A stretch of 64,000 bases of DNA. Source: Blastocatellia bacterium (GTDB taxonomy: Bacteria; Acidobacteriota; Blastocatellia; UBA7656). This document shows, one piece after another, positions 1 to 64,000 of this stretch. Location: positions 352,001 through 416,000 of the forward strand of contig CAVXWP010000001.1 of NCBI GenBank assembly GCA_963765495.1. The letters run 5' to 3'. The translations under genes and the position numbers were made by a program. The notes under the pieces are model-generated. The model was not told where the DNA came from and ran no database searches. It saw nothing but the letters and a program-made list of their open reading frames with translations. Position 1 is the stretch's first letter, and every line of letters starts with the position of its first letter.

Positions 1-302
1 TCGTAATCGCGGCACATCTGCGGGCGCGTATCATAGACGCCGCAGACATACTCTGTCATTCCGTTTTCGGTCTTGCGTTCCTGAAGCGCATCGCATCGTT
101 TCGGGATAGTGAAGTAATAATCGGTCGAAAACTCGCTTTGGACGTAATCGATCTTCAGCCCGTGAAGTTCCATCCAGCGTATTTCATCGCGTGACTCGTC
201 ATCGACCTCGCCACCGAAAAAGGTCATCGCCCTACAGCACTTGCCGCATTGCAAACAGAGTTCGGATTTTCGCTTTGCCGATAGCCTTTTTGTCTTTTTC
301 AT
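1..302 (-). CDS. YkgJ-family cysteine-cluster (Zn/Fe-chelating) protein, 3' end runs off the window
   Basis: Manual translation from ATG at 302: MKKTKRLSAKRKSELCLQCGKCC...C...CGVYDTRPQMCRDY, the CxxCGxCC...CxxYxxRPxxCR signature. Confidence 0.8.
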   Translation of the reverse strand, partial: MKKTKRLSAKRKSELCLQCGKCCRAMTFFGGEVDDESRDEIRWMELHGLKIDYVQSEFSTDYYFTIPKRCDALQERKTENGMTEYVCGVYDTRPQMCRDY

Positions 303-318
303 AGCAACTCAAACAATA

Positions 319-390
319 GCAGGATTAAAAAAAATAGACAGGATAAACATCAATCTTGTTCATCCTGTCTAAACCCTGTGAATCCTGGTC
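319..390. repeat. 9-mer (ACAGGATTA-type) inverted-repeat hairpin element, family B
   Basis: tagacaggataaaca ... tgttcatcctgtcta with further degenerate caggat/atcctg units, just downstream of ppdK. Confidence 0.7.
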
Positions 391-406
391 CGGCCTTATA
401 AATTCA

Positions 407-3181
407 TCACGCCGTATGCGAGATCGATTGCTCTGAGCCGAGCGCTGCCTGCGCTGCCGCGAGCCTCGCGATTGGCACGCGATAAGGCGAGCAGGAAACA
501 TAGCTCAATCCCACCCGGTCGCAGAAGCCCACCGACGAAGGCTCACCGCCGTGCTCGCCGCAGATTCCTACCTTCAAATCCTTGCGCGTTGATCGCCCTT
601 TTTCGGTTCCCATCTTTACAAGCTGGCCTACGCCCTCCTGATCGAGTACCTGGAACGGATCGTTTTTGAAGATGCGGTTCTCGACATAAAACGGCAGGAA
701 TTTGCCCGAATCGTCACGCGATATGCCGTAGGTGGTCTGAGTCAGATCGTTTGTCCCAAACGAGAAGAACTCTGCTACTTCGGCTATTTTATCGGCGGTA
801 AGGGCCGCACGCGGAAGCTCTATCATAGTGCCTACGAGATACTCGATATGCTGTTTGCTCTTTGCCATCACTTCACCGGCGACGCGGCGAACCACATCGG
901 TCTGAAGTCGCAGTTCGATCACATCCGAGACGAGCGGGATCATGATTTCAGGCAGGACTTTCACGCCGCGAGCCTGCACACGGGCCGCCGCCTCGAATAT
1001 CGCGCGCGCCTGCATCTCGGTTATTTCAGGATAGACGACGCCCAGCCGACAGCCGCGATGGCCGAGCATAGGGTTGGCTTCGTGCAACGCCTGAATTCGT
1101 TCCCAGAGGTGCGCGGGCTTGACCCTGAGCTTGCGCGCGAGCTTGCGCGTCCCCTCTTCGTCGTGGGGCAGAAATTCGTGCAGAGGCGGATCGAGCGTGC
1201 GAATTGTGACCGGCAGTCCGTCCATTGCGCGGAAGATGCCCTCGAAATCCTTTCGCTGAAGCTTGAGCAATTCGGCAAGACCGCCTTTATACAATCGCCT
1301 TGGCTCTTCGATGGCTTTCTTGATTTTCTTGCGCCGCCTCTTAAATTCTTCGAGTTTCTTTGGCGAAGAGGCCCGGCTTATCTCTGCGTCGGCCACCGCG
1401 AGGTCGCGTTCGAGTCGCTTGTATTCGAGCGAGCCGAGTATCATCTGGCGCACATAATCTATGCGGTTTCCCTCGAAAAACATGTGCTCGGTGCGGCAAA
1501 GCCCGATGCCTTCGGCTCCAAACTCGCGCGCTACCTTTGCATCGCCCGGTGTGTCTGCGTTTGTGCGCACGCGCATACGGCGATGCTTGTCGGCCCACTC
1601 CATCAACTGATGGAAATCGTCTCCAAGCTTGGGATCGATGAGCGGGGCCTGACCTTCGATCACGCGACCCGAGGTTCCGTCTATCGTTATCCAATCGCCC
1701 TGTTTGACGCGGGTGCCGTTTACGGCAAATTCGTTTTTGGCATAATGGATCGAGATTTCGCCCGCGCCGACTATGCAGGGTTTGCCCCATCCTCGCGCCA
1801 CGACAGCAGCGTGACTGGTCGGGCCGCCCGTGGATGTGAGTATCGCCTGCGCCGCGTCCATGCCGCGCACATCTTCGGGCGAAGTCTCGTGACGGACGAG
1901 GATTACCGGTTCGCCTTTTGCGGCCCATTCTTCGGCTTCCTTCGGAGTAAACACTACGCGGCCCACGGCAGCGCCGGGGCTTGCGTTTATGCCCTGAGTC
2001 AGGACTTTGACCGCGCCTTTCGGGTCTATCATCTTGTGAAGCAGTTGATCGAGATCGCCCGCAGGTACTCTGAGCACGGCCGTCGGTTCGTCTATCAATC
2101 CTTCGCGGGCCATATCGACCGCGACCTTTACGGCGGCAGGCCCTGTGCGCTTGCCGTTTCTCGTCTGGAGCATCCAGAGCTTGCCACGCTCGATTGTGAA
2201 CTCCAAATCCTGCATGTCGCGATAGTGGCGTTCGAGCTTGTTGGCTACTTCGACAAACTCGTTATAGATTTCGGGCATGTCGTTCTTTAGCTCATCAATG
2301 TGCTTGGGCGTGCGGATGCCCGCTACCACGTCTTCGCCCTGAGCGTTGGTCAGATAATCGCCGAAAAGCTGTTTCTCGCCCGTAGCCGGGTTGCGCGTAA
2401 AAGCTACGCCCGTGCCGCTGTCGTTTCCCATATTGCCGAAGACCATGGTGACTACGTTGACAGCCGTTCCCAGATCATCGGGTATCTTTTCTCTGCGGCG
2501 ATATGCTATAGCGCGGTCGCCGTTCCAGGACCGAAAGACCGCCTTGACCGACTCTTCAAGCTGACGGAGAGGATCGGTAGGGAACTCCGCGCCGGTCTCG
2601 CGCCGAACTATGGCTTTGAAATCTTCCGAGACCTTTTTGAGGTGTTCTGCCGTCAGATCGGTGTCGAGCTTTGCCTTTGCCTTTCGCTTGGTCTCGCTGA
2701 GAGAGTGCTCGAACAACTCTGCGTCTATGCCGAGCACTATCTTGCCGAACATCTGTATAAAACGGCGGTAGGCGTCGTATGCGAACCGCTCGTTTGATGT
2801 GAGCGCGGCCAGACCCTTCAGGGTTTCGTCGTTGAGGCCGAGGTTCAGCACAGTATCCATCATCCCGGGCATCGAGAATTTCGCGCCTGACCTCACAGAG
2901 ACAAGCAGGGGGTTCGAGGGGTCGCCGAATTTCTTGCCCGTGGCGCGTTCTACTTTTGCGAGCGCCTTCAGGGACTGGTCCCACATCCCCTCGGGAAACT
3001 GCGCGCCCACCTCATAGTAGGCATTGCAAGCCTCGGTAGTAATCGTAAAACCTGGGGGCACGGGCAGACCCGCATTGGTCATTTCGGCAAGCCCCGCGCC
3101 CTTCCCGCCGAGCAAATCTTTCATGTCGCCGCGCCCGTCGGCCTTGCCGTTTGCAAACAGATAAACATATTTCTTTGCCAT
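407..3181 (-). CDS. ppdK: Pyruvate, phosphate dikinase
   Basis: LGGKGAGLAEM, VSVRSGA, TSHAAVVARG (phospho-His), LCRTEHMF, FSFGTNDLTQ, GICGEHGG motifs. Confidence 0.98.
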   Translation of the reverse strand: MAKKYVYLFANGKADGRGDMKDLLGGKGAGLAEMTNAGLPVPPGFTITTEACNAYYEVGAQFPEGMWDQSLKALAKVERATGKKFGDPSNPLLVSVRSGAKFSMPGMMDTVLNLGLNDETLKGLAALTSNERFAYDAYRRFIQMFGKIVLGIDAELFEHSLSETKRKAKAKLDTDLTAEHLKKVSEDFKAIVRRETGAEFPTDPLRQLEESVKAVFRSWNGDRAIAYRRREKIPDDLGTAVNVVTMVFGNMGNDSGTGVAFTRNPATGEKQLFGDYLTNAQGEDVVAGIRTPKHIDELKNDMPEIYNEFVEVANKLERHYRDMQDLEFTIERGKLWMLQTRNGKRTGPAAVKVAVDMAREGLIDEPTAVLRVPAGDLDQLLHKMIDPKGAVKVLTQGINASPGAAVGRVVFTPKEAEEWAAKGEPVILVRHETSPEDVRGMDAAQAILTSTGGPTSHAAVVARGWGKPCIVGAGEISIHYAKNEFAVNGTRVKQGDWITIDGTSGRVIEGQAPLIDPKLGDDFHQLMEWADKHRRMRVRTNADTPGDAKVAREFGAEGIGLCRTEHMFFEGNRIDYVRQMILGSLEYKRLERDLAVADAEISRASSPKKLEEFKRRRKKIKKAIEEPRRLYKGGLAELLKLQRKDFEGIFRAMDGLPVTIRTLDPPLHEFLPHDEEGTRKLARKLRVKPAHLWERIQALHEANPMLGHRGCRLGVVYPEITEMQARAIFEAAARVQARGVKVLPEIMIPLVSDVIELRLQTDVVRRVAGEVMAKSKQHIEYLVGTMIELPRAALTADKIAEVAEFFSFGTNDLTQTTYGISRDDSGKFLPFYVENRIFKNDPFQVLDQEGVGQLVKMGTEKGRSTRKDLKVGICGEHGGEPSSVGFCDRVGLSYVSCSPYRVPIARLAAAQAALGSEQSISHTA

Positions 3182-3419
3182 TTAATTGGTCTCCTGTGCT
3201 GATCACCTGTCGAAAAGATGATTCGTCAAAGATTGTTGAAAGTAGTAAGAAAAAGTCAAACTTATCGAATACTGGAAAGCGGTGCGGCTTGTCAAGTGGG
3301 CGCGGTTTTGAGCCGCTTAATGTTTGCGGAATTTATCGCGCAAGAAGCAACGCTTATCAATCGAACGAGTCGGGTGCTGCGGGCTGCCAAGCGGGGGCCA
3401 GTGATCTGCGTGCTATCTG

Positions 3420-4910
3420 TTACTTCCCATCCGAAGCCGCCTCAAACGATGTCAGCATATAAGTCATCCCGCCTCGCTTGAGGCGAACCGGAATTCCGAG
3501 CTTTGTCTCTGTCCACCATTCGCTGATCTCTTCGCCGGGCTTGCTTGTGAAATGTTTGGCGCGAAATTCCCCGGCGGGCACGCGAAATGTCTCTTCTCCC
3601 AAACTCTTATAGTCTGTTGAGACAAGCGTGCCCACGGTGGCTGCGAAATCTTGCGGCGCTATAAATTCGGCTAGTCTGTCACGTTCTTTGTCGGATGCCC
3701 GTGCCTGGTTAAACCCTTCGGCCGCTACGGATGGAGAGGAAAATATCATGCGGCCCGGCACGTTCAAAGTTTGCTCTACGGCTCCCGACAGGTTGCCGCG
3801 CAACCTGGCCGTCAAAGTGTCGCCGCCTATGTTATAGCGGGCGCGGGTCACATCGTCCGCGCGATGTTTCGTGATTTCGATGAAGTTCGGCTGGCGGTTG
3901 GCATCGCTTCTTTGAAAGACCTCGGTGGCAAGTTCGCCGGATTCTATCCGACTGTGCAGGAGGTATCCGCCGTCTGATGTGCGATAGAGTTCCCAGGTTT
4001 CGGTTCCGCATTCTTTACTGTCGCTCGTGCGGCAGAGATAAGCGCCGTGAGCGATTTCAGCCCCGCGTGACCATCTGCCTTTATGCTCCTGAAGCCTACC
4101 GGCAAGGATGTCGGCAAGCTCTTTTTCTGCGGTGTCGGCGGCAGGCGTCTCGACCATTCGGCCAAGCTCGTGCCCTTCGCGCTCGACAATCATCGTGGGA
4201 ACATTGATCACACGTCGCGATTGAATCGTATCAAGCGGGTTCTGGAATTGATTGTCTATGCCTATGAGCAAGACGTGCAGGTGATCGTTTCCGGCCGCCT
4301 TTAAAGTCTTGAGCAGTTTCGGCACATAGTTCTTGCTGTCGGGGCACCACGTTCCAAACAGAAGCGTCACGGTAGTATCTTTGTCGGCGGCCTTGAGCGC
4401 GGATACAGTCTCGGGCGCGGGCTTATAATTTTCCATAGCCGCGTGCCAGACGGGCACGGTCTCCCATAATTGCTGTTCGCTCATTTCGCCCACTCTTCCG
4501 GGATGGCGGCGCACGAGCACAGATTTTTTGTTGACCGAAAGCAGGTATGTAGAGCTGTCGAGCCGGGTAAAGGTTCCCGCATTCTGCGCGGGAGCCTCCG
4601 CCTCAGAGGTCGCGGACTCGCGATCCGAAGCGAATCGAAATGCCTCTTTCGCCATCGTAGTGAATGTGCCTTCGGCGGTATTGAGCACGACTGCGCGGTC
4701 GAGTTTCGATGCGATTACAGCCATCTTTTTATGATCATCTGAGAACAAAACCTGCGCGGCAGGGTCAAGCTCTCCTTCGACAAATACATCGCGGGTCGAA
4801 TCGCTCCAACTGCTCGTGCCCGCCTTTCCCGCCTGCGCTGCGGCTGTTTTCAGGCAGACTGTCGTCAAACAGGTGGCTGTCATCAATATCAGGACCGTGA
4901 TTCTCTTCAT
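3420..4910 (-). CDS. Secreted multidomain protein with a central thioredoxin-like (WCPDS) domain
   Basis: Signal peptide; FGTWCPDS and VINVPTMIV cis-Pro motif; beta-rich C-terminal domain (VPAGEFRA). Confidence 0.75.
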   Translation of the reverse strand: MKRITVLILMTATCLTTVCLKTAAAQAGKAGTSSWSDSTRDVFVEGELDPAAQVLFSDDHKKMAVIASKLDRAVVLNTAEGTFTTMAKEAFRFASDRESATSEAEAPAQNAGTFTRLDSSTYLLSVNKKSVLVRRHPGRVGEMSEQQLWETVPVWHAAMENYKPAPETVSALKAADKDTTVTLLFGTWCPDSKNYVPKLLKTLKAAGNDHLHVLLIGIDNQFQNPLDTIQSRRVINVPTMIVEREGHELGRMVETPAADTAEKELADILAGRLQEHKGRWSRGAEIAHGAYLCRTSDSKECGTETWELYRTSDGGYLLHSRIESGELATEVFQRSDANRQPNFIEITKHRADDVTRARYNIGGDTLTARLRGNLSGAVEQTLNVPGRMIFSSPSVAAEGFNQARASDKERDRLAEFIAPQDFAATVGTLVSTDYKSLGEETFRVPAGEFRAKHFTSKPGEEISEWWTETKLGIPVRLKRGGMTYMLTSFEAASDGK

Positions 4911-5107
4911 AAAATCTCGCTTTCGATAAATAAGAATATCGGCTATGGATATACGCGCCGTTTCGATTCGAGGCTACAGCGCCGGACTGATTCAGCATAT
5001 TAAAGCCGTCTCTTGATAGCAAATCGAGGCGCGGTTAAGCTAGAATTCTTCGGGCTCGGGCGAGAAAGGGTTGAAGTTGCCTGCGCCAGTTGAGAGGATA
5101 ATAGCCG

Positions 5108-6091
5108 ATGATTAAAAAAGTTCTGATAGCCAAGCCGCGCGGGTTTTGCGCGGGCGTAGTGCGCGCAATTGATATAGTCGAACGGGCGCTTGAGATGTTT
5201 CCCTCGCCTATTTATGTCTTTCATGAAATAGTTCACAACCGCTATATCGTAGACAGCCTCAGCCAGCGCGGCGTGGTTTTCGTAGACAGCCTCGACGAAG
5301 TGCCCGCCGGAGAGATAGTCATCTTCAGCGCGCACGGAGTTTCGCCCCAGATTCGCGATACAGCCACGGCTAAGACTTTGAACATGATTGATGCCACCTG
5401 CCCGCTTGTTACAAAGGTGCACCTTGAGGCGATCAGATTCGCCCGCCAGGATTATTCGATAATACTCATAGGACATCCCGGCCACGAAGAGGTGGAAGGC
5501 ACTATGGGCGAAGCGCCCATGCAACTGGTAAGCACGGTCGAGGAAGCCGAATCGCTCGAAGTGCCCGATCCCGAAAGGGTCGTCTATATCACTCAAACTA
5601 CTTTGAGCCTGGATGATGTGGCACAGATAGTCGAGGCATTAAAACGGAGATTTCCGAAGCTGAAAGCTCCTGCAAAAGATGACATCTGTTATGCCACGCA
5701 GAACCGTCAGAACGCGGTCAGGGACATAGCCGACCGGGTGGATGTCCTGCTTGTTGTAGGCTCGCAAAACAGTTCGAATTCCCAGCGTCTGCGCGAAGTC
5801 GCTCTGGCCTCGGGCACACCTTCCTATCTGGTCAACGACGAAACCGAGATCGACCCCGAATGGCTGACGGATGCGGAAGTAGTGGGCGTAACGGCGGGAG
5901 CATCGGCCCCGGAAGAGCTTACATCCCGCGTGCTGGAGCATTTGCGCTCGCTCGGCGCTGCCGAGATTGAAGTGATGAGTGGCGAAGACGAAGACGTTCA
6001 TTTCGCCCTGCCGCAGGAATTGTTGAGCACCGTGCAGTTGACGATTGAAAGCAAGCCTAAAGAATTACGAAGATCGTATGAGCAACCCTGA
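5108..6091 (+). CDS. ispH: 4-hydroxy-3-methylbut-2-enyl diphosphate reductase
   Basis: PRGFCAGV, IVHN, FSAHG, DATCPLV, DICYATQNRQ, SSNS, GVTAGASAP. Confidence 0.98.
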   Translation: MIKKVLIAKPRGFCAGVVRAIDIVERALEMFPSPIYVFHEIVHNRYIVDSLSQRGVVFVDSLDEVPAGEIVIFSAHGVSPQIRDTATAKTLNMIDATCPLVTKVHLEAIRFARQDYSIILIGHPGHEEVEGTMGEAPMQLVSTVEEAESLEVPDPERVVYITQTTLSLDDVAQIVEALKRRFPKLKAPAKDDICYATQNRQNAVRDIADRVDVLLVVGSQNSSNSQRLREVALASGTPSYLVNDETEIDPEWLTDAEVVGVTAGASAPEELTSRVLEHLRSLGAAEIEVMSGEDEDVHFALPQELLSTVQLTIESKPKELRRSYEQP

Positions 6092-6178
6092 AGACAGGAT
6101 TTACGAGATTTCAAAGGATTGACAGGATTAAGAAAAAATCCTGGTCAATCCATCGGAATCCCGTAAATCCTGTCTTCA
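6089..6178. repeat. Family B 9-mer hairpin element between convergent ispH and cphA, probable bidirectional terminator
   Basis: Perfect 17-bp inverted repeat TGAAGACAGGATTTACG (6089-6105) / CGTAAATCCTGTCTTCA (6162-6178) with inner ggatt/aatcc units. Confidence 0.8.
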
Positions 6179-8797
6179 AACGCCCGCCGCGCCCGCCCGC
6201 TCGTCGCGGAATTTTATTATCTGCTCGAAGGTGCGTTTTATGTCATCTGCGGTGATGACGATCAAATCATCCCTGACCGCCTGTTGCAAAGCATAGGCTA
6301 CGGCCCGCTGCTCATCCGTGATTATTTCAATCGCTTCGGCCTTGAGCCCTTCGGCCATCGCTCCGCGCTTGAGCAACTCTGCGGCTTCGCCGTCGGGGCG
6401 ACCTCGTCGGTCGTCGTCTTCTTTTATGATGAGCCTGTCGAAGGCCGTGCCTGCGATCCTTCCCATAGTTTCGATGTCCTGATCGCGTCTGTCGCCCGGA
6501 GCCGCGACCACTCCTATGCGGCGGTCCACGTTCAACTTTTGAATAAAAGTGGCCACGTTGCGATAGGCTGCCGGGTTGTGCGCGTAATCGAGCAATACAT
6601 GAAAATCGCCTATACGCTCCAGATTGAGCCTTCCGGGCGAGAGATAAAAGTGCGTGCCGAAGGTCTTCAGACCCGCCCGTATATCATCAATCTTCACATC
6701 CGATAGATGGGCCGCGAGCGCCGCCGCCATAGCGTTTGCCACGTTGAAGAGTGCGCGCCCGTTAAAAGTGGCCGGGATTGAATTCAGGTTCATCACGGGT
6801 ATTTCCTGCGGCCCGCGCCTTATGATGATCGAGTGATCGACGAGTGCCGCGCCTATGCCTCCCTGCTCTATGTGATTGCGCCACACCTCGTTTTCGACAT
6901 CGAGCGTGAAATAGCAGACCTGCCCTCCCGCCTTTTCGGCTACGGCCACAAGCTGCGGGTCTTCGGCGTTTAGTATCGAATAGCCTTCGGGGCGGACGAT
7001 TTCAGTCACTATTGATTTGACATAGGCGAGGTCTTCGAGAGTTTCGATGCCGCGCATGCCTAGGTGATCTTCCGAGACGTTTGTGATGATGCCTATGTCG
7101 CAGGCATCAAACCCGAGCCCTGCGCGCAGTATTCCGCCTCGCGCCGTTTCCAGAACGGCGAAATCCACGGTCGGGTCTCTGAGCGCCATCTGAGCCGACC
7201 AGGGGCCGGTCAGATCGCCTTGCAGCAATCGCTTCCCGTCTATGTACATTCCGTCGGTGGTAGTAAGGCCGACTTTTTTCCCCGCCATCTTCAGTATGTG
7301 CGCGAGCATTCTTGAGGTCGTCGTCTTGCCGTTTGTCCCGGTGATTGCGACTACGGGTATGCGGCTTGGCGAGCCTTCGGGAAAGAGCATCTCAAGCATT
7401 GCCCCGGCCACATCGCGCGGCTTCCCTTCGGTCGGGTGAACGTGCATGCGAAAACCCGGCGCTGCGTTGATCTCGCATATAGCGCCGCGCGTCTCTTCGA
7501 GCGGGCGCGTTATGTCTGTTGTCAGCATATCGACTCCGGCCACATCAAGCCCTATGATGCGCGCCGCGCGCCTTGCGGTTTCTATATTGGCATAGTGGAT
7601 TTCGTCGGTGCGGTCGATGGCCGTGCCGCCCGTGCTGATGTTTGCCGTAAGCTTCAGCCATACTCTTTTGCCCGCTTCGGGAACTGAATCCACAGTGTAG
7701 TTCTGCTCGGCGATCAGTCTTTCGGATTCTTCATTGATAAAGATTTTAGTCAGAGGCTTTTCGTGCCCTTCGCCGCGCATAGGATTTTTGTTCTCTTCGT
7801 CCAAAAGCTCTTGAATCGTATGCGTGCCGTCGCCCGTGACGTGCGCGGGCAATCGCTCGGCCACGGCCACTACCTCGCCGTTTATTACAAGCACGCGGTG
7901 GTCGCGCCCTTCGATAAAGCGCTCGATGATAATGTCATCCGAATAATCGAGCGCGCGCTCGAATGCCTGTCTCACTTCGTCTTCGGAGTTCAGGTTGATG
8001 GCTACGCCCTTGCCGTGATTGGCATTGAGCGGTTTTACGACCACGGGAAAGCCTATATCGCGGGCCGTTTCCACCGCGTCTTCAACCGCGCTTACTGTGC
8101 GGCCACGCGGAACAGGGACGCCCGCGTCATCGAGCATCTTCTTGGTCAGTTCTTTGTTACAGGCGATGTCGGTAGCGATCAAACTGGTCTTTGATGTGAC
8201 GGTAGCTTCTATGCGCTGCTGATATATTCCATAGCCGAGTTGAACCAGATTTCGATTGTTCAATCGAAGTATTGGAATGTCTCTCTCTTTCGCTTTATCG
8301 ATGATGGCCTGTGTGCTTGGCCCGTAAGCCACGCGGTCGAGTATGCGGCTGAGCGAGGCGAGTTCCTCCGCATAGTCGAGCGGCTTATCATAAGCCAGAT
8401 GCTCGACTATTCTGATCGCAGCACGCCCGGCTTCAAGCCCGACTTCTTCTTCGATATAGGAATAGATGACGTTATAGACGCCCGTCTCTCCGGTCGAGCG
8501 CGATTTGCCGTAGCCGACAGGCGTGCCCACCAGACATTGCAATTCGAGCGCGATGTGTTCGACTATGTGCCCGGCCCACGTGCCGTCTTTCAGCCGGGAT
8601 ATGAATCCGCCCGGCACGCCCTCCGAGCATCGGTGCTCGTAAAGCGAGGGGATCATCTCTATAAGGCGATCTGTGAAATTGTCTATCTTGTTCGAAGGCC
8701 GCTCTTCAAGGTCTTCGATGTCGAGCACTATTCTGATCACAGGGCGCAGGCTGTAAGTGTTCGGCCCGCGAAAGACCTGAGTCTCAAGTATTTTCAT
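6176..8797 (-). CDS. cphA: Cyanophycin synthetase CphA1
   Basis: N-domain GPN...C-x19-HIVEH; ATP-grasp domain (KPLNANHGKGV, EINAAPGFRMH); Mur-ligase domain (ITGTNGKTTT, ETARGG, DYAHN); 873 aa. Confidence 0.96.
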   Translation of the reverse strand: MKILETQVFRGPNTYSLRPVIRIVLDIEDLEERPSNKIDNFTDRLIEMIPSLYEHRCSEGVPGGFISRLKDGTWAGHIVEHIALELQCLVGTPVGYGKSRSTGETGVYNVIYSYIEEEVGLEAGRAAIRIVEHLAYDKPLDYAEELASLSRILDRVAYGPSTQAIIDKAKERDIPILRLNNRNLVQLGYGIYQQRIEATVTSKTSLIATDIACNKELTKKMLDDAGVPVPRGRTVSAVEDAVETARDIGFPVVVKPLNANHGKGVAINLNSEDEVRQAFERALDYSDDIIIERFIEGRDHRVLVINGEVVAVAERLPAHVTGDGTHTIQELLDEENKNPMRGEGHEKPLTKIFINEESERLIAEQNYTVDSVPEAGKRVWLKLTANISTGGTAIDRTDEIHYANIETARRAARIIGLDVAGVDMLTTDITRPLEETRGAICEINAAPGFRMHVHPTEGKPRDVAGAMLEMLFPEGSPSRIPVVAITGTNGKTTTSRMLAHILKMAGKKVGLTTTDGMYIDGKRLLQGDLTGPWSAQMALRDPTVDFAVLETARGGILRAGLGFDACDIGIITNVSEDHLGMRGIETLEDLAYVKSIVTEIVRPEGYSILNAEDPQLVAVAEKAGGQVCYFTLDVENEVWRNHIEQGGIGAALVDHSIIIRRGPQEIPVMNLNSIPATFNGRALFNVANAMAAALAAHLSDVKIDDIRAGLKTFGTHFYLSPGRLNLERIGDFHVLLDYAHNPAAYRNVATFIQKLNVDRRIGVVAAPGDRRDQDIETMGRIAGTAFDRLIIKEDDDRRGRPDGEAAELLKRGAMAEGLKAEAIEIITDEQRAVAYALQQAVRDDLIVITADDIKRTFEQIIKFRDERAGAAGV

Positions 8798-8801
8798 GCT
8801 G

Positions 8802-9623
8802 TCACTCCTCAGAGATAACCGCGCGCTTTTTCAAATCGAACTGGCCGCCATGCACAAGCATGTGAAGCGTCAGGTTTGTAAAGGCCAGAGGCGTTCCATC
8901 AGGCGTAGTCGCCGGATTGGCCGATTGCATGTTCGTGCTGTCAACTACGGTCACAGTGCCCCGTCCGAGGACTTTCAGCCGGGCATCGGGAGTGACGACT
9001 GCCGCCGTGTCTTCGTCAACGCCTATGCCGAGCATAGCGGGAAAAGACATCACGGCGGTTATCAAGCGTCCGATGCGGTTGCGCTGATGAAAGTGCTGAT
9101 CGACAAGCAGAGACCGGGTCAGCCCGAGACCAGTTGAGAGTTTAACCATGCCGCTGCGGGGAAAACTGCCGCGCACGCCGCCTCCGATCATCGGATTGCT
9201 GACGGCGGCTGCGCCCGCGCTTGTGCCCGCGACGGTCGCTCCTTTTTCAAAGGCCGACAGTATGGCGCGAAGCGAAGCCGTGCCGTGAAGGACAGAGACT
9301 ATTTTATTTTGATCTCCCCCGGTAAGAAAGATGCCGCGCGCTCGGGCAAGGTCTCTGGCCACGTCGGGCAAATCGGCGTCTTCGCGTTTAAAGAGCGGCA
9401 GCACCTGTACCGATTGCGCTCCGAGGTCCGTAAAGATTTGCTGATAGATCGCTCCGCTCTCTTCGCTTTCAGAGGCCGAAGGCAGAATGGCGAGCCGCGC
9501 GCGTCTGCCGCCGCAATAATCAAAGAAGCTTCTGAGAATAAACTTCTGCTCGAATTTGTCTTCCGCGCCCCCGATCAACATCAACTTCCCCTGCCGGGAG
9601 ACTGCCGCTTTTGCTCTGGCCAT
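8802..9623 (-). CDS. cphB: Cyanophycinase (peptidase S51)
   Basis: IGGAEDK, TGGDQ, AGTSAGA (Ser), DQHF (His), GVDE (Glu); directly upstream of cphA. ATG at 9623 preferred. Confidence 0.94.
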   Translation of the reverse strand: MARAKAAVSRQGKLMLIGGAEDKFEQKFILRSFFDYCGGRRARLAILPSASESEESGAIYQQIFTDLGAQSVQVLPLFKREDADLPDVARDLARARGIFLTGGDQNKIVSVLHGTASLRAILSAFEKGATVAGTSAGAAAVSNPMIGGGVRGSFPRSGMVKLSTGLGLTRSLLVDQHFHQRNRIGRLITAVMSFPAMLGIGVDEDTAAVVTPDARLKVLGRGTVTVVDSTNMQSANPATTPDGTPLAFTNLTLHMLVHGGQFDLKKRAVISEE

Positions 9624-9632
9624 ATTCAACTC

Positions 9633-9719
9633 TGATGCGTGATGCGTAATAGGACAGGTTTACAGGTTGTGTTTTACAGACAAGCCCCTGAGAACCACGC
9701 GTCACACCTTACGCATCGC
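9633..9719. repeat. Heptamer (GCGTGAT) inverted-array element, family A
   Basis: tgatgcgtgatgcgtaat ... ccacgcgtcacaccttacgcatcgc flanking a core homologous to other family A copies. Confidence 0.65.
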
Positions 9720-9928
9720 TTTCCTTTTCCACCTCTTGCGACCTGAAACATTAGCCGTTAATTGCAAGGGTTATCAAGTGGCAATACGATATGCCATCGA
9801 GCCCGAGCGCAATTCGAGGTTCAAAAACGATTCGTCAACCGCTATACTTTATTGCCTGTCAAAAACCTGCCCGCACAAGTTGTAGCATCGTTGCAGCATC
9901 GAGGTGGGAATAACGTATCGGAGGCCCT

Positions 9929-11095
9929 ATGTTTTCTCGACGTTGGTTTATTGGCGTCGCATCTTTATCTCTCACAGTCTCCCTCGTTACGCTCGCCGTG
10001 ATTGAGGGCAGAAAAATATATTCGGTAAAGAATGCGCCCGAAGTTTTGATTCAGGTAGCCGAGGCCGATTCTCTGCAATCTCAATCGCAGAAGACTCCCC
10101 AAAAGCCCGCCACAGAGGATGCAGACGAGATCACTTTTGCAGCGGTCGGAGATGTGATGCTCGGGTCCACGTGGCCGGATGATTCGGGGCTGCCTCCCGA
10201 AGACGGGGCTTATCTGCTCAAGGAAGTCGAGCCGATTTTGCAGGCCGCAGATGTAACGTTCGGCAATCTCGAAGGGCCCATGCTTGAGGGCGGAGTTTCT
10301 GAAAAATGCCCGCCCGATAAATTGAATTGCTATGCTTTCCGCGTGCCGACCCGGTACGGCCGATACCTGAAAGAGGCCGGGTTCGATGTAATGAGCCTGG
10401 CAAACAATCACGCGCTCGATTTCGGCGGCCAGGGTCGCGCAAGCTCAAAGCGCACGCTTGATTCCTTAGGTATAGAGCATTCCGGCGATATAGGCGATAT
10501 CGCCCACCTCACGGTAAAAGGGAAGAAGATCGCGCTCATCGCCTTTGCCACTTATCCGCATTCATACAACCTGAACAATCTGGATGAGGCCCGCCGTGTT
10601 GTTGCGAGTCTTGCGGCATCGAATGATCTGGTCGTCGTCTCGTTTCACGGCGGCGCGGAGGGAGCTACGCGCCAGCGTGTGCCGCAAGGAGCGGAAATAT
10701 TTTTCAGCGAGAATCGCGGCGACCTTCGCTCGTTTTCTCACGCGATGATAGACGCGGGCGCGGCGCTTGTGATCGGGCACGGGCCTCACGTGGTGCGCGG
10801 GATGGAGGTCTATAAGAAACATTTGATCGCTTATTCGCTCGGAAATTTTGCCACCTATGGACGGTTCAACCTTTCGGGGCCGCTAGGGTTGTCGCTTATC
10901 CTGACGGCGCGGCTTGGGAAGGATGGTTCGTTTCTGGGCGGGAGTGTTGAGCCCGTCAAGCAAGTCAAACCCGGCGGCCCGCGTCTCGATCCTCGCGGAG
11001 AGATCATCCCCGTTTTAAGGCAACTTTCAAGCGGGGACTTTGGCGCAAATGCCGTCCGCGTGGGCGAGGATGGAAGACTTTCGCCTCCCTTATAA
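9929..11095 (+). CDS. CapA/PgsA-family metallophosphoesterase-like protein
   Basis: AVGDVM, FGNLEG, LANNHALDFG, SFHGG, IGHGPHV, YSLGNF motifs; N-terminal membrane anchor. Confidence 0.9.
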   Translation: MFSRRWFIGVASLSLTVSLVTLAVIEGRKIYSVKNAPEVLIQVAEADSLQSQSQKTPQKPATEDADEITFAAVGDVMLGSTWPDDSGLPPEDGAYLLKEVEPILQAADVTFGNLEGPMLEGGVSEKCPPDKLNCYAFRVPTRYGRYLKEAGFDVMSLANNHALDFGGQGRASSKRTLDSLGIEHSGDIGDIAHLTVKGKKIALIAFATYPHSYNLNNLDEARRVVASLAASNDLVVVSFHGGAEGATRQRVPQGAEIFFSENRGDLRSFSHAMIDAGAALVIGHGPHVVRGMEVYKKHLIAYSLGNFATYGRFNLSGPLGLSLILTARLGKDGSFLGGSVEPVKQVKPGGPRLDPRGEIIPVLRQLSSGDFGANAVRVGEDGRLSPPL

Positions 11096-11199
11096 GCCTG
11101 CCGCGCGCGATTCGTCTTTCATAATTTCCCGCCTACTTTTCGAAAAACCGATGCAAGCGGTTTGAAACTTCTCGACCCGCAATCTATTCTGTTCAGGTT

Positions 11200-11787
11200 A
11201 TGCCTACGCGAACAGATGCCTGGAACCTGCTGTGCGAATATACAAAAGGCGATTCGCTCAGAAAGCATGCCCTGGCGGTGGAAGCCGTCATGAAGGCTTA
11301 TGCCGGAAAGCTGGGCGAAGACGAGGAGAAGTGGGGGATGGTGGGATTGCTCCACGACTTCGATTACGAGATGTATCCCAACCCGCCCGACCATCCTCTG
11401 AAAGGCTCGGAAATCCTCGGGGAGCGCGGCTACAGCGAAGAACTGCGCCGCGCAATTCTCGGCCACGCCAACTACACGGGCGTAGCGCGCGACACGCTGC
11501 TTGCGAAGGCGCTTTATGCCTGCGATGAATTGACTGGTTTCGTCGTGGCGTGCGCGCTTGTACGGCCAAACGGCATCTGGGACCTTGAGGCAAAATCGGT
11601 CAAAAAGAAGCTGAAGGATAAGGCGTTTGCCCGCACCGTGAATCGAGATGAAGTCTATGAAGGTGCCGAGGAATTTTCGATAGACCTCGGCGTGCATATA
11701 GACTTTATCATCGCTGCCCTGCGCGATGTGGCCGCACGCGTTGGTCTGAAGCCGCGCGCTGACAATCAGGGCGACCAGCAATCTTAG
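11200..11787 (+). CDS. HD/HDIG-domain phosphohydrolase
   Basis: LRKHALAVE, GLLHDFDYE, ACDELTG, LKDKAFA. Confidence 0.88.
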   Translation: MPTRTDAWNLLCEYTKGDSLRKHALAVEAVMKAYAGKLGEDEEKWGMVGLLHDFDYEMYPNPPDHPLKGSEILGERGYSEELRRAILGHANYTGVARDTLLAKALYACDELTGFVVACALVRPNGIWDLEAKSVKKKLKDKAFARTVNRDEVYEGAEEFSIDLGVHIDFIIAALRDVAARVGLKPRADNQGDQQS

Positions 11788-11799
11788 CTCACTTACAGG

Positions 11800-11878
11800 G
11801 GATTTGAGATCTGAAATTTGAGATTTGAGAAATCTGAAATCCCGGATTTCAAATCTCAAATCTCAGTTCTCAAATCTC
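11800..11878. repeat. Heptamer (TTTGAGA/TCTCAAA) inverted-array element, family C
   Basis: gatttgagatctgaaatttgagatttgag ... ttcaaatctcaaatctcagttctcaaatctc. Confidence 0.75.
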
Positions 11879-11904
11879 TAGCCAGCAGGCGACGATCCGG
11901 CTCA

Positions 11905-13761
11905 ATGAAATCAAGTCCTATCACCAGAAGTCGCTCGATCATCACAATACTCGTCCTCGCGAGCATCGCAGGCCCTTTCCCCGCCCGGAGCCTCGCCTTT
12001 CAAACTCTAACTTCTCAAACTCTATTTACTTCTCAAACCCTGACCCGTCCTTACGAACCGACGAGCGATGTCTCGGCTCGACTGGCACGCGAAACCTCGT
12101 CGCGTGCCGAAGAGTTGCGGCGCAGATGGGACCTCGATGGCGCGCAGGCGGCTTTTCGCAAAGCCGTCTCTGCCGACCCTTCCAGTCTTGATGCACTGCT
12201 TGGACTCGCAAAAATAGCGCGGGTCAGATTCCACTACGCCGAAGCTCTCCGCCTGCTCGGACGGGCGGCCAGGACTCATTCCGATTCTGCTGATTTGTCG
12301 GCCGAGTATGGAGCGCTTTACCTTGCCGCGGAAGATGTAGAGCGAGCGCGCCGGTATATGGATCAGGCGTTGAAGATAGATGAATCCTGTCAGGCAGCGA
12401 TCATAGGGCGCGCGGCGGTTGATCTTCTCGAACGCGATTACGCGAGCGCGGAAACGCGGCTGCGCAATTACATCGCCCACAACCCTGAATCGAGCGGCGC
12501 AAACTCTTTGCTTGCGCGCGTGCTGCTTGAAAATGACAAGAACGCGGAAGCGGCGGCTAAGGCTGAGCGCGGGGTTGCGCTCGACCCGTTCAATACGGAT
12601 GCCCTGTATCTGCTCGCCTTTGCAAAGGCGACCGATCACAAGACGGATGAAGTGCGCGAGCTTGCCCGCCGCGCGATCAGTCTCGATCCGCTAAACATCG
12701 GAGCGCGGCGGCTGCTCTCGCAGTATGTGGACGGGCGAGCGGGCTATAATCAGAAAGTCTCGATAGAAGCGAGCAGACGCTATGAACAGGGTAAGGCGCT
12801 CAAACGGGCAGGGAGGCTTGAAGAGGCCGTTTCGCAGTTTGAATTGGCGCTAAGTCTTGAGCCTCGCTACTATCGTGCATTGCTCGCGCTCGGAGACATC
12901 TGGTTGAGAGAGGGCGATTACGAGCGAGCGGCGATGGCTGCGCGGCTGGCAATCGAATCCGACGGGGATGGGGCGCTCGCGCACTCGGAATTGAGTTACG
13001 CCTGTTTAGGAATGCAGGAAAGAGCGCGCATCGAAATAGGCGCTTCGGATTTCGCGGCGCTCTATTACGAAGAGCCCGCCGCGCCCAGATACGAACTGAC
13101 CGATGAGATATTTCCAAACTACAAGACGCTCTCTCGCCGCCAGCAGAGAGTCATTGATCGAGCGGTGGCTCCCCTTGCCGAGTTCCTGCCAAAGCTCGCC
13201 GAAAAGGGGGCGCGTCATTACCTGCTGCCTTTTGATGAGCGCGTGAGCGAGATCAAGGGGTTTGACGATATAGTCGATGACAAGACATTCGACGGGCGCT
13301 TTTATGCAAGCATTCGCGGAGTGGGCGGACGCATAACGGTCTCCGGTATAGAGTATATCGAGATGGCTTCACACGGTGGGTTCAACACAATCGCGCACGA
13401 ATTCGCGCATCAGGTCCACATGACAGCCATGACCGAAGAGGATGTCAAGGAGGTGCGAAAGCTCTATAAGAAAGCTACAAAATCGGGTCTTGCGCTCGAT
13501 TATTACGCCGCTTCAAACGAGTATGAATATTTCGCTCAAGGCTATGAAGCCTTCATCTCAGAGCGCAAGCGACCATCGGCGGGCATAACCGCGCGGCACA
13601 CCCGCCGAGAGTTGATGATGCGCGACCCGGACCTCTATCTCTTTCTGGAAAAGCTGACAACCAGGTCGCGTGCTGCCCCGTCAGGTACAGGTAAGTTCGG
13701 TTACGCGCCCTTCGTAAGGATCGAGCCGGTGGTGAATCGGGTGCCGGGCGAGCAGGGCTGA
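11905..13761 (+). CDS. Secreted TPR protein with C-terminal zincin (lethal factor/PPEP/MtfA-like) metallopeptidase domain
   Basis: Signal peptide from ATG 11905; many TPR repeats; RGVGG...AHEFAH...YAASNEYEYFAQ. The upstream ORF extension is the family C repeat. Confidence 0.8.
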   Translation: MKSSPITRSRSIITILVLASIAGPFPARSLAFQTLTSQTLFTSQTLTRPYEPTSDVSARLARETSSRAEELRRRWDLDGAQAAFRKAVSADPSSLDALLGLAKIARVRFHYAEALRLLGRAARTHSDSADLSAEYGALYLAAEDVERARRYMDQALKIDESCQAAIIGRAAVDLLERDYASAETRLRNYIAHNPESSGANSLLARVLLENDKNAEAAAKAERGVALDPFNTDALYLLAFAKATDHKTDEVRELARRAISLDPLNIGARRLLSQYVDGRAGYNQKVSIEASRRYEQGKALKRAGRLEEAVSQFELALSLEPRYYRALLALGDIWLREGDYERAAMAARLAIESDGDGALAHSELSYACLGMQERARIEIGASDFAALYYEEPAAPRYELTDEIFPNYKTLSRRQQRVIDRAVAPLAEFLPKLAEKGARHYLLPFDERVSEIKGFDDIVDDKTFDGRFYASIRGVGGRITVSGIEYIEMASHGGFNTIAHEFAHQVHMTAMTEEDVKEVRKLYKKATKSGLALDYYAASNEYEYFAQGYEAFISERKRPSAGITARHTRRELMMRDPDLYLFLEKLTTRSRAAPSGTGKFGYAPFVRIEPVVNRVPGEQG

Positions 13762-14016
13762 ACTGTGGGTTCTATCAAGTTCATAAGAGCATTTGAGTTC
13801 TTGAATTTTGAGTCTTTGCTTGACAAGAAATATGGGCGCGTGCGACTATCAGTCTGGAGCTTTTCCTTTGATTGAAGGTCAGCAACTCCAATAGCGCCGT
13901 GTGCATCCTAGAGTTGCAGCAATTTCAAAAAACAGAGGGCGGAGATGCTTGCAGAGCAGTGAAATAGCTATATTTAGCAAGTCATTAGTAAACTAGTTTA
14001 GGAGGGGTATTTTTAA

Positions 14017-15042
14017 ATGAAAAGGTTGTTGATAATGATGGCAGCGTTTGGGCTGATGTTGGCGCTCGTAGCACCCTTTGCCCTGGCGCAAACAGGGGAA
14101 CCCGCTGGGTCACAGCAAGCCGATCAGGATCAGGATAAGCAAAAAGAAGAATATGCAGTTTACAAGAATTGGTATGATGCTAACGCGGCTAAAGATTTTC
14201 CAAAGGCGATGGGATTTGCCAAAGAGTATCTTGAGAAATTCCCCCAGGGCCAGTACGCCGACTACTTGAAAAAGTGGATCCCGCAGGCCCGAATCTTCCT
14301 CTTCAATGAAGCGATAAAATCAAAGAATACCGAAGCGATGCTCAGCATCGCCAAAGAGGCGATAGGGCAGGATTCAAACGATCTGTTTTATCTCTACTGG
14401 ACCGCGGCCAACCTGCGCCAGAACGAGTTGTCGGCATCGTCTCCAAACTATCAACACGCCGATTTGATAGCCGATTATGCTCAACGGGCCATCCCGCTTA
14501 TCGAAGCCGACAATATTCCGACCGGAGTTGATAAGGCCAAGTGGAATAAGAAGGAAGTTCTTGGATATCTCTATGAGACTCAGGCCCTGATCGCAGAGCA
14601 CAACAAGGATACCGACAAAGCGATTGAGTACTACGGCAAGGCCCAGATGTCTGAACCATCCAAGCCCTCCTATTCGTTCAACTGCGGACGTCTGCATCAG
14701 GAGAAATATCTCGCGGCGGTGCAGAAATATCAGGGAATGCCGGAAGAGGATCGAAATGCTCCCGAAGCGGAGATGAAACCCGAAGTCAAGGCTGCGCTCG
14801 AAAACGTAAATAAGCAGGCCGACGGGGTCATCAATTGCTGGGCGCGATTCCTGGCTCAGACGGCTGAAAAAAATCCCTACGGACCTGAGACGCGCTCAAA
14901 GGTAGAGAAGGCGCTCACAGACCTTTACGAATACCGTCATCCGGGACAGCCCGAAGGATTGCAGAAATTGATCGAGCAATATCGCACCGGCAATGCGTCG
15001 GCTACGACCTCAGAATCGAGCACTGCATCCACAAACCTCTAA
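14017..15042 (+). CDS. Secreted helical/TPR-like hypothetical protein
   Basis: AGGAGG RBS, signal peptide (ALA-Q), TPR-like helices. Confidence 0.75.
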   Translation: MKRLLIMMAAFGLMLALVAPFALAQTGEPAGSQQADQDQDKQKEEYAVYKNWYDANAAKDFPKAMGFAKEYLEKFPQGQYADYLKKWIPQARIFLFNEAIKSKNTEAMLSIAKEAIGQDSNDLFYLYWTAANLRQNELSASSPNYQHADLIADYAQRAIPLIEADNIPTGVDKAKWNKKEVLGYLYETQALIAEHNKDTDKAIEYYGKAQMSEPSKPSYSFNCGRLHQEKYLAAVQKYQGMPEEDRNAPEAEMKPEVKAALENVNKQADGVINCWARFLAQTAEKNPYGPETRSKVEKALTDLYEYRHPGQPEGLQKLIEQYRTGNASATTSESSTASTNL

Positions 15043-15079
15043 CCGCATGCCTGCGGTCGAAGAAGTTCGATTGTGGCTG

Positions 15080-15114
15080 AAAGAGCCGGCCCTCGCTCAG
15101 GGGGTCGGCTCTTT
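15080..15114 (+). terminator. Probable intrinsic terminator hairpin
   Basis: aaagagccggccct ... gggggtcggctcttt. Confidence 0.6.
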
Positions 15115-15196
15115 GCCTGTGCGAAGGACCTCAAAAGCCAGCACTTGCCGGCCTCTGTGTGGTATATTGTAAGGGAAACAGACGCACGGGGGGCTT

Positions 15197-16129
15197 ATGA
15201 TTTCACTTGAACGTGAAAAACTGCTTTCAAAGCTTGAACAGATAATAGGCTACTCGTTTCGCTCGCGCGCGTTGCTGGACCGTGCGCTTACGCATCGCTC
15301 CTTTGCCAACGAGCGCGTAGAGCAGAATTGTCGTCACAATGAAGCTCTGGAGTTTCTCGGCGATTCGGTGCTTGGTCTGGTCGTGAGCGCGTGGCTGTTG
15401 CAACGTTTCCCAGATCTGTCGGAAGGAAAACTGTCAAAGATTAAGGCGTATCTGGTGAGCGAACCAAGTCTGGTAGAGCTTGCCGAAGACATAGACCTGG
15501 GCCGTTACATACTGCTCAACCGGGGCGAGGAAAAGACCGGCGGGCGACAAAAAAGAGCGCTTCTGGCCGACTCATATGAAGCCCTGATCAGCGCAATTTA
15601 TATTGACGGCGGGATGGATGTGGTCGAGCGATTTCTTCGTCGTGAGTTGCGTCAGAAGATGGTTTCAATAGACCCGGATGCAATGATCGGACTCGATTAC
15701 AAATCGGCTTTGCAGGAGCGAATACAGGCCGCGGGCGCGTCCGTGCCCCGTTATGAAATAGTTGAGACACTCGGGCCTGATCACCGACGCATATTTCGCG
15801 TCGAGCTTCGTGTTGCCGGATGCCCGCTTGCCACGGGCGAAGGACGCAGCATAAAGCTCGCTCAACAGGAGGCCGCCCGCAGAGCGCTCTGCGCAACCGA
15901 TGTGCTCGACAACTTTATAGCGGAGCGGTTCCAACAGCGGTCCACCGAAACCGATTATGAAGAGAAGCCGGAATCCTTAGAAGAACAAGAAGCAACCGCC
16001 GAAGAGATTGCCGAACAAGACGTGCCAGGAGCAGCCTCTCCGGCAGAAGCTGACCTCGCGGGAGCAGAGATGTCGCTTGAAGGCGAAAGCGAAGCCGAAG
16101 CCTTTGGCGCTGTCGCCAATGATCTTTGA
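15197..16129 (+). CDS. rnc: Ribonuclease III with acidic C-terminal extension
   Basis: ALTHRS, NEALEFLGDSVL signature, dsRBD (DYKSALQE...GPDH...AQQEAA). Confidence 0.96.
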   Translation: MISLEREKLLSKLEQIIGYSFRSRALLDRALTHRSFANERVEQNCRHNEALEFLGDSVLGLVVSAWLLQRFPDLSEGKLSKIKAYLVSEPSLVELAEDIDLGRYILLNRGEEKTGGRQKRALLADSYEALISAIYIDGGMDVVERFLRRELRQKMVSIDPDAMIGLDYKSALQERIQAAGASVPRYEIVETLGPDHRRIFRVELRVAGCPLATGEGRSIKLAQQEAARRALCATDVLDNFIAERFQQRSTETDYEEKPESLEEQEATAEEIAEQDVPGAASPAEADLAGAEMSLEGESEAEAFGAVANDL

Positions 16130-16164
16130 GTGCTTCGGCGCAAAGGATTTGAGATAATCAAACT

Positions 16165-17163
16165 ATGAGTGACGATTTCGAGACGAGAACACAGGAAGGG
16201 GCGGTACAAACAGAGTCCGCCGAAACACGGGTACAGACAGAGAGTCCTGAAATAGCGCCCGCCGCAGTTGACAGACCCGAACGCGACAAGGAAGAGAGAC
16301 GCAGAGGGGGCGAGCCGGAAGTATTCAAAAAGAGTGTTCCGCGCGAGTATTTCGAATCCGCCGTCGTGACTCTCATCATGGCGCTGTTCGGCATGACTTT
16401 TATAGTTCAGGCGGTAAAGGTTCCTACCGGATCTATGAAAAACACGATCTGGATTCAGGATCACCTGCTTGTGAACAAATTCATTTTCGGCCCGCACCCG
16501 GACCTTAACCTTCCCATTCTGCCCTCGCGAAATATCAGGCGCGGCGATGTCATAGTCTTTAAGTACCCGCAGACGCCGGAGGTAAATTATGTCAAGCGCG
16601 TAATCGGCCTGCCGGGCGAAACGGTCGAGTATAATTCCAGAACCAACCGAATTTATATCAACGGGCAGGAATTGCCCGAACATCGCGTTACGGTCAAGCA
16701 GCAGGAGCCTACCGATCCCAAACCGCTTGAAAACACTGAGGAAGAAGAGAATCCGCCGGGAGCCGAATGGACGGTCTATTATTATGCGGGCGCTCACGAA
16801 AGCGTGGCGGCAAGCTTCAGCGATGAGGAAACCAAGTATGCCGTCAAGCAGCCTTTCAGAATCCCGGTTAAAGACGATCCTATCCCGGATGAGATCATGA
16901 GCGATCCTCAACTTGCCGATATATATGACACAAATCACGACGGACGCTATGATAGCGATCAGTATTTCGTCATGGGTGATAACCGTGATAACAGCCTCGA
17001 CAGCCGATATTGGGGTACGGTTCCTCGCGGACATATTGTCGGACGCGCGATGTTTGTCTACTGGTCAATTGACCGCAGCGAGGGCGAGGGCGGAGGTTCG
17101 AACCCGATATTTGACTTCTTCACAAAATCGCGCTGGTCGCGCACAGGTAAATTCATCAAATGA
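16165..17163 (+). CDS. lepB: Signal peptidase I
   Basis: VPTGSM (Ser), YVKRVIGLPG (Lys), MGDNRDNSLDSRYWG. Confidence 0.96.
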   Translation: MSDDFETRTQEGAVQTESAETRVQTESPEIAPAAVDRPERDKEERRRGGEPEVFKKSVPREYFESAVVTLIMALFGMTFIVQAVKVPTGSMKNTIWIQDHLLVNKFIFGPHPDLNLPILPSRNIRRGDVIVFKYPQTPEVNYVKRVIGLPGETVEYNSRTNRIYINGQELPEHRVTVKQQEPTDPKPLENTEEEENPPGAEWTVYYYAGAHESVAASFSDEETKYAVKQPFRIPVKDDPIPDEIMSDPQLADIYDTNHDGRYDSDQYFVMGDNRDNSLDSRYWGTVPRGHIVGRAMFVYWSIDRSEGEGGGSNPIFDFFTKSRWSRTGKFIK

Positions 17164-17227
17164 TGCGTGATGTGTGACCGGAAACGGCATTCATTGCGGG
17201 TCACGCATCACGCATTACGCGTCACGC
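17161..17227. repeat. Family A heptamer inverted-array element (short core)
   Basis: tgatgcgtgatgtgtga ... tcacgcatcacgcattacgcgtcacgc; begins at the lepB stop codon. Confidence 0.7.
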
Positions 17228-17245
17228 TTTCTCATCAATAAAGAG

Positions 17246-17611
17246 TTGACACAAGAACGCCTCAAGGAACTGCGCTCGCAGATCAGCGAGATAGGGCAGG
17301 AAATAGACAGCTACAGGACGGTCACTGCCGCAAGCATGGGAGGCGGGGTCTTTCTGCTCTTGCTCGGGCTCGGCGCGGTTTATGATTTATTGACCGGTAA
17401 TACCAGCCTCTGGTCAAAACTGGGTGTGGCGCGAAGTGAATTGTACTGGCTGGCTGGCGCGCTTCTGGCTTTGAGTCTTGTGCTGTTGGCTACGGCTTTT
17501 TTACGCCATAGGCGGCGCGATCTTGAGCGCGAAGCTCATTTGATAGAGCTTGAAGACGAGATGGCTGATTTGCTCGATCAGCAGGACCGGCAATTTCAAA
17601 TCGAGGAATGA
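17246..17611 (+). CDS. Small two-TM membrane protein with coiled coils
   Basis: Two hydrophobic helices. TTG at 17246 preferred because the longer ORF start runs through the family A repeat (SRITHYASR). Confidence 0.65.
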   Translation: MTQERLKELRSQISEIGQEIDSYRTVTAASMGGGVFLLLLGLGAVYDLLTGNTSLWSKLGVARSELYWLAGALLALSLVLLATAFLRHRRRDLEREAHLIELEDEMADLLDQQDRQFQIEE

Positions 17612-17630
17612 GCGGCCCTGTATTCAAAAG

Positions 17631-17661
17631 AAAAGGACGCGCAACCGATTGCGCGTCCTTC
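17631..17661. terminator. Hairpin between convergent genes, probable terminator
   Basis: aaaaggacgcgcaa-ccga-ttgcgcgtcctt. Confidence 0.7.
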
Positions 17662-17721
17662 ATCCTGGAGCTTTTCCAGGATAACTCACCAAGCATCCAC
17701 CCTACAGATCCAGCGCCCATA

Positions 17722-18153
17722 TTAATGAGCTCGCGTTAACACACCGTTGTCTTTTGCGACAACGCTTATAACTTCCCATCCATCCTGGCCCGGAATAGTC
17801 CAGCCGCGCAAGATAGGTGTGCTTTGTGCGCTCGTTTCATCTATGTTAAACATGAACTTTGTTTTTTCAGGATACTCGCCTGTTTGATACTCTACGCGCG
17901 TGGTTCGAATCATCGCCACCGGCTCGTGCGTCATATCTTCTTCATAAAGCGCGAACAAATTCGGATCATTTGCTTCTATCTGGTAAAGAACATACTTGCC
18001 CATCGGAAGAATGTAATTGCCTACCTGTAATTCGTAAGGCACATTGATCGTATAGTTCAGCCGCTTATTTACGGGTCCCTGTCCAAAACTAAACGTAGCC
18101 AGAGCTGTCACCATCAAGATTGTCGCCAGCATGCTTTTTTTTATTGTTCTCAT
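17722..18153 (-). CDS. Secreted beta-rich hypothetical protein
   Basis: Signal peptide MRTIKKSML...SFG; INVPYELQVGNYILPMGKY pattern. Confidence 0.7.
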   Translation of the reverse strand: MRTIKKSMLATILMVTALATFSFGQGPVNKRLNYTINVPYELQVGNYILPMGKYVLYQIEANDPNLFALYEEDMTHEPVAMIRTTRVEYQTGEYPEKTKFMFNIDETSAQSTPILRGWTIPGQDGWEVISVVAKDNGVLTRAH

Positions 18154-18333
18154 TTCCCTTTGCCTCCTTGCTCGTTCCATAAGTACGCTTTTATAGATTG
18201 CAAGGAGCGTGCCAGCCGTTCAGCGCGTAATGAATCGCTCAGTAGGCCAGGGGAAGCTCGAACCTGTCGGGTTTGAGGTCAGGCGCGTATTGTTTTAGTC
18301 GGAGCAAAGGGCAAAGAATTCTTTGCTTTTGCT

Positions 18334-19398
18334 CTATTCGGGAAGGCCGGAATAGTAGATGTCCATATCCTGATCGGCGGCGAGAAAACTCCAGGCCGTG
18401 GGCGAAAGCAGCGTTTCTATCTGTGGGTCCTGTTGTGATGCGGCTACCTGAAAACCGCGTTCCGATCTGGCGATAAAGCCCAGCCGGCGCAGCCTTGAAG
18501 CGATCACCGGGTCCGGCGTCACGCTTATTTCAAGATCGGCGCCGCCTTCTCTTGCAACGTGGTCCAGAAGTAACTGAAGAGTCGCGTCTACTAGCCTCGA
18601 ATCGGCCACGGTGAAAAAATCTACCACTGCCGCGTGCTCGCCCGACAGTTCAAGCGCGACGAAACCTTGAAGCTCGCCGTTTCGGCGGACCGCGAATGGA
18701 ATCTGGCGGCCCGACGGAGCATCCAGATAGCGCCACGTCAAATAACGGCTGTCGCGAACGCAGGCTATAGGGCGGCCCTCTGCCGCGCGCTTGAAGGTCA
18801 GATCGAATTCATCTCCGAATTCAGTGACCCGTTCGAGCGTTATGCCTCGCGCATCGGCTCTGGTCAGCCTGTCGAGCATCATTATTGGGAGGCCCGCGAT
18901 ACGGGCTTCGAGTTTTGAGGGGATTCGAGCGAAGGCCGCGCGATAAACTGCGCGCCCTGTCAGAGGCCGAACCCATCGTTTGAAACTGGTTACTATGTTG
19001 GAACCGGCTTTGACAAGCGCAGAGAGGTTGTTCGGGTTTGGCGGCCCGTACATAAAATCAACGCCGCAGTGTCGCATCCCGGCAAGGCTTTCTATGTGCA
19101 GCCGCGTGGCAAGCCCGCGCCGCCTCACACGCGGTTCGATGTAGCAATCGCCTCCTATCGAGCCTGTTCGCTCGCGCCCGTTTACGATCACTTTCCGAGG
19201 AAAGATAGAGGTGCAGCCCACGGTCTCTCCCGTAGAGCCTTTGATGGCAAGCCAGGTCAGGGCTCGCCCGTGCGGGTTTGACAGGTAAATCCACTCGTAG
19301 CGCGCGGTTATATCCTCGTGCCACATCTTCGATACGAGCGCGATGATACGCTCCCGGTCGTCGTCTTTGGCCTGCCTTATCTCGATTTCGTTTGACAC
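18334..19398 (-). CDS. GNAT-family N-acetyltransferase (double GNAT fold)
   Basis: WIYLSNPHG, IEPRVRRRGLA acetyl-CoA motif, YLTWRY. Confidence 0.85.
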   Translation of the reverse strand: MSNEIEIRQAKDDDRERIIALVSKMWHEDITARYEWIYLSNPHGRALTWLAIKGSTGETVGCTSIFPRKVIVNGRERTGSIGGDCYIEPRVRRRGLATRLHIESLAGMRHCGVDFMYGPPNPNNLSALVKAGSNIVTSFKRWVRPLTGRAVYRAAFARIPSKLEARIAGLPIMMLDRLTRADARGITLERVTEFGDEFDLTFKRAAEGRPIACVRDSRYLTWRYLDAPSGRQIPFAVRRNGELQGFVALELSGEHAAVVDFFTVADSRLVDATLQLLLDHVAREGGADLEISVTPDPVIASRLRRLGFIARSERGFQVAASQQDPQIETLLSPTAWSFLAADQDMDIYYSGLPE

Positions 19399-19557
19399 TA
19401 TTTTCTCAAGCTTCTCAACACTAATCAGATCCTCGCTGGTATGATATTACGAATCGCGCTCAATTCCGGCAATTCTTTTCGGGAGAAGCGCGGCGAGGCG
19501 ATCAAAACGAGCGGGCTTGCGCGCCCGGGATATGAATGGCTGGTATGAGGGGTCATA

Positions 19558-19619
19558 CGCAAAGGACGGATAGAGGAAGATACCTGTTTGTCATTTATTC
19601 CTCTGCCCGTCCTTTGCGT
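19558..19619 (-). terminator. Long hairpin downstream of the 19651-20436 gene
   Basis: cgcaaaggacggatagaggaa ... ttcctctgcccgtcctttgcg. Confidence 0.55.
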
Positions 19620-19650
19620 GTTTTCTTACACTGAGAGCGCAGATTGTCTC

Positions 19651-20436
19651 TCACTGCCCTGATGGTTTAGTGAATTTCGCATCATCAATAGGCACGTTAT
19701 GCTTGACCTCTTCGACCTTGATATCTATGTCGAAAGAAGGTGTTGACTGTTTCATGGAGAACGGTATCTTGATGCCGTCCACATCCCTGTAATCACTCAT
19801 ATATGCGTGAATGTTTGCCGTGCCCTGAGGAGTTATCCGCACGGAATCAGCACGCACAAGCAGGCCGGTTTGCGTATCGAAATACCACTTTTCAGGGCTG
19901 GCTCCTTCGGGAGTGGCTTCAACTATGTAGACTTCGCGCTCACCAAATTTCTCTTTCCCCTTGAACTCCATTTTGGGATAGAGTTCTTTTAACCTGAGGT
20001 TCTTGAAGAGCTGCGAGTCGATCTTTGTGCTGGCGAGTTCCTCGCCCTCTTTTTCACGAAGCCCGGATTGTGGGTCCTGTGCCCAGGCTGTCTTTCCGTC
20101 GTAGCCTTCCTGTATGGTGCCGTAGCCGGAGACATCAATTACAGCCAGGTTCTTGTCGGGGGCTTTCTCGTAAATCTCTACGGTTCCGCTGGCACCATAA
20201 GCCGCTATCTCGAAAGACCCTTTTGTCACGCGGCTGGTATACTTTTCGATAGCGGCTTTGCCGCCCAGTGCTTCCACATACTTGTTGAGAATCTGATCAA
20301 CGGTCGGAGCAGTGTCGGTCGCCTTCTGAGCGCCCGCTTGCTTCATACCCGTATCTTGTTTGGCCTCCTGCGCGAAGGCGGAAATGGTCGCAAGCGCGAC
20401 AAGCAGAATTACAATCAGCGTCTTTTTCATAAGCAT
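19651..20436 (-). CDS. Secreted LolA-like/outer-membrane lipoprotein-sorting family protein
   Basis: Signal peptide; ILNKYVEALGG, GYDGKTAW, YFDTQTGLL, SDYRDVDGIKIPF, IDDAKF. Confidence 0.75.
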   Translation of the reverse strand: MLMKKTLIVILLVALATISAFAQEAKQDTGMKQAGAQKATDTAPTVDQILNKYVEALGGKAAIEKYTSRVTKGSFEIAAYGASGTVEIYEKAPDKNLAVIDVSGYGTIQEGYDGKTAWAQDPQSGLREKEGEELASTKIDSQLFKNLRLKELYPKMEFKGKEKFGEREVYIVEATPEGASPEKWYFDTQTGLLVRADSVRITPQGTANIHAYMSDYRDVDGIKIPFSMKQSTPSFDIDIKVEEVKHNVPIDDAKFTKPSGQ

Positions 20437-20616
20437 GTCCTTTCCAGATATCGTCTCTTATCACCTTTGATTGCTAAAGATTTTCGGTCTTTAACTGTCA
20501 GGATAGATCATCTTGTACGAGCATATTCTGAATCAGGTTCTCTGTTCAGGCGAATTGCCTGACGATAAGTTTATCGCACCATCTGACATGCAAACAAGAA
20601 ATATGTTTTCTGGAAA

Positions 20617-21324
20617 TTAGATGGAGGAGTTGGATTGTATCAATCGCTCGATGCCCGCTGCGATTGCCTGAGCCATGCGAAGCTGGCCCGATTCGGATTT
20701 GATAAACTCGGCGTCCCTCTTATTGCTTAAGACAACCATCTCGATTGTGACCACGGGGACTTCGGAAAAGATCGAACCTGTGAGCGCGCCCTGTCGCGAG
20801 CCTACAAAGGTTGCGGAATCGCCTCGCACACCACCGTCTTTGAGCGTGTCTTGAAGATTGCTGCTCATCGCTTCGTGCAGAACAAGGGCTGCCCGGTGGC
20901 TGCGGTCTATCACTTCGGGCGAGGGGCCGGTGACGTTTTGCGTCTTTCCCTGTCTGTCGGGATAGTAGAGCGCGAACCCGCTATCGGTGCTCGCGTCACA
21001 ATGGAGTCGGACCATCGCGACCGCGTTTGCTCGATTGGCGATCACAGCGCGGTCGCGGTTTGTAACCAATTCATTCTCAGCCGATTTGGTCATGACCACG
21101 GAGATGCCTTTAGCTTCAAGCAGCGCCCGTAATTTCAGGGCTACAAGCCAGTTGATGTGGACCTCGGTAGTGCCGTTTTGCACTACTTTTCCGCTGCTGG
21201 TTTCAGAGGGGTGGCCGGGGTCTATGCATACGAATGGTTGGGAACTTACCGCTACGTGGCCCGGGGTCGAACACGCAAACAGCAATACGCACAGAAGCGC
21301 GGCCGATACGATTTTCATTATCAT
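20617..21324 (-). CDS. N-acetylmuramoyl-L-alanine amidase (Amidase_3), lipoprotein
   Basis: IDPGH, E, RLHCDA, TIEM motifs; lipobox LFAC; GGAGGA RBS upstream of ATG 21324. Confidence 0.88.
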   Translation of the reverse strand: MIMKIVSAALLCVLLFACSTPGHVAVSSQPFVCIDPGHPSETSSGKVVQNGTTEVHINWLVALKLRALLEAKGISVVMTKSAENELVTNRDRAVIANRANAVAMVRLHCDASTDSGFALYYPDRQGKTQNVTGPSPEVIDRSHRAALVLHEAMSSNLQDTLKDGGVRGDSATFVGSRQGALTGSIFSEVPVVTIEMVVLSNKRDAEFIKSESGQLRMAQAIAAGIERLIQSNSSI

Positions 21325-21408
21325 TGATGGCTTATTCCTCCGCTCCAACTGGTTGTTAAGCTCTTCGGCACCGATTAAACTATAGCTTATGTCTACGAGG
21401 AAGAAAAA

Positions 21409-24400
21409 ATGACAACAACCCAGCCTACTACCCAGACAGAACTCGATGATCTCATAGCCGACGAGTTTGGCGTCAACGCCAGCTATGTCGGCAGCCTGCT
21501 TCAGCAATTCAAGAAAAACCCCGCGTCGGTCAACGAAGAGTGGAGGAAATATTTCCGCGAGCTTTTAAGTCAGAACGGCGTGGTTCTTGAACCTGTTGAG
21601 CCCGAAAAGAATGCCGCTGCCAGGCAGCCTCAAACGCAACCTTCGCAGCAATCCGCGCCCGCGCAAACGCAGGAGCCTGCTCCGCAGACACAGCAAGCAG
21701 GTGCGCCAAAGGCCGCGCCAAAAGCGGCCCCTGCGTCTCAACCGGCTGCCCTCGCGCCCAAGCAGGCGGAGCGGATACCGATTCGCGGCCCGGCGCTCAA
21801 AATCGCCGAGAACATGGAGACCAGTCTCCTGGTCCCTACGGCCACTTCACAGCGGGAAATTCCGATCAAGCTGCTGGATGAAAATCGGCGGCTCATAAAC
21901 GAGCACCTCAAGACGAGAGGCCGCAAGGTCTCTTACACTCATCTGATAGCCCGCGCCATCATCAAGGCGCTTGAGAGCTTTCCTCAACTCAACGATTCAT
22001 ATGAAGAGGTGGAGGGGAAAGCTCACCGCGTCCGGCGCGAGGGTGTGAATCTGGGAATCGCTATTGATGTCGCTCGAAAGGACGGGTCTCGCTCGCTTCT
22101 GGTGCCGAGCATCAAGGGCGCAGATCGCATGAGTTTTTCAGAGTTTCTCGATGCCTATAACGACACTGTCGAACGCGCTCGCACGAGCAAGCTCCAGATC
22201 GAAGATTTTCTGGGCACGACAATCAGCCTGACCAATCCCGGCACTATCGGCACTACGGCATCCAACCCGCGACTTATGGCCGGGCAGGGATTGATCGTAG
22301 CCACCGGAGCCATCGAGTTTCCGCCCGAATATCAGGCGATGGCCCCCGAAACGCTTTCGCGTCTGGGCATAAGCAAGGTGATGACGCTCACAAGCACCTA
22401 TGATCACCGCATCATACAGGGGGCAGAATCGGGCGCGTTCCTCGGGCTGCTGGACGAGATGCTCAGAGGCAAGCACGATTTTTATGACGAGATATTCTCA
22501 GACCTCGGGATATATTTCAGACCCTATCGCTGGGCGATTGACCTGAACCCGGCGATACTCGGAGAAGAGCGCCGCCGTGACGAAGTAAGCAAACAGGCTC
22601 GCGTTCTGCAACTGATAAACTCTTATCGGGTGCGCGGCCATCTGATCGCAGACATTGACCCGCTCGGATGGAAAGAGGTTCAGTACCACCCGGAGCTTGA
22701 CATAGAGACTTACGGGCTGACGATATGGGACCTCGACCGCGAATTTATCACAGGGGGGCTGGGCGGAACGGAATCTGCCACCCTGCGCGAGATAGTAGCC
22801 CGATTGCGGCGTTACTATTGCGGCAAGGTCGGCGTCGAATACCGCAACATCTCAGGCCCGGAAGAGAAGGAATGGATTCGCGCGCGAGTCGAAAGAGAGC
22901 AGCCCCCGGTCCCGGTTGAAGTAAAGCAACAGATTTTATGGAAGCTGATTTCGGCCGAATCGTTTGAAAGATTTCTCGGGACAAAATACCTCGGCCAGAA
23001 GCGTTTCTCAATCGAAGGCAACGAAACCGTGATCGCTTTGCTCGATCAGTTGATCGAAAGCTCTGCCCGCCGCTACATCACAGACATAACCATAGGCATG
23101 GCGCATCGCGGTCGCCTGAACGTAATCGCCAACGTCATAGGCAAATTCTGCGAACGGATATTCACAAGCTTTGAAGGCTCGATACATCCTCGTTTCCCTC
23201 ACGATCAGGGCGACGTTAAGTACCACCAGGGCGCGAGCGGTGCGCGAGAAACCGCCGACGGCCGACAGGTATTGCTCGCGGTGGCGTCGAATCCGAGCCA
23301 TCTGGAATTCGTAGACCCGGTGGTCGAAGGGATGGTGCGGGCCAAGCAGGATAAAAGCGACGACCGCGACTCTTTGCTCGCCGTCCTGCTTCACGGTGAC
23401 GCGGCCTTCGCCGGTGAAGGAGTCGTGGCCGAGACCTTGAACCTCATGCAACTGCCGGGTTACAGCACGGGCGGCACGATTCATATAATTTCAAACAATC
23501 AATTGGGGTTTACGACTCCGCCCGAAGAGGGCCGCTCCTCGACCTACAGCACAGACATCGCAAAGATGATTCAGGTGCCGATCTTTCACGTAAACAGCGA
23601 CGACCCGGAGGCGGCTTACAACGTACTCGAAACCGCGCTCGATTATCGACAGAAATTCGGCAAGGACGTGGTGATCGACGTTATAGGCTTTCGACGTCAG
23701 GGGCACAACGAAGGCGACGAACCCACCTATACGCAGCCGGTTATGTACAAGCGCATACGCGAGCATCCGGGAGTGCGGGCGCTCTATGCGCGAAAGATCA
23801 TAAGCGAAGGCGTGATGGATGAACCGGCGGTCGAGGCTCTGGTGCAGGAGCGCATCCGCCGTTATGAAAACGCTCTGCTCGGCGCGAAAGAAATCGTGGC
23901 AAAGGCAGGCACACAACCCGAAATCCCGCCTGAAATCGAAGAGCCAGAACGGCTCGACATACCCGACACGGGTGTGGATCAGGTTACGCTCCGCACCATC
24001 GCTCAGGGGATTACGGCGGTGCCGCAGGGGTTCAATCTGAACCCAAAAATAGTAGGTCTGCTTGCGCGCCGGGCAAAGATGGTCGAAGGCAGCGCGCCGG
24101 TTGACTGGGCTACGGCTGAGGCGCTCGCGCTCGGTTCGTTACTGATAGAAGGGACCACCATAAGAATCACCGGGCAGGACACCGTGCGCGGCACTTTCAG
24201 CCAGCGCCACGCCTCCTTTACCGATATTCAGACGGGTGAAGAGTGGGTGCCGCTGACCACACTTGCATCAGAGGGTTCGCAGTTTCAGATATACGACAGC
24301 CCGCTATCGGAGACCGGGGCGCTTGGTTTCGAATACGGCTACAGCATCACATCGCCGGATGCGCTGGTTTTGTGGGAGGCTCAGTTTGGCGATTTCGCCA

Positions 24401-25137
24401 ACGCCGCGCAGGTGATCATAGACCAGTTTATCTCTGCGGGCGAAGAGAAATGGAATCAGAAGAGCCGCATAGCTCTGCTCTTGCCGCATGGGTATGAAGG
24501 GCAGGGGCCGGAGCATTCAAGCGCGCGGCTTGAGCGATACCTGCAACTCTGCGCCGAAGACAACATGCAGGTAGTCAATTGCACAAACGCCGCGCAGTAT
24601 TTTCACCTGCTGCGCCGTCAGGCAAGACAGGAATCGAGCAAACCGCTGATAATCATGACGCCCAAGAGCTTGCTCAGGCTTCCCGAAGCGGCTTCACCCA
24701 TCGAGCAATTCACAAGCGGCGGGTTTTTGCCCGTACTTCCAGACGATCAGGTGAAGAACGCGACGACAGTCGAGCGCGTGCTGTTGTGCAGCGGCAAGGT
24801 CTATTACGACCTGATTGCCGAGCGCGAGAAACTCGGCGATGAACGTACGGCCATCCTGCGTGTCGAGCAGTTCTATCCGTTTCCAAAGACGCGATTGCCA
24901 AAACAGATAAACCAGTATCCGAACGCGAAAGAGGTTCGATGGGTTCAGGAAGAGCCAAAGAACATGGGCGCGTGGATCTTCATGCAATCGCATCTTCAGG
25001 AATTGCTCGCGCCTGATCAAAAGCTTATCTACGTCGGACGCGCGCCAAGCGCAAGCACCGCCACGGGCTCGCACACCATACACCAGATGGAGCAGCGGAA
25101 GCTTGTGAAGGGAGCTTTTGATAATCGTGAAGCGTGA
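21409..25137 (+). CDS. sucA: Multifunctional 2-oxoglutarate decarboxylase/dehydrogenase, Kgd/OdhA-type (E2-like acyltransferase fused to E1)
   Basis: LTNPG and YDHRIIQGAESG (E2-like); GMAHRGRLN, HGDAAF (ThDP), WEAQFGDF, PHGYEGQGPEHSS; 1242 aa. Confidence 0.95.
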   Translation: MTTTQPTTQTELDDLIADEFGVNASYVGSLLQQFKKNPASVNEEWRKYFRELLSQNGVVLEPVEPEKNAAARQPQTQPSQQSAPAQTQEPAPQTQQAGAPKAAPKAAPASQPAALAPKQAERIPIRGPALKIAENMETSLLVPTATSQREIPIKLLDENRRLINEHLKTRGRKVSYTHLIARAIIKALESFPQLNDSYEEVEGKAHRVRREGVNLGIAIDVARKDGSRSLLVPSIKGADRMSFSEFLDAYNDTVERARTSKLQIEDFLGTTISLTNPGTIGTTASNPRLMAGQGLIVATGAIEFPPEYQAMAPETLSRLGISKVMTLTSTYDHRIIQGAESGAFLGLLDEMLRGKHDFYDEIFSDLGIYFRPYRWAIDLNPAILGEERRRDEVSKQARVLQLINSYRVRGHLIADIDPLGWKEVQYHPELDIETYGLTIWDLDREFITGGLGGTESATLREIVARLRRYYCGKVGVEYRNISGPEEKEWIRARVEREQPPVPVEVKQQILWKLISAESFERFLGTKYLGQKRFSIEGNETVIALLDQLIESSARRYITDITIGMAHRGRLNVIANVIGKFCERIFTSFEGSIHPRFPHDQGDVKYHQGASGARETADGRQVLLAVASNPSHLEFVDPVVEGMVRAKQDKSDDRDSLLAVLLHGDAAFAGEGVVAETLNLMQLPGYSTGGTIHIISNNQLGFTTPPEEGRSSTYSTDIAKMIQVPIFHVNSDDPEAAYNVLETALDYRQKFGKDVVIDVIGFRRQGHNEGDEPTYTQPVMYKRIREHPGVRALYARKIISEGVMDEPAVEALVQERIRRYENALLGAKEIVAKAGTQPEIPPEIEEPERLDIPDTGVDQVTLRTIAQGITAVPQGFNLNPKIVGLLARRAKMVEGSAPVDWATAEALALGSLLIEGTTIRITGQDTVRGTFSQRHASFTDIQTGEEWVPLTTLASEGSQFQIYDSPLSETGALGFEYGYSITSPDALVLWEAQFGDFANAAQVIIDQFISAGEEKWNQKSRIALLLPHGYEGQGPEHSSARLERYLQLCAEDNMQVVNCTNAAQYFHLLRRQARQESSKPLIIMTPKSLLRLPEAASPIEQFTSGGFLPVLPDDQVKNATTVERVLLCSGKVYYDLIAEREKLGDERTAILRVEQFYPFPKTRLPKQINQYPNAKEVRWVQEEPKNMGAWIFMQSHLQELLAPDQKLIYVGRAPSASTATGSHTIHQMEQRKLVKGAFDNREA

Positions 25138-25211
25138 AGCGTGAAGCGTGACTTTCAAGGCAGCCTGCCTGTTAAAGACAACTTGCAGTAAATCACGCAT
25201 CACGCATCACG
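25126..25211. repeat. Family A heptamer element between convergent sucA and cca
   Basis: (cgtgaag)x3 cgtgac ... aatcacgcatcacgcatcacg; contains both stop codons. Confidence 0.8.
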
Positions 25212-26561
25212 ACCATAATTTTCGGCGGCGGCTAATGCCTCTTCAAGCGTTGTAAGCTTCCCGTCAAGTTGAAGCTCGTATACGTGGCGAAGTATTTCGC
25301 CTATGCGCGGACCGGGCTCGAAACCGGCTGCGATCAGATGTCGCCCTTTGAGCAAAGGCGCGGGCGCGTGATGCTCTACTCCCAGTTGTCGCGCCCTTTC
25401 GATAAACCAGTCTGCCGCTTCTACGCCTGATATAGAATCGCAACCAGCCGCGCAAGCCTTTGCCACACGATAGAGCAGGTCTAATTCGACCTTTATGGAC
25501 AGCCGCCGAAACGCTCCATCCGAGGCGCGCTCGCGGTCTTTGAAGAGGCGAACGGGTTTTTGATGCTCGCTCGTGAGCGCGAGGACTTGCGTCCGCACGT
25601 CGTAGCTGGAAATGGTTTGAATCCCAAGCGTGTCGAGCGTCGCCCGTGCCGCGTCGCCGAGCGCGTGGCAGAGCGTTGCAAGCATAACCGTGATGCGTTT
25701 CTCTTTTGGCAGATCGCGCGAAAGCATTGCGGCCTCATCCAAACTGAGCTTTGTGTGAGTGAATAAATCGCCCTCTGCGCCACATTCATTCGGTTGCGGG
25801 CGAGAAGTGAGCGCGCCAATCTCGGGAAAGAGTTTGTCGAGCACCCCCAGTTCGAGCGCCGCCTGAAACCCGATTGAAGGCTTACGGGCGAGCATCAGCA
25901 ATTTTTCTATCTCGCCCCAGATGCGTTCACGGGGCAAATCCGACAGATTTACCTCCCGGCACAACTCAATCGTCGCGGGATCAATAGTCATCTCAAAGCG
26001 GGCCGCAAGCTGTGCCCCGCGCAATACTCGCAAACTGTCTTCGACGAATGTGTCGGCGGCAACCACACGCAGCACCCGCCGGTTGAGGTCTTCGATCCCG
26101 TTGTAGGGGTCTACGTACTCAAGCGCAAGCGGATCAAAGAGGATGGCGTTAACTGTGAAGTCGCGCCGCCGCGCTGCCTCTTCAAAGCTCATCATCGGAT
26201 CGCCTTCGATGACAAAGCCCCGATGCCCCTGACCCGATTTCGACTCGCGGCGCGGGATGGATACGTCTATCTCAAAGCGATCTTCACTCTCGGATTTGAG
26301 ATTTGAGATTTGAGATTCAGGGCGTCGGTTCGGGCGATAAAAGGCCAGTTTGTAAACCGCGAAATGCTCGCCTACGGTGTTAACCTTGCCGAGTGATTCA
26401 AGCACATTTCGGAGGCGGGCAGGCTCGATTCGGTAGGCTTCTATGTCAAAGTCTTTCGACTCTATTCCGAGAAGATGATCGCGTACCCATCCGCCTACGA
26501 GCATCGCCCGCCCGCCTGCCTCGCGCACAGCTTCGCATATCTTCAACACCTGTGAATCCAT
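25200..26561 (-). CDS. cca: CCA tRNA nucleotidyltransferase (class II)
   Basis: VGGWVRD...DFDIE, RRDFTVNA, EDSLRVLR, ERIWGE, PGPRIG. Confidence 0.9.
   Translation of the reverse strand: MDSQVLKICEAVREAGGRAMLVGGWVRDHLLGIESKDFDIEAYRIEPARLRNVLESLGKVNTVGEHFAVYKLAFYRPNRRPESQISNLKSESEDRFEIDVSIPRRESKSGQGHRGFVIEGDPMMSFEEAARRRDFTVNAILFDPLALEYVDPYNGIEDLNRRVLRVVAADTFVEDSLRVLRGAQLAARFEMTIDPATIELCREVNLSDLPRERIWGEIEKLLMLARKPSIGFQAALELGVLDKLFPEIGALTSRPQPNECGAEGDLFTHTKLSLDEAAMLSRDLPKEKRITVMLATLCHALGDAARATLDTLGIQTISSYDVRTQVLALTSEHQKPVRLFKDRERASDGAFRRLSIKVELDLLYRVAKACAAGCDSISGVEAADWFIERARQLGVEHHAPAPLLKGRHLIAAGFEPGPRIGEILRHVYELQLDGKLTTLEEALAAAENYGRDA
26293..26318. repeat. Family C heptamer array embedded in-frame in cca
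   Basis: gatttgagatttgagatttgagattc, encoding ESQISNLKS on the minus strand. Confidence 0.7.
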
Positions 26562-26615
26562 CGTGTCAAAGATAGCGCGCTCTCAGACGATGTGAAAAGG
26601 CGAAGTGCCGCCGAA

Positions 26616-27119
26616 TTATTTGGCGAACGAGCGAATATGAGCGACAAGCGCTTTGATTTCGGCTTCGCTCAATACAGACCCGTAAGGCGGCATGGTCGGG
26701 CTCTTGCCCTGTTTGATCGCCTGAATCATCTGAGCCTCGCTATTTTCTTTTTGCCATTGCGGGTCGGTGAAATTGGGCGCCTCCTTGGCTCTGCCTTTGC
26801 CGTCGGGGCCGTGACAGGTTACGCACCTTTGCACATTGTATATAGTTACGACATCAGCGCCAGTGAGAGTCTTCTCGCCATCATCCTTGCCTTGATCTTT
26901 CTGGGCGCCCCCCTCGGAGGAGGCTGCGGGGTCTGTTTCTGAACTCTTATTGGCATCAGTCTGAATGGAGGAATTGTCGCCCGTCGAGGTTGAATTAGTA
27001 TTAGCGGGCGGCACCGAAACGCTCTGACTCTCGTTCCGGTTTATCGTTTCGGGACTGCTGCAGGAGAGAAAAAAAAGACTCGATAGCATCAATACCAATA
27101 TCGTCTTGAGTGACTTCAT
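26616..27119 (-). CDS. Monoheme cytochrome c lipoprotein
   Basis: Lipobox FLSC, Ser/Thr-rich linker, CVTCH heme motif, distal MPPY. Confidence 0.88.
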   Translation of the reverse strand: MKSLKTILVLMLSSLFFLSCSSPETINRNESQSVSVPPANTNSTSTGDNSSIQTDANKSSETDPAASSEGGAQKDQGKDDGEKTLTGADVVTIYNVQRCVTCHGPDGKGRAKEAPNFTDPQWQKENSEAQMIQAIKQGKSPTMPPYGSVLSEAEIKALVAHIRSFAK

Positions 27120-27164
27120 GCACGGTCTCCCTTCAATGGGCATGATCGGTGTAGATTGATTATT

Positions 27165-27192
27165 GGCCGGATTCCGAGATTTAGAATCCGGC
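27165..27192 (-). terminator. Hairpin downstream of glyQS
   Basis: ggccggattc ... gaatccggcc. Confidence 0.5.
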
Positions 27193-27203
27193 CCCGGGTG
27201 TCA

Positions 27204-28601
27204 TTACAGGGCGATGGACAGGCCAAGTTTCTTCCCAATTATTGATTCGATCTCGATTACGGGTATGCGCTCTTGCTCCATCGTGTCGCGGTCTCGAACC
27301 GTGACCTGATTGTCTTCAAGCGACTGATGATCTACCGTCACGCACAGGGGCGTGCCGACTTCATCCTGACGGCGATAGAGCTTTCCAATCCCTGCCGTGT
27401 CGTCGTAAACCGCGCGCATAGCGCCCGTGCGCTGCAATCGGGCCTTGATCTCTTTGGCGAGCGAGACTATCCCCTCTTTGTTGCGCGCAAGCGGAAGCAC
27501 AGCCACTTTGATCGGGGCCAGATCGCGGTGGAGCTTCAGAACCACCCGCTTGTCGTCTCGCACGGCTTCTTCCTGATAAGCATCCATCAGAAAGGCGAGA
27601 AACGAGCGGCCTACGCCGGCCGAGGGCTCGATCACGTAGGGAAATACATGCTTGTTTGTCTGATGATCGAAGTAGGTGAGATCGGAGGTTGAATCAGGGT
27701 TGAGCCGGTTGCCTTCGGCGTCAACAGATTTTTTCGAGTGGGCTCTCAGATCAAAGTCCCTGCGATTGGCTATGCCTTCAAGCTCGTCCCACTGTTTCTC
27801 TTCATCTTCGCGGTCGGGGAAGAAGCGATATTGCAGGTCCACGGTTCGCTTTGCATAGTGGGCAAGCTCTTCGGGCGGCTGCTCGTAGCGTCGGAGGTTT
27901 TCGGCGCGAAGCCCGAGCGAGATATACCAGTTATATCGGTCTTCGATCCATCGCTCGTGCCACTGTTCGTCGTTCAGGTCGCCGGGTTGCAGGATGTCGG
28001 GCGGCTTGACGAAATATTCGATCTCCATCTGTTCGAACTCTCGCGTGCGAAAGACGAAATTGCCGGGCGTGATTTCGTTGCGAAACGCCTTGCCCGCCTG
28101 AGCTATTCCGAAGGGCAGCTTGCGATTAGTCGAATCCATGACGTTTTTGAAATTGACGAATATTCCCTGCGCCGTCTCCGGCCTCAGATAAGCGAGCCCC
28201 GACTCATCTTCGACCGGCCCAACCGTTGTACGAAACATCAGATTGAACTGGCGCGGCTCGGTCAGGTCAGTAGAGTTGCACACTGGGCATTTGTCGCCTA
28301 TCTTGTCGGCCCGCAACCGGGACTTGCACTTGCGGCAGTCGACGAGCGGGTCAGAAAATGTCTCTTCGTGACCTGAGTATTTCCACACAAGCCTGTTCAT
28401 AAGCAGCCCGGCGTCGAGCCCTACCATGTCGTCGCGCTCATAGACGACCGCGCGCCACCACGCGCGCATGATGTTGTTCTTCAATTCGACGCCGAGCGGG
28501 CCGTAATCCCAGACCGACCCGAGGCCGCCATAAATTTCGCTTGATTGAAAAGCGAAGCCGCGCCGCTTGGCCAGGCTCGCTATAGTCTCTATGTCTGCCA
28601 T
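27204..28601 (-). CDS. glyQS: Glycine--tRNA ligase, alpha2 type
   Basis: YGG...[48 protein letters not shown]; start MADIETI at 28601. Confidence 0.95.
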
Positions 28602-28808
28602 TCTAGTTTCGTTCCTTACCCCCATGCCAAAGATTGCACTGAAAAGTATCTCTCGTTGAGATAGCAACTATACATCAGAGACGCGGCAAAGTCGAAATCG
28701 AGAGCCCGCGACTCGACGGCTTTTTGCTGTCCGGCTGAATCCGGCCGTCGATTTGGTTGAAGAAAAGTTTGATTACAGCCATATTACTTTTGAAGCGATC
28801 TGATAGTC

Positions 28809-29420
28809 ATGGACATAGTAAAAACCATCTGCCTCTCTTGCAAAGATACGCTCGAATTCCCGCGAGAATTCGATAACGTAATATGCGCCGGTTGCGGGGC
28901 CGCTTATCGCGTGCAGTCTTATCAGGGAGCAATAAACCTCACCCGAATCGAGCGAGAGCCAGGACAAATCAAGGCGACTGAGACGGGAGCAAACGGGGGC
29001 TCGGAGCTTAAAATCGTGGAGATGAGGCTTGCCGAACTCGATGAGTTGATAGCAAACGCAGCGCCGCAACTTGAAGAAGTAAAAGACAAAGAGCAGTCTG
29101 CGCCGCTTCAACTGGGCTGCGCCGTCTTTGGCATTTTCAGCATGGCCATACTGGTCCTGGCCTTTTACGCCACCGTCGCGCACAGTTATTTCGGCGGCTG
29201 GCTGTTTTACCTCACTATTGCGGCGGTCATAGCTCTGGGGCTGATCAGGTTGCGCGGCAAAATCATTGGCTCTGACGAGATCAGACAGCTTCGCGCTCAA
29301 CGCGCCCTTATGCAAGAGGCGCTCACTCAGCTTGAAACCGAACGCAGAGGCGTCGAGCAACTCAAAGAGAGGCTGGAATCAAATGCGCGGGATACGGCTT
29401 CGGATGATGACGACGGCTGA
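28809..29420 (+). CDS. Zinc-ribbon, coiled-coil, two-TM membrane protein
   Basis: CLSC...CAGC at the N-terminus, two hydrophobic helices, C-terminal coiled coil. Confidence 0.7.
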   Translation: MDIVKTICLSCKDTLEFPREFDNVICAGCGAAYRVQSYQGAINLTRIEREPGQIKATETGANGGSELKIVEMRLAELDELIANAAPQLEEVKDKEQSAPLQLGCAVFGIFSMAILVLAFYATVAHSYFGGWLFYLTIAAVIALGLIRLRGKIIGSDEIRQLRAQRALMQEALTQLETERRGVEQLKERLESNARDTASDDDDG

Positions 29421-29499
29421 GGGGAATCAAGCCCCTCAATCGCCCTCCTTTACCCCGTTTCAACCCCTGTAGCCTACCCTTTCAAAGCAGATCGCTTTG

Positions 29500-29528
29500 T
29501 TGACAGATCGCGCTTTTTTCACTATAAT
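29500..29528 (+). promoter_or_regulatory. Consensus sigma70 promoter of marR
   Basis: TTGACA (29500-29505), 17-bp spacer, TATAAT (29523-29528); an AT-rich TTAA-n6-TTAA dyad follows. Confidence 0.85.
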
Positions 29529-29574
29529 GTTTAATGTTACTTAATTATTAATAGAGCTTAAGAGGAGGGAGCTG

Positions 29575-30087
29575 ATGGCGAGACCGACAGAGAAAGAGGC
29601 GGAGGATGTTTTGAACGACTTCGCTGAAAAAATGTTCAAGTTGATGATGGATCATCATCAGTTGCAAATTTCTCGGTTGGACCTGACGATGCCGCAAGCC
29701 CAGGCTCTGAAGGTACTCAGGCAGGGGCCTGTATGCACAGGCGAACTCGCTATGGAGTTGAGCATCTCGGCTCCGGCCGTCAGCCAGTTGACCGACCGGC
29801 TGACGCGGAAACAGCTTATAGTGCGCCGCGCGCATAATAGCGACCGTCGCTCCGTCCTGGTCGCTCTGACCGAAAGAGGCCGCCGCGCAGTAGATCAGGT
29901 GCGCGCGCGCCGACACGAGATATTTTTAGGCGCGCTTGCTTACCTGACCGATGTGGACCGGGAAGAGGTCGTAAGCGCTTTAGGCAAAGTCGTAGCGGCG
30001 CTTGAGCATTTCGAGACCGAGACAGCCTCAAAGCCCGGTAAGGCATCAAACAGGATTAGCCATCCGAGACAGCGGAAACAGGCGTAA
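29575..30087 (+). CDS. MarR-family transcriptional regulator
   Basis: LTMPQ...GELAMELSISAPAVSQLTDRL...DRRSVLVALTERG. Confidence 0.93.
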   Translation: MARPTEKEAEDVLNDFAEKMFKLMMDHHQLQISRLDLTMPQAQALKVLRQGPVCTGELAMELSISAPAVSQLTDRLTRKQLIVRRAHNSDRRSVLVALTERGRRAVDQVRARRHEIFLGALAYLTDVDREEVVSALGKVVAALEHFETETASKPGKASNRISHPRQRKQA

Positions 30088-30179
30088 GATTTTATCGTAA
30101 GTATTTAATAGCGAGAAAAAGAGAATAAGGGGATAAGCAGAAACAGAGCAAGGTAGAGTTTCAGGAGGTAGCAAAAACC

Positions 30180-30734
30180 ATGACTAAATTAATGAGCAAA
30201 ATAATTACACTCGTAGCGGCGCTGGCCATCACAGCTTCAATCGCGGTGGCCCGTCCGGCCTCGTCACAAGATCGGTCGGAGGATCTGTCGCTGACTCAGA
30301 AGAAAGTGCGCCACGAACTGGTAATGATTCCGCGTTACGGCGTGTTCGATAATCTGTCATTTGAAGTTGAAGGCGATACGGTGACGCTCTATGGACAGGT
30401 GGTAAACCCTTCGACTCGGAAGGAAGCCGAGAAGCGCGTCAAGAAGCTTGAGGGCATTGACCGTGTCGTAAATCGGATCGAGGTCTTGCCTCTATCGTCT
30501 TACGACAACACCATTCGCGCGCGCACTTATCGCGCGGTGTTTCGCTCCGGTGGTCTTTACCGCTATGCGATGGGCGCAAACCCGTCCATACACATCATCG
30601 TCAATCGCGGCCACGTGACGCTTGAAGGCGTAGTCTCGAACAAGGGCGACAAGCAACTGGCTTACTTCGCCGCCAATCAGGTGCCGGGCGTTTTTTCAGT
30701 TACCAACAACCTGCGCGTAGAACGCGACAGCTAA
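30180..30734 (+). CDS. Secreted BON-domain protein (OsmY-like)
   Basis: Signal peptide; two BON repeats (VTLYGQV...VVNRIEV; GHVTLEGVV...VTNNLRV). Confidence 0.9.
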   Translation: MTKLMSKIITLVAALAITASIAVARPASSQDRSEDLSLTQKKVRHELVMIPRYGVFDNLSFEVEGDTVTLYGQVVNPSTRKEAEKRVKKLEGIDRVVNRIEVLPLSSYDNTIRARTYRAVFRSGGLYRYAMGANPSIHIIVNRGHVTLEGVVSNKGDKQLAYFAANQVPGVFSVTNNLRVERDS

Positions 30735-30741
30735 CATTTCG

Positions 30742-30773
30742 ACCGGACGAGCCGTATGCGCTCGTCCGGTTTT
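30742..30773 (+). terminator. Intrinsic terminator
   Basis: accggacgagc ... gctcgtccggt followed by T tract. Confidence 0.75.
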
Positions 30774-30866
30774 ATCATATAATTCTTATGTGGTTCATCT
30801 CTGATTTGTGATAGGCATCTTTGAGAGAATGGGCCAGTTTTTACACGAACATTGGAGGTAGCAAAG

Positions 30867-32339
30867 ATGGATGTGAAGTTATCCGGCGTCAGCAGCAAGC
30901 TGGCACGTGCCCGCACGCTTGTTGTTGCTCTAACGCTAATGGTGGGAATGGGCCTGGGTTTTTCAATGCATGATGTTGCTTTTGCGCAGCAAGGGCAGCA
31001 GCAAGGACAGCAGATGGCGACGCCCAGCGATCTGTCGCGCGTCTTTATCAACGTAGCCAAACAGGTCAAACCCGCAGTTGTAAACATAGACGTAGTCGAA
31101 AAACCAAAGCGATCCGCCTCGCGCGGGTTCGAGGGCCTGCCACAGATACCGGGATTCCCGCAGTTTGGAGATATGCAGCCCAGAGAGCAGAAAGGGACCG
31201 GCTCTGGCGTCATCATAAGCTCGGATGGTTACATACTGACAAACAATCACGTAGCCGGCGAAGCCGACGAGATCAAAGTCAAACTCGCCGATGGGCGGCA
31301 GTTCAAAGCCAAACGCATAGGCACGGACCCTGAAACCGATCTGGCAGTGGTCAAGATCGAAGCTACGAATCTGCCTTTTGCCAGACTCGGAAACTCGGAA
31401 AATCTGGAGCAGGGCGAATGGGTGATCGCGCTTGGAAGCCCCTTCGGACTTCAGCAGACGATGACGGCTGGCATAGTCTCGGCCACGGGCCGCGAGCTTA
31501 ATGAGGGCGGGCAGTTTACCCGGTTTATTCAGACCGACGCTTCGATCAATCCCGGAAATTCCGGTGGTCCGCTTGTGAATATGCAGGGCGAAGTAGTCGG
31601 CATCAACACGATGATCTACTCGCGCACGGGCGGCAGCGTAGGCATCGGTTTTGCCATACCGTCAAATCTCGTCAATAACGTTTACGCGCAGTTGATTAAA
31701 AACGGCAAGGTCACGCGTGCTTACCTCGGAGTCTTTCCGGGAGAAGTTACACCCGCGATTGCAAGGGCCGCAAGCTACAACGGCGATGACGGCGCGCTTG
31801 TAAACGACATCGTCAGAGAAGACTCTCCGGCGGCGAAGGCCGGTCTGCACAGCGGCGACATCATCACCGAAGTAGACGGCAAATCAATCAAAACGGCCAG
31901 AGACCTGGTTGAGATCGTGGCCAATCTACCTGTCGGCAAGGATGTACCGGTCAAGTATGTGCGCAATGGTCGCCTCCAGACTACGACGGTTAAACTCGCC
32001 GAGCGTCCGGCTGCCGAAGATGCCGAGCAACAGGGTGGCGAAAAGGAAGAAGGAGACGCGGGCAAGCTTGGAATCTTTCCCCAGACAGTCTCTCCTGAAA
32101 TCGCTCGCCAGTTGAAACTGCGGATAAAATCGGGCGTGGTGATTCAAAACGTCCAGCCCGGCAGCCCTGCATCGGAAGCAGGTTTGCAACAGGGTGATGT
32201 GATCCACCGTGTAAACAGCACCGAGATCACAAACAACCAGGATCTGGTCAACGCATTGAAGACGCCCAATAAGGAAGTGGTCTTGCAGATCGAACGCGAC
32301 GGGCGGCTGACATTTGTGACTGTGTCGGTTGAAGATTAA
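30867..32339 (+). CDS. htrA: DegP/HtrA serine protease with two PDZ domains
   Basis: GSGVII, TNNHV, DLAVVK, INPGNSGGPL, two PDZ domains; GGAGG RBS before ATG 30867. Confidence 0.95.
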   Translation: MDVKLSGVSSKLARARTLVVALTLMVGMGLGFSMHDVAFAQQGQQQGQQMATPSDLSRVFINVAKQVKPAVVNIDVVEKPKRSASRGFEGLPQIPGFPQFGDMQPREQKGTGSGVIISSDGYILTNNHVAGEADEIKVKLADGRQFKAKRIGTDPETDLAVVKIEATNLPFARLGNSENLEQGEWVIALGSPFGLQQTMTAGIVSATGRELNEGGQFTRFIQTDASINPGNSGGPLVNMQGEVVGINTMIYSRTGGSVGIGFAIPSNLVNNVYAQLIKNGKVTRAYLGVFPGEVTPAIARAASYNGDDGALVNDIVREDSPAAKAGLHSGDIITEVDGKSIKTARDLVEIVANLPVGKDVPVKYVRNGRLQTTTVKLAERPAAEDAEQQGGEKEEGDAGKLGIFPQTVSPEIARQLKLRIKSGVVIQNVQPGSPASEAGLQQGDVIHRVNSTEITNNQDLVNALKTPNKEVVLQIERDGRLTFVTVSVED

Positions 32340-32369
32340 GCAAACAAAGATGAATCACGTTGTTTGGTG

Positions 32370-32400
32370 AAAGGCGGCCTTAAATTGGCCGCCTTTTTTT
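32370..32400. terminator. Intrinsic, probably bidirectional, terminator
   Basis: aaaggcggcc-ttaaatt-ggccgccttt plus long T tract. Confidence 0.85.
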
Positions 32401-32437
32401 ACGCCCTCTTTTTATGTTCTGTGCGAACGCGACGATT

Positions 32438-32812
32438 TTATTTGAATTTGAGGCCGCAATTCAGGCATTGGTTTTGATCTTTGATCAGCAAAAAGAAGAG
32501 AGAAAAGAGACAGATGACGAAGAAACCGACTACGGTCAAAATTATGGCCCAGGGTGGAATGCCGCCCTTGATAACGCTTGTCGAGCCGCAACGCGGACAC
32601 ATGATCTGGCCCGGGACGGACATCATCTGCGGTTGTGGCTGCTGGTAGCTTGCCGGCGGGTTATAAGTGCCGTAAGAGGCGTCCTCAGGCGGAGGCACCG
32701 AAGGGATATAGCCGGAAGGTGGTCTCTGCTCTTCGCTTGCGAGCGGCGTTGAGCAGTACCGGCAAAAATTGGAATCCTCGCGGTTCTCAGCCCCGCATCT
32801 TTTGCACTTCAT
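32438..32812 (-). CDS. Zinc-ribbon plus LITAF-like membrane zinc-finger protein
   Basis: CKRC...CRYC; Pro-rich linker; CPRC-hydrophobic segment-CLNC. Confidence 0.75.
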   Translation of the reverse strand: MKCKRCGAENREDSNFCRYCSTPLASEEQRPPSGYIPSVPPPEDASYGTYNPPASYQQPQPQMMSVPGQIMCPRCGSTSVIKGGIPPWAIILTVVGFFVICLFSLFFLLIKDQNQCLNCGLKFK

Positions 32813-32905
32813 AAAGCTCTCCTGAATGATCCACGTGTTTTGTAGAGACCACAGCAGACTAATGCCGGAGACTCGATTGTGTCAACGACTCGCAGGCGCG
32901 CTGTG

Positions 32906-32943
32906 AATCCGAGATTTGAGATTTGAGGTTTGAAATCCGAGAT
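32906..32943. repeat. Family C heptamer array
   Basis: aatccgagatttgagatttgaggtttgaaatccgagat. Confidence 0.65.
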
Positions 32944-32990
32944 AACCGGCTAAACTCTATTCACGTCTGGTATAATCGTATCCGGTAATT

Positions 32991-34223
32991 ATGGAGAAGA
33001 TGAGGATTCGACCGGGATATCTTCCCTACATGCTTTCAGCCGCTGTGCTGTTGACGGCCGGTTCGGCCCTGCTCAAAAACGGGGCGCTCGTGCCCGCGCT
33101 CGGGTGTTGGGCGCTGCTCGTGCCTCTGGGTCTGGCTGCGGCCCTCGACTACATAGAATTTGACGGAGAGGTGATCAGACACAAAGGGCCGCTCGCTTTT
33201 CTGATGGCCAATCTCGCAAACGTCCGCCGAGAGATTCCCATCTCAGAGGTGGAAACCATCACTACTGAAACAAGCAGCCTCGGCCTTGCCAGCGGCGAGG
33301 CGCGAATGAGCTATCACACGCGAATCAGCGGAGCGGGTGTCGAGATAATAATTCGCTCGCGCCGCTCCGGGTATGTTCCCTTCATAAGGGCGCTCTTTAA
33401 GGCGGCAGGCCCCGACAAACTCGATCCTCGATCATTCGAGCTTTTCGAGTACTTCGAATCTCGCGGCGCGCTCAAGAATACGCCTGTCCTCAGAAGCGAA
33501 ATAGCCGTCCTGCCCGTGCCGCTGCTGCGTCGCATAGCCAATTCGCTCAGACTTGCCGGTAGGCTCACGCAGGCGTCCAGCTATTTTCGAATCGCTTATG
33601 AAAAAGAGCCGCGCAATCCCGAATTGCTTTACGAAATGTCGCGCTTTTTTCATTCGTCGGCTCAGACCGAAGACACGCGATTGATTCAGAGGTCGGATGC
33701 GTGTCTTCGTCTGGCCTCGCGGCTGGCAGGTACGGAGCCGGGTCTGCTTGAGAGAATCGGTGAGGCTTTTTTTGAGCGCCTCGATTACAAGCGGGCAAGC
33801 GATTGCTTTCGGCGTGCTCTGGCCGTCGAACCGGGCCGCTTCCGCGCAAATGTAGGTCTGGCCGAAATCGCGCTGCGAGACGGAAAACTTGCGCACGTCG
33901 CGCACTTTTACAACGCGGCGGCGGCAAGCGAAGACGGGGCGCTCTCCAGGCTTGCGGCACGCGAAGCCCGCTATTACGAGCGTCTTGTCCGAGACGACGA
34001 TTTTCTCGAATCCGAGCTTCGCCGCATTCGCATAGCAAATCAGATTCGCTGGCTCAGACGGCTTTCGGCGCTGACATTCTTTGGAGCGTGGCTTGTGGGC
34101 GGACTTGCGGGCCGCCTTCATTTTGTGTTCGAGCAGTTCGGCTGGGCATTGATGGCTTCAAGCGGGCTTGCCTGGTGCGTAGCCGCTATCGCCTTGCGCT
34201 ACCTGCTCAGACGTAATACCTGA
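32991..34223 (+). CDS. Membrane protein with TPR-like region
   Basis: N- and C-terminal TM pairs, central TPR-like helices; TGnTATAAT upstream. Confidence 0.7.
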   Translation: MEKMRIRPGYLPYMLSAAVLLTAGSALLKNGALVPALGCWALLVPLGLAAALDYIEFDGEVIRHKGPLAFLMANLANVRREIPISEVETITTETSSLGLASGEARMSYHTRISGAGVEIIIRSRRSGYVPFIRALFKAAGPDKLDPRSFELFEYFESRGALKNTPVLRSEIAVLPVPLLRRIANSLRLAGRLTQASSYFRIAYEKEPRNPELLYEMSRFFHSSAQTEDTRLIQRSDACLRLASRLAGTEPGLLERIGEAFFERLDYKRASDCFRRALAVEPGRFRANVGLAEIALRDGKLAHVAHFYNAAAASEDGALSRLAAREARYYERLVRDDDFLESELRRIRIANQIRWLRRLSALTFFGAWLVGGLAGRLHFVFEQFGWALMASSGLAWCVAAIALRYLLRRNT

Positions 34224-34268
34224 CGATTGATCCGAGCCGCGCAGGACTGATCACAACGCGGAATTGCC

Positions 34269-36557
34269 TTACGGTAAGAACTCTTTCACCTTTGCCAGCA
34301 CCGCGTTTATCTCGTCTAACTCCTTCTCAATATCTTCGGTCTCCTTGTCGCCCTCGTCATAACCGAGATTGGTCAGCACCCGGTTGGCCTGTTCGATAAC
34401 ATACCTGTTCAACTGATCCAACTGATCCGCGAATTGAACTCCAAGCTCGGTCACACCTTCAACCAGTTCCCGCTCGATGCTATCAAACATTTTGGCGGCG
34501 CTCTTGCGCGCGTGCGCCTGGATTATGTCGAGCATAGCATCCTTTACGCCTCGGCCCGTCTTTTGTCTGGCGCGGGCGTAAGCCGGCATCATCATCTCTT
34601 CAATCGTCTTGACTATGGACGAGGCCAGATCGCGCCGAACGCGATCAATCGTTTGCTTGAGCGCCTTCATGACTTCGTCTACCTGAACGCGCAGGTTGCG
34701 GCGTGATATTTCGATATCGCTTTCGATCTGGTCGAGCGTAGCCCGGTCAAACCCACCCGAGGCGCGTGCTTCGGCTTCCAGCCGCACCATAAATATCTCG
34801 TTGCGGCTGCCGAGTTGTTCACATAATTCCGCCAGCATAGTGTCGAGGTTATTGCCGAAAAAGTCGTCCCAGACAAAGATTATCGCCTCAAGCACGGGCT
34901 GAGCGATGTCGGCATTCAGGTTATGGCGCTTGCCTGTCGAAGGACTGTTGAATTTACCGTCGCGGGCGATGATTGCCTTCAGGGTCTGCCCGTTCAACTG
35001 CGACCAGTCGGCAAGCTGTAATTCCACGCCTCGAACGGCCTGACCTACGGCGATCTTTAGCCGTTCTTCAAAGGTTCTTTGCCGCAGGCGAAAGCTCCCT
35101 TCCGTGTGATGGCGAACTCGCTGAAGTTCGCGGTTGAGCACCTGACGCAGACCCTGAAGCCGGGCGCGCATCTGCCCGAGGTTCTTGCTTATTTCGCCGC
35201 GCCGGTCTTCGAGCAAACGGCGGCGCGCATCGAGCGAATGGCTCACCTCTTCAAGCAACAGATCAACCTTGCGTTCGAGGTTTACGACGTGTGACCACGG
35301 CCCTTCATCGCCGCACGCGGATTTCAGATAGTCGAGCAACTCGGGCAACCCCGTGTCTGCGGCCTCAGGGATGCCGTAGTCTCTGAGATGAGCACCTATC
35401 CCGCGAATCTTCATATAAGCAGGGGCAGAAACGCTGAATATGCGCGTGCGCCCGAGTGTCTGCCTCAGACGCAAAAGCATCGGCCCGTCGGTTTCGGTCT
35501 GCTCGGCCAGTTCGATGGCGATTTCGTCGAGGTCGCGCCGGACGTTTTCGATGACTCGTTCGTTGCGTTTGCGAACGATGTCAACGATCTCGAAATTTTC
35601 TGCCAGGCCAAAGCCTTCCACCTCGCTGTCATTGAAGCTGTCTGCGTGTGTGCCGACAAAAGCCAGCGCGTTGACCTTGCCGTCCAGAAGAAGCTGCTGC
35701 AAGAGGCGTTGTTCGAGCAGGAGCATGCGGATGTCTCTGGTCAACCCCCGGCTAAAGACGACCCAGATGAAAGGCGCGTCTCTGAGGTATTTGCGAGTAA
35801 TCTCTTCGCGGGCTTCGTTGGGATCATTGATGCCGGGAAGGTCTATGAGGATTGCGCCGCCCGAAAGCGCCTCGAACGGCCCGAATATATTGACGTATTT
35901 TACAAGCGGCCAGTAACGGCCCTCGCCGCTCAGAAAATCGGTCAATAGCAAGCGAAATGCTGCCGGGTCGTCGCGCTCAAGGATAAGCGGGCGAGCGCCC
36001 TCCTGCATGTAGGCCAGCACCTCTTCGGGCAGGCTCAGGGAGTCGAAATTTATGCGATCTCTCAGGGAAAATTCGTGGGCGTGATAGACGGCGCGCAGTT
36101 TGTCGCGTGTGGCTTTGGGCAACGAGCGCCACTCGCCCGCGCCGGTTGTTTCCTCTTCATCGCCGTTCGTATCTCTGAAAAACTCCGAAGCGCGGAGTTC
36201 GGATTCCCACTCGGCGCGAGTCAGAAAATGCACGTGCGCCTGATAGGCTTTATTTGGGGCGAAGCGAACAGTTGTGATTACGGCCGTGCAGGCGACTATG
36301 GAACTCGTCGGCAGAACCTGCGCCCCCAGGAGCGCGTTTAACAGCGTGGATTTGCCCGCCCCCGTAGGCCCTACCATCGCTATCGGGGTCTGTGGGAACT
36401 CTTCTATCTCTCGCTCAATCTTGTTCAGACGCTCGCGCCATGACCTGACTTCCGCCTCGCGTCTGCCACGAACCAGCCGCGACAACCCATCCGCAAACCA
36501 GACTTCGAGTTCGTGCAGCCGCTCGAACAGGGCTATGACCGGGTCTTTTTTCACCAT
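34269..36557 (-). CDS. Dynamin-family GTPase (SLIP-GC-like)
   Basis: G1 GPTGAGKST, G2 ACTA, G3 IDLPG, G4 THAD; long helical C-terminal stalk; 762 aa. Confidence 0.85.
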   Translation of the reverse strand: MVKKDPVIALFERLHELEVWFADGLSRLVRGRREAEVRSWRERLNKIEREIEEFPQTPIAMVGPTGAGKSTLLNALLGAQVLPTSSIVACTAVITTVRFAPNKAYQAHVHFLTRAEWESELRASEFFRDTNGDEEETTGAGEWRSLPKATRDKLRAVYHAHEFSLRDRINFDSLSLPEEVLAYMQEGARPLILERDDPAAFRLLLTDFLSGEGRYWPLVKYVNIFGPFEALSGGAILIDLPGINDPNEAREEITRKYLRDAPFIWVVFSRGLTRDIRMLLLEQRLLQQLLLDGKVNALAFVGTHADSFNDSEVEGFGLAENFEIVDIVRKRNERVIENVRRDLDEIAIELAEQTETDGPMLLRLRQTLGRTRIFSVSAPAYMKIRGIGAHLRDYGIPEAADTGLPELLDYLKSACGDEGPWSHVVNLERKVDLLLEEVSHSLDARRRLLEDRRGEISKNLGQMRARLQGLRQVLNRELQRVRHHTEGSFRLRQRTFEERLKIAVGQAVRGVELQLADWSQLNGQTLKAIIARDGKFNSPSTGKRHNLNADIAQPVLEAIIFVWDDFFGNNLDTMLAELCEQLGSRNEIFMVRLEAEARASGGFDRATLDQIESDIEISRRNLRVQVDEVMKALKQTIDRVRRDLASSIVKTIEEMMMPAYARARQKTGRGVKDAMLDIIQAHARKSAAKMFDSIERELVEGVTELGVQFADQLDQLNRYVIEQANRVLTNLGYDEGDKETEDIEKELDEINAVLAKVKEFLP

Positions 36558-36600
36558 TCAGATTTCTCCTATCGAGAGGCCATTATACAAGTTCCGGCAA

Positions 36601-36711
36601 TAATGCGTGATGCGTGATGCGCGATTTGTAAATCAGCAGATTTGTAAACCGTCTTTAAGAGGCACTCCGGCTAAAAGTCACGCATCACGTATCGCGCATC
36701 ACGCATCACGC
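36601..36711. repeat. Family A heptamer element
   Basis: taatgcgtgatgcgtgatgcgcgat ... tcacgcatcacgtatcgcgcatcacgcatcacgc. Confidence 0.8.
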
Positions 36712-36779
36712 TTTGCGGTTGCACATTTATTGTGCATCGTGCGAGGATAGTGCTTAAATTTGCCCAGCGAGGTATAGGA

Positions 36780-37199
36780 ATGTCAGCCGAGCCGCCTTCG
36801 GTATTGCTGGTTGAAGATAATCAGGATACGCGCAAAATGCTTGAGCACCTTTTTGAAGAATGGGGTTATCGCGCGACGATGGCTGGCACTGCAATCGAAG
36901 GATTAAAACGCGTCTTTGAGCGCAGGTTCGATATTATCATCCTCGACGACTGGCTGCCCGACCTTGACGGGATAGAGCTTTGCCGCCAGATGCGGGAGGT
37001 AGACGATCAGACTCCTATCATCTTCTTTTCGGCGGCCGGTATGGGGAGCGAAGACAGCCGGGCATTTGCCGCAGGCGCCAATGCTTATATCCATAAGGGA
37101 ACGGGGCTTGGCTTGCTGCGCGAGGCGATGACTAAAGTCCTGAGCAAGAATAATCGCCAGCCCTCTGACAATCTCCGGCTTCCCACAACTGACGATTAA
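36780..37199 (+). CDS. Single-domain response regulator
   Basis: LLVEDN, IILDDWLPDLDG, FFSA, AGANAYIHK. Confidence 0.9.
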   Translation: MSAEPPSVLLVEDNQDTRKMLEHLFEEWGYRATMAGTAIEGLKRVFERRFDIIILDDWLPDLDGIELCRQMREVDDQTPIIFFSAAGMGSEDSRAFAAGANAYIHKGTGLGLLREAMTKVLSKNNRQPSDNLRLPTTDD

Positions 37200-37310
37200 T
37201 TGGATTTAATCCAAAAAAGTAGTAACCGGCCTGCACTTTTGGCGGTATATATGCACTTGAAGCGGTTTTCTCATAATCAAACCAACAACTGAACTCACCC
37301 GGAGGTAAAA

Positions 37311-38963
37311 ATGAAGAAACGATATACGACCGTTTTCCTGCTGGTATTGAGCCTCTTAATATCCGGCGTTGCGGCCACGGCGCAGGCCCAACAGGAGAAA
37401 GTGGATCTTGAGGCGATTGCCAAAATCAAAGAGGAAGGCGACAAAAATTCTCAGGTCATGGATATTCTCAGCTACATGACCGATGTCTACGGGCCCAGGC
37501 TTACCGGCTCTCCCCAACTCAAAGAAGCGCAGGAATGGGCGAAGAGTACCTTAGCCAAGTGGGGGCTTGAAAACGCGCATCTGGAAGCCTGGGGGCCGTT
37601 TGGACGCGGGTGGTCGCTGGAAGGGTTTTCAGCTAACGTAACCGAACCGCATTTCACACCCCTGATCGCTTATCCGAAAGCGTGGTCTCCGAGCACGAAC
37701 GGCGCGGTTCGCGGTCGCGTCGTCTATCTTGATGCAAAAAACGAAGCCGACCTCGAAAAGTATAAAGGCAAGCTCAAAGGCGCAATCGTTTTGATCGCTT
37801 CGCCGCGCGAAGTAAAGGCGCACTTTGACCCGCAGGGAACGCGCAGGGACGACGCAAATCTGTTGAAGCTCGCGGATGCCGACATGCCTGCGGGCGGCGA
37901 TCAGAGACGCCGTTTCCAGATGAGTGACGAACAGAGGGCGGCCTTCGCGCTCGCAAACAAGAAGATGATGATGGCCAACGAGGAAGGCGCAGCCGTCGTG
38001 CTTGAGCCGGGACCGGGCGATGGCGGAACAATCTTTGTCAGCGCGGCAAGCATTCCCGCCTCAGGCGAGACGAACCCCTTCAACAGACCTCGCCCGTGGG
38101 CTACGGACGCGCCAAAGTTCTCGCCCCAGGTGGTCGTGGCCGCCGAACATTACAACCGCATCGTGCGGATGATAGAAAAGGGCGTGCCCGTTCAGATGGA
38201 AGTCAACATCAGCAGCAAGTACTATGATAAGGATTTGATGAACTACAACGTGATTGCCGAGATACCGGGCACAGACCTGAAAGACGAAATCGTCATGCTT
38301 GGCGGTCACTACGATTCTTGGCACGCGGGCACAGGAGCTACAGACAACGGCGCAGGTTCAGCCGTGGCAATGGAAGCCGTGCGTATAATCAAATCTCTCG
38401 GCCTCAAACCGCGCCGCACGATCCGCATAGCTCTGTGGAGCGGTGAAGAGCAGGGGCTTCTCGGGTCGCGGGCCTATGTCGCCGAGCATTTCGGCAAGCG
38501 GGTGGATCAGAGAGGCCAGAACGCCCCTGATACAAATCCGCAATTCGAACTCACGCCCGAATGGAAGAAGCTGGTCGCTTACTTCAATCTCGATAACGGC
38601 ACGGGCAAGATTCGCGGCGTCTACATGCAGAGCAACGAAGAAGTGCGCCCGATCTTTAGGGCGTGGCTCGCTCCGTTCAAAGATATGGGCGCGACCACGT
38701 TGACGCTTGCCAATACGGGCGGAACCGACCACCTCAGTTTCGATGCCGTAGGCTTGCCCGGGTTCCAGTTCATACAGGACGAGATCGAGTACGGCAGCCG
38801 CACTCACCACTCGAACATGGATGTTTACGACCGCATACAGCCGGACGACATGAAGCAGGCGGCCACCATCATGGCGGCCTTTGTTTACAACGCGGCCATG
38901 CGCGACGACAAGTTGCCGCGCAAGCCTCTGCCCGGTCAGCCCGAAGCCCGCTCCGGGAACTAA
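37311..38963 (+). CDS. Secreted M28-family metallopeptidase (carboxypeptidase Q-like)
   Basis: GPRLTGS, GGHYDSW, GATDNG, GEEQGL, NLDNG, TDH, THHS. Confidence 0.92.
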
Positions 38964-38964
38964 A

Positions 38965-39059
38965 GTGATGCGTGATGCGTGATTTACAAGTCTTGCAAAT
39001 ACTCTTTTTACAGGCAGGCTCTTGATAATCACGCATCACTCTTCACTCTTCACGCATCG
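38965..39059. repeat. Family A heptamer element between convergent genes
   Basis: gtgatgcgtgatgcgtgat ... atcacgcatcactcttcactcttcacgcatcg; supplies the stop of the 39043 gene. Confidence 0.8.
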
Positions 39060-39918
39060 TGCTCTTGCGCCGCGCGGCCCGCAGGAACTGATCATCGAAT
39101 CTTCTAGCAAAAGGAATAAATCGGTGCTTCTCTTTGAAAGCTTCGGTCTCGCGCATCGCGTTGAATCCGCAACCTGTGATAATGCGATCAGCCGAAGGGA
39201 AAAAAATCGACGCAGGGTAAAAATCGAGATGCGCGATTCCTGAACGCAACTCCTCGGGTCGCTCGGGCGAGATCAGAACTATTTTTGGATTGCCCCCCTC
39301 TATCCGGCTCATCTCTTCGCCGTAGGCGATAAGCTCCGCTATCTCTTCTTCCGGCCCCGAGTGAACCACTAACCAGACGGGGCGGCCCTCGCTTCTCAAT
39401 TCTTCGATTATCTTTCCGGCTTTCCTGCTCACGCTTCGATCAGGTTCGCCGAGCGTCAACGGCGATATTTTATTTGAATGGGTGTGAAGGAACTCCGCGT
39501 GGGACGCGGCCAGCGGCTCAAGCATCCACGTATGGCGAAAAGTCGGAGGCTTGCCCGCAAGCAGTTTCGCGTACTCCGGCCATCGAAGAAGACGCGCTAT
39601 GTGATAAATTCCGGTGTTGTCGGGAAAAGAAAAATCGCAGAACTCGCCGATTATACCTGCGGGGAAAGTATCTATAAAAACAGCCGAGGGGCGAGTGCGC
39701 GAAAAGACTTCCGTGAGCCACGCCCTGTAAAGCGGCGGGGCAGAAGCCATCTCAAAGGGAACCGCGATAACACCCGTGCCGCCCGTAACGCGCCTGTCTC
39801 TGCCAAAGGAAGAGGCCGTCATAATGGCGGTCTCTTCGCCTGCGGCCAAAGCATTGAGCACAGCGCGAGCGCGGGTCAGATGGCCTAGCCCACCTCCCTG
39901 TGCGTAATAGAGAATCAT
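39043..39918 (-). CDS. GT-B fold glycosyltransferase-like protein (GT28/MurG-like)
   Basis: YYAQGGGLGHLTR, IDTFPAG, ITGCGFN...E, RRFDDQFLRA. Confidence 0.75.
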   Translation of the reverse strand: MILYYAQGGGLGHLTRARAVLNALAAGEETAIMTASSFGRDRRVTGGTGVIAVPFEMASAPPLYRAWLTEVFSRTRPSAVFIDTFPAGIIGEFCDFSFPDNTGIYHIARLLRWPEYAKLLAGKPPTFRHTWMLEPLAASHAEFLHTHSNKISPLTLGEPDRSVSRKAGKIIEELRSEGRPVWLVVHSGPEEEIAELIAYGEEMSRIEGGNPKIVLISPERPEELRSGIAHLDFYPASIFFPSADRIITGCGFNAMRETEAFKEKHRFIPFARRFDDQFLRAARRKSTMREE

Positions 39919-40610
39919 CGGCCTCGCGTGAGGATTTCGGCCATGATGATGTAGCGTTCCATCTCTGGAATCTTATCCATAAGCATCACGCCGTAAAGCG
40001 ACGAATAACGGTCGGTGTTGATGTCGTAGAGTTCGGCTTCGGACGTGTTTTTGACTTTGACCTTTCCACGGTCTCGATAGAAATTGACCTTGCCGATCTC
40101 CGTTGTGTCGCGCAGTACTTTCACGCGATCAGGAGTCTTTGTCTCAAGCACAAAGGGATTTGCGCCTTCTTCATTGTCGCTGATCTTGATCTTGTCTACG
40201 GCGAGCTTGACCTTCCACAGCAGCTTGCCGTCATTGTTTCTGACCTTGAAACCTCTCTCGCCCTCTTTGACTTCGGCAAACTGGCCGCTGCCTTCGATCA
40301 CGTATTTGCGCTTGCCGGTCTCTTTCGATTCGCCTTTGAGCACCCTTGTCTGACCGTTGGATGTGAATTCGATTCGCATGTCCTGGCCCTGCGGTTCGAA
40401 TTCGACTACGGGTTTATCGTCGGGAGTCTTGACCTTGATCTTTCCAGAGGCCGCCGCGCCGGTTGTAGTCGAGGCGCTGGTATCTTTTCTGGCGCTGTTT
40501 GTATTGGCCGCGCCCTCGGGCGCTTTTTCAGAAGCCGCCTCGTGGCAGGCCCCCGTTGCCACAAGGATTATTAAAGAGAGGATATAGAAAAGCGTGATTC
40601 TGGTTTTCAT
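39915..40610 (-). CDS. Lys-rich beta-sheet lipoprotein, unknown function
   Basis: Lipobox-like TGAC; ATGA overlaps with both neighbours. Confidence 0.75.
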   Translation of the reverse strand: MKTRITLFYILSLIILVATGACHEAASEKAPEGAANTNSARKDTSASTTTGAAASGKIKVKTPDDKPVVEFEPQGQDMRIEFTSNGQTRVLKGESKETGKRKYVIEGSGQFAEVKEGERGFKVRNNDGKLLWKVKLAVDKIKISDNEEGANPFVLETKTPDRVKVLRDTTEIGKVNFYRDRGKVKVKNTSEAELYDINTDRYSSLYGVMLMDKIPEMERYIIMAEILTRGR

Positions 40611-41836
40611 TGATGTTCTCCTGTAAGCGTTGACGAATCGTTCTCGAAGTATTCTTTAATACCATAACCGGCAAGCGCGCCATCACCCGATTTAAGCGTT
40701 TCCATAAAGAGAGAGAGATAGCGACCGGTCTCGGCGTGGCTGCTCAATTGAGTTTGAACAAGCTGTCGGCAGTTATCGCCAAATCGTTTTAACTCTTCTG
40801 AGGAAGCCCTCGCGGCCTCGTCTATCGCCCGGCGGCACGCGTGACGGTCTCCCGGATAAAAGAGAAAACCGTGACGGTCTTCTTCAAGCACATCGGCCAT
40901 GCCTCCGGCAGTCGAGGCAAGAAGCGGGAGACCGAGACCTGCCGCTTCAAGCAATACATTTGGCAGCCCATCGTAAAACGATGCGATCACGACCAGATCA
41001 CACGCCGGATAATGATTCAACAGGTCGTAGCGGTCTACGAAGGGGTATAGGCTATAGGCGATTTGCGTCTCGTGGCGAGCAAGCCAGTCGAAAATTTCTT
41101 CTTCCAGATCACCTACAAAAAGAAGGTGAAAGTTTTCGGCGTGACCCGATTCGATAAGGGTTTCAAGAAAGAAAAGCCCGCCTTTTTTCTGCTTGATCTG
41201 ACCAAACATGCCAAGCACACGTCGCCCGCCACCTGTCGTCGCCCGCCACCTGTCGGCGCGCGAAAGATGCGAGGGAAGCGGTTCCCACCCGCTCAAATCA
41301 ATCCCGTTTGGAATCCAGACCGGATCTAGCTCTGGAAAGAGCGCCCTGATCTTTGCGGCCTTGTCGCGGCTGACCGCGCAGATGCGCGCCGACCGCTTGA
41401 GCGCCTCTCGCAAAACGTCGCCGCGTTTGGGCGAGAATATCCCTATGTCGAAATCGTTCCCGCGAACAAGGGTGATGAGCGGAAGGCCGAGCCACGCGGC
41501 ATAGACCGGACCGGCAAGCATCGGAAGCACGCCGCCAAAGGCTACGATGTGAGTCAGGGGATTTGCCCCCGCATCGGCCGATATGACGTTCCACAAACAG
41601 TTCATCGCGTGCGCGGGGTCCTGCCCCACAGGACAGGCGATGTAGTTGCCGTTTCTTTTGGCTTCGATTTTTATCTCCTGTTGAGCGTGCGAGAAATGAG
41701 CTACGTCAACGAGAACGCCCGCCTGCCTGAGCGAGTGAACAATGCGGTCGCAGGACTGAGCCATGCCGCCACGGCTCGGATAGTAATTCTCAGTCAACCA
41801 GAGTAAGCGCAAGTTTGGCAGTGAAATGTCAGACAT
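40607..41836 (-). CDS. Glycosyltransferase family 4
   Basis: YYPSRGGM, IPNGID, KKGG, DGLPNVLLEA. Confidence 0.88.
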   Translation of the reverse strand: MSDISLPNLRLLWLTENYYPSRGGMAQSCDRIVHSLRQAGVLVDVAHFSHAQQEIKIEAKRNGNYIACPVGQDPAHAMNCLWNVISADAGANPLTHIVAFGGVLPMLAGPVYAAWLGLPLITLVRGNDFDIGIFSPKRGDVLREALKRSARICAVSRDKAAKIRALFPELDPVWIPNGIDLSGWEPLPSHLSRADRWRATTGGGRRVLGMFGQIKQKKGGLFFLETLIESGHAENFHLLFVGDLEEEIFDWLARHETQIAYSLYPFVDRYDLLNHYPACDLVVIASFYDGLPNVLLEAAGLGLPLLASTAGGMADVLEEDRHGFLFYPGDRHACRRAIDEAARASSEELKRFGDNCRQLVQTQLSSHAETGRYLSLFMETLKSGDGALAGYGIKEYFENDSSTLTGEHQ

Positions 41837-41848
41837 AAATCAAAGCTG

Positions 41849-42214
41849 TCAGCTATCGAGAAAGCCCGCGCCCTCCTCCTCTCCGTCGTCTATGTAATCG
41901 CCCTCTTTTCTATCGAAGGCGCGAACGTCGTAATCGTCATAATAGCTGTCGTTATAATATCCCGTGTAGAAAGGATAATAATCTGTCCTTGAATAATATC
42001 TGTGCCGGTAAGAATAGGCCCAGTTTGAACCGTATTGATTGTCGTCGAGTTCTTCCTGTCGCCTGGCGTTGCATTCGACACAGACAGGGCCGGTCGGCGG
42101 AAAGAACATATGCTCGGGGCAGACCGCCCGCCCGCAGACCGGGCAGGAATTGGCCGCCATTTTGTCGCAATTGCGGAGCACGAAAAAACCTTTTCTTACA
42201 GCGCATCTTGTCAT
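41849..42214 (-). CDS. B-box/AN1-like zinc-finger protein with Tyr/Asp-rich tail
   Basis: C...C...CPVCGRAVCPEH...CVEC followed by a tail with 14 Tyr; embedded in the operon. Confidence 0.75.
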   Translation of the reverse strand: MTRCAVRKGFFVLRNCDKMAANSCPVCGRAVCPEHMFFPPTGPVCVECNARRQEELDDNQYGSNWAYSYRHRYYSRTDYYPFYTGYYNDSYYDDYDVRAFDRKEGDYIDDGEEEGAGFLDS

Positions 42215-42216
42215 AA

Positions 42217-43089
42217 TTATTTTTCTCCATCCCCGGCAGGCTTGACTCGTCTGTACGCTCCCGCGACCAGATCGAGAAAATTATTCAGGTCGGGGACCGA
42301 ATCCAGAGTCGTAGATATTACGGCGCGGCGAAGACTCACGACGTTGCGTTTCTCTCCGGCGCGCGCAGCCACACGGTCGCCTTTGAATGTGCCCGAACTT
42401 TTATCGGCAAGGGCATAATCCGTGCGGCGCAACTGAACCTGCGCTTCAAACCGCGTCTTGATTTTGTACTTTGTCTTGGTCTTGCTTTTGCCGCTCGCGC
42501 TCCGCTTATTTATTACCCGCTTGCGAATATTATCTGTGATCATCCATTGCAGGCGCGAACCGTCGGCAAGCAGTGCTTCGCCTTCCATCCAGGGATTGGC
42601 GTAGAAAGTCTCTTTGATATTGCCGGGCATGTGTCGGGCTCGCGTGGGGAGGCTTGTCTCTTTCTCTTTTTCCGTGCCTTCCCGGAAATCGAGTTTCAGA
42701 TAGAGCGGCTGGCCCGGCTCCATCTCTTCTTTCAGGATCGAAATCAGAGGCACGGTGAACCGCCGGAGTCTATCCGACAAATCTCTTTTCTTTCTCGAAA
42801 TGTAAAATATCAGCAGAGGTATTCCCGCAAGTAAAACCAGCACGAAGGGGATAAAAAATCCGGTCACGGCAATAAAAAAAGTTATGGCAAGCAAAACTCC
42901 GGTCGCGCACCCCAATCTGCCAATGGTCTTTCTCGCGGCATCGCCTATGCGGTCGTATTCGGCCAGTTGCGCGAGCAAAGCGAACCACTGGTCGGGAGTG
43001 TAGGTTGCCTCAACCTGCTTTGACCCGAGTATCCGCAATTGGTCGGGAGTGAGCGTTTTATGGAGTTGATATTCCCGGATGATACTCAT
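42217..43089 (-). CDS. Two-TM membrane protein with basic C-terminal domain
   Basis: Hydrophobic hairpin at about aa 60-97; KRSASGKSKTKTKYKIK motif. Confidence 0.75.
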   Translation of the reverse strand: MSIIREYQLHKTLTPDQLRILGSKQVEATYTPDQWFALLAQLAEYDRIGDAARKTIGRLGCATGVLLAITFFIAVTGFFIPFVLVLLAGIPLLIFYISRKKRDLSDRLRRFTVPLISILKEEMEPGQPLYLKLDFREGTEKEKETSLPTRARHMPGNIKETFYANPWMEGEALLADGSRLQWMITDNIRKRVINKRSASGKSKTKTKYKIKTRFEAQVQLRRTDYALADKSSGTFKGDRVAARAGEKRNVVSLRRAVISTTLDSVPDLNNFLDLVAGAYRRVKPAGDGEK

Positions 43090-44309
43090 GCAAATTGCTC
43101 CTTTGTGCCGACAGTCGGTGAGGGATCGGTTGCCGAAAAAAGTTCAGGGCAGATCGAGCGATAGCATTCAATCAGAAGCTCCGTCGCTCGCCGCCACGTG
43201 AAATCCTGTTGAATGCGCATTCTCGCCCGTTCACCCATCGCCCGCAGATAGTCGGGATATTCGAGCAGCACACGAATCGCTCGCGCAAGCTCCGAGGGGC
43301 GGTCGGGTCGGACGAGGCACCCGTCTACCTGATCGGTTATTATTTCACGGACCGAGGGAAGATCCGAAGCAACGACCGGGACACCTGCCGCCATGGATTC
43401 CAGTACCTTTAACGGCGAGCAACCCTGCTCAAGATTGCGAGAGCATTCGGTAAGCGGCGCGATTGATAAAAGCGCGTGAGCGCGCCACGGAGCCAGTTCT
43501 TTTTCAGAGAGCCTGAAAAACCATAACACGCGGTGAGCAATCTCAAGTTTTTCGGCCAGCTTGTGATACGGCTTTGCGTAGCGCGGATGAGTGGACGCGC
43601 ACACTACCAGATAAAGATCATCCATATCGGCAAGTCTGCCGAAGGCTCGGAGCAATACGTCTACGCCCTGCCATCGCTGTAGAGCGCCGAAATAGATAAG
43701 ATAACGCGCGGGCGCACACGCTGGTCGAGGAGCCGGGTCCGCCTGTTCGGCTCCATTTGCGATGACCGTGATTTTGCGCGCAGGCGCGCCAAAAGCGATC
43801 AGATTCTCTCTTATCGTATGCGACGGAGTGATCACCCGGTCGGCGTTGGTCCAGCAAAATTCTTCCGCCGCGCGTATCCGGGCAAGCGTTTGAGGCGCGG
43901 CCTTCGGATAAGTGTAAGGAAGTTCTATCGAGGGAAGCCCGTTTACTTCATAGACGGTTTTATAAGGCCGGTCGCCGCGCGCGAGCACGGGAATCCCGCT
44001 CCAGGGATCGCGGAAATGACATATCCGCAACGAGTCGCTTTGTTGTTCCAACAGCGCGCCGAGCCTGCGACCGTACTTTTGAGTCCGTTCCAGAAAATTA
44101 GTGACCGGACGCGAGTAACGAAGAATTTCAATATCGCCTTCTCGCTGATAAACGGGCAATTCTTCATCGCCCAGAACATAGAGCAATCCGCCTCCCATGC
44201 AATCAAACAGTGTCTGCGCCATTCGATTGATGTGAGTCGCCGCGCCTTTTTGAGAGGGAAAGCGGTCAAACGCGGAATAGAGGGCGCGATGACTAAGTTT
44301 GAGCGGCAT
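43086..44309 (-). CDS. Glycosyltransferase family 4
   Basis: YEVNGLPS, YFGALQRWQG, PLKVLESMAAGVPVVASDLP. Confidence 0.9.
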   Translation of the reverse strand: MPLKLSHRALYSAFDRFPSQKGAATHINRMAQTLFDCMGGGLLYVLGDEELPVYQREGDIEILRYSRPVTNFLERTQKYGRRLGALLEQQSDSLRICHFRDPWSGIPVLARGDRPYKTVYEVNGLPSIELPYTYPKAAPQTLARIRAAEEFCWTNADRVITPSHTIRENLIAFGAPARKITVIANGAEQADPAPRPACAPARYLIYFGALQRWQGVDVLLRAFGRLADMDDLYLVVCASTHPRYAKPYHKLAEKLEIAHRVLWFFRLSEKELAPWRAHALLSIAPLTECSRNLEQGCSPLKVLESMAAGVPVVASDLPSVREIITDQVDGCLVRPDRPSELARAIRVLLEYPDYLRAMGERARMRIQQDFTWRRATELLIECYRSICPELFSATDPSPTVGTKEQFA

Positions 44310-44388
44310 ATCTACCAAACGTCCACGTAAAGATCGGGCGCAATAAAATTATGGGGTTGACTGCGAGGCGCCCGAACCCACGAGCGTG

Positions 44389-44416
44389 AGTATACTTTTC
44401 ACAGGGTGGAAGTCAA
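44389..44416 (-). promoter_or_regulatory. Putative sigma70 promoter of the glycosyltransferase operon
   Basis: Minus strand TTGACT, 16-bp spacer, TATACT. Confidence 0.55.
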
Positions 44417-44430
44417 GATATGACCGCGCT

Positions 44431-44523
44431 TGATGCGGGATTGTGATGCGTGGAGAGTGATACGTGATACGTGATACGTGAAAATATTCATCTCTCCGGT
44501 CACGCATCACGCATCACGCATCA
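44431..44523. repeat. Family A heptamer element
   Basis: gtgatacgtgatacgtgatacgtga ... tcacgcatcacgcatcacgcatca, downstream of the aldehyde dehydrogenase. Confidence 0.75.
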
Positions 44524-44531
44524 TCCCTGAT

Positions 44532-45896
44532 CTATTTGATCCAGACGGTCTTGATGTTCACAAATTCGCGTATGCCAAAGAGGCTCAGTTCCCGGCCGTA
44601 GCCGGAGTGTTTGACTCCGCCAAAGGGCAGACGCGGGTCGCTTGCCACCATGCCGTTGATAAAGACCGCTCCCGCTTCTATCTCTTCAATAAATCGAGCG
44701 CGCTCCGATTCGTCGTTTGTCCACGCGCTGCTGCCAAGTCCAAAGCTTGTGGCGTTTGCAAGCCGAATCGCTTCATCTATGTCGCGCACTCGAAAAAGCG
44801 AGGCCACCGGGCCAAACAACTCTTCTGTGTAAGCGGGGGCATCTTCGGGTATATCGGCAAGCACGGTCGGCGGATAATAATTTCCCGGCATATCCAGCCG
44901 TTTGCCTCCAGTGAGAGCGCGCGCGCCCGCATCAACGGATTTGCGCACCTGTTCTTCCAGCTCAGAGAGAATATCAGCCGTCGCAAGCGGACCGATGTCG
45001 GTCTTCTCATTCATCGGGTCGCCCACCTTGAGCGCCTGCATCGCTTCGACAAAGCGGCGCTCAAATTCATTCGCGATCTCTTCGGCTACGATGAAACGTT
45101 TGGCCGCGATGCAGGATTGCCCGTTGTTTATGGTGCGAGCAGTGACGGCCGTCCTTACTGCCTGATCGAGATCGGCGCTCGGCATAACTATAAACGGGTC
45201 GCTGCCGCCGAGTTCGAGCACGGTCTTCTTTATTTGCTTGCCTGCGCGGGAGGCTACCTTGCTTCCGGCGGGCTCGCTGCCCGTGAGTGTAGCCGCACGC
45301 ACGCGATCATCATCAATCACGCGACCGACTTTGTCTGAGTCGATAAGCAGCGCCTGAAATGCGCCTTCGGAAAACTCGGCGCGACGAAAGATTTCTTCTA
45401 TCGCAAGCGCGCACTGAGGCACGTTTGAAGCGTGTTTGAGAAGCCCTGAGTTGCCTGCCATAAGCGCGGGCGCGGCAAAGCGGAAGACCTGCCAGAAAGG
45501 GAAATTCCACGGCATCACGGCGAGCACGATTCCGAGCGGCTGGTAACGAATAAAGCTTCGCGCGGCATTGGTTTCAACCACTTCGTCAGCCAGAAAATGC
45601 TCGGCGTTCTCGGCGTAATAGCGGCAGACCCACGCGCATTTCTCGGCCTCGGCGACGGCAGATTTGAGCGTCTTCCCCATCTCGGTCGTCATTATGCGCC
45701 CGTACTTTTCTTTGTCGCTTTCCAGAATCTTTGAGGCTTGCATCATCTTTTGGGATCGCTCGCCAAAGGCCGTGCGCCGATACTTGTGAAAAGTTTCGTC
45801 CGCGAGTTTGAGTTTCTTCTCTATCTCGGCATCCGAAAGAGGCTCGAAGGTCTTGAACGTCTCACCCGTCGCCGGGTTGATGGTAGCGATTGCCAT
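44532..45896 (-). CDS. gabD: NAD(P)-dependent succinate-semialdehyde dehydrogenase (GabD1/Sad-like)
   Basis: [48 protein letters not shown]. Confidence 0.88.
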
Positions 45897-45915
45897 TTGT
45901 TTCACCTGCTCTGAG

Positions 45916-46020
45916 TGCGTGATTCGTGATGCGTGATTTGTGAGTTACCAGGATTGCAATTTGTCTATAACAAGCAACCTCCATAAAAATCACGCATCAC
46001 GGATCGCGCATCGCGCATCG
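45916..46020. repeat. Family A heptamer element
   Basis: gcgtgattcgtgatgcgtgatttgtgag ... aatcacgcatcacggatcgcgcatcgcgcatcg. Confidence 0.8.
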
Positions 46021-46121
46021 TTTAGAGGTTTCTCAAGCGCCCAGGAGAAAAGCTTATCATAACTTTTTGATCGTCGCCGTCTTTGATAGCATGACCTGGC
46101 GGATCGAAGAAGGGAGCCAAA

Positions 46122-46979
46122 ATGTCTAAAGCTATTGACATGCACGTGCATTTGCCTACGGCGAGTTTTATCGACGGAGCCATCAAGCCGTTTGCATCGG
46201 CGGCAGAAAAATTCTTTCGCAGCAAGGTGCCGATCACAGACATGGCGGAAGTTGCGCGTTATTACGAGCAGATCGACATCACGGGAGTGTTGCTTGCCTG
46301 GGATGCCGAGACCGCTACGGGCCTGCCTCGGCTCACAAACGACGAGGTCGCCGATGTAGTGAAAGCCTACCCGCACCAGTTCATAGGCTTTGCTTCGGTT
46401 GATCCGTGGAAAGGCAAGTGGGCAATCGAAGAGATGGAACGCGCTATCACCGAACTGGGTCTTCGGGGCGCGAAATTTCATCCCGGCATACAGGCTTTTT
46501 ATCCTAACGATACGCGTTTTTATCCTCTGTATGAAAAGATCGCCGAGCTTAAAGTCCCAGCGCTGTTTCACACGGGGACAAACGGACTCGGGGCAGGCGA
46601 GCCGGGCGGCATGGGCGTCAAGCTTGATTACACGCGACCGATCTATCTGGATCACATAGCGGCTGATTTCCCAAATCTTACCGTCATCGGCGCGCATCCG
46701 GCCTGGCCCTGGCACGAAGAGATGCTCGCCATAATCGGGCACAAATCAAATGTATTCATGGACCTGTCAGGCTGGTCGCCTAAATATATTCCAAAAATGA
46801 TAATGGACGAGGCGCGCACCCGTTTGCAGGACCGCATACTTTTCGGAAGCGATTATCCGTTTATAACGCCTGAACGATGGCTCGCGGATTTCGACTCTCT
46901 GGAAGGATTTTCATCCGAGGTGCGGCAGAAAATTCTGCACGACAACGCCGCAAGGATTTTGAACATTAGACAGGATTAA
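46122..46979 (+). CDS. Amidohydrolase_2 family metallohydrolase (CouO-like)
   Basis: IDMHVH, KFHP, FHTG, AHPAWPW, DLSGWSPKY, FGSDYP. Confidence 0.88.
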   Translation: MSKAIDMHVHLPTASFIDGAIKPFASAAEKFFRSKVPITDMAEVARYYEQIDITGVLLAWDAETATGLPRLTNDEVADVVKAYPHQFIGFASVDPWKGKWAIEEMERAITELGLRGAKFHPGIQAFYPNDTRFYPLYEKIAELKVPALFHTGTNGLGAGEPGGMGVKLDYTRPIYLDHIAADFPNLTVIGAHPAWPWHEEMLAIIGHKSNVFMDLSGWSPKYIPKMIMDEARTRLQDRILFGSDYPFITPERWLADFDSLEGFSSEVRQKILHDNAARILNIRQD

Positions 46980-47040
46980 CAAGATTCAAGAAGATTAAAA
47001 AGAATCTTGTTCAATCCATAAAAATCCTGTTAATCCTGTC
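46969..47040. repeat. Family B 9-mer hairpin element between convergent genes
   Basis: gacaggattaaca ... tgttaatcctgtc perfect 13-bp IR; includes the amidohydrolase TAA. Confidence 0.8.
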
Positions 47041-47051
47041 AGAAACTCCGA

Positions 47052-47540
47052 TCAGTGATTGAAAAGCCAGTTTTCAAAGACGCGCGCTTCTTCGCTCTTG
47101 CCGCTCCACCGCGCTCGGTTGCGGCCCGTCAATGCCAGCACCTCGGCGTGGTGTTGACCCGCGCGATCACCTATGCGCTCGAAATAGTTGTAGAGCCTTG
47201 CGATCTCGGCCACCGATTCCCTAGCCGCTTCCACGGTCTTGAAAGAGAGCACATTGCGGAAGTGCCGGCTGTAGAGATTCTGGTCGCGTGCGGTCGTGGT
47301 ATAAAGATCGAAGTATCCCTTGAGCAGCCCGGCATTCTGTAAGACGCTCGCCACATAGCTGGGCCGGGTTCCGACCGTCCGCGCGATCTCTCCGAGGTCG
47401 GTAACACCCGCCCGGTGAAGATCGAGAATCTGGTCCTTCTTGGTGATCTTTGGCCGCGCGTTTTGCATCCGGCTCTCTTTGACGCCGTTGGCCATTGAGG
47501 GAAGGACGCCTTGATTGAATTGAATCTGTTGTTCCTGCAT
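47052..47540 (-). CDS. Hypothetical protein with N-terminal HTH, last gene of the SWIM-Rad52 operon
   Basis: GGAGGT RBS; KKDQILDL...DLGEIARTVGTRPSYVASVL is HTH-like; helical C-terminal domain. Confidence 0.75.
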   Translation of the reverse strand: MQEQQIQFNQGVLPSMANGVKESRMQNARPKITKKDQILDLHRAGVTDLGEIARTVGTRPSYVASVLQNAGLLKGYFDLYTTTARDQNLYSRHFRNVLSFKTVEAARESVAEIARLYNYFERIGDRAGQHHAEVLALTGRNRARWSGKSEEARVFENWLFNH

Positions 47541-47592
47541 TTTATAACCTCCAAGCTTCTTCCAGCAGCGAGGCGGAGAGCCTGGCGATCCG

Positions 47593-48582
47593 TCAGCCCG
47601 CGTGGCGGATTTCGGTTCGATCTTCGGCCAGAGCCTTGAGGTGATCTATGAATGCGCTTGCGGCGCGGCGCGAAAGCTCTTCGGGGCGGCATTCGAGTAC
47701 GGCAAGGCATTCGGCCTCGGCATTCACACCCTTGACGTTTGAGATAGCGCGAATTGCAACCAGTTGTTTGGGCGTCACAAGATCGGCCATCGTCTTTGCT
47801 ATCGCATCGCGGGGGAACGCAGGCTGATGACCCGAAGCAGTGTTACCGTTCTTATGGATCACTTCCTCATCCTCCTTGCGATATAGCTCGCGCGCGATGC
47901 CGAATTTGACCGCGGCGCGTTTGAGCGCATCGTGCTCGGCCTTCTTTATTCCCACCTCATCGTAAGCCGAACCTGTGCCTACGCCCTGCCGCCTCACGCC
48001 CCGTATCGTTATGGAAGCCGTGACGGCGACGAAATCTCCAATCTGCTTTACATCGGTAACCTCGTGCGACCAGTCGGGGCAGATGCGATCAAGCAAATCC
48101 GCAACCTTGTGCCACTCCACATAATCGACTTCGTGCTCGCGGCCTGCCCGGTCTGTCCAGCCTACACGTTGTTTTACGATCTCGGGCGAGACGGCTTCCG
48201 ATAACTGCTTCAGCATTCCGGCAAACGGAGCGGGAGCCAGAAAAGGCATCTGCGCCTGCTCATCCTGCGCACTCTCTTCCTGCGACTCAAGCGATGGCTC
48301 CTCGATATGCTCTTCGCCGGTTTCATTCTGCGGCTCGAGATGGAATTTCACCGCGAGTATATGCTCGCATCTGAAGCGAATCTCTTCGGCTGCGCGCTGC
48401 TCAAATTCGGGGCAACTGCACCGGACCCGCCCGTCTTCGTCGCGCCAGATTCGGAATTTCTCTTTTCTGATTCCAGACGAATAGACGTTGAACCCTTCAT
48501 AATCGCGCTCGACTCCGCCCATGGCCGCGATTGCTCTGGCCCTGTTGATAAGCAAATTTGAATCTTCGATTGCTGCGCTCAT
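47593..48582 (-). CDS. SWIM zinc finger fused to a Rad52/Rad22-family single-strand annealing domain
   Basis: CSCPEF...CEH (SWIM); YVEWHKVADLLDRICPDWS...RQGVG...KKAEHDALKRAAVKFGIARELY (Rad52/22); C-terminal TPKQL...ASAFIDHL module. Confidence 0.85.
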   Translation of the reverse strand: MSAAIEDSNLLINRARAIAAMGGVERDYEGFNVYSSGIRKEKFRIWRDEDGRVRCSCPEFEQRAAEEIRFRCEHILAVKFHLEPQNETGEEHIEEPSLESQEESAQDEQAQMPFLAPAPFAGMLKQLSEAVSPEIVKQRVGWTDRAGREHEVDYVEWHKVADLLDRICPDWSHEVTDVKQIGDFVAVTASITIRGVRRQGVGTGSAYDEVGIKKAEHDALKRAAVKFGIARELYRKEDEEVIHKNGNTASGHQPAFPRDAIAKTMADLVTPKQLVAIRAISNVKGVNAEAECLAVLECRPEELSRRAASAFIDHLKALAEDRTEIRHAG

Positions 48583-48806
48583 TTACCTATTTCTCCTTCA
48601 CAGATCGAATTTGGATTAACACGTTCGGAAAGCCCGACCCGCAAATCAAAGCCTCGCTCAACTCTGTGCGCGTCTGCTTGCTCTACCGCTTCAAGTCGGC
48701 TCTCAAGCTCGCTTACCTGACGCGCGAGCATCTTTATCCTCCGCCAGAGAGCGTCGAAACTTTCCCAGACCTCTTCAGAATGAGAGTGCTCAGAATGGGA
48801 GTGCAT
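48579..48806 (-). CDS. Small coiled-coil protein
   Basis: GAGG RBS; ATGA overlap with the downstream gene; LWRRIKMLARQVSELESRLEAVE heptads. Confidence 0.65.
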   Translation of the reverse strand: MHSHSEHSHSEEVWESFDALWRRIKMLARQVSELESRLEAVEQADAHRVERGFDLRVGLSERVNPNSICEGEIGK

Positions 48807-49002
48807 CGTTTAGCCTCTCTCTCTGCCCGCAGGCGGCCTGATCAAACCTGATCTTGCCCGAAACTCCGCCGGCATATTCGGCTAACGACTCCCTTGCCTC
48901 CAGTTGCGACGACCAGAACTCATATCCTTTCCAGCCGTCCCATCCGGTCAAATCCTCTGCCGTTTCCAGCTTCAATAACCCTCTTTCGCCCGCTTCTCTC
49001 AT
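48790..49002 (-). CDS. Small hypothetical protein, first gene of the operon
   Basis: GAGGT RBS at 49009-49013; sits just downstream of a good promoter; overlaps the next gene. Confidence 0.55.
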   Translation of the reverse strand: MREAGERGLLKLETAEDLTGWDGWKGYEFWSSQLEARESLAEYAGGVSGKIRFDQAACGQRERLNDALPF

Positions 49003-49018
49003 ACTATTACCTCACTGC

Positions 49019-49109
49019 TGTTTCATACGTGAAACATTGTACCATTGTTCCTCGTTTGTTTCAAGTATAAAATAAAGTGTTGCATGCAACACGGTTTTCG
49101 TGTTATAAA
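49019..49109. promoter_or_regulatory. Divergent promoters with palindromic operator-like boxes
   Basis: Leftward TTGAAA (49064-49059), 17 bp, TACAAT (49041-49036); rightward TTGCAT (49080-49085) and TGnTATAAA (49101-49109); dyads TGTTTCA-n4-TGAAACA (49019-49036), TGTTTCA-n4-TAAAATA (49057-49074) and perfect GTGTTGCATGCAACAC (49077-49092). Confidence 0.75.
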
Positions 49110-49140
49110 ATGGGACAAGGATTAAGGAGGTGCCTGTAGA

Positions 49141-49566
49141 ATGGGAGAATCCGCTTTAAATATCATTGAGTTAGGAGAGTATGTTAAGCGCAAGAGGCAG
49201 GACGAAAAGCTTTCCTTACGGCAGGTTGCGATGAAAATTCAGGTCAGCGCATCTACGCTTTCGCGCATAGAAAACGGCATAGGCATTCCCGACAGTGCTA
49301 CGCTTGCGCGTCTTGCGTCCTGGCTTGGGATACCGCTTGAGAGGCTGATGAGAGGGTCTTTCTTAGGTGAAACAGTCGAGGGAATAGCCGCGGGGCCAGG
49401 CATAGAGCCTGTTATCTATTATCCGACCGAATCTACGCCGAACATAGTCGAAGCTCATCTGCGAGCCGACCGCAATCTGAAGCCGGATATGGCAAAGGCC
49501 CTGGCCGAGTTGTTCCGTGTTGCATACACGCAATTCTCCGACAAACAGACCGATCAAAATGGCTGA
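49141..49566 (+). CDS. XRE-family HTH repressor (DdrO/ImmR/CapH-like architecture)
   Basis: AAGGAGG RBS; LSLRQVA...VSASTLSRIENG...PD..TL..LA HTH; small C-terminal helical domain. Confidence 0.9.
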   Translation: MGESALNIIELGEYVKRKRQDEKLSLRQVAMKIQVSASTLSRIENGIGIPDSATLARLASWLGIPLERLMRGSFLGETVEGIAAGPGIEPVIYYPTESTPNIVEAHLRADRNLKPDMAKALAELFRVAYTQFSDKQTDQNG

Positions 49567-50191
49567 AGGTTACAGAACCGAGACCCCCTCAATCGAAGAG
49601 ATGTTGCCTCCGACGGCGAAACGGCGCGTACACGAGCGCATCGCGCTCAAGATACGCGAATTCGCCGGGGTTCCCATAGACCGACCGCTCAATCCCTGGA
49701 AACTGGCTCCATACGTAAAGATTCGAGTGATGAATCTCAAGGATGTCGAGGGGCTTTCCGAAGAGAGTCGAAGGTTGCTCGTAGGCGATAACGGCAAGAG
49801 CTGGTCGGGTGGGGCGACTCGTCCTCTGCCTGACGGGTCCCGGCTGGTCTTTCTCAATCCAAACCATACTACCGAGCGGCAGGCGGCTACATTGATGGAA
49901 GAGATATGTCACGTCATACTGGGGCACTCACCCACACGGCTGACCTTTCAGGCGCAGGAGGACAGGGAAGTCCATTTTCGAAACTTCGATGAAAATCAGG
50001 AAGAAGTGGCTTACGCCGTAGGGGCTGCCGCGCTGGTTCCATACTTTACACTCAAGCACGCGGTTATGGCCGGGTTGAGCGCCGAAAGAATTGCCCGACG
50101 ACTGGCCGTCAGTCGGGTTCTGGTCGAATACAGAATAAAAGTCTGTCGCCTCTGGAGCGAATACAAGGAGAGAGGCAGATTATCCGGCTAG
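49559..50191 (+). CDS. ImmA/IrrE-family metallopeptidase, EExxH variant
   Basis: VFLNPNH...RQAATLMEEICHVILGH...EEVAYAVGAAALVP, then HTH-like IARRLAVSRVLVEYRI; ATG 49559 overlaps the XRE stop. Confidence 0.85.
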   Translation: MAEGYRTETPSIEEMLPPTAKRRVHERIALKIREFAGVPIDRPLNPWKLAPYVKIRVMNLKDVEGLSEESRRLLVGDNGKSWSGGATRPLPDGSRLVFLNPNHTTERQAATLMEEICHVILGHSPTRLTFQAQEDREVHFRNFDENQEEVAYAVGAAALVPYFTLKHAVMAGLSAERIARRLAVSRVLVEYRIKVCRLWSEYKERGRLSG

Positions 50192-50292
50192 CGACGACTC
50201 GCGCGCACGCATTTCGATACATATTGAATCACTGAACGAGGACGCTCGTTCTTATTTGGTGATTTTGACTTCGAATTCCCCCAAATAGTATA

Positions 50293-50321
50293 TAGACAGC
50301 GGGTTTCTATTCCAATATAAT
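50293..50321 (+). promoter_or_regulatory. Putative sigma70 promoter
   Basis: TAGACA, 17-bp spacer, TATAAT. Confidence 0.65.
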
Positions 50322-50365
50322 GCACTTACCCCTTAGGTTGACTACTTTGAGTCGGAGGTGACAAA

Positions 50366-50722
50366 GTGGACAACCTTATGAAGGTTAAGGTGGTTGGCGG
50401 GCGTGAGTGGGACGCGCTGTCGGGCACGTTGAGAAAAGAGCAGCACCTCATCCGCGATGATATAATCTACAGAGACGAGCAAACCGGCTCGCAGGTCGAA
50501 TCTTCATCAAATCACCTCAACCACACTTATATTAAGTTTTGTAACGTTTCTAACCTTCCTTTTGAGCAAAATTCGTTCGCAAGACTTCTACCCCCAGATT
50601 CAGCAGCCAAAATCGAGAAAACCATCGCTAAACGGCCGCCCATTTACTCATCTCCCCCGTATGTGCCTTTTGGGCCGGGCGTATTTGCCGATAAAGCTAC
50701 TGAGAGGAAGTGCCTACAGTGA
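50366..50722 (+). CDS. Hypothetical protein
   Basis: GGAGGT RBS, promoter upstream, GTGA overlap with the response regulator; no recognisable motif. Confidence 0.5.
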   Translation: MDNLMKVKVVGGREWDALSGTLRKEQHLIRDDIIYRDEQTGSQVESSSNHLNHTYIKFCNVSNLPFEQNSFARLLPPDSAAKIEKTIAKRPPIYSSPPYVPFGPGVFADKATERKCLQ

Positions 50723-51114
50723 CGAAAAAGATACTTGTTGTTGATGACAGCGACGATACACGCGAAATGATGGCCAAGTTATTGGAGCTTGAATCCTTCG
50801 ACGTGATAACGGCCGAAGATGGTCGCGTCGGATTTAATGTGGCTCAGAACGAACATCCCGACCTCATTATCACAGACATTAATATGCCAAACCTCAACGG
50901 CATCGAAATGATAAAGCTCATACGCCAGGAACCGGAGTTTGGGAAAGTACCGATAATGGCCATCACGGCTTATGGCAGCGGCATTGCGGCAGAAGCACTG
51001 GAGGCCGGGGCCAATCAGGCTACGACTAAGCCAATTGAATTTGATTCATTGATAGGGGGAATCAAGCGACTGCTGGATTTGTCAAAAACCAACGGAAAAT
51101 ACACCGGGTTCTAA
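50719..51114 (+). CDS. Single-domain response regulator (DivK/CheY-like)
   Basis: ILVVDDS, ITDINMP, AITA, TKPI. Confidence 0.9.
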   Translation: MTKKILVVDDSDDTREMMAKLLELESFDVITAEDGRVGFNVAQNEHPDLIITDINMPNLNGIEMIKLIRQEPEFGKVPIMAITAYGSGIAAEALEAGANQATTKPIEFDSLIGGIKRLLDLSKTNGKYTGF

Positions 51115-51145
51115 TGGATATTCTGTGCGGGACCGGATACTAAAA

Positions 51146-51200
51146 GACAGGATCAACAGAATCAGATCAAGAAATTCTTGCCGGTTCTGCTGGTCCTGTC
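51146..51200. repeat. Degenerate family B hairpin element
   Basis: gacaggatcaacagaatc ... ggttctgctggtcctgtc between convergent genes. Confidence 0.6.
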
Positions 51201-51243
51201 CGAATAATTCCCACCTAAGCGTGCGATCCCAATCGATTCAAGT

Positions 51244-52212
51244 CTACTGTAGCACCTGCGCCAGGAGTTCTCCCGGCAGAATGCCGACTATCTTGACATC
51301 ATTGTTGACGCCGGTAACGGTAACGGTCTTGAGCGCGCTGGCAAACATAGCCATCTTCGGGTCTTTGGAAGCGCCGAGAAAGCCTCTGGCCATATCGAGC
51401 AATCCATTAAGCTGATTGGCAATTGCCAGAGCGTGCTCGGCCGTGTCGTTGCGCAAGGTTGCGTTCAGGTCTAAACCTGTCGTGACATCAATTGATCCGA
51501 ATATCAAATTGATGGAAGAAAAATCGGGCAGAGGCAACTGGCTGGCTTCGACGGAGTTGGCCAGGGCCGGGGTCACAACAAAGGCGAAGCGGATTGCCGC
51601 GGGCAAAGTCTCTGACATCGCCTGTCCCACTTTAGCGTTTTGCGCTATGCCGGGCTTTTCACCCTTACGGGTATCTATCGAAGCCCGAACACCCGCGCTG
51701 TTGCCAAAGGCGACCGTCGCCGAATCGTAAAAAGCAAAAACCATGTCATCGTGCTTCACATCCGTATTGGCTGTCCGCTCAGAGGGCGTGGCTGTGTATA
51801 CGTCTACACCCTTGTAGTTTTCGGATGTGATCTTGATTTTCTGGTCTGCGCGGAGGCGCGAAAGCAGGTCGGATTGATTGAACGAGCCCGTCACGACTCC
51901 TGTGAAATTGCTAAACCCCGAAGACGGCAAAACAACCGCGACGGTGTGCAGATCTTCAAGCTTCAATCCCAGTTTCCCAATATCGTTTTGCGCCTTATCG
52001 AGTGAACTCTTTATCTTGCTTTGAGCAGAGATTGTAGACCACAAACTGCTCGATGTGATTTTCTGAACATCAACGATGACGACACCAGAGCCGTCCGGCA
52101 ATAACGGCAACAACTCGCTGCCGACCTGAGCGGCGGGCTGCGCCGATGTCCACTTCATTCCGGAGCTTAAAGCGAGAGCCAGCACTATTGCTGCTAGAGC
52201 GAATCTTTTCAT
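51244..52212 (-). CDS. Secreted hypothetical protein (DUF3352-like)
   Basis: Signal peptide MKRFALAA from 52212; LLPLLP..SGVVIVDV and ENYKGVDVY patterns. Confidence 0.7.
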   Translation of the reverse strand: MKRFALAAIVLALALSSGMKWTSAQPAAQVGSELLPLLPDGSGVVIVDVQKITSSSLWSTISAQSKIKSSLDKAQNDIGKLGLKLEDLHTVAVVLPSSGFSNFTGVVTGSFNQSDLLSRLRADQKIKITSENYKGVDVYTATPSERTANTDVKHDDMVFAFYDSATVAFGNSAGVRASIDTRKGEKPGIAQNAKVGQAMSETLPAAIRFAFVVTPALANSVEASQLPLPDFSSINLIFGSIDVTTGLDLNATLRNDTAEHALAIANQLNGLLDMARGFLGASKDPKMAMFASALKTVTVTGVNNDVKIVGILPGELLAQVLQ

Positions 52213-52570
52213 AGCAAATTCCTTTCTGATCCTTTCTCTCATCTCCACCTGACAATGATTCCAAATTATCATACCAGCCGTACGTATCGAGTCGAATTTC
52301 AATTATAAGCTTGAACGGGGCTTGACCAAAGCTAAATCTTGCCTGTGCTCGCATATTAGAACGTACGCAGCATGCCGAAGGTTTGCCCAAACCAAAAAAA
52401 AATCGCTAATCTGAGCGAACTGATCTGGCTGATATATTCCCTCGGCTCGCTTTTCGAGTACTGCCAGCCTTGCGGGGCCGACAGATGCTTGCTTAGAATT
52501 AACCTTCTTATGAATAGCTTCTCTTCAGGTTGTCTATACATAGTGCGGTCCCGAAAACGCTTTTTAAATC

Positions 52571-54514
52571 ATGTCTAAAAAGAAACAAGCAAACAGAGAT
52601 TCACGCGCAGTTGAGGTCTCATTAACGCCGGAAGAAGGTGGTGCTGCGGTTACACGCGAGCCATCGGCAAAAGGCCGTCCTCTCACCGAATGGCGAGACG
52701 CTTACCGGTTGATCCCGGTGGCATTGGCGATCATAGCTTCGATCAATGTGATCTGGAACGGCTTTGTTCTCGATGATATTCAGCAGATCATAAGCAGACC
52801 CTTTATCGGAACACTGGCCAAGCTGCCTTCGGTCTTTACGACCGGCGTAGCGCCTTCGACCGCCGAAGCGCCTTTTCTGTCGGATTTTTCCTATCGTCCG
52901 GTTTTAAGCGTCCTGTTTATGATAAGCCATGCGCTGTTTGGCGATTCGCCGTGGGGCTGGCATCTAATGAGCGTGCTGATACACGCAGCAGTAACCTGGC
53001 TGGTCTTTGTGATGCTCAGCGAACTGACTGGCCGCCAGATGCTTGCCGCGCTCGCCGCCGCTTTATTTGCCGTGCATCCGTCACACGCCGAATCCATAGC
53101 CTGGGTTTCAGCCGTGGCCGAACCTCTGATGGCCCTTTTCCTTGTGCCGTCGTTCTACTTTTATTTGAAGTACAGAAAAAGCGGCGCGGGAAAACATCTG
53201 TGGCTTGCGCTGGGTCTGTATTTATTTGCCCTGTGGAGCAAAGAATCTGCCCTTGTATTTCCGCTGCTCATTGTCTTGTATGAATTTATCTGCTTAAGGA
53301 ATCGAGCGCCGATAAAGGCTGGAACAATGCGCGCTCTGAAAATTGCCGGGATTTTTGCGTTGCCCGCCGTGATCTATCTCGGTCTGCGTTACGCAATCAT
53401 CGGTCGTCTGTCGTTTGGAGGCGATCCGATTTATCCGGTCATCTCGGTCATTCGAACCGCCCCGCTTGCTCTTGTAAAATATCTGAAGCTTGCGCTGATC
53501 CCGACAGGCTACAGCTATCTCCACTACACGGTTCTTGTCGCATCCTTCGCATCTCTATCTTTTCTCCTTCTTCTGGGATTGCTTGCGGCGCTCACGGCAG
53601 TTGTAGCATTCATCAGATCGCGGGCGCTTACGTTTGCGGCTCTGTGGTTTGTCGTGATGCTTGTGCCTGCGCTCACGGGGATGCGTTATTTCGATCCCGA
53701 ACATTTGATCCAGGAAAGTCTGCTCTACTTGCCGTCAATCGGGTTCTGTCTGGCCGTGGCAACAGGCATCGAGTGGCTCGCAATCCGCAATCCGTCCTCT
53801 ACGACCGGACGAGTGGCGGCGGTCGTGGCCACGACGGTTATCGTGATCGTCTGGGGCGCTGTTTACATCAGACAAAATCACACGTGGCAAGAGACTATGT
53901 CGGTGTACAGGAATGCGGTGGCTGCCGCTCCGTCCTCGCCCGTGGCGCACGCATCGCTCGGCCATCTCTATTTTGATTCCGGCAGGCCGCGCGAGGCCGA
54001 AGCCGAGACTCAAACCGCGCTCGATCTTGATAGCAAGTGCGCAAGCGCCTATATCAACATGAGTTACTTCGCTCAGGGCGCGGGCAAGACAAACGAGGCG
54101 ATTGATTATCTTGAGCGCGCTACAAAAGAGATAAGCGAAGAACCGATGACGCGCAAAGATCTGTCTGCCATCTATCTGAATCTGAGCCTGCTATACATCA
54201 GGCGCAATGACATCGCGCAGGCGGAGCAGTCAGTGCTTCGATCTAAAGATATATGGCCGCGCCCGGCTGCCTGGTACTATGCGGGGCTTTTTTATTACGA
54301 TCAGTCGCGCTTTCAAGAGGCGCTGGATATGTTCTCAAATGTGCTTGGCGACATCTCTCCAACATATCCGACCATTTACTTAAAGCTTGGCGACATTTAT
54401 GAGCAACTCGGGCAAAAAGAGCGCGCGCGAGCATCTTATAGAAAATTCCTTGAGATAGCGCCCGCCGATGCGCCGGAGCGAAGACAGGTAAGCCTGCATT
54501 TGCTCAGACTGTGA
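52571..54514 (+). CDS. TMTC-like GT-C membrane glycosyltransferase with C-terminal TPRs
   Basis: GFVLDD, YRP, LFAVHPSHAESIAW, SKE, LYLPS; many TMs followed by TPRs. Confidence 0.85.
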   Translation: MSKKKQANRDSRAVEVSLTPEEGGAAVTREPSAKGRPLTEWRDAYRLIPVALAIIASINVIWNGFVLDDIQQIISRPFIGTLAKLPSVFTTGVAPSTAEAPFLSDFSYRPVLSVLFMISHALFGDSPWGWHLMSVLIHAAVTWLVFVMLSELTGRQMLAALAAALFAVHPSHAESIAWVSAVAEPLMALFLVPSFYFYLKYRKSGAGKHLWLALGLYLFALWSKESALVFPLLIVLYEFICLRNRAPIKAGTMRALKIAGIFALPAVIYLGLRYAIIGRLSFGGDPIYPVISVIRTAPLALVKYLKLALIPTGYSYLHYTVLVASFASLSFLLLLGLLAALTAVVAFIRSRALTFAALWFVVMLVPALTGMRYFDPEHLIQESLLYLPSIGFCLAVATGIEWLAIRNPSSTTGRVAAVVATTVIVIVWGAVYIRQNHTWQETMSVYRNAVAAAPSSPVAHASLGHLYFDSGRPREAEAETQTALDLDSKCASAYINMSYFAQGAGKTNEAIDYLERATKEISEEPMTRKDLSAIYLNLSLLYIRRNDIAQAEQSVLRSKDIWPRPAAWYYAGLFYYDQSRFQEALDMFSNVLGDISPTYPTIYLKLGDIYEQLGQKERARASYRKFLEIAPADAPERRQVSLHLLRL

Positions 54515-54566
54515 GGCGACATAGAAGATAATTGTTTCGATAAGAGATAAGGGTCAGGAGGGTGAT

Positions 54567-55412
54567 ATGATAAAATCGATTGGTGTGATAGGGGCAGGAA
54601 CTATGGGCAACGGCATCGCACAGGTTGCGGCGCGGGCCGGCCTCGGGGTAATAATGCGCGACCTCACCGAAGAGTTTCTAAGTCGCGGCCTTTCAGCTAT
54701 CGATAAAAGCCTCCAGCGAGACGTTGACAAACAGCGTCTGACAATCGAAGCAAAAGAAGAGATCAAATCACGCATCAAATCCGTCACAAATATTGAGGAG
54801 TTGCGCGACGTGGATTTTATAGTCGAGGCCGTAAGCGAAGACCTCGGTGTCAAGTCAGAGCTTTTTCGACAGGTTGATCGCGTAGCGCGGAAGGACGTCT
54901 TACTGGCGAGCAACACAAGCTCGATTTCAATCACAAAGATTGCCGCGGTCACATCGCGCCCGGACAAATTTATAGGCATGCACTTCATGAATCCCGTGCC
55001 GGTGATGAAACTGGTCGAGATAATACGCGGCGCGGCCACCTCTGATGAGACCTATACCATCACGCGCGAGCTTGCAGAGACTATGGGTAAGATTCCTGTC
55101 GAGGTGAATGACGCGCCGGGATTTGTATCAAACAGGGTCTTGATGCCGATGATAAACGAAGCGGCCTTTGCGCTCTACGAAGGAGTAGCAACAGCCGAAG
55201 CGATTGATCAAATAATGAAACTGGGCATGAATCACCCTATGGGGCCGCTTGAGCTTGCCGATTTCATCGGCCTTGATGTTTGCCTCGCGATAATGAATGT
55301 GCTATATGATGGGTTTAATGATTCCAAATACCGGCCGTGCCCTCTGCTCAAAAAGTATGTTGATGCAGGCTGGCTCGGTCGCAAGAGCGGAAAGGGATTT
55401 TATAGTTACTGA
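54567..55412 (+). CDS. hbd: 3-hydroxybutyryl-CoA dehydrogenase
   Basis: GAGTMG, ASNTSS, GMHFMNP, HPMGPL, GRKSGKGFY. Confidence 0.95.
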   Translation: MIKSIGVIGAGTMGNGIAQVAARAGLGVIMRDLTEEFLSRGLSAIDKSLQRDVDKQRLTIEAKEEIKSRIKSVTNIEELRDVDFIVEAVSEDLGVKSELFRQVDRVARKDVLLASNTSSISITKIAAVTSRPDKFIGMHFMNPVPVMKLVEIIRGAATSDETYTITRELAETMGKIPVEVNDAPGFVSNRVLMPMINEAAFALYEGVATAEAIDQIMKLGMNHPMGPLELADFIGLDVCLAIMNVLYDGFNDSKYRPCPLLKKYVDAGWLGRKSGKGFYSY

Positions 55413-55508
55413 TCGCCGACGAAATAAGATGGCGAAACCGGTTGCTGAGACCGATTTCAAAACCTTGGGCCGGATGGCAAGCAACGAGAAACTGGTAGCT
55501 TAATTGAA

Positions 55509-56756
55509 ATGATATTTTGTCAACGATGCGCTCATGCCAACCCCTATAACCGTGAAAGCTGTTACGTCTGCGGCAGCAAGCTGTTGATAATCACCAACAC
55601 GCGAACGGCAGCGGCATACGGAGGGGTTGAAAACCTCATAAGGCCCACGATAGAAGAGCATCTGCTCGAACGAATCAGCGCGCTCGAATCGGCGCTTCAG
55701 CAAGCGCACGAAAGATTGGAAGTCATGCTCGATCTGGTCCATCGCCAGGCTACGAGCGGCCTCTACGATCACGCTATGCTTGATGCGCTGGTCGAGCATC
55801 TCTCTGAAAAGGGAGCGGTCGAAGGCGGCAAACTCGAGACGCTCTGGCGCGACCGCGTGGCGGAACATTATGAGGAGGTCAGCGAGCAGGAACAATTCGA
55901 GCAACGCATCGAGCGGATGCTCGGCACTTTCAAAGGCGAAAACTTCGATCTCTTCACTCGCCTCCTCAATACCGGAGCCGATCTCTTTATCGAAGGGAAC
56001 GCCAGACGCGGGATTCGCTATTTCGAGAAGGCGCTCTTGATGGATGCGACAAACGCGCCGCTTGCTTTCTTTATCGGCGAACATTTCTTTGTCATAAATA
56101 AACCTGTGCTTGCGCGCGCTTATCTGGAGAGCGCGGTCGAACAGGAGCCCGAGAATTATCTTGCGATGTCTATGCTCGGGGTCATCTGCGGGGACGACGG
56201 CGATCTGAATTCCGCCAAGCGGTATTTGAGCCGGGCGCTCAAGATCAGAAAAGATTCCTTCACCGCTCATTACGGGCTGGGCCGAATACTGGTGAGCGAA
56301 GGCAAGTTACGCGAAGCCATCTCACACCTCAAGCGTGCCCTGATACTAAAACCTACGCCTGAGATGTACTATCTCGTAGGCCGGGCTTATCTTGAATACG
56401 GACGAACCGAAATAGCCGTGCATCATCTGCTCCGCTGCATCGAGATGGACCCGAAATTCGACGCGGCGCTTTATCATCTGGGGCTGATCTATCTGAAGCA
56501 GGAAGATTTTCTGCGCGCGCAAGAGCACTTCCGCGCCGCATACGAGATCAATCCGCGAGAACCGCGTTATCGCGTGGCGCTAAGGGCGCGAAAGGCGGGC
56601 CAGCTTGCTCCTCTGCCCGTATTTGGGCGCGCGGCCGTCTCTAATCGAAAGGTGGTTACAAACGGGGATGTACGATTGATAGAATTGCTTCGCAGCGATT
56701 TGCTCGAGTCTCAACCAACGGGCGTTGATTTGAGAAAAGGTCAAAAGCGAGGCTAA
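55509..56756 (+). CDS. Zinc-ribbon, coiled-coil and TPR protein
   Basis: CQRC...CYVC N-terminus; multiple TPRs. Confidence 0.8.
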   Translation: MIFCQRCAHANPYNRESCYVCGSKLLIITNTRTAAAYGGVENLIRPTIEEHLLERISALESALQQAHERLEVMLDLVHRQATSGLYDHAMLDALVEHLSEKGAVEGGKLETLWRDRVAEHYEEVSEQEQFEQRIERMLGTFKGENFDLFTRLLNTGADLFIEGNARRGIRYFEKALLMDATNAPLAFFIGEHFFVINKPVLARAYLESAVEQEPENYLAMSMLGVICGDDGDLNSAKRYLSRALKIRKDSFTAHYGLGRILVSEGKLREAISHLKRALILKPTPEMYYLVGRAYLEYGRTEIAVHHLLRCIEMDPKFDAALYHLGLIYLKQEDFLRAQEHFRAAYEINPREPRYRVALRARKAGQLAPLPVFGRAAVSNRKVVTNGDVRLIELLRSDLLESQPTGVDLRKGQKRG

Positions 56757-56779
56757 AGCGACGGAAACGGAAGAAACCG

Positions 56780-56825
56780 AAAGAACAAAAGCGGAAGCAT
56801 CACACCTCCGCTTTTGTTCTTTTTG
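56780..56825. terminator. Hairpin between convergent genes, probable bidirectional terminator
   Basis: aaagaacaaaagcgga ... tccgcttttgttcttt. Confidence 0.7.
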
Positions 56826-56851
56826 GTTTGAATACCGTACTTTTAATCCCG

Positions 56852-57115
56852 TCAATGTGCCGTGGCACTTTCGTGCGAGCGACTGCCGTTAGGCAAAACC
56901 TCGACACTGCGTGTTGTGGTCTTGAAAGCCGCGCGTGTATTTGATGTCAAACTGTAGCTGTCGAAACCGAACGAATCCAGATAGGTGGCCAGATCATCGC
57001 TTGCCGATATGTAAAGCACCGGCTTGTGCCCAAAATAATCTGTGATTTCAAGGAGTCGTTCGATGACCTCTACAGGGGAAAATGTTCTTGCCGGGTCTCG
57101 GAAACTAGCCATCAT
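56852..57115 (-). CDS. Small hypothetical protein
   Basis: AAGGAG RBS before ATG; no motif recognised. Confidence 0.55.
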   Translation of the reverse strand: MMASFRDPARTFSPVEVIERLLEITDYFGHKPVLYISASDDLATYLDSFGFDSYSLTSNTRAAFKTTTRSVEVLPNGSRSHESATAH

Positions 57116-57395
57116 AAACTCCTTTCTTTTTTTTATACGGGCCGGAATCTTAAATAGTTTTCTTTGGCCGCTATTTTAAGATGCCTCCGCTCCGGGTGAA
57201 GTTGTAATGCATTTCTTCACTCATTAATTGAGAACGAGCCTTGTAAAGCAATCTTGCGCTCGAAGTCGTTTGATGTGAGGACAAGGGGGCAGCCGTCTTT
57301 CAGCTTATGACGCGTACAACAGAATGAAACTGGCGAAGCAAACGGCGAGGCCGGCTACAGCCGGCCTCGGTTCATCAAAATGGCAACAGATTCGA

Positions 57396-57665
57396 TTACT
57401 CACTGGAACCGCTCTTAGCGCCGGTCGAGGCCTTGGTTTCGGACTTTTTTTTCTCAGCCGGTTTATCGGCGCTCGCGGATGCAGATTTGCCCGAGTAATC
57501 AGTGAGATACCAGCCCGACCCTTTGAGTTGAAAGCTTGTGCGCGACATAATCTTTTCAAGTTTGCCCCGGCACTTCTGACAGCGCTTGGGTGGCGCATCT
57601 CCAACTTTCTGTATTACCTCAAGGTGAGAGCCGCATTTCTCGCAAACATACTCATAAATTGGCAT
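57396..57665 (-). CDS. FmdB-family zinc-ribbon protein
   Basis: MPIYEYVCEKCG...CQKC...FQLKGSGWYLTDY; GGAGGT RBS. Confidence 0.92.
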   Translation of the reverse strand: MPIYEYVCEKCGSHLEVIQKVGDAPPKRCQKCRGKLEKIMSRTSFQLKGSGWYLTDYSGKSASASADKPAEKKKSETKASTGAKSGSSE

Positions 57666-57712
57666 ACGGTTGCATCACCTCCAATAGCTGAATCGTAAAA
57701 CCTTACATTGAA

Positions 57713-57779
57713 ATACTAGCACGGCGAACCTTCTGCTTCAAGATACTTGCTTGACTTCGGTTGGAGCAGATTTTAAATT
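57713..57779. promoter_or_regulatory. Back-to-back putative sigma70 promoters
   Basis: Minus strand TTGAAG-17-TAGTAT (57741-57713); plus strand TTGACT-17-TAAATT from 57751. Confidence 0.5.
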
Positions 57780-57785
57780 TTATCT

Positions 57786-58358
57786 ATGCCGGTCGATTCA
57801 GACCTGCGTTTTCATTATTTACAGCGGGCTTTTGGAGATGAATGGATGGAGACTAGATGCTGTTTCAATTCAATCCAGATGAAGGCTGTTCACACAGCAA
57901 AAAGGCGGGCAGGCGACTTGATAACCGATTATTACAGGGTTGCCCCCCGCGAGTGGCGGCAGATGCCTTACGAAGTAAAGACCTTAAAGGCGCTCGATTC
58001 GACCGAGATAACCGATGAGGCGCTGGCTCAAACACTCTGCTACGGCATCAGGCGGGAAGCCGGACCTCTGGTTCTCGAAGAAGGCGAGCTATATCGTATC
58101 TGCCTGCAGGATCATCGCATACTCGGAGCGGCGCGAGACACCCGCGCGCGCCTCGATGCGCTGCTCACTTATGTGCTCACTCATGAGCTTGTGCACGTTG
58201 TCAGATTCGGCCAGCGATTGCAGGCCATAGATTTACCCTACGACCTTCGCCTTCACGAAGAGCAGAGGGTTGAACGGACTACGCGAGCCATCCTGGCAAA
58301 GACCCATGATCCTGAAATAAGCCGCATACTGTCAGAAAGACCCGATCATCTAATTTGA
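57786..58358 (+). CDS. Small zincin-like protein (HExxH)
   Basis: YVLTHELVHVVRF...HEE; the true start may be ATG 57844. Confidence 0.7.
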   Translation: MPVDSDLRFHYLQRAFGDEWMETRCCFNSIQMKAVHTAKRRAGDLITDYYRVAPREWRQMPYEVKTLKALDSTEITDEALAQTLCYGIRREAGPLVLEEGELYRICLQDHRILGAARDTRARLDALLTYVLTHELVHVVRFGQRLQAIDLPYDLRLHEEQRVERTTRAILAKTHDPEISRILSERPDHLI

Positions 58359-58768
58359 TCTCCCTTATTGCTCCGATTTTTCTTGTCCAGGTCACCTGAT
58401 TCCCTCATTCCTCAATGAGAAAATTGTAAGTTCTGACTGAGAGGTGCAAAAAACTACTGCTCCTTTCCGTCTGAGTTTATAAAGGGAGTTTAGAGCTTAT
58501 GCCCAATCATGTACCTATAGGTGAGCGTGAGAATGCTCCGCTGGCCGTTTGTATAAACGATTGCAAGATAGATTTTGGCCAGCATCAGTCAGAACTGGTT
58601 GAAGTATGCTTTCTGCTCGGATGCGCTTTCGCTGAAATGCGTTGGGGGAGGCCTGATAATGAAAGTTCCGATCCTGTCCCTCTCTTTTCGCAAAAAACAT
58701 GTCCCCTTACACTGGCAAGAGATCAGGGATAACAAAAAGAAAATCTCAAATTGATAATAAAATAGCGA

Positions 58769-60706
58769 TTATTGTATGAAAGAGACTACGGCGCGGTCTG
58801 CCTGATGCACCCGGTCAAAGAATGATTTGACCGTGGGGTATTGAGCTACAGTAAAAGTTATGGCATTGACAATCAGGCTGCGTTCGTAGATTAGCTGGCC
58901 TTCTTCCCTGATAAAAGCTGAATGATATTTCGCCGCGCCTATATCTATGTCAACGGGGTCGGGTAACTGTTCGAGCGCAAATCCTTCCGGCGCTTCTATA
59001 ATCACCTGCTCGCTCTCGGACCACGGATAATTAAAATAAACGCCGTTTGCACGGCGAGGAGCAACCATCAAGCTCTCATCGCGGCGTGAAAGCAAAGCCG
59101 GGCGCAGAAGCAAGCGTTTCTCGGTGCGGATGCCGAATTGCGGAACTGTAAAACTGATCGAGGTTTCAAGCGGCGTGGCAGGATTAGTCAGATTCGAGAT
59201 TGCCGCCGAAGATTCGTCAACGGTTGCCCCGGGCAAAAGCTCGCGCGTGGCCGAGATTATCTGCTTGCGCTGTTCGTCGGAGGTCAGATCGTTCAATTCA
59301 TTGCGAAGCTCAAGCGCACGCTGTCCCGTTATACGGGAATCTACATGCGCGCCTACGCGACCGTCAGCGTAGGCTGTCAGACGTATGACCCGGTCCTCTG
59401 AGTTTGAGACGGCCTCGGTGACCGGCGTCTCCACAAATCGAAAATCGCGTTTGCCGTATACGAGCGCCGTCACTGCTTCCTTCTCCCACGAAAGCATTCC
59501 GACCGGGCAATAGGGGGTGCCGGGATCATAGAAACGTACCAACCCGTCGCGCATTATAACCGCCGTCACTTCGCTGTTGAGTTGAAACGAATCCGGGAAC
59601 GAATAACGGAAGAAGTTTTCATCGCGCGTGGTCAACTCTGCCACACGCGCATCGAGCCCCGCCGCCCGCAACATTGCGATGAAGAGACGGTTGATCTCGC
59701 GCGGCGTGCCGTATCGGCGGTGAATTGTATCATCGGCCGTATCGTTTCGCTTCAGTCCCGCGTTGTTTTCGCCTTCTTCTCTAAATCCGACATTCTGTAT
59801 TTCGGTTCGAATATACTCGTAAATCCGACTGATCTTCTCCTGCGGGCCGTCGCTTGCGAGCGTTATCGAGTTGACCACCCGGCGAATCGCGCCCGTAGGC
59901 TTTGTTTCGTAGCTGGCGCGGTCGTGGCTGCGATGCGCATAATCGCGCCAGTACTTATCCGGGTTTGTTTCCGGCTCGTTGGAATAATAGAGCCATCCCC
60001 AGATCTTGACCGTCTCTTCGGGCGGCATCATCGGTTCGCGGCGAAATGGAGGGATGTTTTCTACTCTTATATTGTATGTGCCGTCCCAGGTCGGAGCGAA
60101 CCGTTTTGAGTCAGCGGCATTGAAGGTGACCCAGCGAACATCGAGTCTCGCCGCCGCCTGCGGCTGAATGCTGTAGTGAAGCTCTTTTGTAAACAGCTCC
60201 GATTGCAGATCGAGCGCAAAGTAGCGAAACCCCTGGGGGTAGGTCTGGCGGTATCGGTATTCTATTATGGAACCGGCCTCGACTGCGGGCATCGAAAAAA
60301 CGCGAGCGCGCCAGACGGCGTGGCTGGTCTTTACAAGCAGCTTGTCGAATATGTCACGCCCCTCGACTTCGATCGCTGTTCCGTCCGGGCGTATGGTTCG
60401 GGCGTGCACGTCCGTGATCTTGCCAAGCTCTACCTTGTAGGGAAGTTCCACATCTCCGTAGCGGCGTCCGCGTTCATTGAAGATTTTTATTCGGATATAG
60501 ACCTTGAGGCTCGTGCCTTCGGGGTCGTTATCATTCAACTCGCCTTCACGAAAGAGTATGGCCGCATCGGCTTCGGGGTCTCCGATGTCGGAGGCCGTTA
60601 TCTTCAAATCCTGAGATGTGACCGGTTTCCACGACGAGGCCGCGCCTGTTCGCTCGATGACGGGCGCTATAGTTAAGATTGATAACAAAACGATCCAGCG
60701 GCGCAT
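58769..60706 (-). CDS. DUF3857 plus transglutaminase-like secreted protein
   Basis: DPEADAAIL, RIKIF, ARTIRPDG, GSIIEY, REPMMP; transglutaminase-like core; signal peptide from 60706. Confidence 0.85.
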   Translation of the reverse strand: MRRWIVLLSILTIAPVIERTGAASSWKPVTSQDLKITASDIGDPEADAAILFREGELNDNDPEGTSLKVYIRIKIFNERGRRYGDVELPYKVELGKITDVHARTIRPDGTAIEVEGRDIFDKLLVKTSHAVWRARVFSMPAVEAGSIIEYRYRQTYPQGFRYFALDLQSELFTKELHYSIQPQAAARLDVRWVTFNAADSKRFAPTWDGTYNIRVENIPPFRREPMMPPEETVKIWGWLYYSNEPETNPDKYWRDYAHRSHDRASYETKPTGAIRRVVNSITLASDGPQEKISRIYEYIRTEIQNVGFREEGENNAGLKRNDTADDTIHRRYGTPREINRLFIAMLRAAGLDARVAELTTRDENFFRYSFPDSFQLNSEVTAVIMRDGLVRFYDPGTPYCPVGMLSWEKEAVTALVYGKRDFRFVETPVTEAVSNSEDRVIRLTAYADGRVGAHVDSRITGQRALELRNELNDLTSDEQRKQIISATRELLPGATVDESSAAISNLTNPATPLETSISFTVPQFGIRTEKRLLLRPALLSRRDESLMVAPRRANGVYFNYPWSESEQVIIEAPEGFALEQLPDPVDIDIGAAKYHSAFIREEGQLIYERSLIVNAITFTVAQYPTVKSFFDRVHQADRAVVSFIQ

Positions 60707-60981
60707 AACCTTTGACCTCAAGCTTAATACGGCCTCGCACGCGGAATTGCAAAACGACAACTCTGGAACTTGAGATGGAGAAGATTCTACTTCGGGTCGC
60801 TCTCTCGATCAACATCGGGCAACGATTCTAAGATTCATCAGCCCGTCTGCCCTTTATTCTGCCTTCGTGGGCAGGCGGCTCAAACTGATGTTACTATCGC
60901 AACCGCAAGCCTTCAAGCGCAGACCCGTTCGGGCAGGCTTAATGCACAGGTTGGTCAAGGGCTTTTATTTTTCTGGAATAA

Positions 60982-61057
60982 CTTTGCGTACTTCGCGTCT
61001 TCGCGTCTTAGCGAGAGTCTATTTCCCGCAAAGCCGCAAAGCCGCAAAGTCGCAGAG
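60982..61057. repeat. Octamer (CGCAAAGN) inverted-array element, family D
   Basis: ctttgcgtacttcgcgtcttcgcgtcttagcg ... cgcaaagccgcaaagccgcaaagtcgcagag. Confidence 0.7.
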
Positions 61058-61112
61058 CAGGCAAAGACTTGCCGGAGAGCTAATAAGCCATGGCTGAGAT
61101 TAGCGGCTGAGA

Positions 61113-62276
61113 TTAGCGATTTGCGGTCTCGCTCACGATATTTGAAGACTTGCTTTCGTTGTTGAACTGGTCTACGGCGGTCACGCGATAATAGTATCTC
61201 TGATCTGGTGTCACCTTATCGTCGTGGTATGTGACTGTAGCGATAGGCTGGGCGGTCAGCTTTACCCAATCCTTCTCCGGCGCATCCATCGCATCCGTTC
61301 TATAAATGTTATAGCCGATAACATCGGCTTCGGGGCTGGTCGGCCAGAAGAGGCTAATAACAGCGTTTGCCGATGCAATTGAAACCGGGTCGGGCGGCAA
61401 AGGCGCAAACGTGTCTATCGGCTTGAAGGTCAAAGCAGGGCTATCGGCGCTTTCTATCAATCCGGTCGCGCCTTGAGAGAGAGCGCGAACCACATAGTTG
61501 TATTCGACCTGATAGCGGAATTTCGTATCGGTGTATTTCGTATCGGTGACAGGCTCGGAATTGAGCGGTTTGCCGAAATCTTCGCGCTTCGCGGTCCGGC
61601 GATAGATGTTATAGCCTACGATGGAGGCGGGCTCGGTGCTGTCCACATTTGCTTTGGGAGCGCTCCACGATATCGTGACGGCATTCTGTGCCTGATCTGC
61701 CAGTTGCACGTCACCGGGCGGTTCGGAAATCCCGGGCACAGGCTCGAAGGCGACGGTGTTTGAAAACGGCGCGGTCTGTTCCCTCTTATTCACATAGCGC
61801 ACGGCATAGCGAAGTCTCAAATTGGCAAGCTCTTTCGGGCTGCTCATATTCACAACATCGCTGTATTGCAACTTGCCGGTTGCCTTTACCTGCTTTTCAA
61901 TCATAGCGCGGTCGAGAGAGCCAACCACCCGGGCCGCCTCTTCGTAATCGCTCTCATTTAAGAGAGGCTCCTGATCGCGCTGCTCAACCAGTCGGTAGAT
62001 GTCTACGCGATGAATGTAAGAGCGATTATCCTGCTGTTTGATGAGCGGAGGCGCAGGCCACGAAAGAACTATGCGGTCGCCGCGCTGAATGGCCGTCAGG
62101 TTCTGGGTGCGGACGGTTATGCGCGCAGGCGCGACAGGCGCGCCCACCTTGCCGCAGGCGAGACTCAGAGTCGCCAAAAGCAGGAGAGCCACCGGCAAGA
62201 GGTCGGTAATGCGAAGATGTTTGATGAGAAAACGGACACGCTCCAGATGCGTGCCGACTTGCGGATCGGGCTTCAC
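61113..62276 (-). CDS. Fibronectin type III repeat lipoprotein
   Basis: Lipobox LACGKVG.P..P; FN3 repeats ([19 protein letters not shown]). Confidence 0.85.
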
Positions 62277-63662
62277 AGTATGTACCGGCTCAGGTCTTCG
62301 TTCTTCACTATGTCGGCCAGTTGTTTTTGAACATAGTCTGCGCCGATCTCTACGTTCTTCTCTTCAAGGTCCGGCCCCTCGAATGAATACTCATCCAGCA
62401 GAGTCTCCATGATCGTGTGAAGCCTGCGAGCGCCTATGTCTTCCGTGTTCTCATTCACGGAAAAGGCGAAGCGCGCTATGGCGTCAATGGCTTCTTCGGT
62501 AAAGCTCAAGACTATGCCTTCGGTTTCGAGAAGGGCCACATACTGCCGCACCATAGAGTTTTTCGGCTCGGTCAGGATGCGCTTAAAATCCTCGATTGTG
62601 AGCGGCTTCAGCTCTACGCGAATCGGGAATCGGCCTTGCAGTTCCGGTATCAAATCCGAGGGTTTTGAGACGTGGAATGCGCCCGCCGCGACAAACAGGA
62701 TGTGGTCGGTCCTGACCATGCCGTAACGCGTGTTGACCGTGGTCCCCTCGACTATAGGCAGGATGTCGCGCTGCACGCCCTCGCGCGAAACGTCGGGTCC
62801 CTGCCCGCCTTCGCGCCCGGCTATCTTGTCTATCTCATCTGAGAAATATTATGCCCGCCGATTCCACGCGCTCAATCGCCATGCGCGCCACCTGATCCAT
62901 ATCGATCAGTTTCTGCTCTTCTTCCTGTATGAGGTATTCCATCGCCTCATCTACGCGCATTTTTCGCATCTTGGGTCGGCCTCCGAACATATTCGGAAAC
63001 ATGTCGCGGAGGTTAATATCCATCTCTTCGATGCCTTGCGGGGTGTAGATTTCAAAGTGGCCGGGATTGGATCGCTCCTGCACTTCGATCTCGACCATTC
63101 GCGCATCGAGTCTCCCCTCGCGCAATTGCTGGCGGAGTTTCTCGCGCGTTCGCTCGAACTGCTCCAGAGAGCTATCGCCTTCGACGATCTCATCCACCTG
63201 TCGAGTGCGCGGCAGCAGTAAATCGAGCATTCGCTCTTCGGCATTGTGCTCGGCCTGTTCGACGACCTCGGCTATCTTCTCTTCGCGCACAAGGTCTATG
63301 CCGATCTCGACCAGATCGCGGATCATGGATTCGACATCGCGTCCGACATAGCCGACTTCGGTGAATTTCGACGCTTCCACTTTCAGGAAAGGCGAATTTG
63401 AAAGCCTTGCCAGACGGCGGGCTATCTCGGTCTTACCTATCCCCGTAGACCCGATCATGATGATGTTCTTTGGTATGACATCCTGGGCCAGTTCGGGCGG
63501 CAATTTCTGCCGACGGATTCGATTCCTGAGCGCGATGGCAACCGCCCGCTTGGCGGCATCCTGACCGACTACATACTTGTTGAGTTCCTGCACGATCTGG
63601 CGCGGTGTCATCTCGTCAAGTCTCGGCTGATCTTTAACTTCACCTGATAAATATATGACCAT
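62273..63662 (-). pseudogene. hslU: ATP-dependent protease ATPase HslU, split by a one-base frameshift (assembly error or true pseudogene)
   Basis: MTPRQIV, GSTGIGKTE, KVEASKFTEVGYVGRDVE, then GIIFL followed by one extra base before DEIDKIA; QRDILP and [12 protein letters not shown] lie in the second frame. Confidence 0.9.
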
Positions 63663-63779
63663 TTCGATAAAAACTATAGAATACTTCCGGCAGAGCTACA
63701 AGCCGCAAGTTGACGCGCTCAACACGCTCCTTTTCCGCTATTCGGTTTTCTTATGAATTGAGGCAGAGGTGCTGCTAAA

Positions 63780-63873
63780 TGACGCGTGATCCGTGATTCG
63801 TGACCTTAAAGACGGGCTTCTCTTAGCTGCGAAGCTCAAACCTCAAATTTCACAAATCACGGATCACGCGTCA
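63780..63873. repeat. Family A heptamer element
   Basis: Perfect 19-bp IR tgacgcgtgatccgtgatt / aatcacggatcacgcgtca. Confidence 0.8.
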
Positions 63874-63884
63874 GCCGGAGGGGA

Positions 63885-64000
63885 TCAGTTTATTTCCTGC
63901 TTCAGATAAATCGTGTCGTAATAGCTTACAAGGCTGTACCCGGCTCTTCTGTAGAAGGACTGCGCCACCTCGAACTTCTCGTTTACCAGCACGCAAACCC
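63885..64000 (-). CDS. C-terminal end of a probable GNAT acetyltransferase, partial
   Basis: Manual translation ...VCVLVNEKFEVAQSFYRRAGYSLVSYYDTIYLKQEIN*, with the A..FY...G[YF] GNAT motif. Confidence 0.65.
   Translation of the reverse strand, partial: VCVLVNEKFEVAQSFYRRAGYSLVSYYDTIYLKQEIN

Follow-up and report, generated by a model that had tools for sequence, protein, structure and literature searches.

What is a repressor-peptidase pair of the kind known from radiation resistance, mobile elements and defence operons doing on an acidobacterial chromosome, facing an operon for a predicted single-strand annealing protein? The locus that raises this question lies at 47052..50191 of the window, by which we mean the whole 64,000-nucleotide stretch of Blastocatellia DNA under analysis. 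The original prediction had described it as a self-contained IrrE/DdrO-like switch for DNA damage or desiccation. We hold with moderate confidence that it belongs to a vertically inherited Blastocatellia chromosomal stress regulon, in which the XRE protein would control two Rad52 units through a common operator and the M78 protein would inactivate XRE. Such a regulon resembles the Deinococcus radiation response, but with different parts; the operator and its specificity, the second Rad52 target, the co-occurrence of XRE and M78 and the link to recA are newly described here. An open reading frame check of the window found all six genes in place:

47052..47540, minus strand: p162, last gene of the operon, 162 aa, of an Acidobacteriota-restricted family
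47593..48582, minus strand: SWIM-Rad52, predicted single-strand annealing protein (Pfam SWIM and Rad52_Rad22)
48579..48806, minus strand: cc75, a small protein whose N-terminal helix or coiled coil is conserved
48790..49002, minus strand: p70, first gene of the operon, small acidic protein
49141..49566, plus strand: XRE-family repressor, 141 aa (Pfam HTH_3, E 1e-14)
49559..50191, plus strand: M78 (ImmA/IrrE-family) metallopeptidase-like protein, 210 aa (Pfam Peptidase_M78)
50234..50259, plus strand: terminator-like hairpin and T-run 3' of the M78 gene (terminator scan)

The predicted gene content was borne out, with SWIM, Rad52_Rad22, HTH_3 and Peptidase_M78 all matched in Pfam. The XRE gene does overlap the M78 gene, by 8 nt, and the operon proposed to be coupled has overlaps of 17 nt between p70 and cc75 and of 4 nt between cc75 and the start of SWIM-Rad52; all three overlaps are consistent with translational coupling. 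The flanks are ordinary chromosomal ones, as had been claimed: a Pfam search identified glycosyltransferases, an aldehyde dehydrogenase and an amidohydrolase on one side, a response regulator, TPR proteins and a 3-hydroxyacyl-CoA dehydrogenase on the other, and no integrase genes around the module. A tRNA scan of 35-64 kb of the window returned none, and no direct repeats bracketing the module were found.

The module occupies the same site in 26 contigs, each from a MAG of Blastocatellia or Acidobacteriota (three carry the wrong label 'uncultured Clostridia'); synteny is thus conserved, and the acidobacterial host that had been proposed is supported. Of these contigs, 25 carry XRE and M78; the amidohydrolase flank is shared in 19 and the flank bearing orf352 in 17, the rest being mostly contig ends. 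Pairwise distances of module proteins correlate with those of flanking genes (r 0.69-0.88, against 0.79 for the two flanking genes compared with each other), and the rates at which XRE and M78 evolve are about as low as those of the flanking enzymes. The module is thus chromosomal, vertically inherited and not mobile. Among 41 genomes, orthologues of XRE and M78 have an identical distribution, with both present as single copies in the same 24, even though in one genus they lie on different contigs in all five genomes. In two other family-level groups the pair occurs without any Rad52 gene, so the switch is not tied to annealases.

The intergenic region contains the following elements, those without a strand being palindromic or operator-like:

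49019..49036, no strand: operator O1, perfect 7-N4-7 palindrome TGTTTCA-TACG-TGAAACA (sequence and conservation)
49036..49064, minus strand: predicted sigma-70-type promoter of p70-cc75-SWIM-Rad52-p162, TTGAAA-17-TACAAT with TG upstream
49057..49074, no strand: operator-like O2, degenerate copy with left half TGTTTCA, overlapping the -35 of the operon promoter
49077..49092, no strand: operator-like O3, perfect palindrome GTGTTGC-AT-GCAACAC, over the putative XRE -35
49080..49109, plus strand: putative XRE-M78 promoter, TTGCAT, 18-nt spacer, TG-n-TATAAA (sequence reading)

A conserved 16-bp palindrome, GTTTCATACKTGMAAC, overlaps both divergent promoters. At the level of sequence, this agrees with the expected repressor-type operator over the operon promoter: O1 abuts that promoter, directly following its -10 box and so covering the start-site region, is kept in all 25 related loci that include the region, and is the sole copy in the 7.3-Mb genome at up to one mismatch. 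The promoter itself scored 10/12 matches in a promoter scan, with an extended -10, and both hexamers are conserved across the aligned intergenic regions. O2 departs from the 7-N4-7 pattern at two positions, forms an inverted repeat pair with O1, is kept as TGTT(T/G)CAAG(T/G)ATAAAA in related loci, and in reverse complement matches the operator of the Rad52 paralog described below. O3, also unique in the genome at up to one mismatch, is conserved in one sub-clade, and in the other its place is taken by a variant two mismatches away from the main operator; the position of O3 suggests autoregulation. The putative XRE promoter was not called by the promoter scan, owing to its weak -35, and its TGTTATA(C/A)A element is conserved in 25/25 loci.

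The description of the switch as self-contained does not hold. The exact 12-base core of the operator occurs at only three sites in the source genome, one of them about 80 nt upstream of a second Rad52 gene, in an unlinked Rad52b-p322 unit on another contig (G000:C2, about 227.1-227.8 kb). In all 13 genomes carrying this paralog the palindrome stands upstream of it, at -65 to -81, while the sequence further upstream is not conserved. We searched 41 genomes for exact or near-exact motif matches. The exact 16-mer was found 30 times, with no match for a reversed-pattern control: 17 sites are in module intergenic regions, 10 are upstream of the paralog, and two of the three new sites precede VOC/glyoxalase (glyoxalase/bleomycin-resistance-family) genes in two other genomes. 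It is present in 17/17 family genomes that bear the module and in 0/8 that do not. Together with the genus in which M78 is unlinked from XRE, these sites extend the system beyond the locus. In one lineage (G030) recA begins 2 nt after the p162 stop and lies within the operon; no operator was found at recA of the source genome. The two Rad52 genes with a common operator, together with the recA in the operon of this lineage, favour a role in recombination or repair. The source genome also carries two lexA genes and hence does not need a further damage regulon.

SWIM-Rad52 (Pfam SWIM 22.4 bits, cut-off 19.6; Rad52_Rad22 45.9 bits, cut-off 20.3) has a SWIM zinc-finger at residues 1-85, with C55, C57, C72 and H74 of its CxC...CxH nearly invariant among aligned orthologues, then an acidic variable linker, a Rad52_Rad22 core at about 121-236 and, C-terminally at about 260-329, a conserved helical domain. 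Its top five profile matches in the PDB are all to the human RAD52 N-terminal domain (123-232 against 40-164, E about 0.9) and align a conserved Lys-Arg pair; in RAD52 this pair binds DNA. Both paralogs share with the RAD52 N-terminal domain, DdrA and phage Sak/Erf-like single-strand annealing proteins (SSAPs) a Rad52_Rad22 match above cut-off, and both match PHROG SSAP families (SWIM-Rad52 the Erf-like/SSAP families at 8e-10 and 2e-7). SWIM-Rad52 differs from these proteins in its added SWIM and C-terminal domains. In an Antarctic soil metagenome, 303 sequences formed a Rad52_Rad22 cluster that counted only two UniRef entries, both from Acidobacteria, and that carried a large extension at the N-terminus which DdrA lacks; the authors reported no regulation (PMC10140301). 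This cluster is probably the same family as SWIM-Rad52.

In the mechanism that we propose, an XRE dimer would bind the 16-bp operator, copies of which overlap the -35 and the start-site region of the predicted operon promoter as well as the -35 of the putative promoter of XRE itself. It would repress three units, namely p70-cc75-SWIM-Rad52-p162, XRE-M78 and the unlinked Rad52b-p322. A stress signal, most likely DNA damage and perhaps desiccation, would lead M78 to inactivate XRE through its C-terminal domain, most likely by cleavage, whereupon both Rad52-type annealing proteins and their small partners would be expressed and could act in recombinational or single-strand-annealing repair.

The XRE protein, 76-90% identical among aligned orthologues, starts with an HTH (1-72), followed by a linker that varies (73-88); its C-terminal domain (89-132), which includes H106-L107-R108, is invariant. 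It matches DdrO in the PDB mainly via the HTH: the profile search aligns only residues 10-81 (HTH and the start of the linker) and detects no homology between the C-terminal domains, and one single-sequence alignment reaches residue 101. IrrE cuts DdrO at L106/R107 in the C-terminal dimerisation domain, and ImmA cleaves ImmR in its C-terminal part at F95/M96 (both PMC6868357, the latter as cited there); CapP cuts CapH at the hydrophobic-Arg bond F82/R83, again in the dimerisation domain (bioRxiv 10.64898/2026.05.16.725639). By analogy, the invariant L107-R108, nearly at the position of the DdrO scissile bond, is a candidate scissile bond; the match could also be a coincidence.

The M78 protein scores 55.3 bits against a Peptidase_M78 cut-off of 22 (ORF 49517/49559-50191), and the ATG at 49559 is the start in all 24 complete orthologues. 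In place of the family HExxH it carries M-E-E-x-C-H-x4-H, invariant in 22/22 orthologues; among the best 150 of 863 subfamily representatives, 133 have EExxH, 8 have HExxH in the same columns, 6 are fragments and 3 have other residues. It has an HTH-like segment at its C-terminus, and its length leaves no room for a GAF domain; of the eight long members of the subfamily, seven are HTH_3-M78 fusions, which also speaks for a link between XRE and M78. IrrE depends on its GAF domain for binding ssDNA and for stimulation (PMC10904395). With Glu at the position of the first metal-binding His and no GAF domain, M78 may lack cleavage activity or respond to a different cue, and is a candidate for the sensor of the original prediction.

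The alternative that survives best keeps the same regulon and has a non-proteolytic M78 bind the XRE C-terminal domain and block dimerisation, like Rir/Crh of phage TP-J34. Rir inhibits Crh oligomerisation without cleavage, a behaviour tied to its incompletely conserved peptidase signature (PMC6868357), and the His-to-Glu replacement fits this model. Yet the catalytic Glu (E115), H118, H123 and the downstream Glu (E148) are near-invariant among the same 150 representatives and would be needless in a dead peptidase. Moreover, Glu can bind metal: in the unrelated ZIP8/ZIP14 transporters, EEXXH for HEXXH shifts preference toward Mn with binding kept (PMC10457451). We consider this alternative unlikely and prefer cleavage.

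As to 'IrrE/DdrO-like', the label is apt for the kind of switch and fails for orthology. Like Deinococcus IrrE (PprI)/DdrO, the module combines an XRE repressor that has a separate C-terminal domain with a COG2856/M78 protein, and places several unlinked repair genes under one palindromic operator; the Deinococcus radiation-desiccation regulon includes the Rad52-family DdrA, and the cargo here is also of the Rad52_Rad22 family. The genes irrE and ddrO are unlinked in Deinococcus, and the module's peptidase gene is separable from its repressor gene, as the one genus illustrates. Both systems coexist with LexA (PMC8072749). In contrast to IrrE, which has peptidase, HTH and GAF domains (PMC10904395), the 210-aa M78 is GAF-less, carries EExxH and has no sequence match to IrrE in the PDB. 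The module also has its own operator sequence, a small known regulon with the source-genome recA outside it and an annealase with an N-terminal SWIM domain, and belongs to a different phylum.

CapH/CapP, from CBASS and other defence operons, is likewise a two-gene XRE and M78 switch facing a cargo operon, and CapP responds to DNA damage through ssDNA (bioRxiv 10.64898/2026.05.16.725639). A conflict module, in which such a pair senses phage or DNA damage and the Rad52 proteins act against or on foreign DNA, would agree with the PADLOC matches of XRE (HTH_VI at 1e-11, RmrA models, capH weakly at 0.0026). It would also agree with a 34.5%-identical M78 relative on the Synechocystis plasmid pSYSX, which, together with an HTH gene, faces away from a multiubiquitin/E2/ThiF operon and indicates that varied cargo is driven by the same type of switch. 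But CapP contains an HTH domain, a GAF domain that is its ssDNA-sensing part and, in many cases, a cysteine-switch loop, and the cargo here is recombination genes; none of the four operon genes had a PADLOC match, and the site is fixed amid metabolic genes, outside any defence island. The recA within one operon, the operator at VOC/glyoxalase genes and a slow protein divergence that keeps pace with housekeeping genes further argue against a defence function, which we find distinctly improbable.

The layout equally recalls phage cI-like/ImmA pairs and ICEBs1 ImmR/ImmA of Bacillus subtilis, where a GAF-less M78 gene directly follows and overlaps the XRE gene and the pair diverges from the operon under control. 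A decaying switch of a temperate phage or ICE, its immunity repressor and ImmA-type protease facing an early operon with a phage annealase and without present host function, would account for this, for the PHROG matches and for the Rad52 relatives on viral contigs. These relatives number 195; the best reach 46-54% identity over core plus C-terminus, and another, at 31%, spans 14-322. However, no XRE, M78 or operator accompanies the viral relatives, and among 50,697 phage records M78 had no match and Rad52 one, at 35.6%. The module, unlike ImmR/ImmA, has EExxH, lies off mobile elements and has its operator conserved at an unlinked locus. There are no integrase, transfer, structural or replication genes, tRNA or flanking repeats; the complete orthologues have intact frames, the one exception being a SWIM-Rad52 with a frameshift-like split in one locus (L024), amino-acid divergence is like that of the flanking enzymes, and XRE and M78 are kept together even where unlinked. 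Present-day decay is very improbable on this evidence; an ancient phage origin of the module is possible. COG2856/XRE pairs are reportedly putative toxin-antitoxin systems, and XRE has sub-threshold NCBIfam matches to antitoxin-type HTHs, but a type II-like pair unrelated to its neighbouring operon is scarcely credible for single-copy, slowly evolving genes at a fixed position, both retained on separate contigs in one genus, with an operator common to Rad52 genes at two loci.

The regulon that we favour also includes small operon proteins. Neither p70 nor cc75 has a significant Pfam family (for cc75, DUF7310 reached 17 bits against a cut-off of 40). By tblastn, p70 was found in 15 and cc75 in 21 of the 26 loci; three loci (L017, L021, L023) have a spacer of only 311-335 nt without the two-ORF pattern of most other loci. 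The p70 alignment (16 sequences) has a Trp/Tyr-rich core and a C-terminal tip (S/N)-D-(V/A)-(L/F)-P-F, with codon-position differences of 0.42/0.38/0.57, and that of cc75 (22 sequences) a conserved core with 0.40/0.34/0.55, the pattern expected of coding sequence. The 162-aa product, p162, had been called an HTH protein, which was not confirmed: it has no match in Pfam, PHROG, PADLOC or NCBIfam, and residues ~35-80 of a homologue show weak structural similarity to HTH_38/HTH_23 models (Atlas, TM < 0.3), so that an HTH at about residues 35-75 may exist. Its residues 35-162 are conserved, and it is found in 24 of the 26 loci at 63-76% identity, always directly 3' of SWIM-Rad52. A profile search returned 3672 proteins at E<=0.001; among the best 120, those named by source are 'hypothetical' and those named by organism are from Blastocatellia or Acidobacteria.

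All six open reading frames of the original prediction were found where it had placed them, and the four families that it proposed for them (Peptidase_M78, HTH_3, SWIM and Rad52_Rad22) were each matched in Pfam. The genes carrying these matches are as follows.

47593-48582, minus strand: SWIM-Rad52, with SWIM (PF04434; 22.4 bits, cut-off 19.6) and Rad52_Rad22 (45.9 bits, cut-off 20.3)
49141-49566, plus strand: XRE, a 141-aa repressor-type protein with Pfam HTH_3 (E 1e-14)
49559-50191, plus strand: M78, a 210-aa ImmA/IrrE-family metallopeptidase-like protein with Peptidase_M78 (PF06114; 55.3 bits, cut-off 22)

M78 also matched the metallo-protease family phrog_87 at 7e-11. The remaining three products, of 70, 75 and 162 aa (p70, cc75 and p162), matched no family in Pfam, PHROG, PADLOC or NCBIfam, and a p162 homologue in the protein atlas matched only Acidobacteriota clusters labelled 'hypothetical' and weak HTH-like rows. 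Coding-type substitution patterns and conserved cores were seen in both p70 and cc75; the end of p70 is a conserved acidic-hydrophobic tip that may resemble the C-terminal SSB tail. The overlaps between genes agree with two translationally coupled units, the leftward operon p70-cc75-SWIM-Rad52-p162 (47052-49002, minus strand) and the XRE-M78 pair (49141-50191, plus strand), diverging across 138 bp. The neighbourhood consists of metabolic and envelope genes as judged by Pfam, which agrees with the prediction of ordinary chromosomal flanks and no integrase nearby; no tRNA was present in the 35-64 kb portion of the window, no repeats were found flanking the module and Rfam gave no match in 46.0-51.5 kb. 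A look-up of sequencing runs listed no RNA run with the locus. Just downstream of the M78 terminator (50366-51114), a 118-aa ORF with no family match overlaps the beginning of a gene for a stand-alone response-regulator receiver; this receiver gene is kept there in most related loci and missing in some.

The intergenic DNA of the module contains three related sites.

49019-49036: O1, TGTTTCA-TACG-TGAAACA, kept in 25/25 loci that cover the region
49057-49074: O2, overlapping the -35 box of the leftward promoter
49077-49092: O3, a perfect palindrome over the weak -35 of the putative XRE promoter

The predicted leftward promoter is strong (TTGAAA-17-TACAAT, 10/12 matches, with a TG extension), and O1 begins at the last base of its -10 box. 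The putative XRE promoter has a conserved extended -10. One sub-clade carries, in place of O3, a sequence matching the main operator at all but two positions. As read from the sequence, this layout is that expected of a repressor shutting off both the operon and its own gene.

We then traced the operator through the genomes, defining regulon membership by exact and near-exact pattern matches, so that weaker sites may be missed. In the 7.3-Mb genome to which the window belongs, the 18-bp pattern occurs only once at ≤1 mismatch, and the exact 12-base core GTTTCA-N4-TGAAAC has three sites: in the module, at a kinase-like ORF, and on contig C2, where it precedes a second, unlinked Rad52_Rad22 gene, Rad52b, by about 80 nt. 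The kinase-associated palindrome (C16:318632; L036 ~2133-2148) covers the RBS and ATG of a Ser/Thr-kinase-like ORF and probably arose by chance. Rad52b, whose promoter region is at about 227.70-227.80 kb of C2, encodes a product of 204 aa that lacks a SWIM domain and shares 55% identity with the core of SWIM-Rad52 (Rad52_Rad22, 46.8 bits). Its palindrome lies at -65 to -81 in all 13 paralog-bearing genomes, embedded in a -35-like TTG(A/C)AA and followed by a conserved extended -10; DNA farther upstream is not conserved. The Rad52b locus is syntenic among related loci, with a divergent ECF sigma gene detected in 9/12 and a gene for a 322-aa protein, p322, downstream in 12/12, in some cases as a partial match. 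This protein is Cys- and Lys-rich: its N-terminus is rich in Cys, the motif Lys-Pro-Lys-Val-Gln-Ile is repeated in tandem, and its C-terminus is conserved. It has no Pfam or PHROG match.

The exact 16-mer GTTTCATACKTGMAAC gave 30 matches among the 41 genomes searched, in which the reversed control pattern gave none. It was present in 17/17 family genomes with the module and in 0/8 family genomes without it, and a single match fell outside the family. Twenty-seven of the 30 matches are at the module or Rad52b; two more lie before operons with AHSA1-like genes and genes of the glyoxalase/bleomycin-resistance family, both in genomes without Rad52b. The site in genome G039, over the ATG of a GH46 gene, is a probable chance match and was set aside. 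The features associated with the distant sites are listed here.

G000:C2:225980-226948 (L035 181-1149), minus strand: p322, directly downstream of Rad52b in the window's own genome
L220 (G009:C20) 1501-2928: AHSA1/glyoxalase operon with an exact operator copy
L218 (G020:C1088) 602-1516: AHSA1/glyoxalase operon with an exact operator copy

The recA of the window's genome has no operator. Two lexA genes are present in the same genome (G000:C2:86624-87220 and C8:124281-124877), both above the TIGR00498 cut-off. Two weak operator near-matches at G000:C2:27.5-28.5 kb were judged irrelevant; in the surrounding DNA (L037, G000:C2:25500-30500) a transposase-like 474-aa ORF adjoins a small two-gene toxin-antitoxin-like pair.

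We were interested in how the module has been inherited. A scan of one genome per species for loci encoding SWIM-Rad52 returned 26, at 59–73% identity, all from Blastocatellia or Acidobacteriota MAGs (three carry the label 'uncultured Clostridia'). XRE and M78 are each present in 25/26 of these loci, p162 in 24/26, cc75 in 21/26 and p70 in 15/26, and the same flanking genes recur, the amidohydrolase in 19/26 and orf352 in 17/26; missing genes and flanks mostly reflect contig ends. The chromosomal site is conserved in related loci, as the synteny check across Acidobacteriota called for by the original prediction revealed. In one locus (L024 6001-7021) SWIM-Rad52 matches as two overlapping pieces in different frames, possibly a frameshift or an assembly error.

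XRE and M78 resemble ImmR and ImmA in architecture, and a mobile-element setting of the ImmR/ImmA type was considered. It is contradicted by the missing integrase, tRNA and repeats, by the conserved site, by co-divergence with the flanks and by an empty site. Pairwise protein distances of the module correlate with those of the flanking enzymes at r 0.69–0.88, compared with 0.79 for the two flanking enzymes against each other, and with mean distances of 0.18 (XRE), 0.22 (M78), 0.16 (amidohydrolase) and 0.21 (aldehyde dehydrogenase) the switch proteins evolve about as slowly as the flanking enzymes. In one module-less genome of the family, orf352 and the amidohydrolase gene are separated by 267 bp containing hairpins and no remnant of the module. 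The module is inherited vertically with losses and is not a mobile element. Rad52 relatives do occur on viral contigs, without the switch or operator, and cultured-phage records contained one Rad52 match and no M78 match; an old phage origin is possible, and the reading of the module as a prophage remnant was rated low. The XRE-M78 pair was also considered as a toxin-antitoxin system, a reading likewise rated low.

The two switch genes travel together more widely than their cargo. The 24 genomes, of 41, that have an XRE orthologue (E≤1e-25) are precisely those that have an M78 orthologue (E≤1e-30), each in single copy, and Rad52_Rad22 is patchy in the phylum (13/201 sampled Acidobacteriota genomes). 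In genus g31 the two genes lie on separate contigs in 5/5 genomes; in 4/5 of these, XRE still faces a Rad52 gene, with an operator-like palindrome between the two. The unlinked M78 gene of these five genomes (L095-L099) is always flanked by a NuoI-like 4Fe-4S gene on one side and a GAF + SpoIIE (PP2C phosphatase) gene on the other, with no operator-like motif near it. Since the pair also occurs where no Rad52 gene was found, in three genomes from another family and two from a further genus, we consider the switch older than its Rad52 cargo. In one lineage recA lies within the module operon: G030 has a full-length recA (L106, C86; 3138-4178, minus strand) whose start follows the stop of the p162 homologue by 2 nt, and a second full recA is on another contig.

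Damage switches that are triggered by a protease and independent of LexA are understood from Deinococcus, from one ICE and from CBASS regulators, and to our knowledge the characterised members that sense ssDNA all use a GAF domain. The original prediction called the present module IrrE/DdrO-like; the comparison holds for the way in which it would work, like IrrE/DdrO with DdrA, but not for M78 itself, which differs from IrrE in domains, motif and sequence. Whereas IrrE/PprI consists of a peptidase, an HTH and, at its C-terminus, a GAF-like domain (19-135, 136-176 and 177-277 in the available text of PMC10904395), the 210-aa M78 had no GAF match in Pfam, its M78 match running to about residue 194. 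In the PDB no IrrE chain was matched, either by the single sequence (E≤1) or by the profile (E≤10). L-M-E-E-x-C-H-x4-H is invariant in 22/22 orthologues, all of which carry E-E-x-C-H in the columns of the Peptidase_M78 HExxH, so that the catalytic Glu and the second His persist and Glu takes the place of the first His. When 1.84 billion cluster representatives were searched with a profile, 863 relatives were identified, the best 150 of which comprise 133 with EExxH, 8 with HExxH in the same columns, 6 fragments and 3 others. Among these best 150, E115, H118, H123 and E148 are near-invariant, E148 being present in 140/140 aligned representatives; its candidate counterpart is E113, the downstream Glu that serves as third metal ligand in IrrE (PMC6868357, in part). 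By these alignments, a whole subfamily has exchanged the first metal-binding His for Glu in an otherwise catalytic-looking site. Seven of the eight long members are HTH_3-M78 fusions. Our literature search found no paper applying EEXXH to an M78 peptidase.

In XRE, a variable linker joins an HTH to an invariant C-terminal domain that includes H106-L107-R108; of these residues, L107-R108 is identical in 22/22 sequences. It shares the XRE-type HTH N-terminal domain with DdrO (chains 6rnx, 6rmq and 6jq1, E 2e-4 to 3e-3), but these matches are not specific because other XRE proteins score equally or better. In the comparison with DdrO, whose C-terminal dimerisation domain has three helices, the profile alignments end at residues 72–81 and cover mainly the HTH; one single-sequence alignment reaches residue 101 with low confidence. 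CapH/CapP is set apart by a defence-operon neighbour and a GAF-bearing CapP, neither of which the module has: its operon genes had no match in PADLOC, and XRE matched PADLOC capH at E 0.0026 only. In SWIM-Rad52, the CxC...CxH residues C55, C57, C72 and H74 are each kept in ≥90% of 14 aligned sequences, the exception being the SWIM-less paralog, and its best PDB profile matches, to the N-terminal domain of human RAD52, are weak (E ~0.9).

By analogy with the solved systems, M78 would inactivate XRE through the XRE C-terminal domain, and the conserved L107-R108 is the obvious candidate for the bond cleaved. According to the accessible parts of the sources, IrrE cuts DdrO at L106/R107 and ImmA cuts ImmR at F95/M96 (PMC6868357), and CapP cuts CapH at F82/R83 (bioRxiv 10.64898/2026.05.16.725639). 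IrrE without its GAF domain retains cleavage and loses ssDNA binding and response (PMC10904395, in part); on this precedent M78, having no GAF domain, would have to be triggered differently, or else be constitutively active and restrained by some other means. The strongest alternative is that M78 acts without cutting XRE at all, as COG2856 proteins can, with Rir/Crh as the precedent (excerpted text of PMC6868357). The His-to-Glu change may shift the metal preference: EEXXH confers Mn transport on ZIP8/ZIP14, which are transporters of an unrelated family and serve as an analogy only (PMC10457451, in part). The inducing signal we infer from the cargo, namely two predicted annealases plus, in one lineage, recA and, in two, genes of the bleomycin-resistance family.

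Taken together, we tentatively propose, as a reading somewhat more apt to be wrong than right, that Blastocatellia soil bacteria run a second damage or desiccation regulon beside LexA that arose independently of that of Deinococcus. The GAF-less, Glu-substituted M78 may depend on Mn or Fe, may respond to a signal other than ssDNA in an IrrE-type groove, and would cleave, at L107-R108, a repressor that is DdrO-like without being homologous. The cut would release two Rad52-type annealases, one of them SWIM-fused, and small partners including p70, and in some lineages also recA and bleomycin-resistance-family genes.

We found no description of this system in the literature on IrrE/DdrO/COG2856 and Rad52, on SWIM together with Rad52, or on DdrA and Rad52 or IrrE and XRE in Acidobacteria. 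An acidobacterial Rad52 cluster with an N-terminal extension has been described as abundant in Antarctic desert soil metagenomes, and the available text of PMC10140301 gives it no regulatory context. The module offers a clean natural variant of protease-triggered switches from a soil phylum that is abundant but little studied, at a fixed chromosomal site and with an operator simple enough for the regulon to be traced by eye. Its peptidase belongs to a subfamily, the 863 cluster representatives, with a changed metal motif and no GAF, and a cargo of two Rad52-type annealases is rare among bacteria. The operator, cleavage bond and metal dependence are testable predictions, and the system would offer a way into the question of how Acidobacteria withstand drying and DNA damage.

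Distant M78 relatives on plasmids pair with HTH genes beside other cargo. On the Synechocystis plasmid pSYSX (L223, 54343-55295), an HTH gene and an ImmA/IrrE gene, the product of the latter 34.5% identical to M78, face a multiubiquitin/E2/ThiF/DUF6527 operon, the same type of switch with a different cargo.
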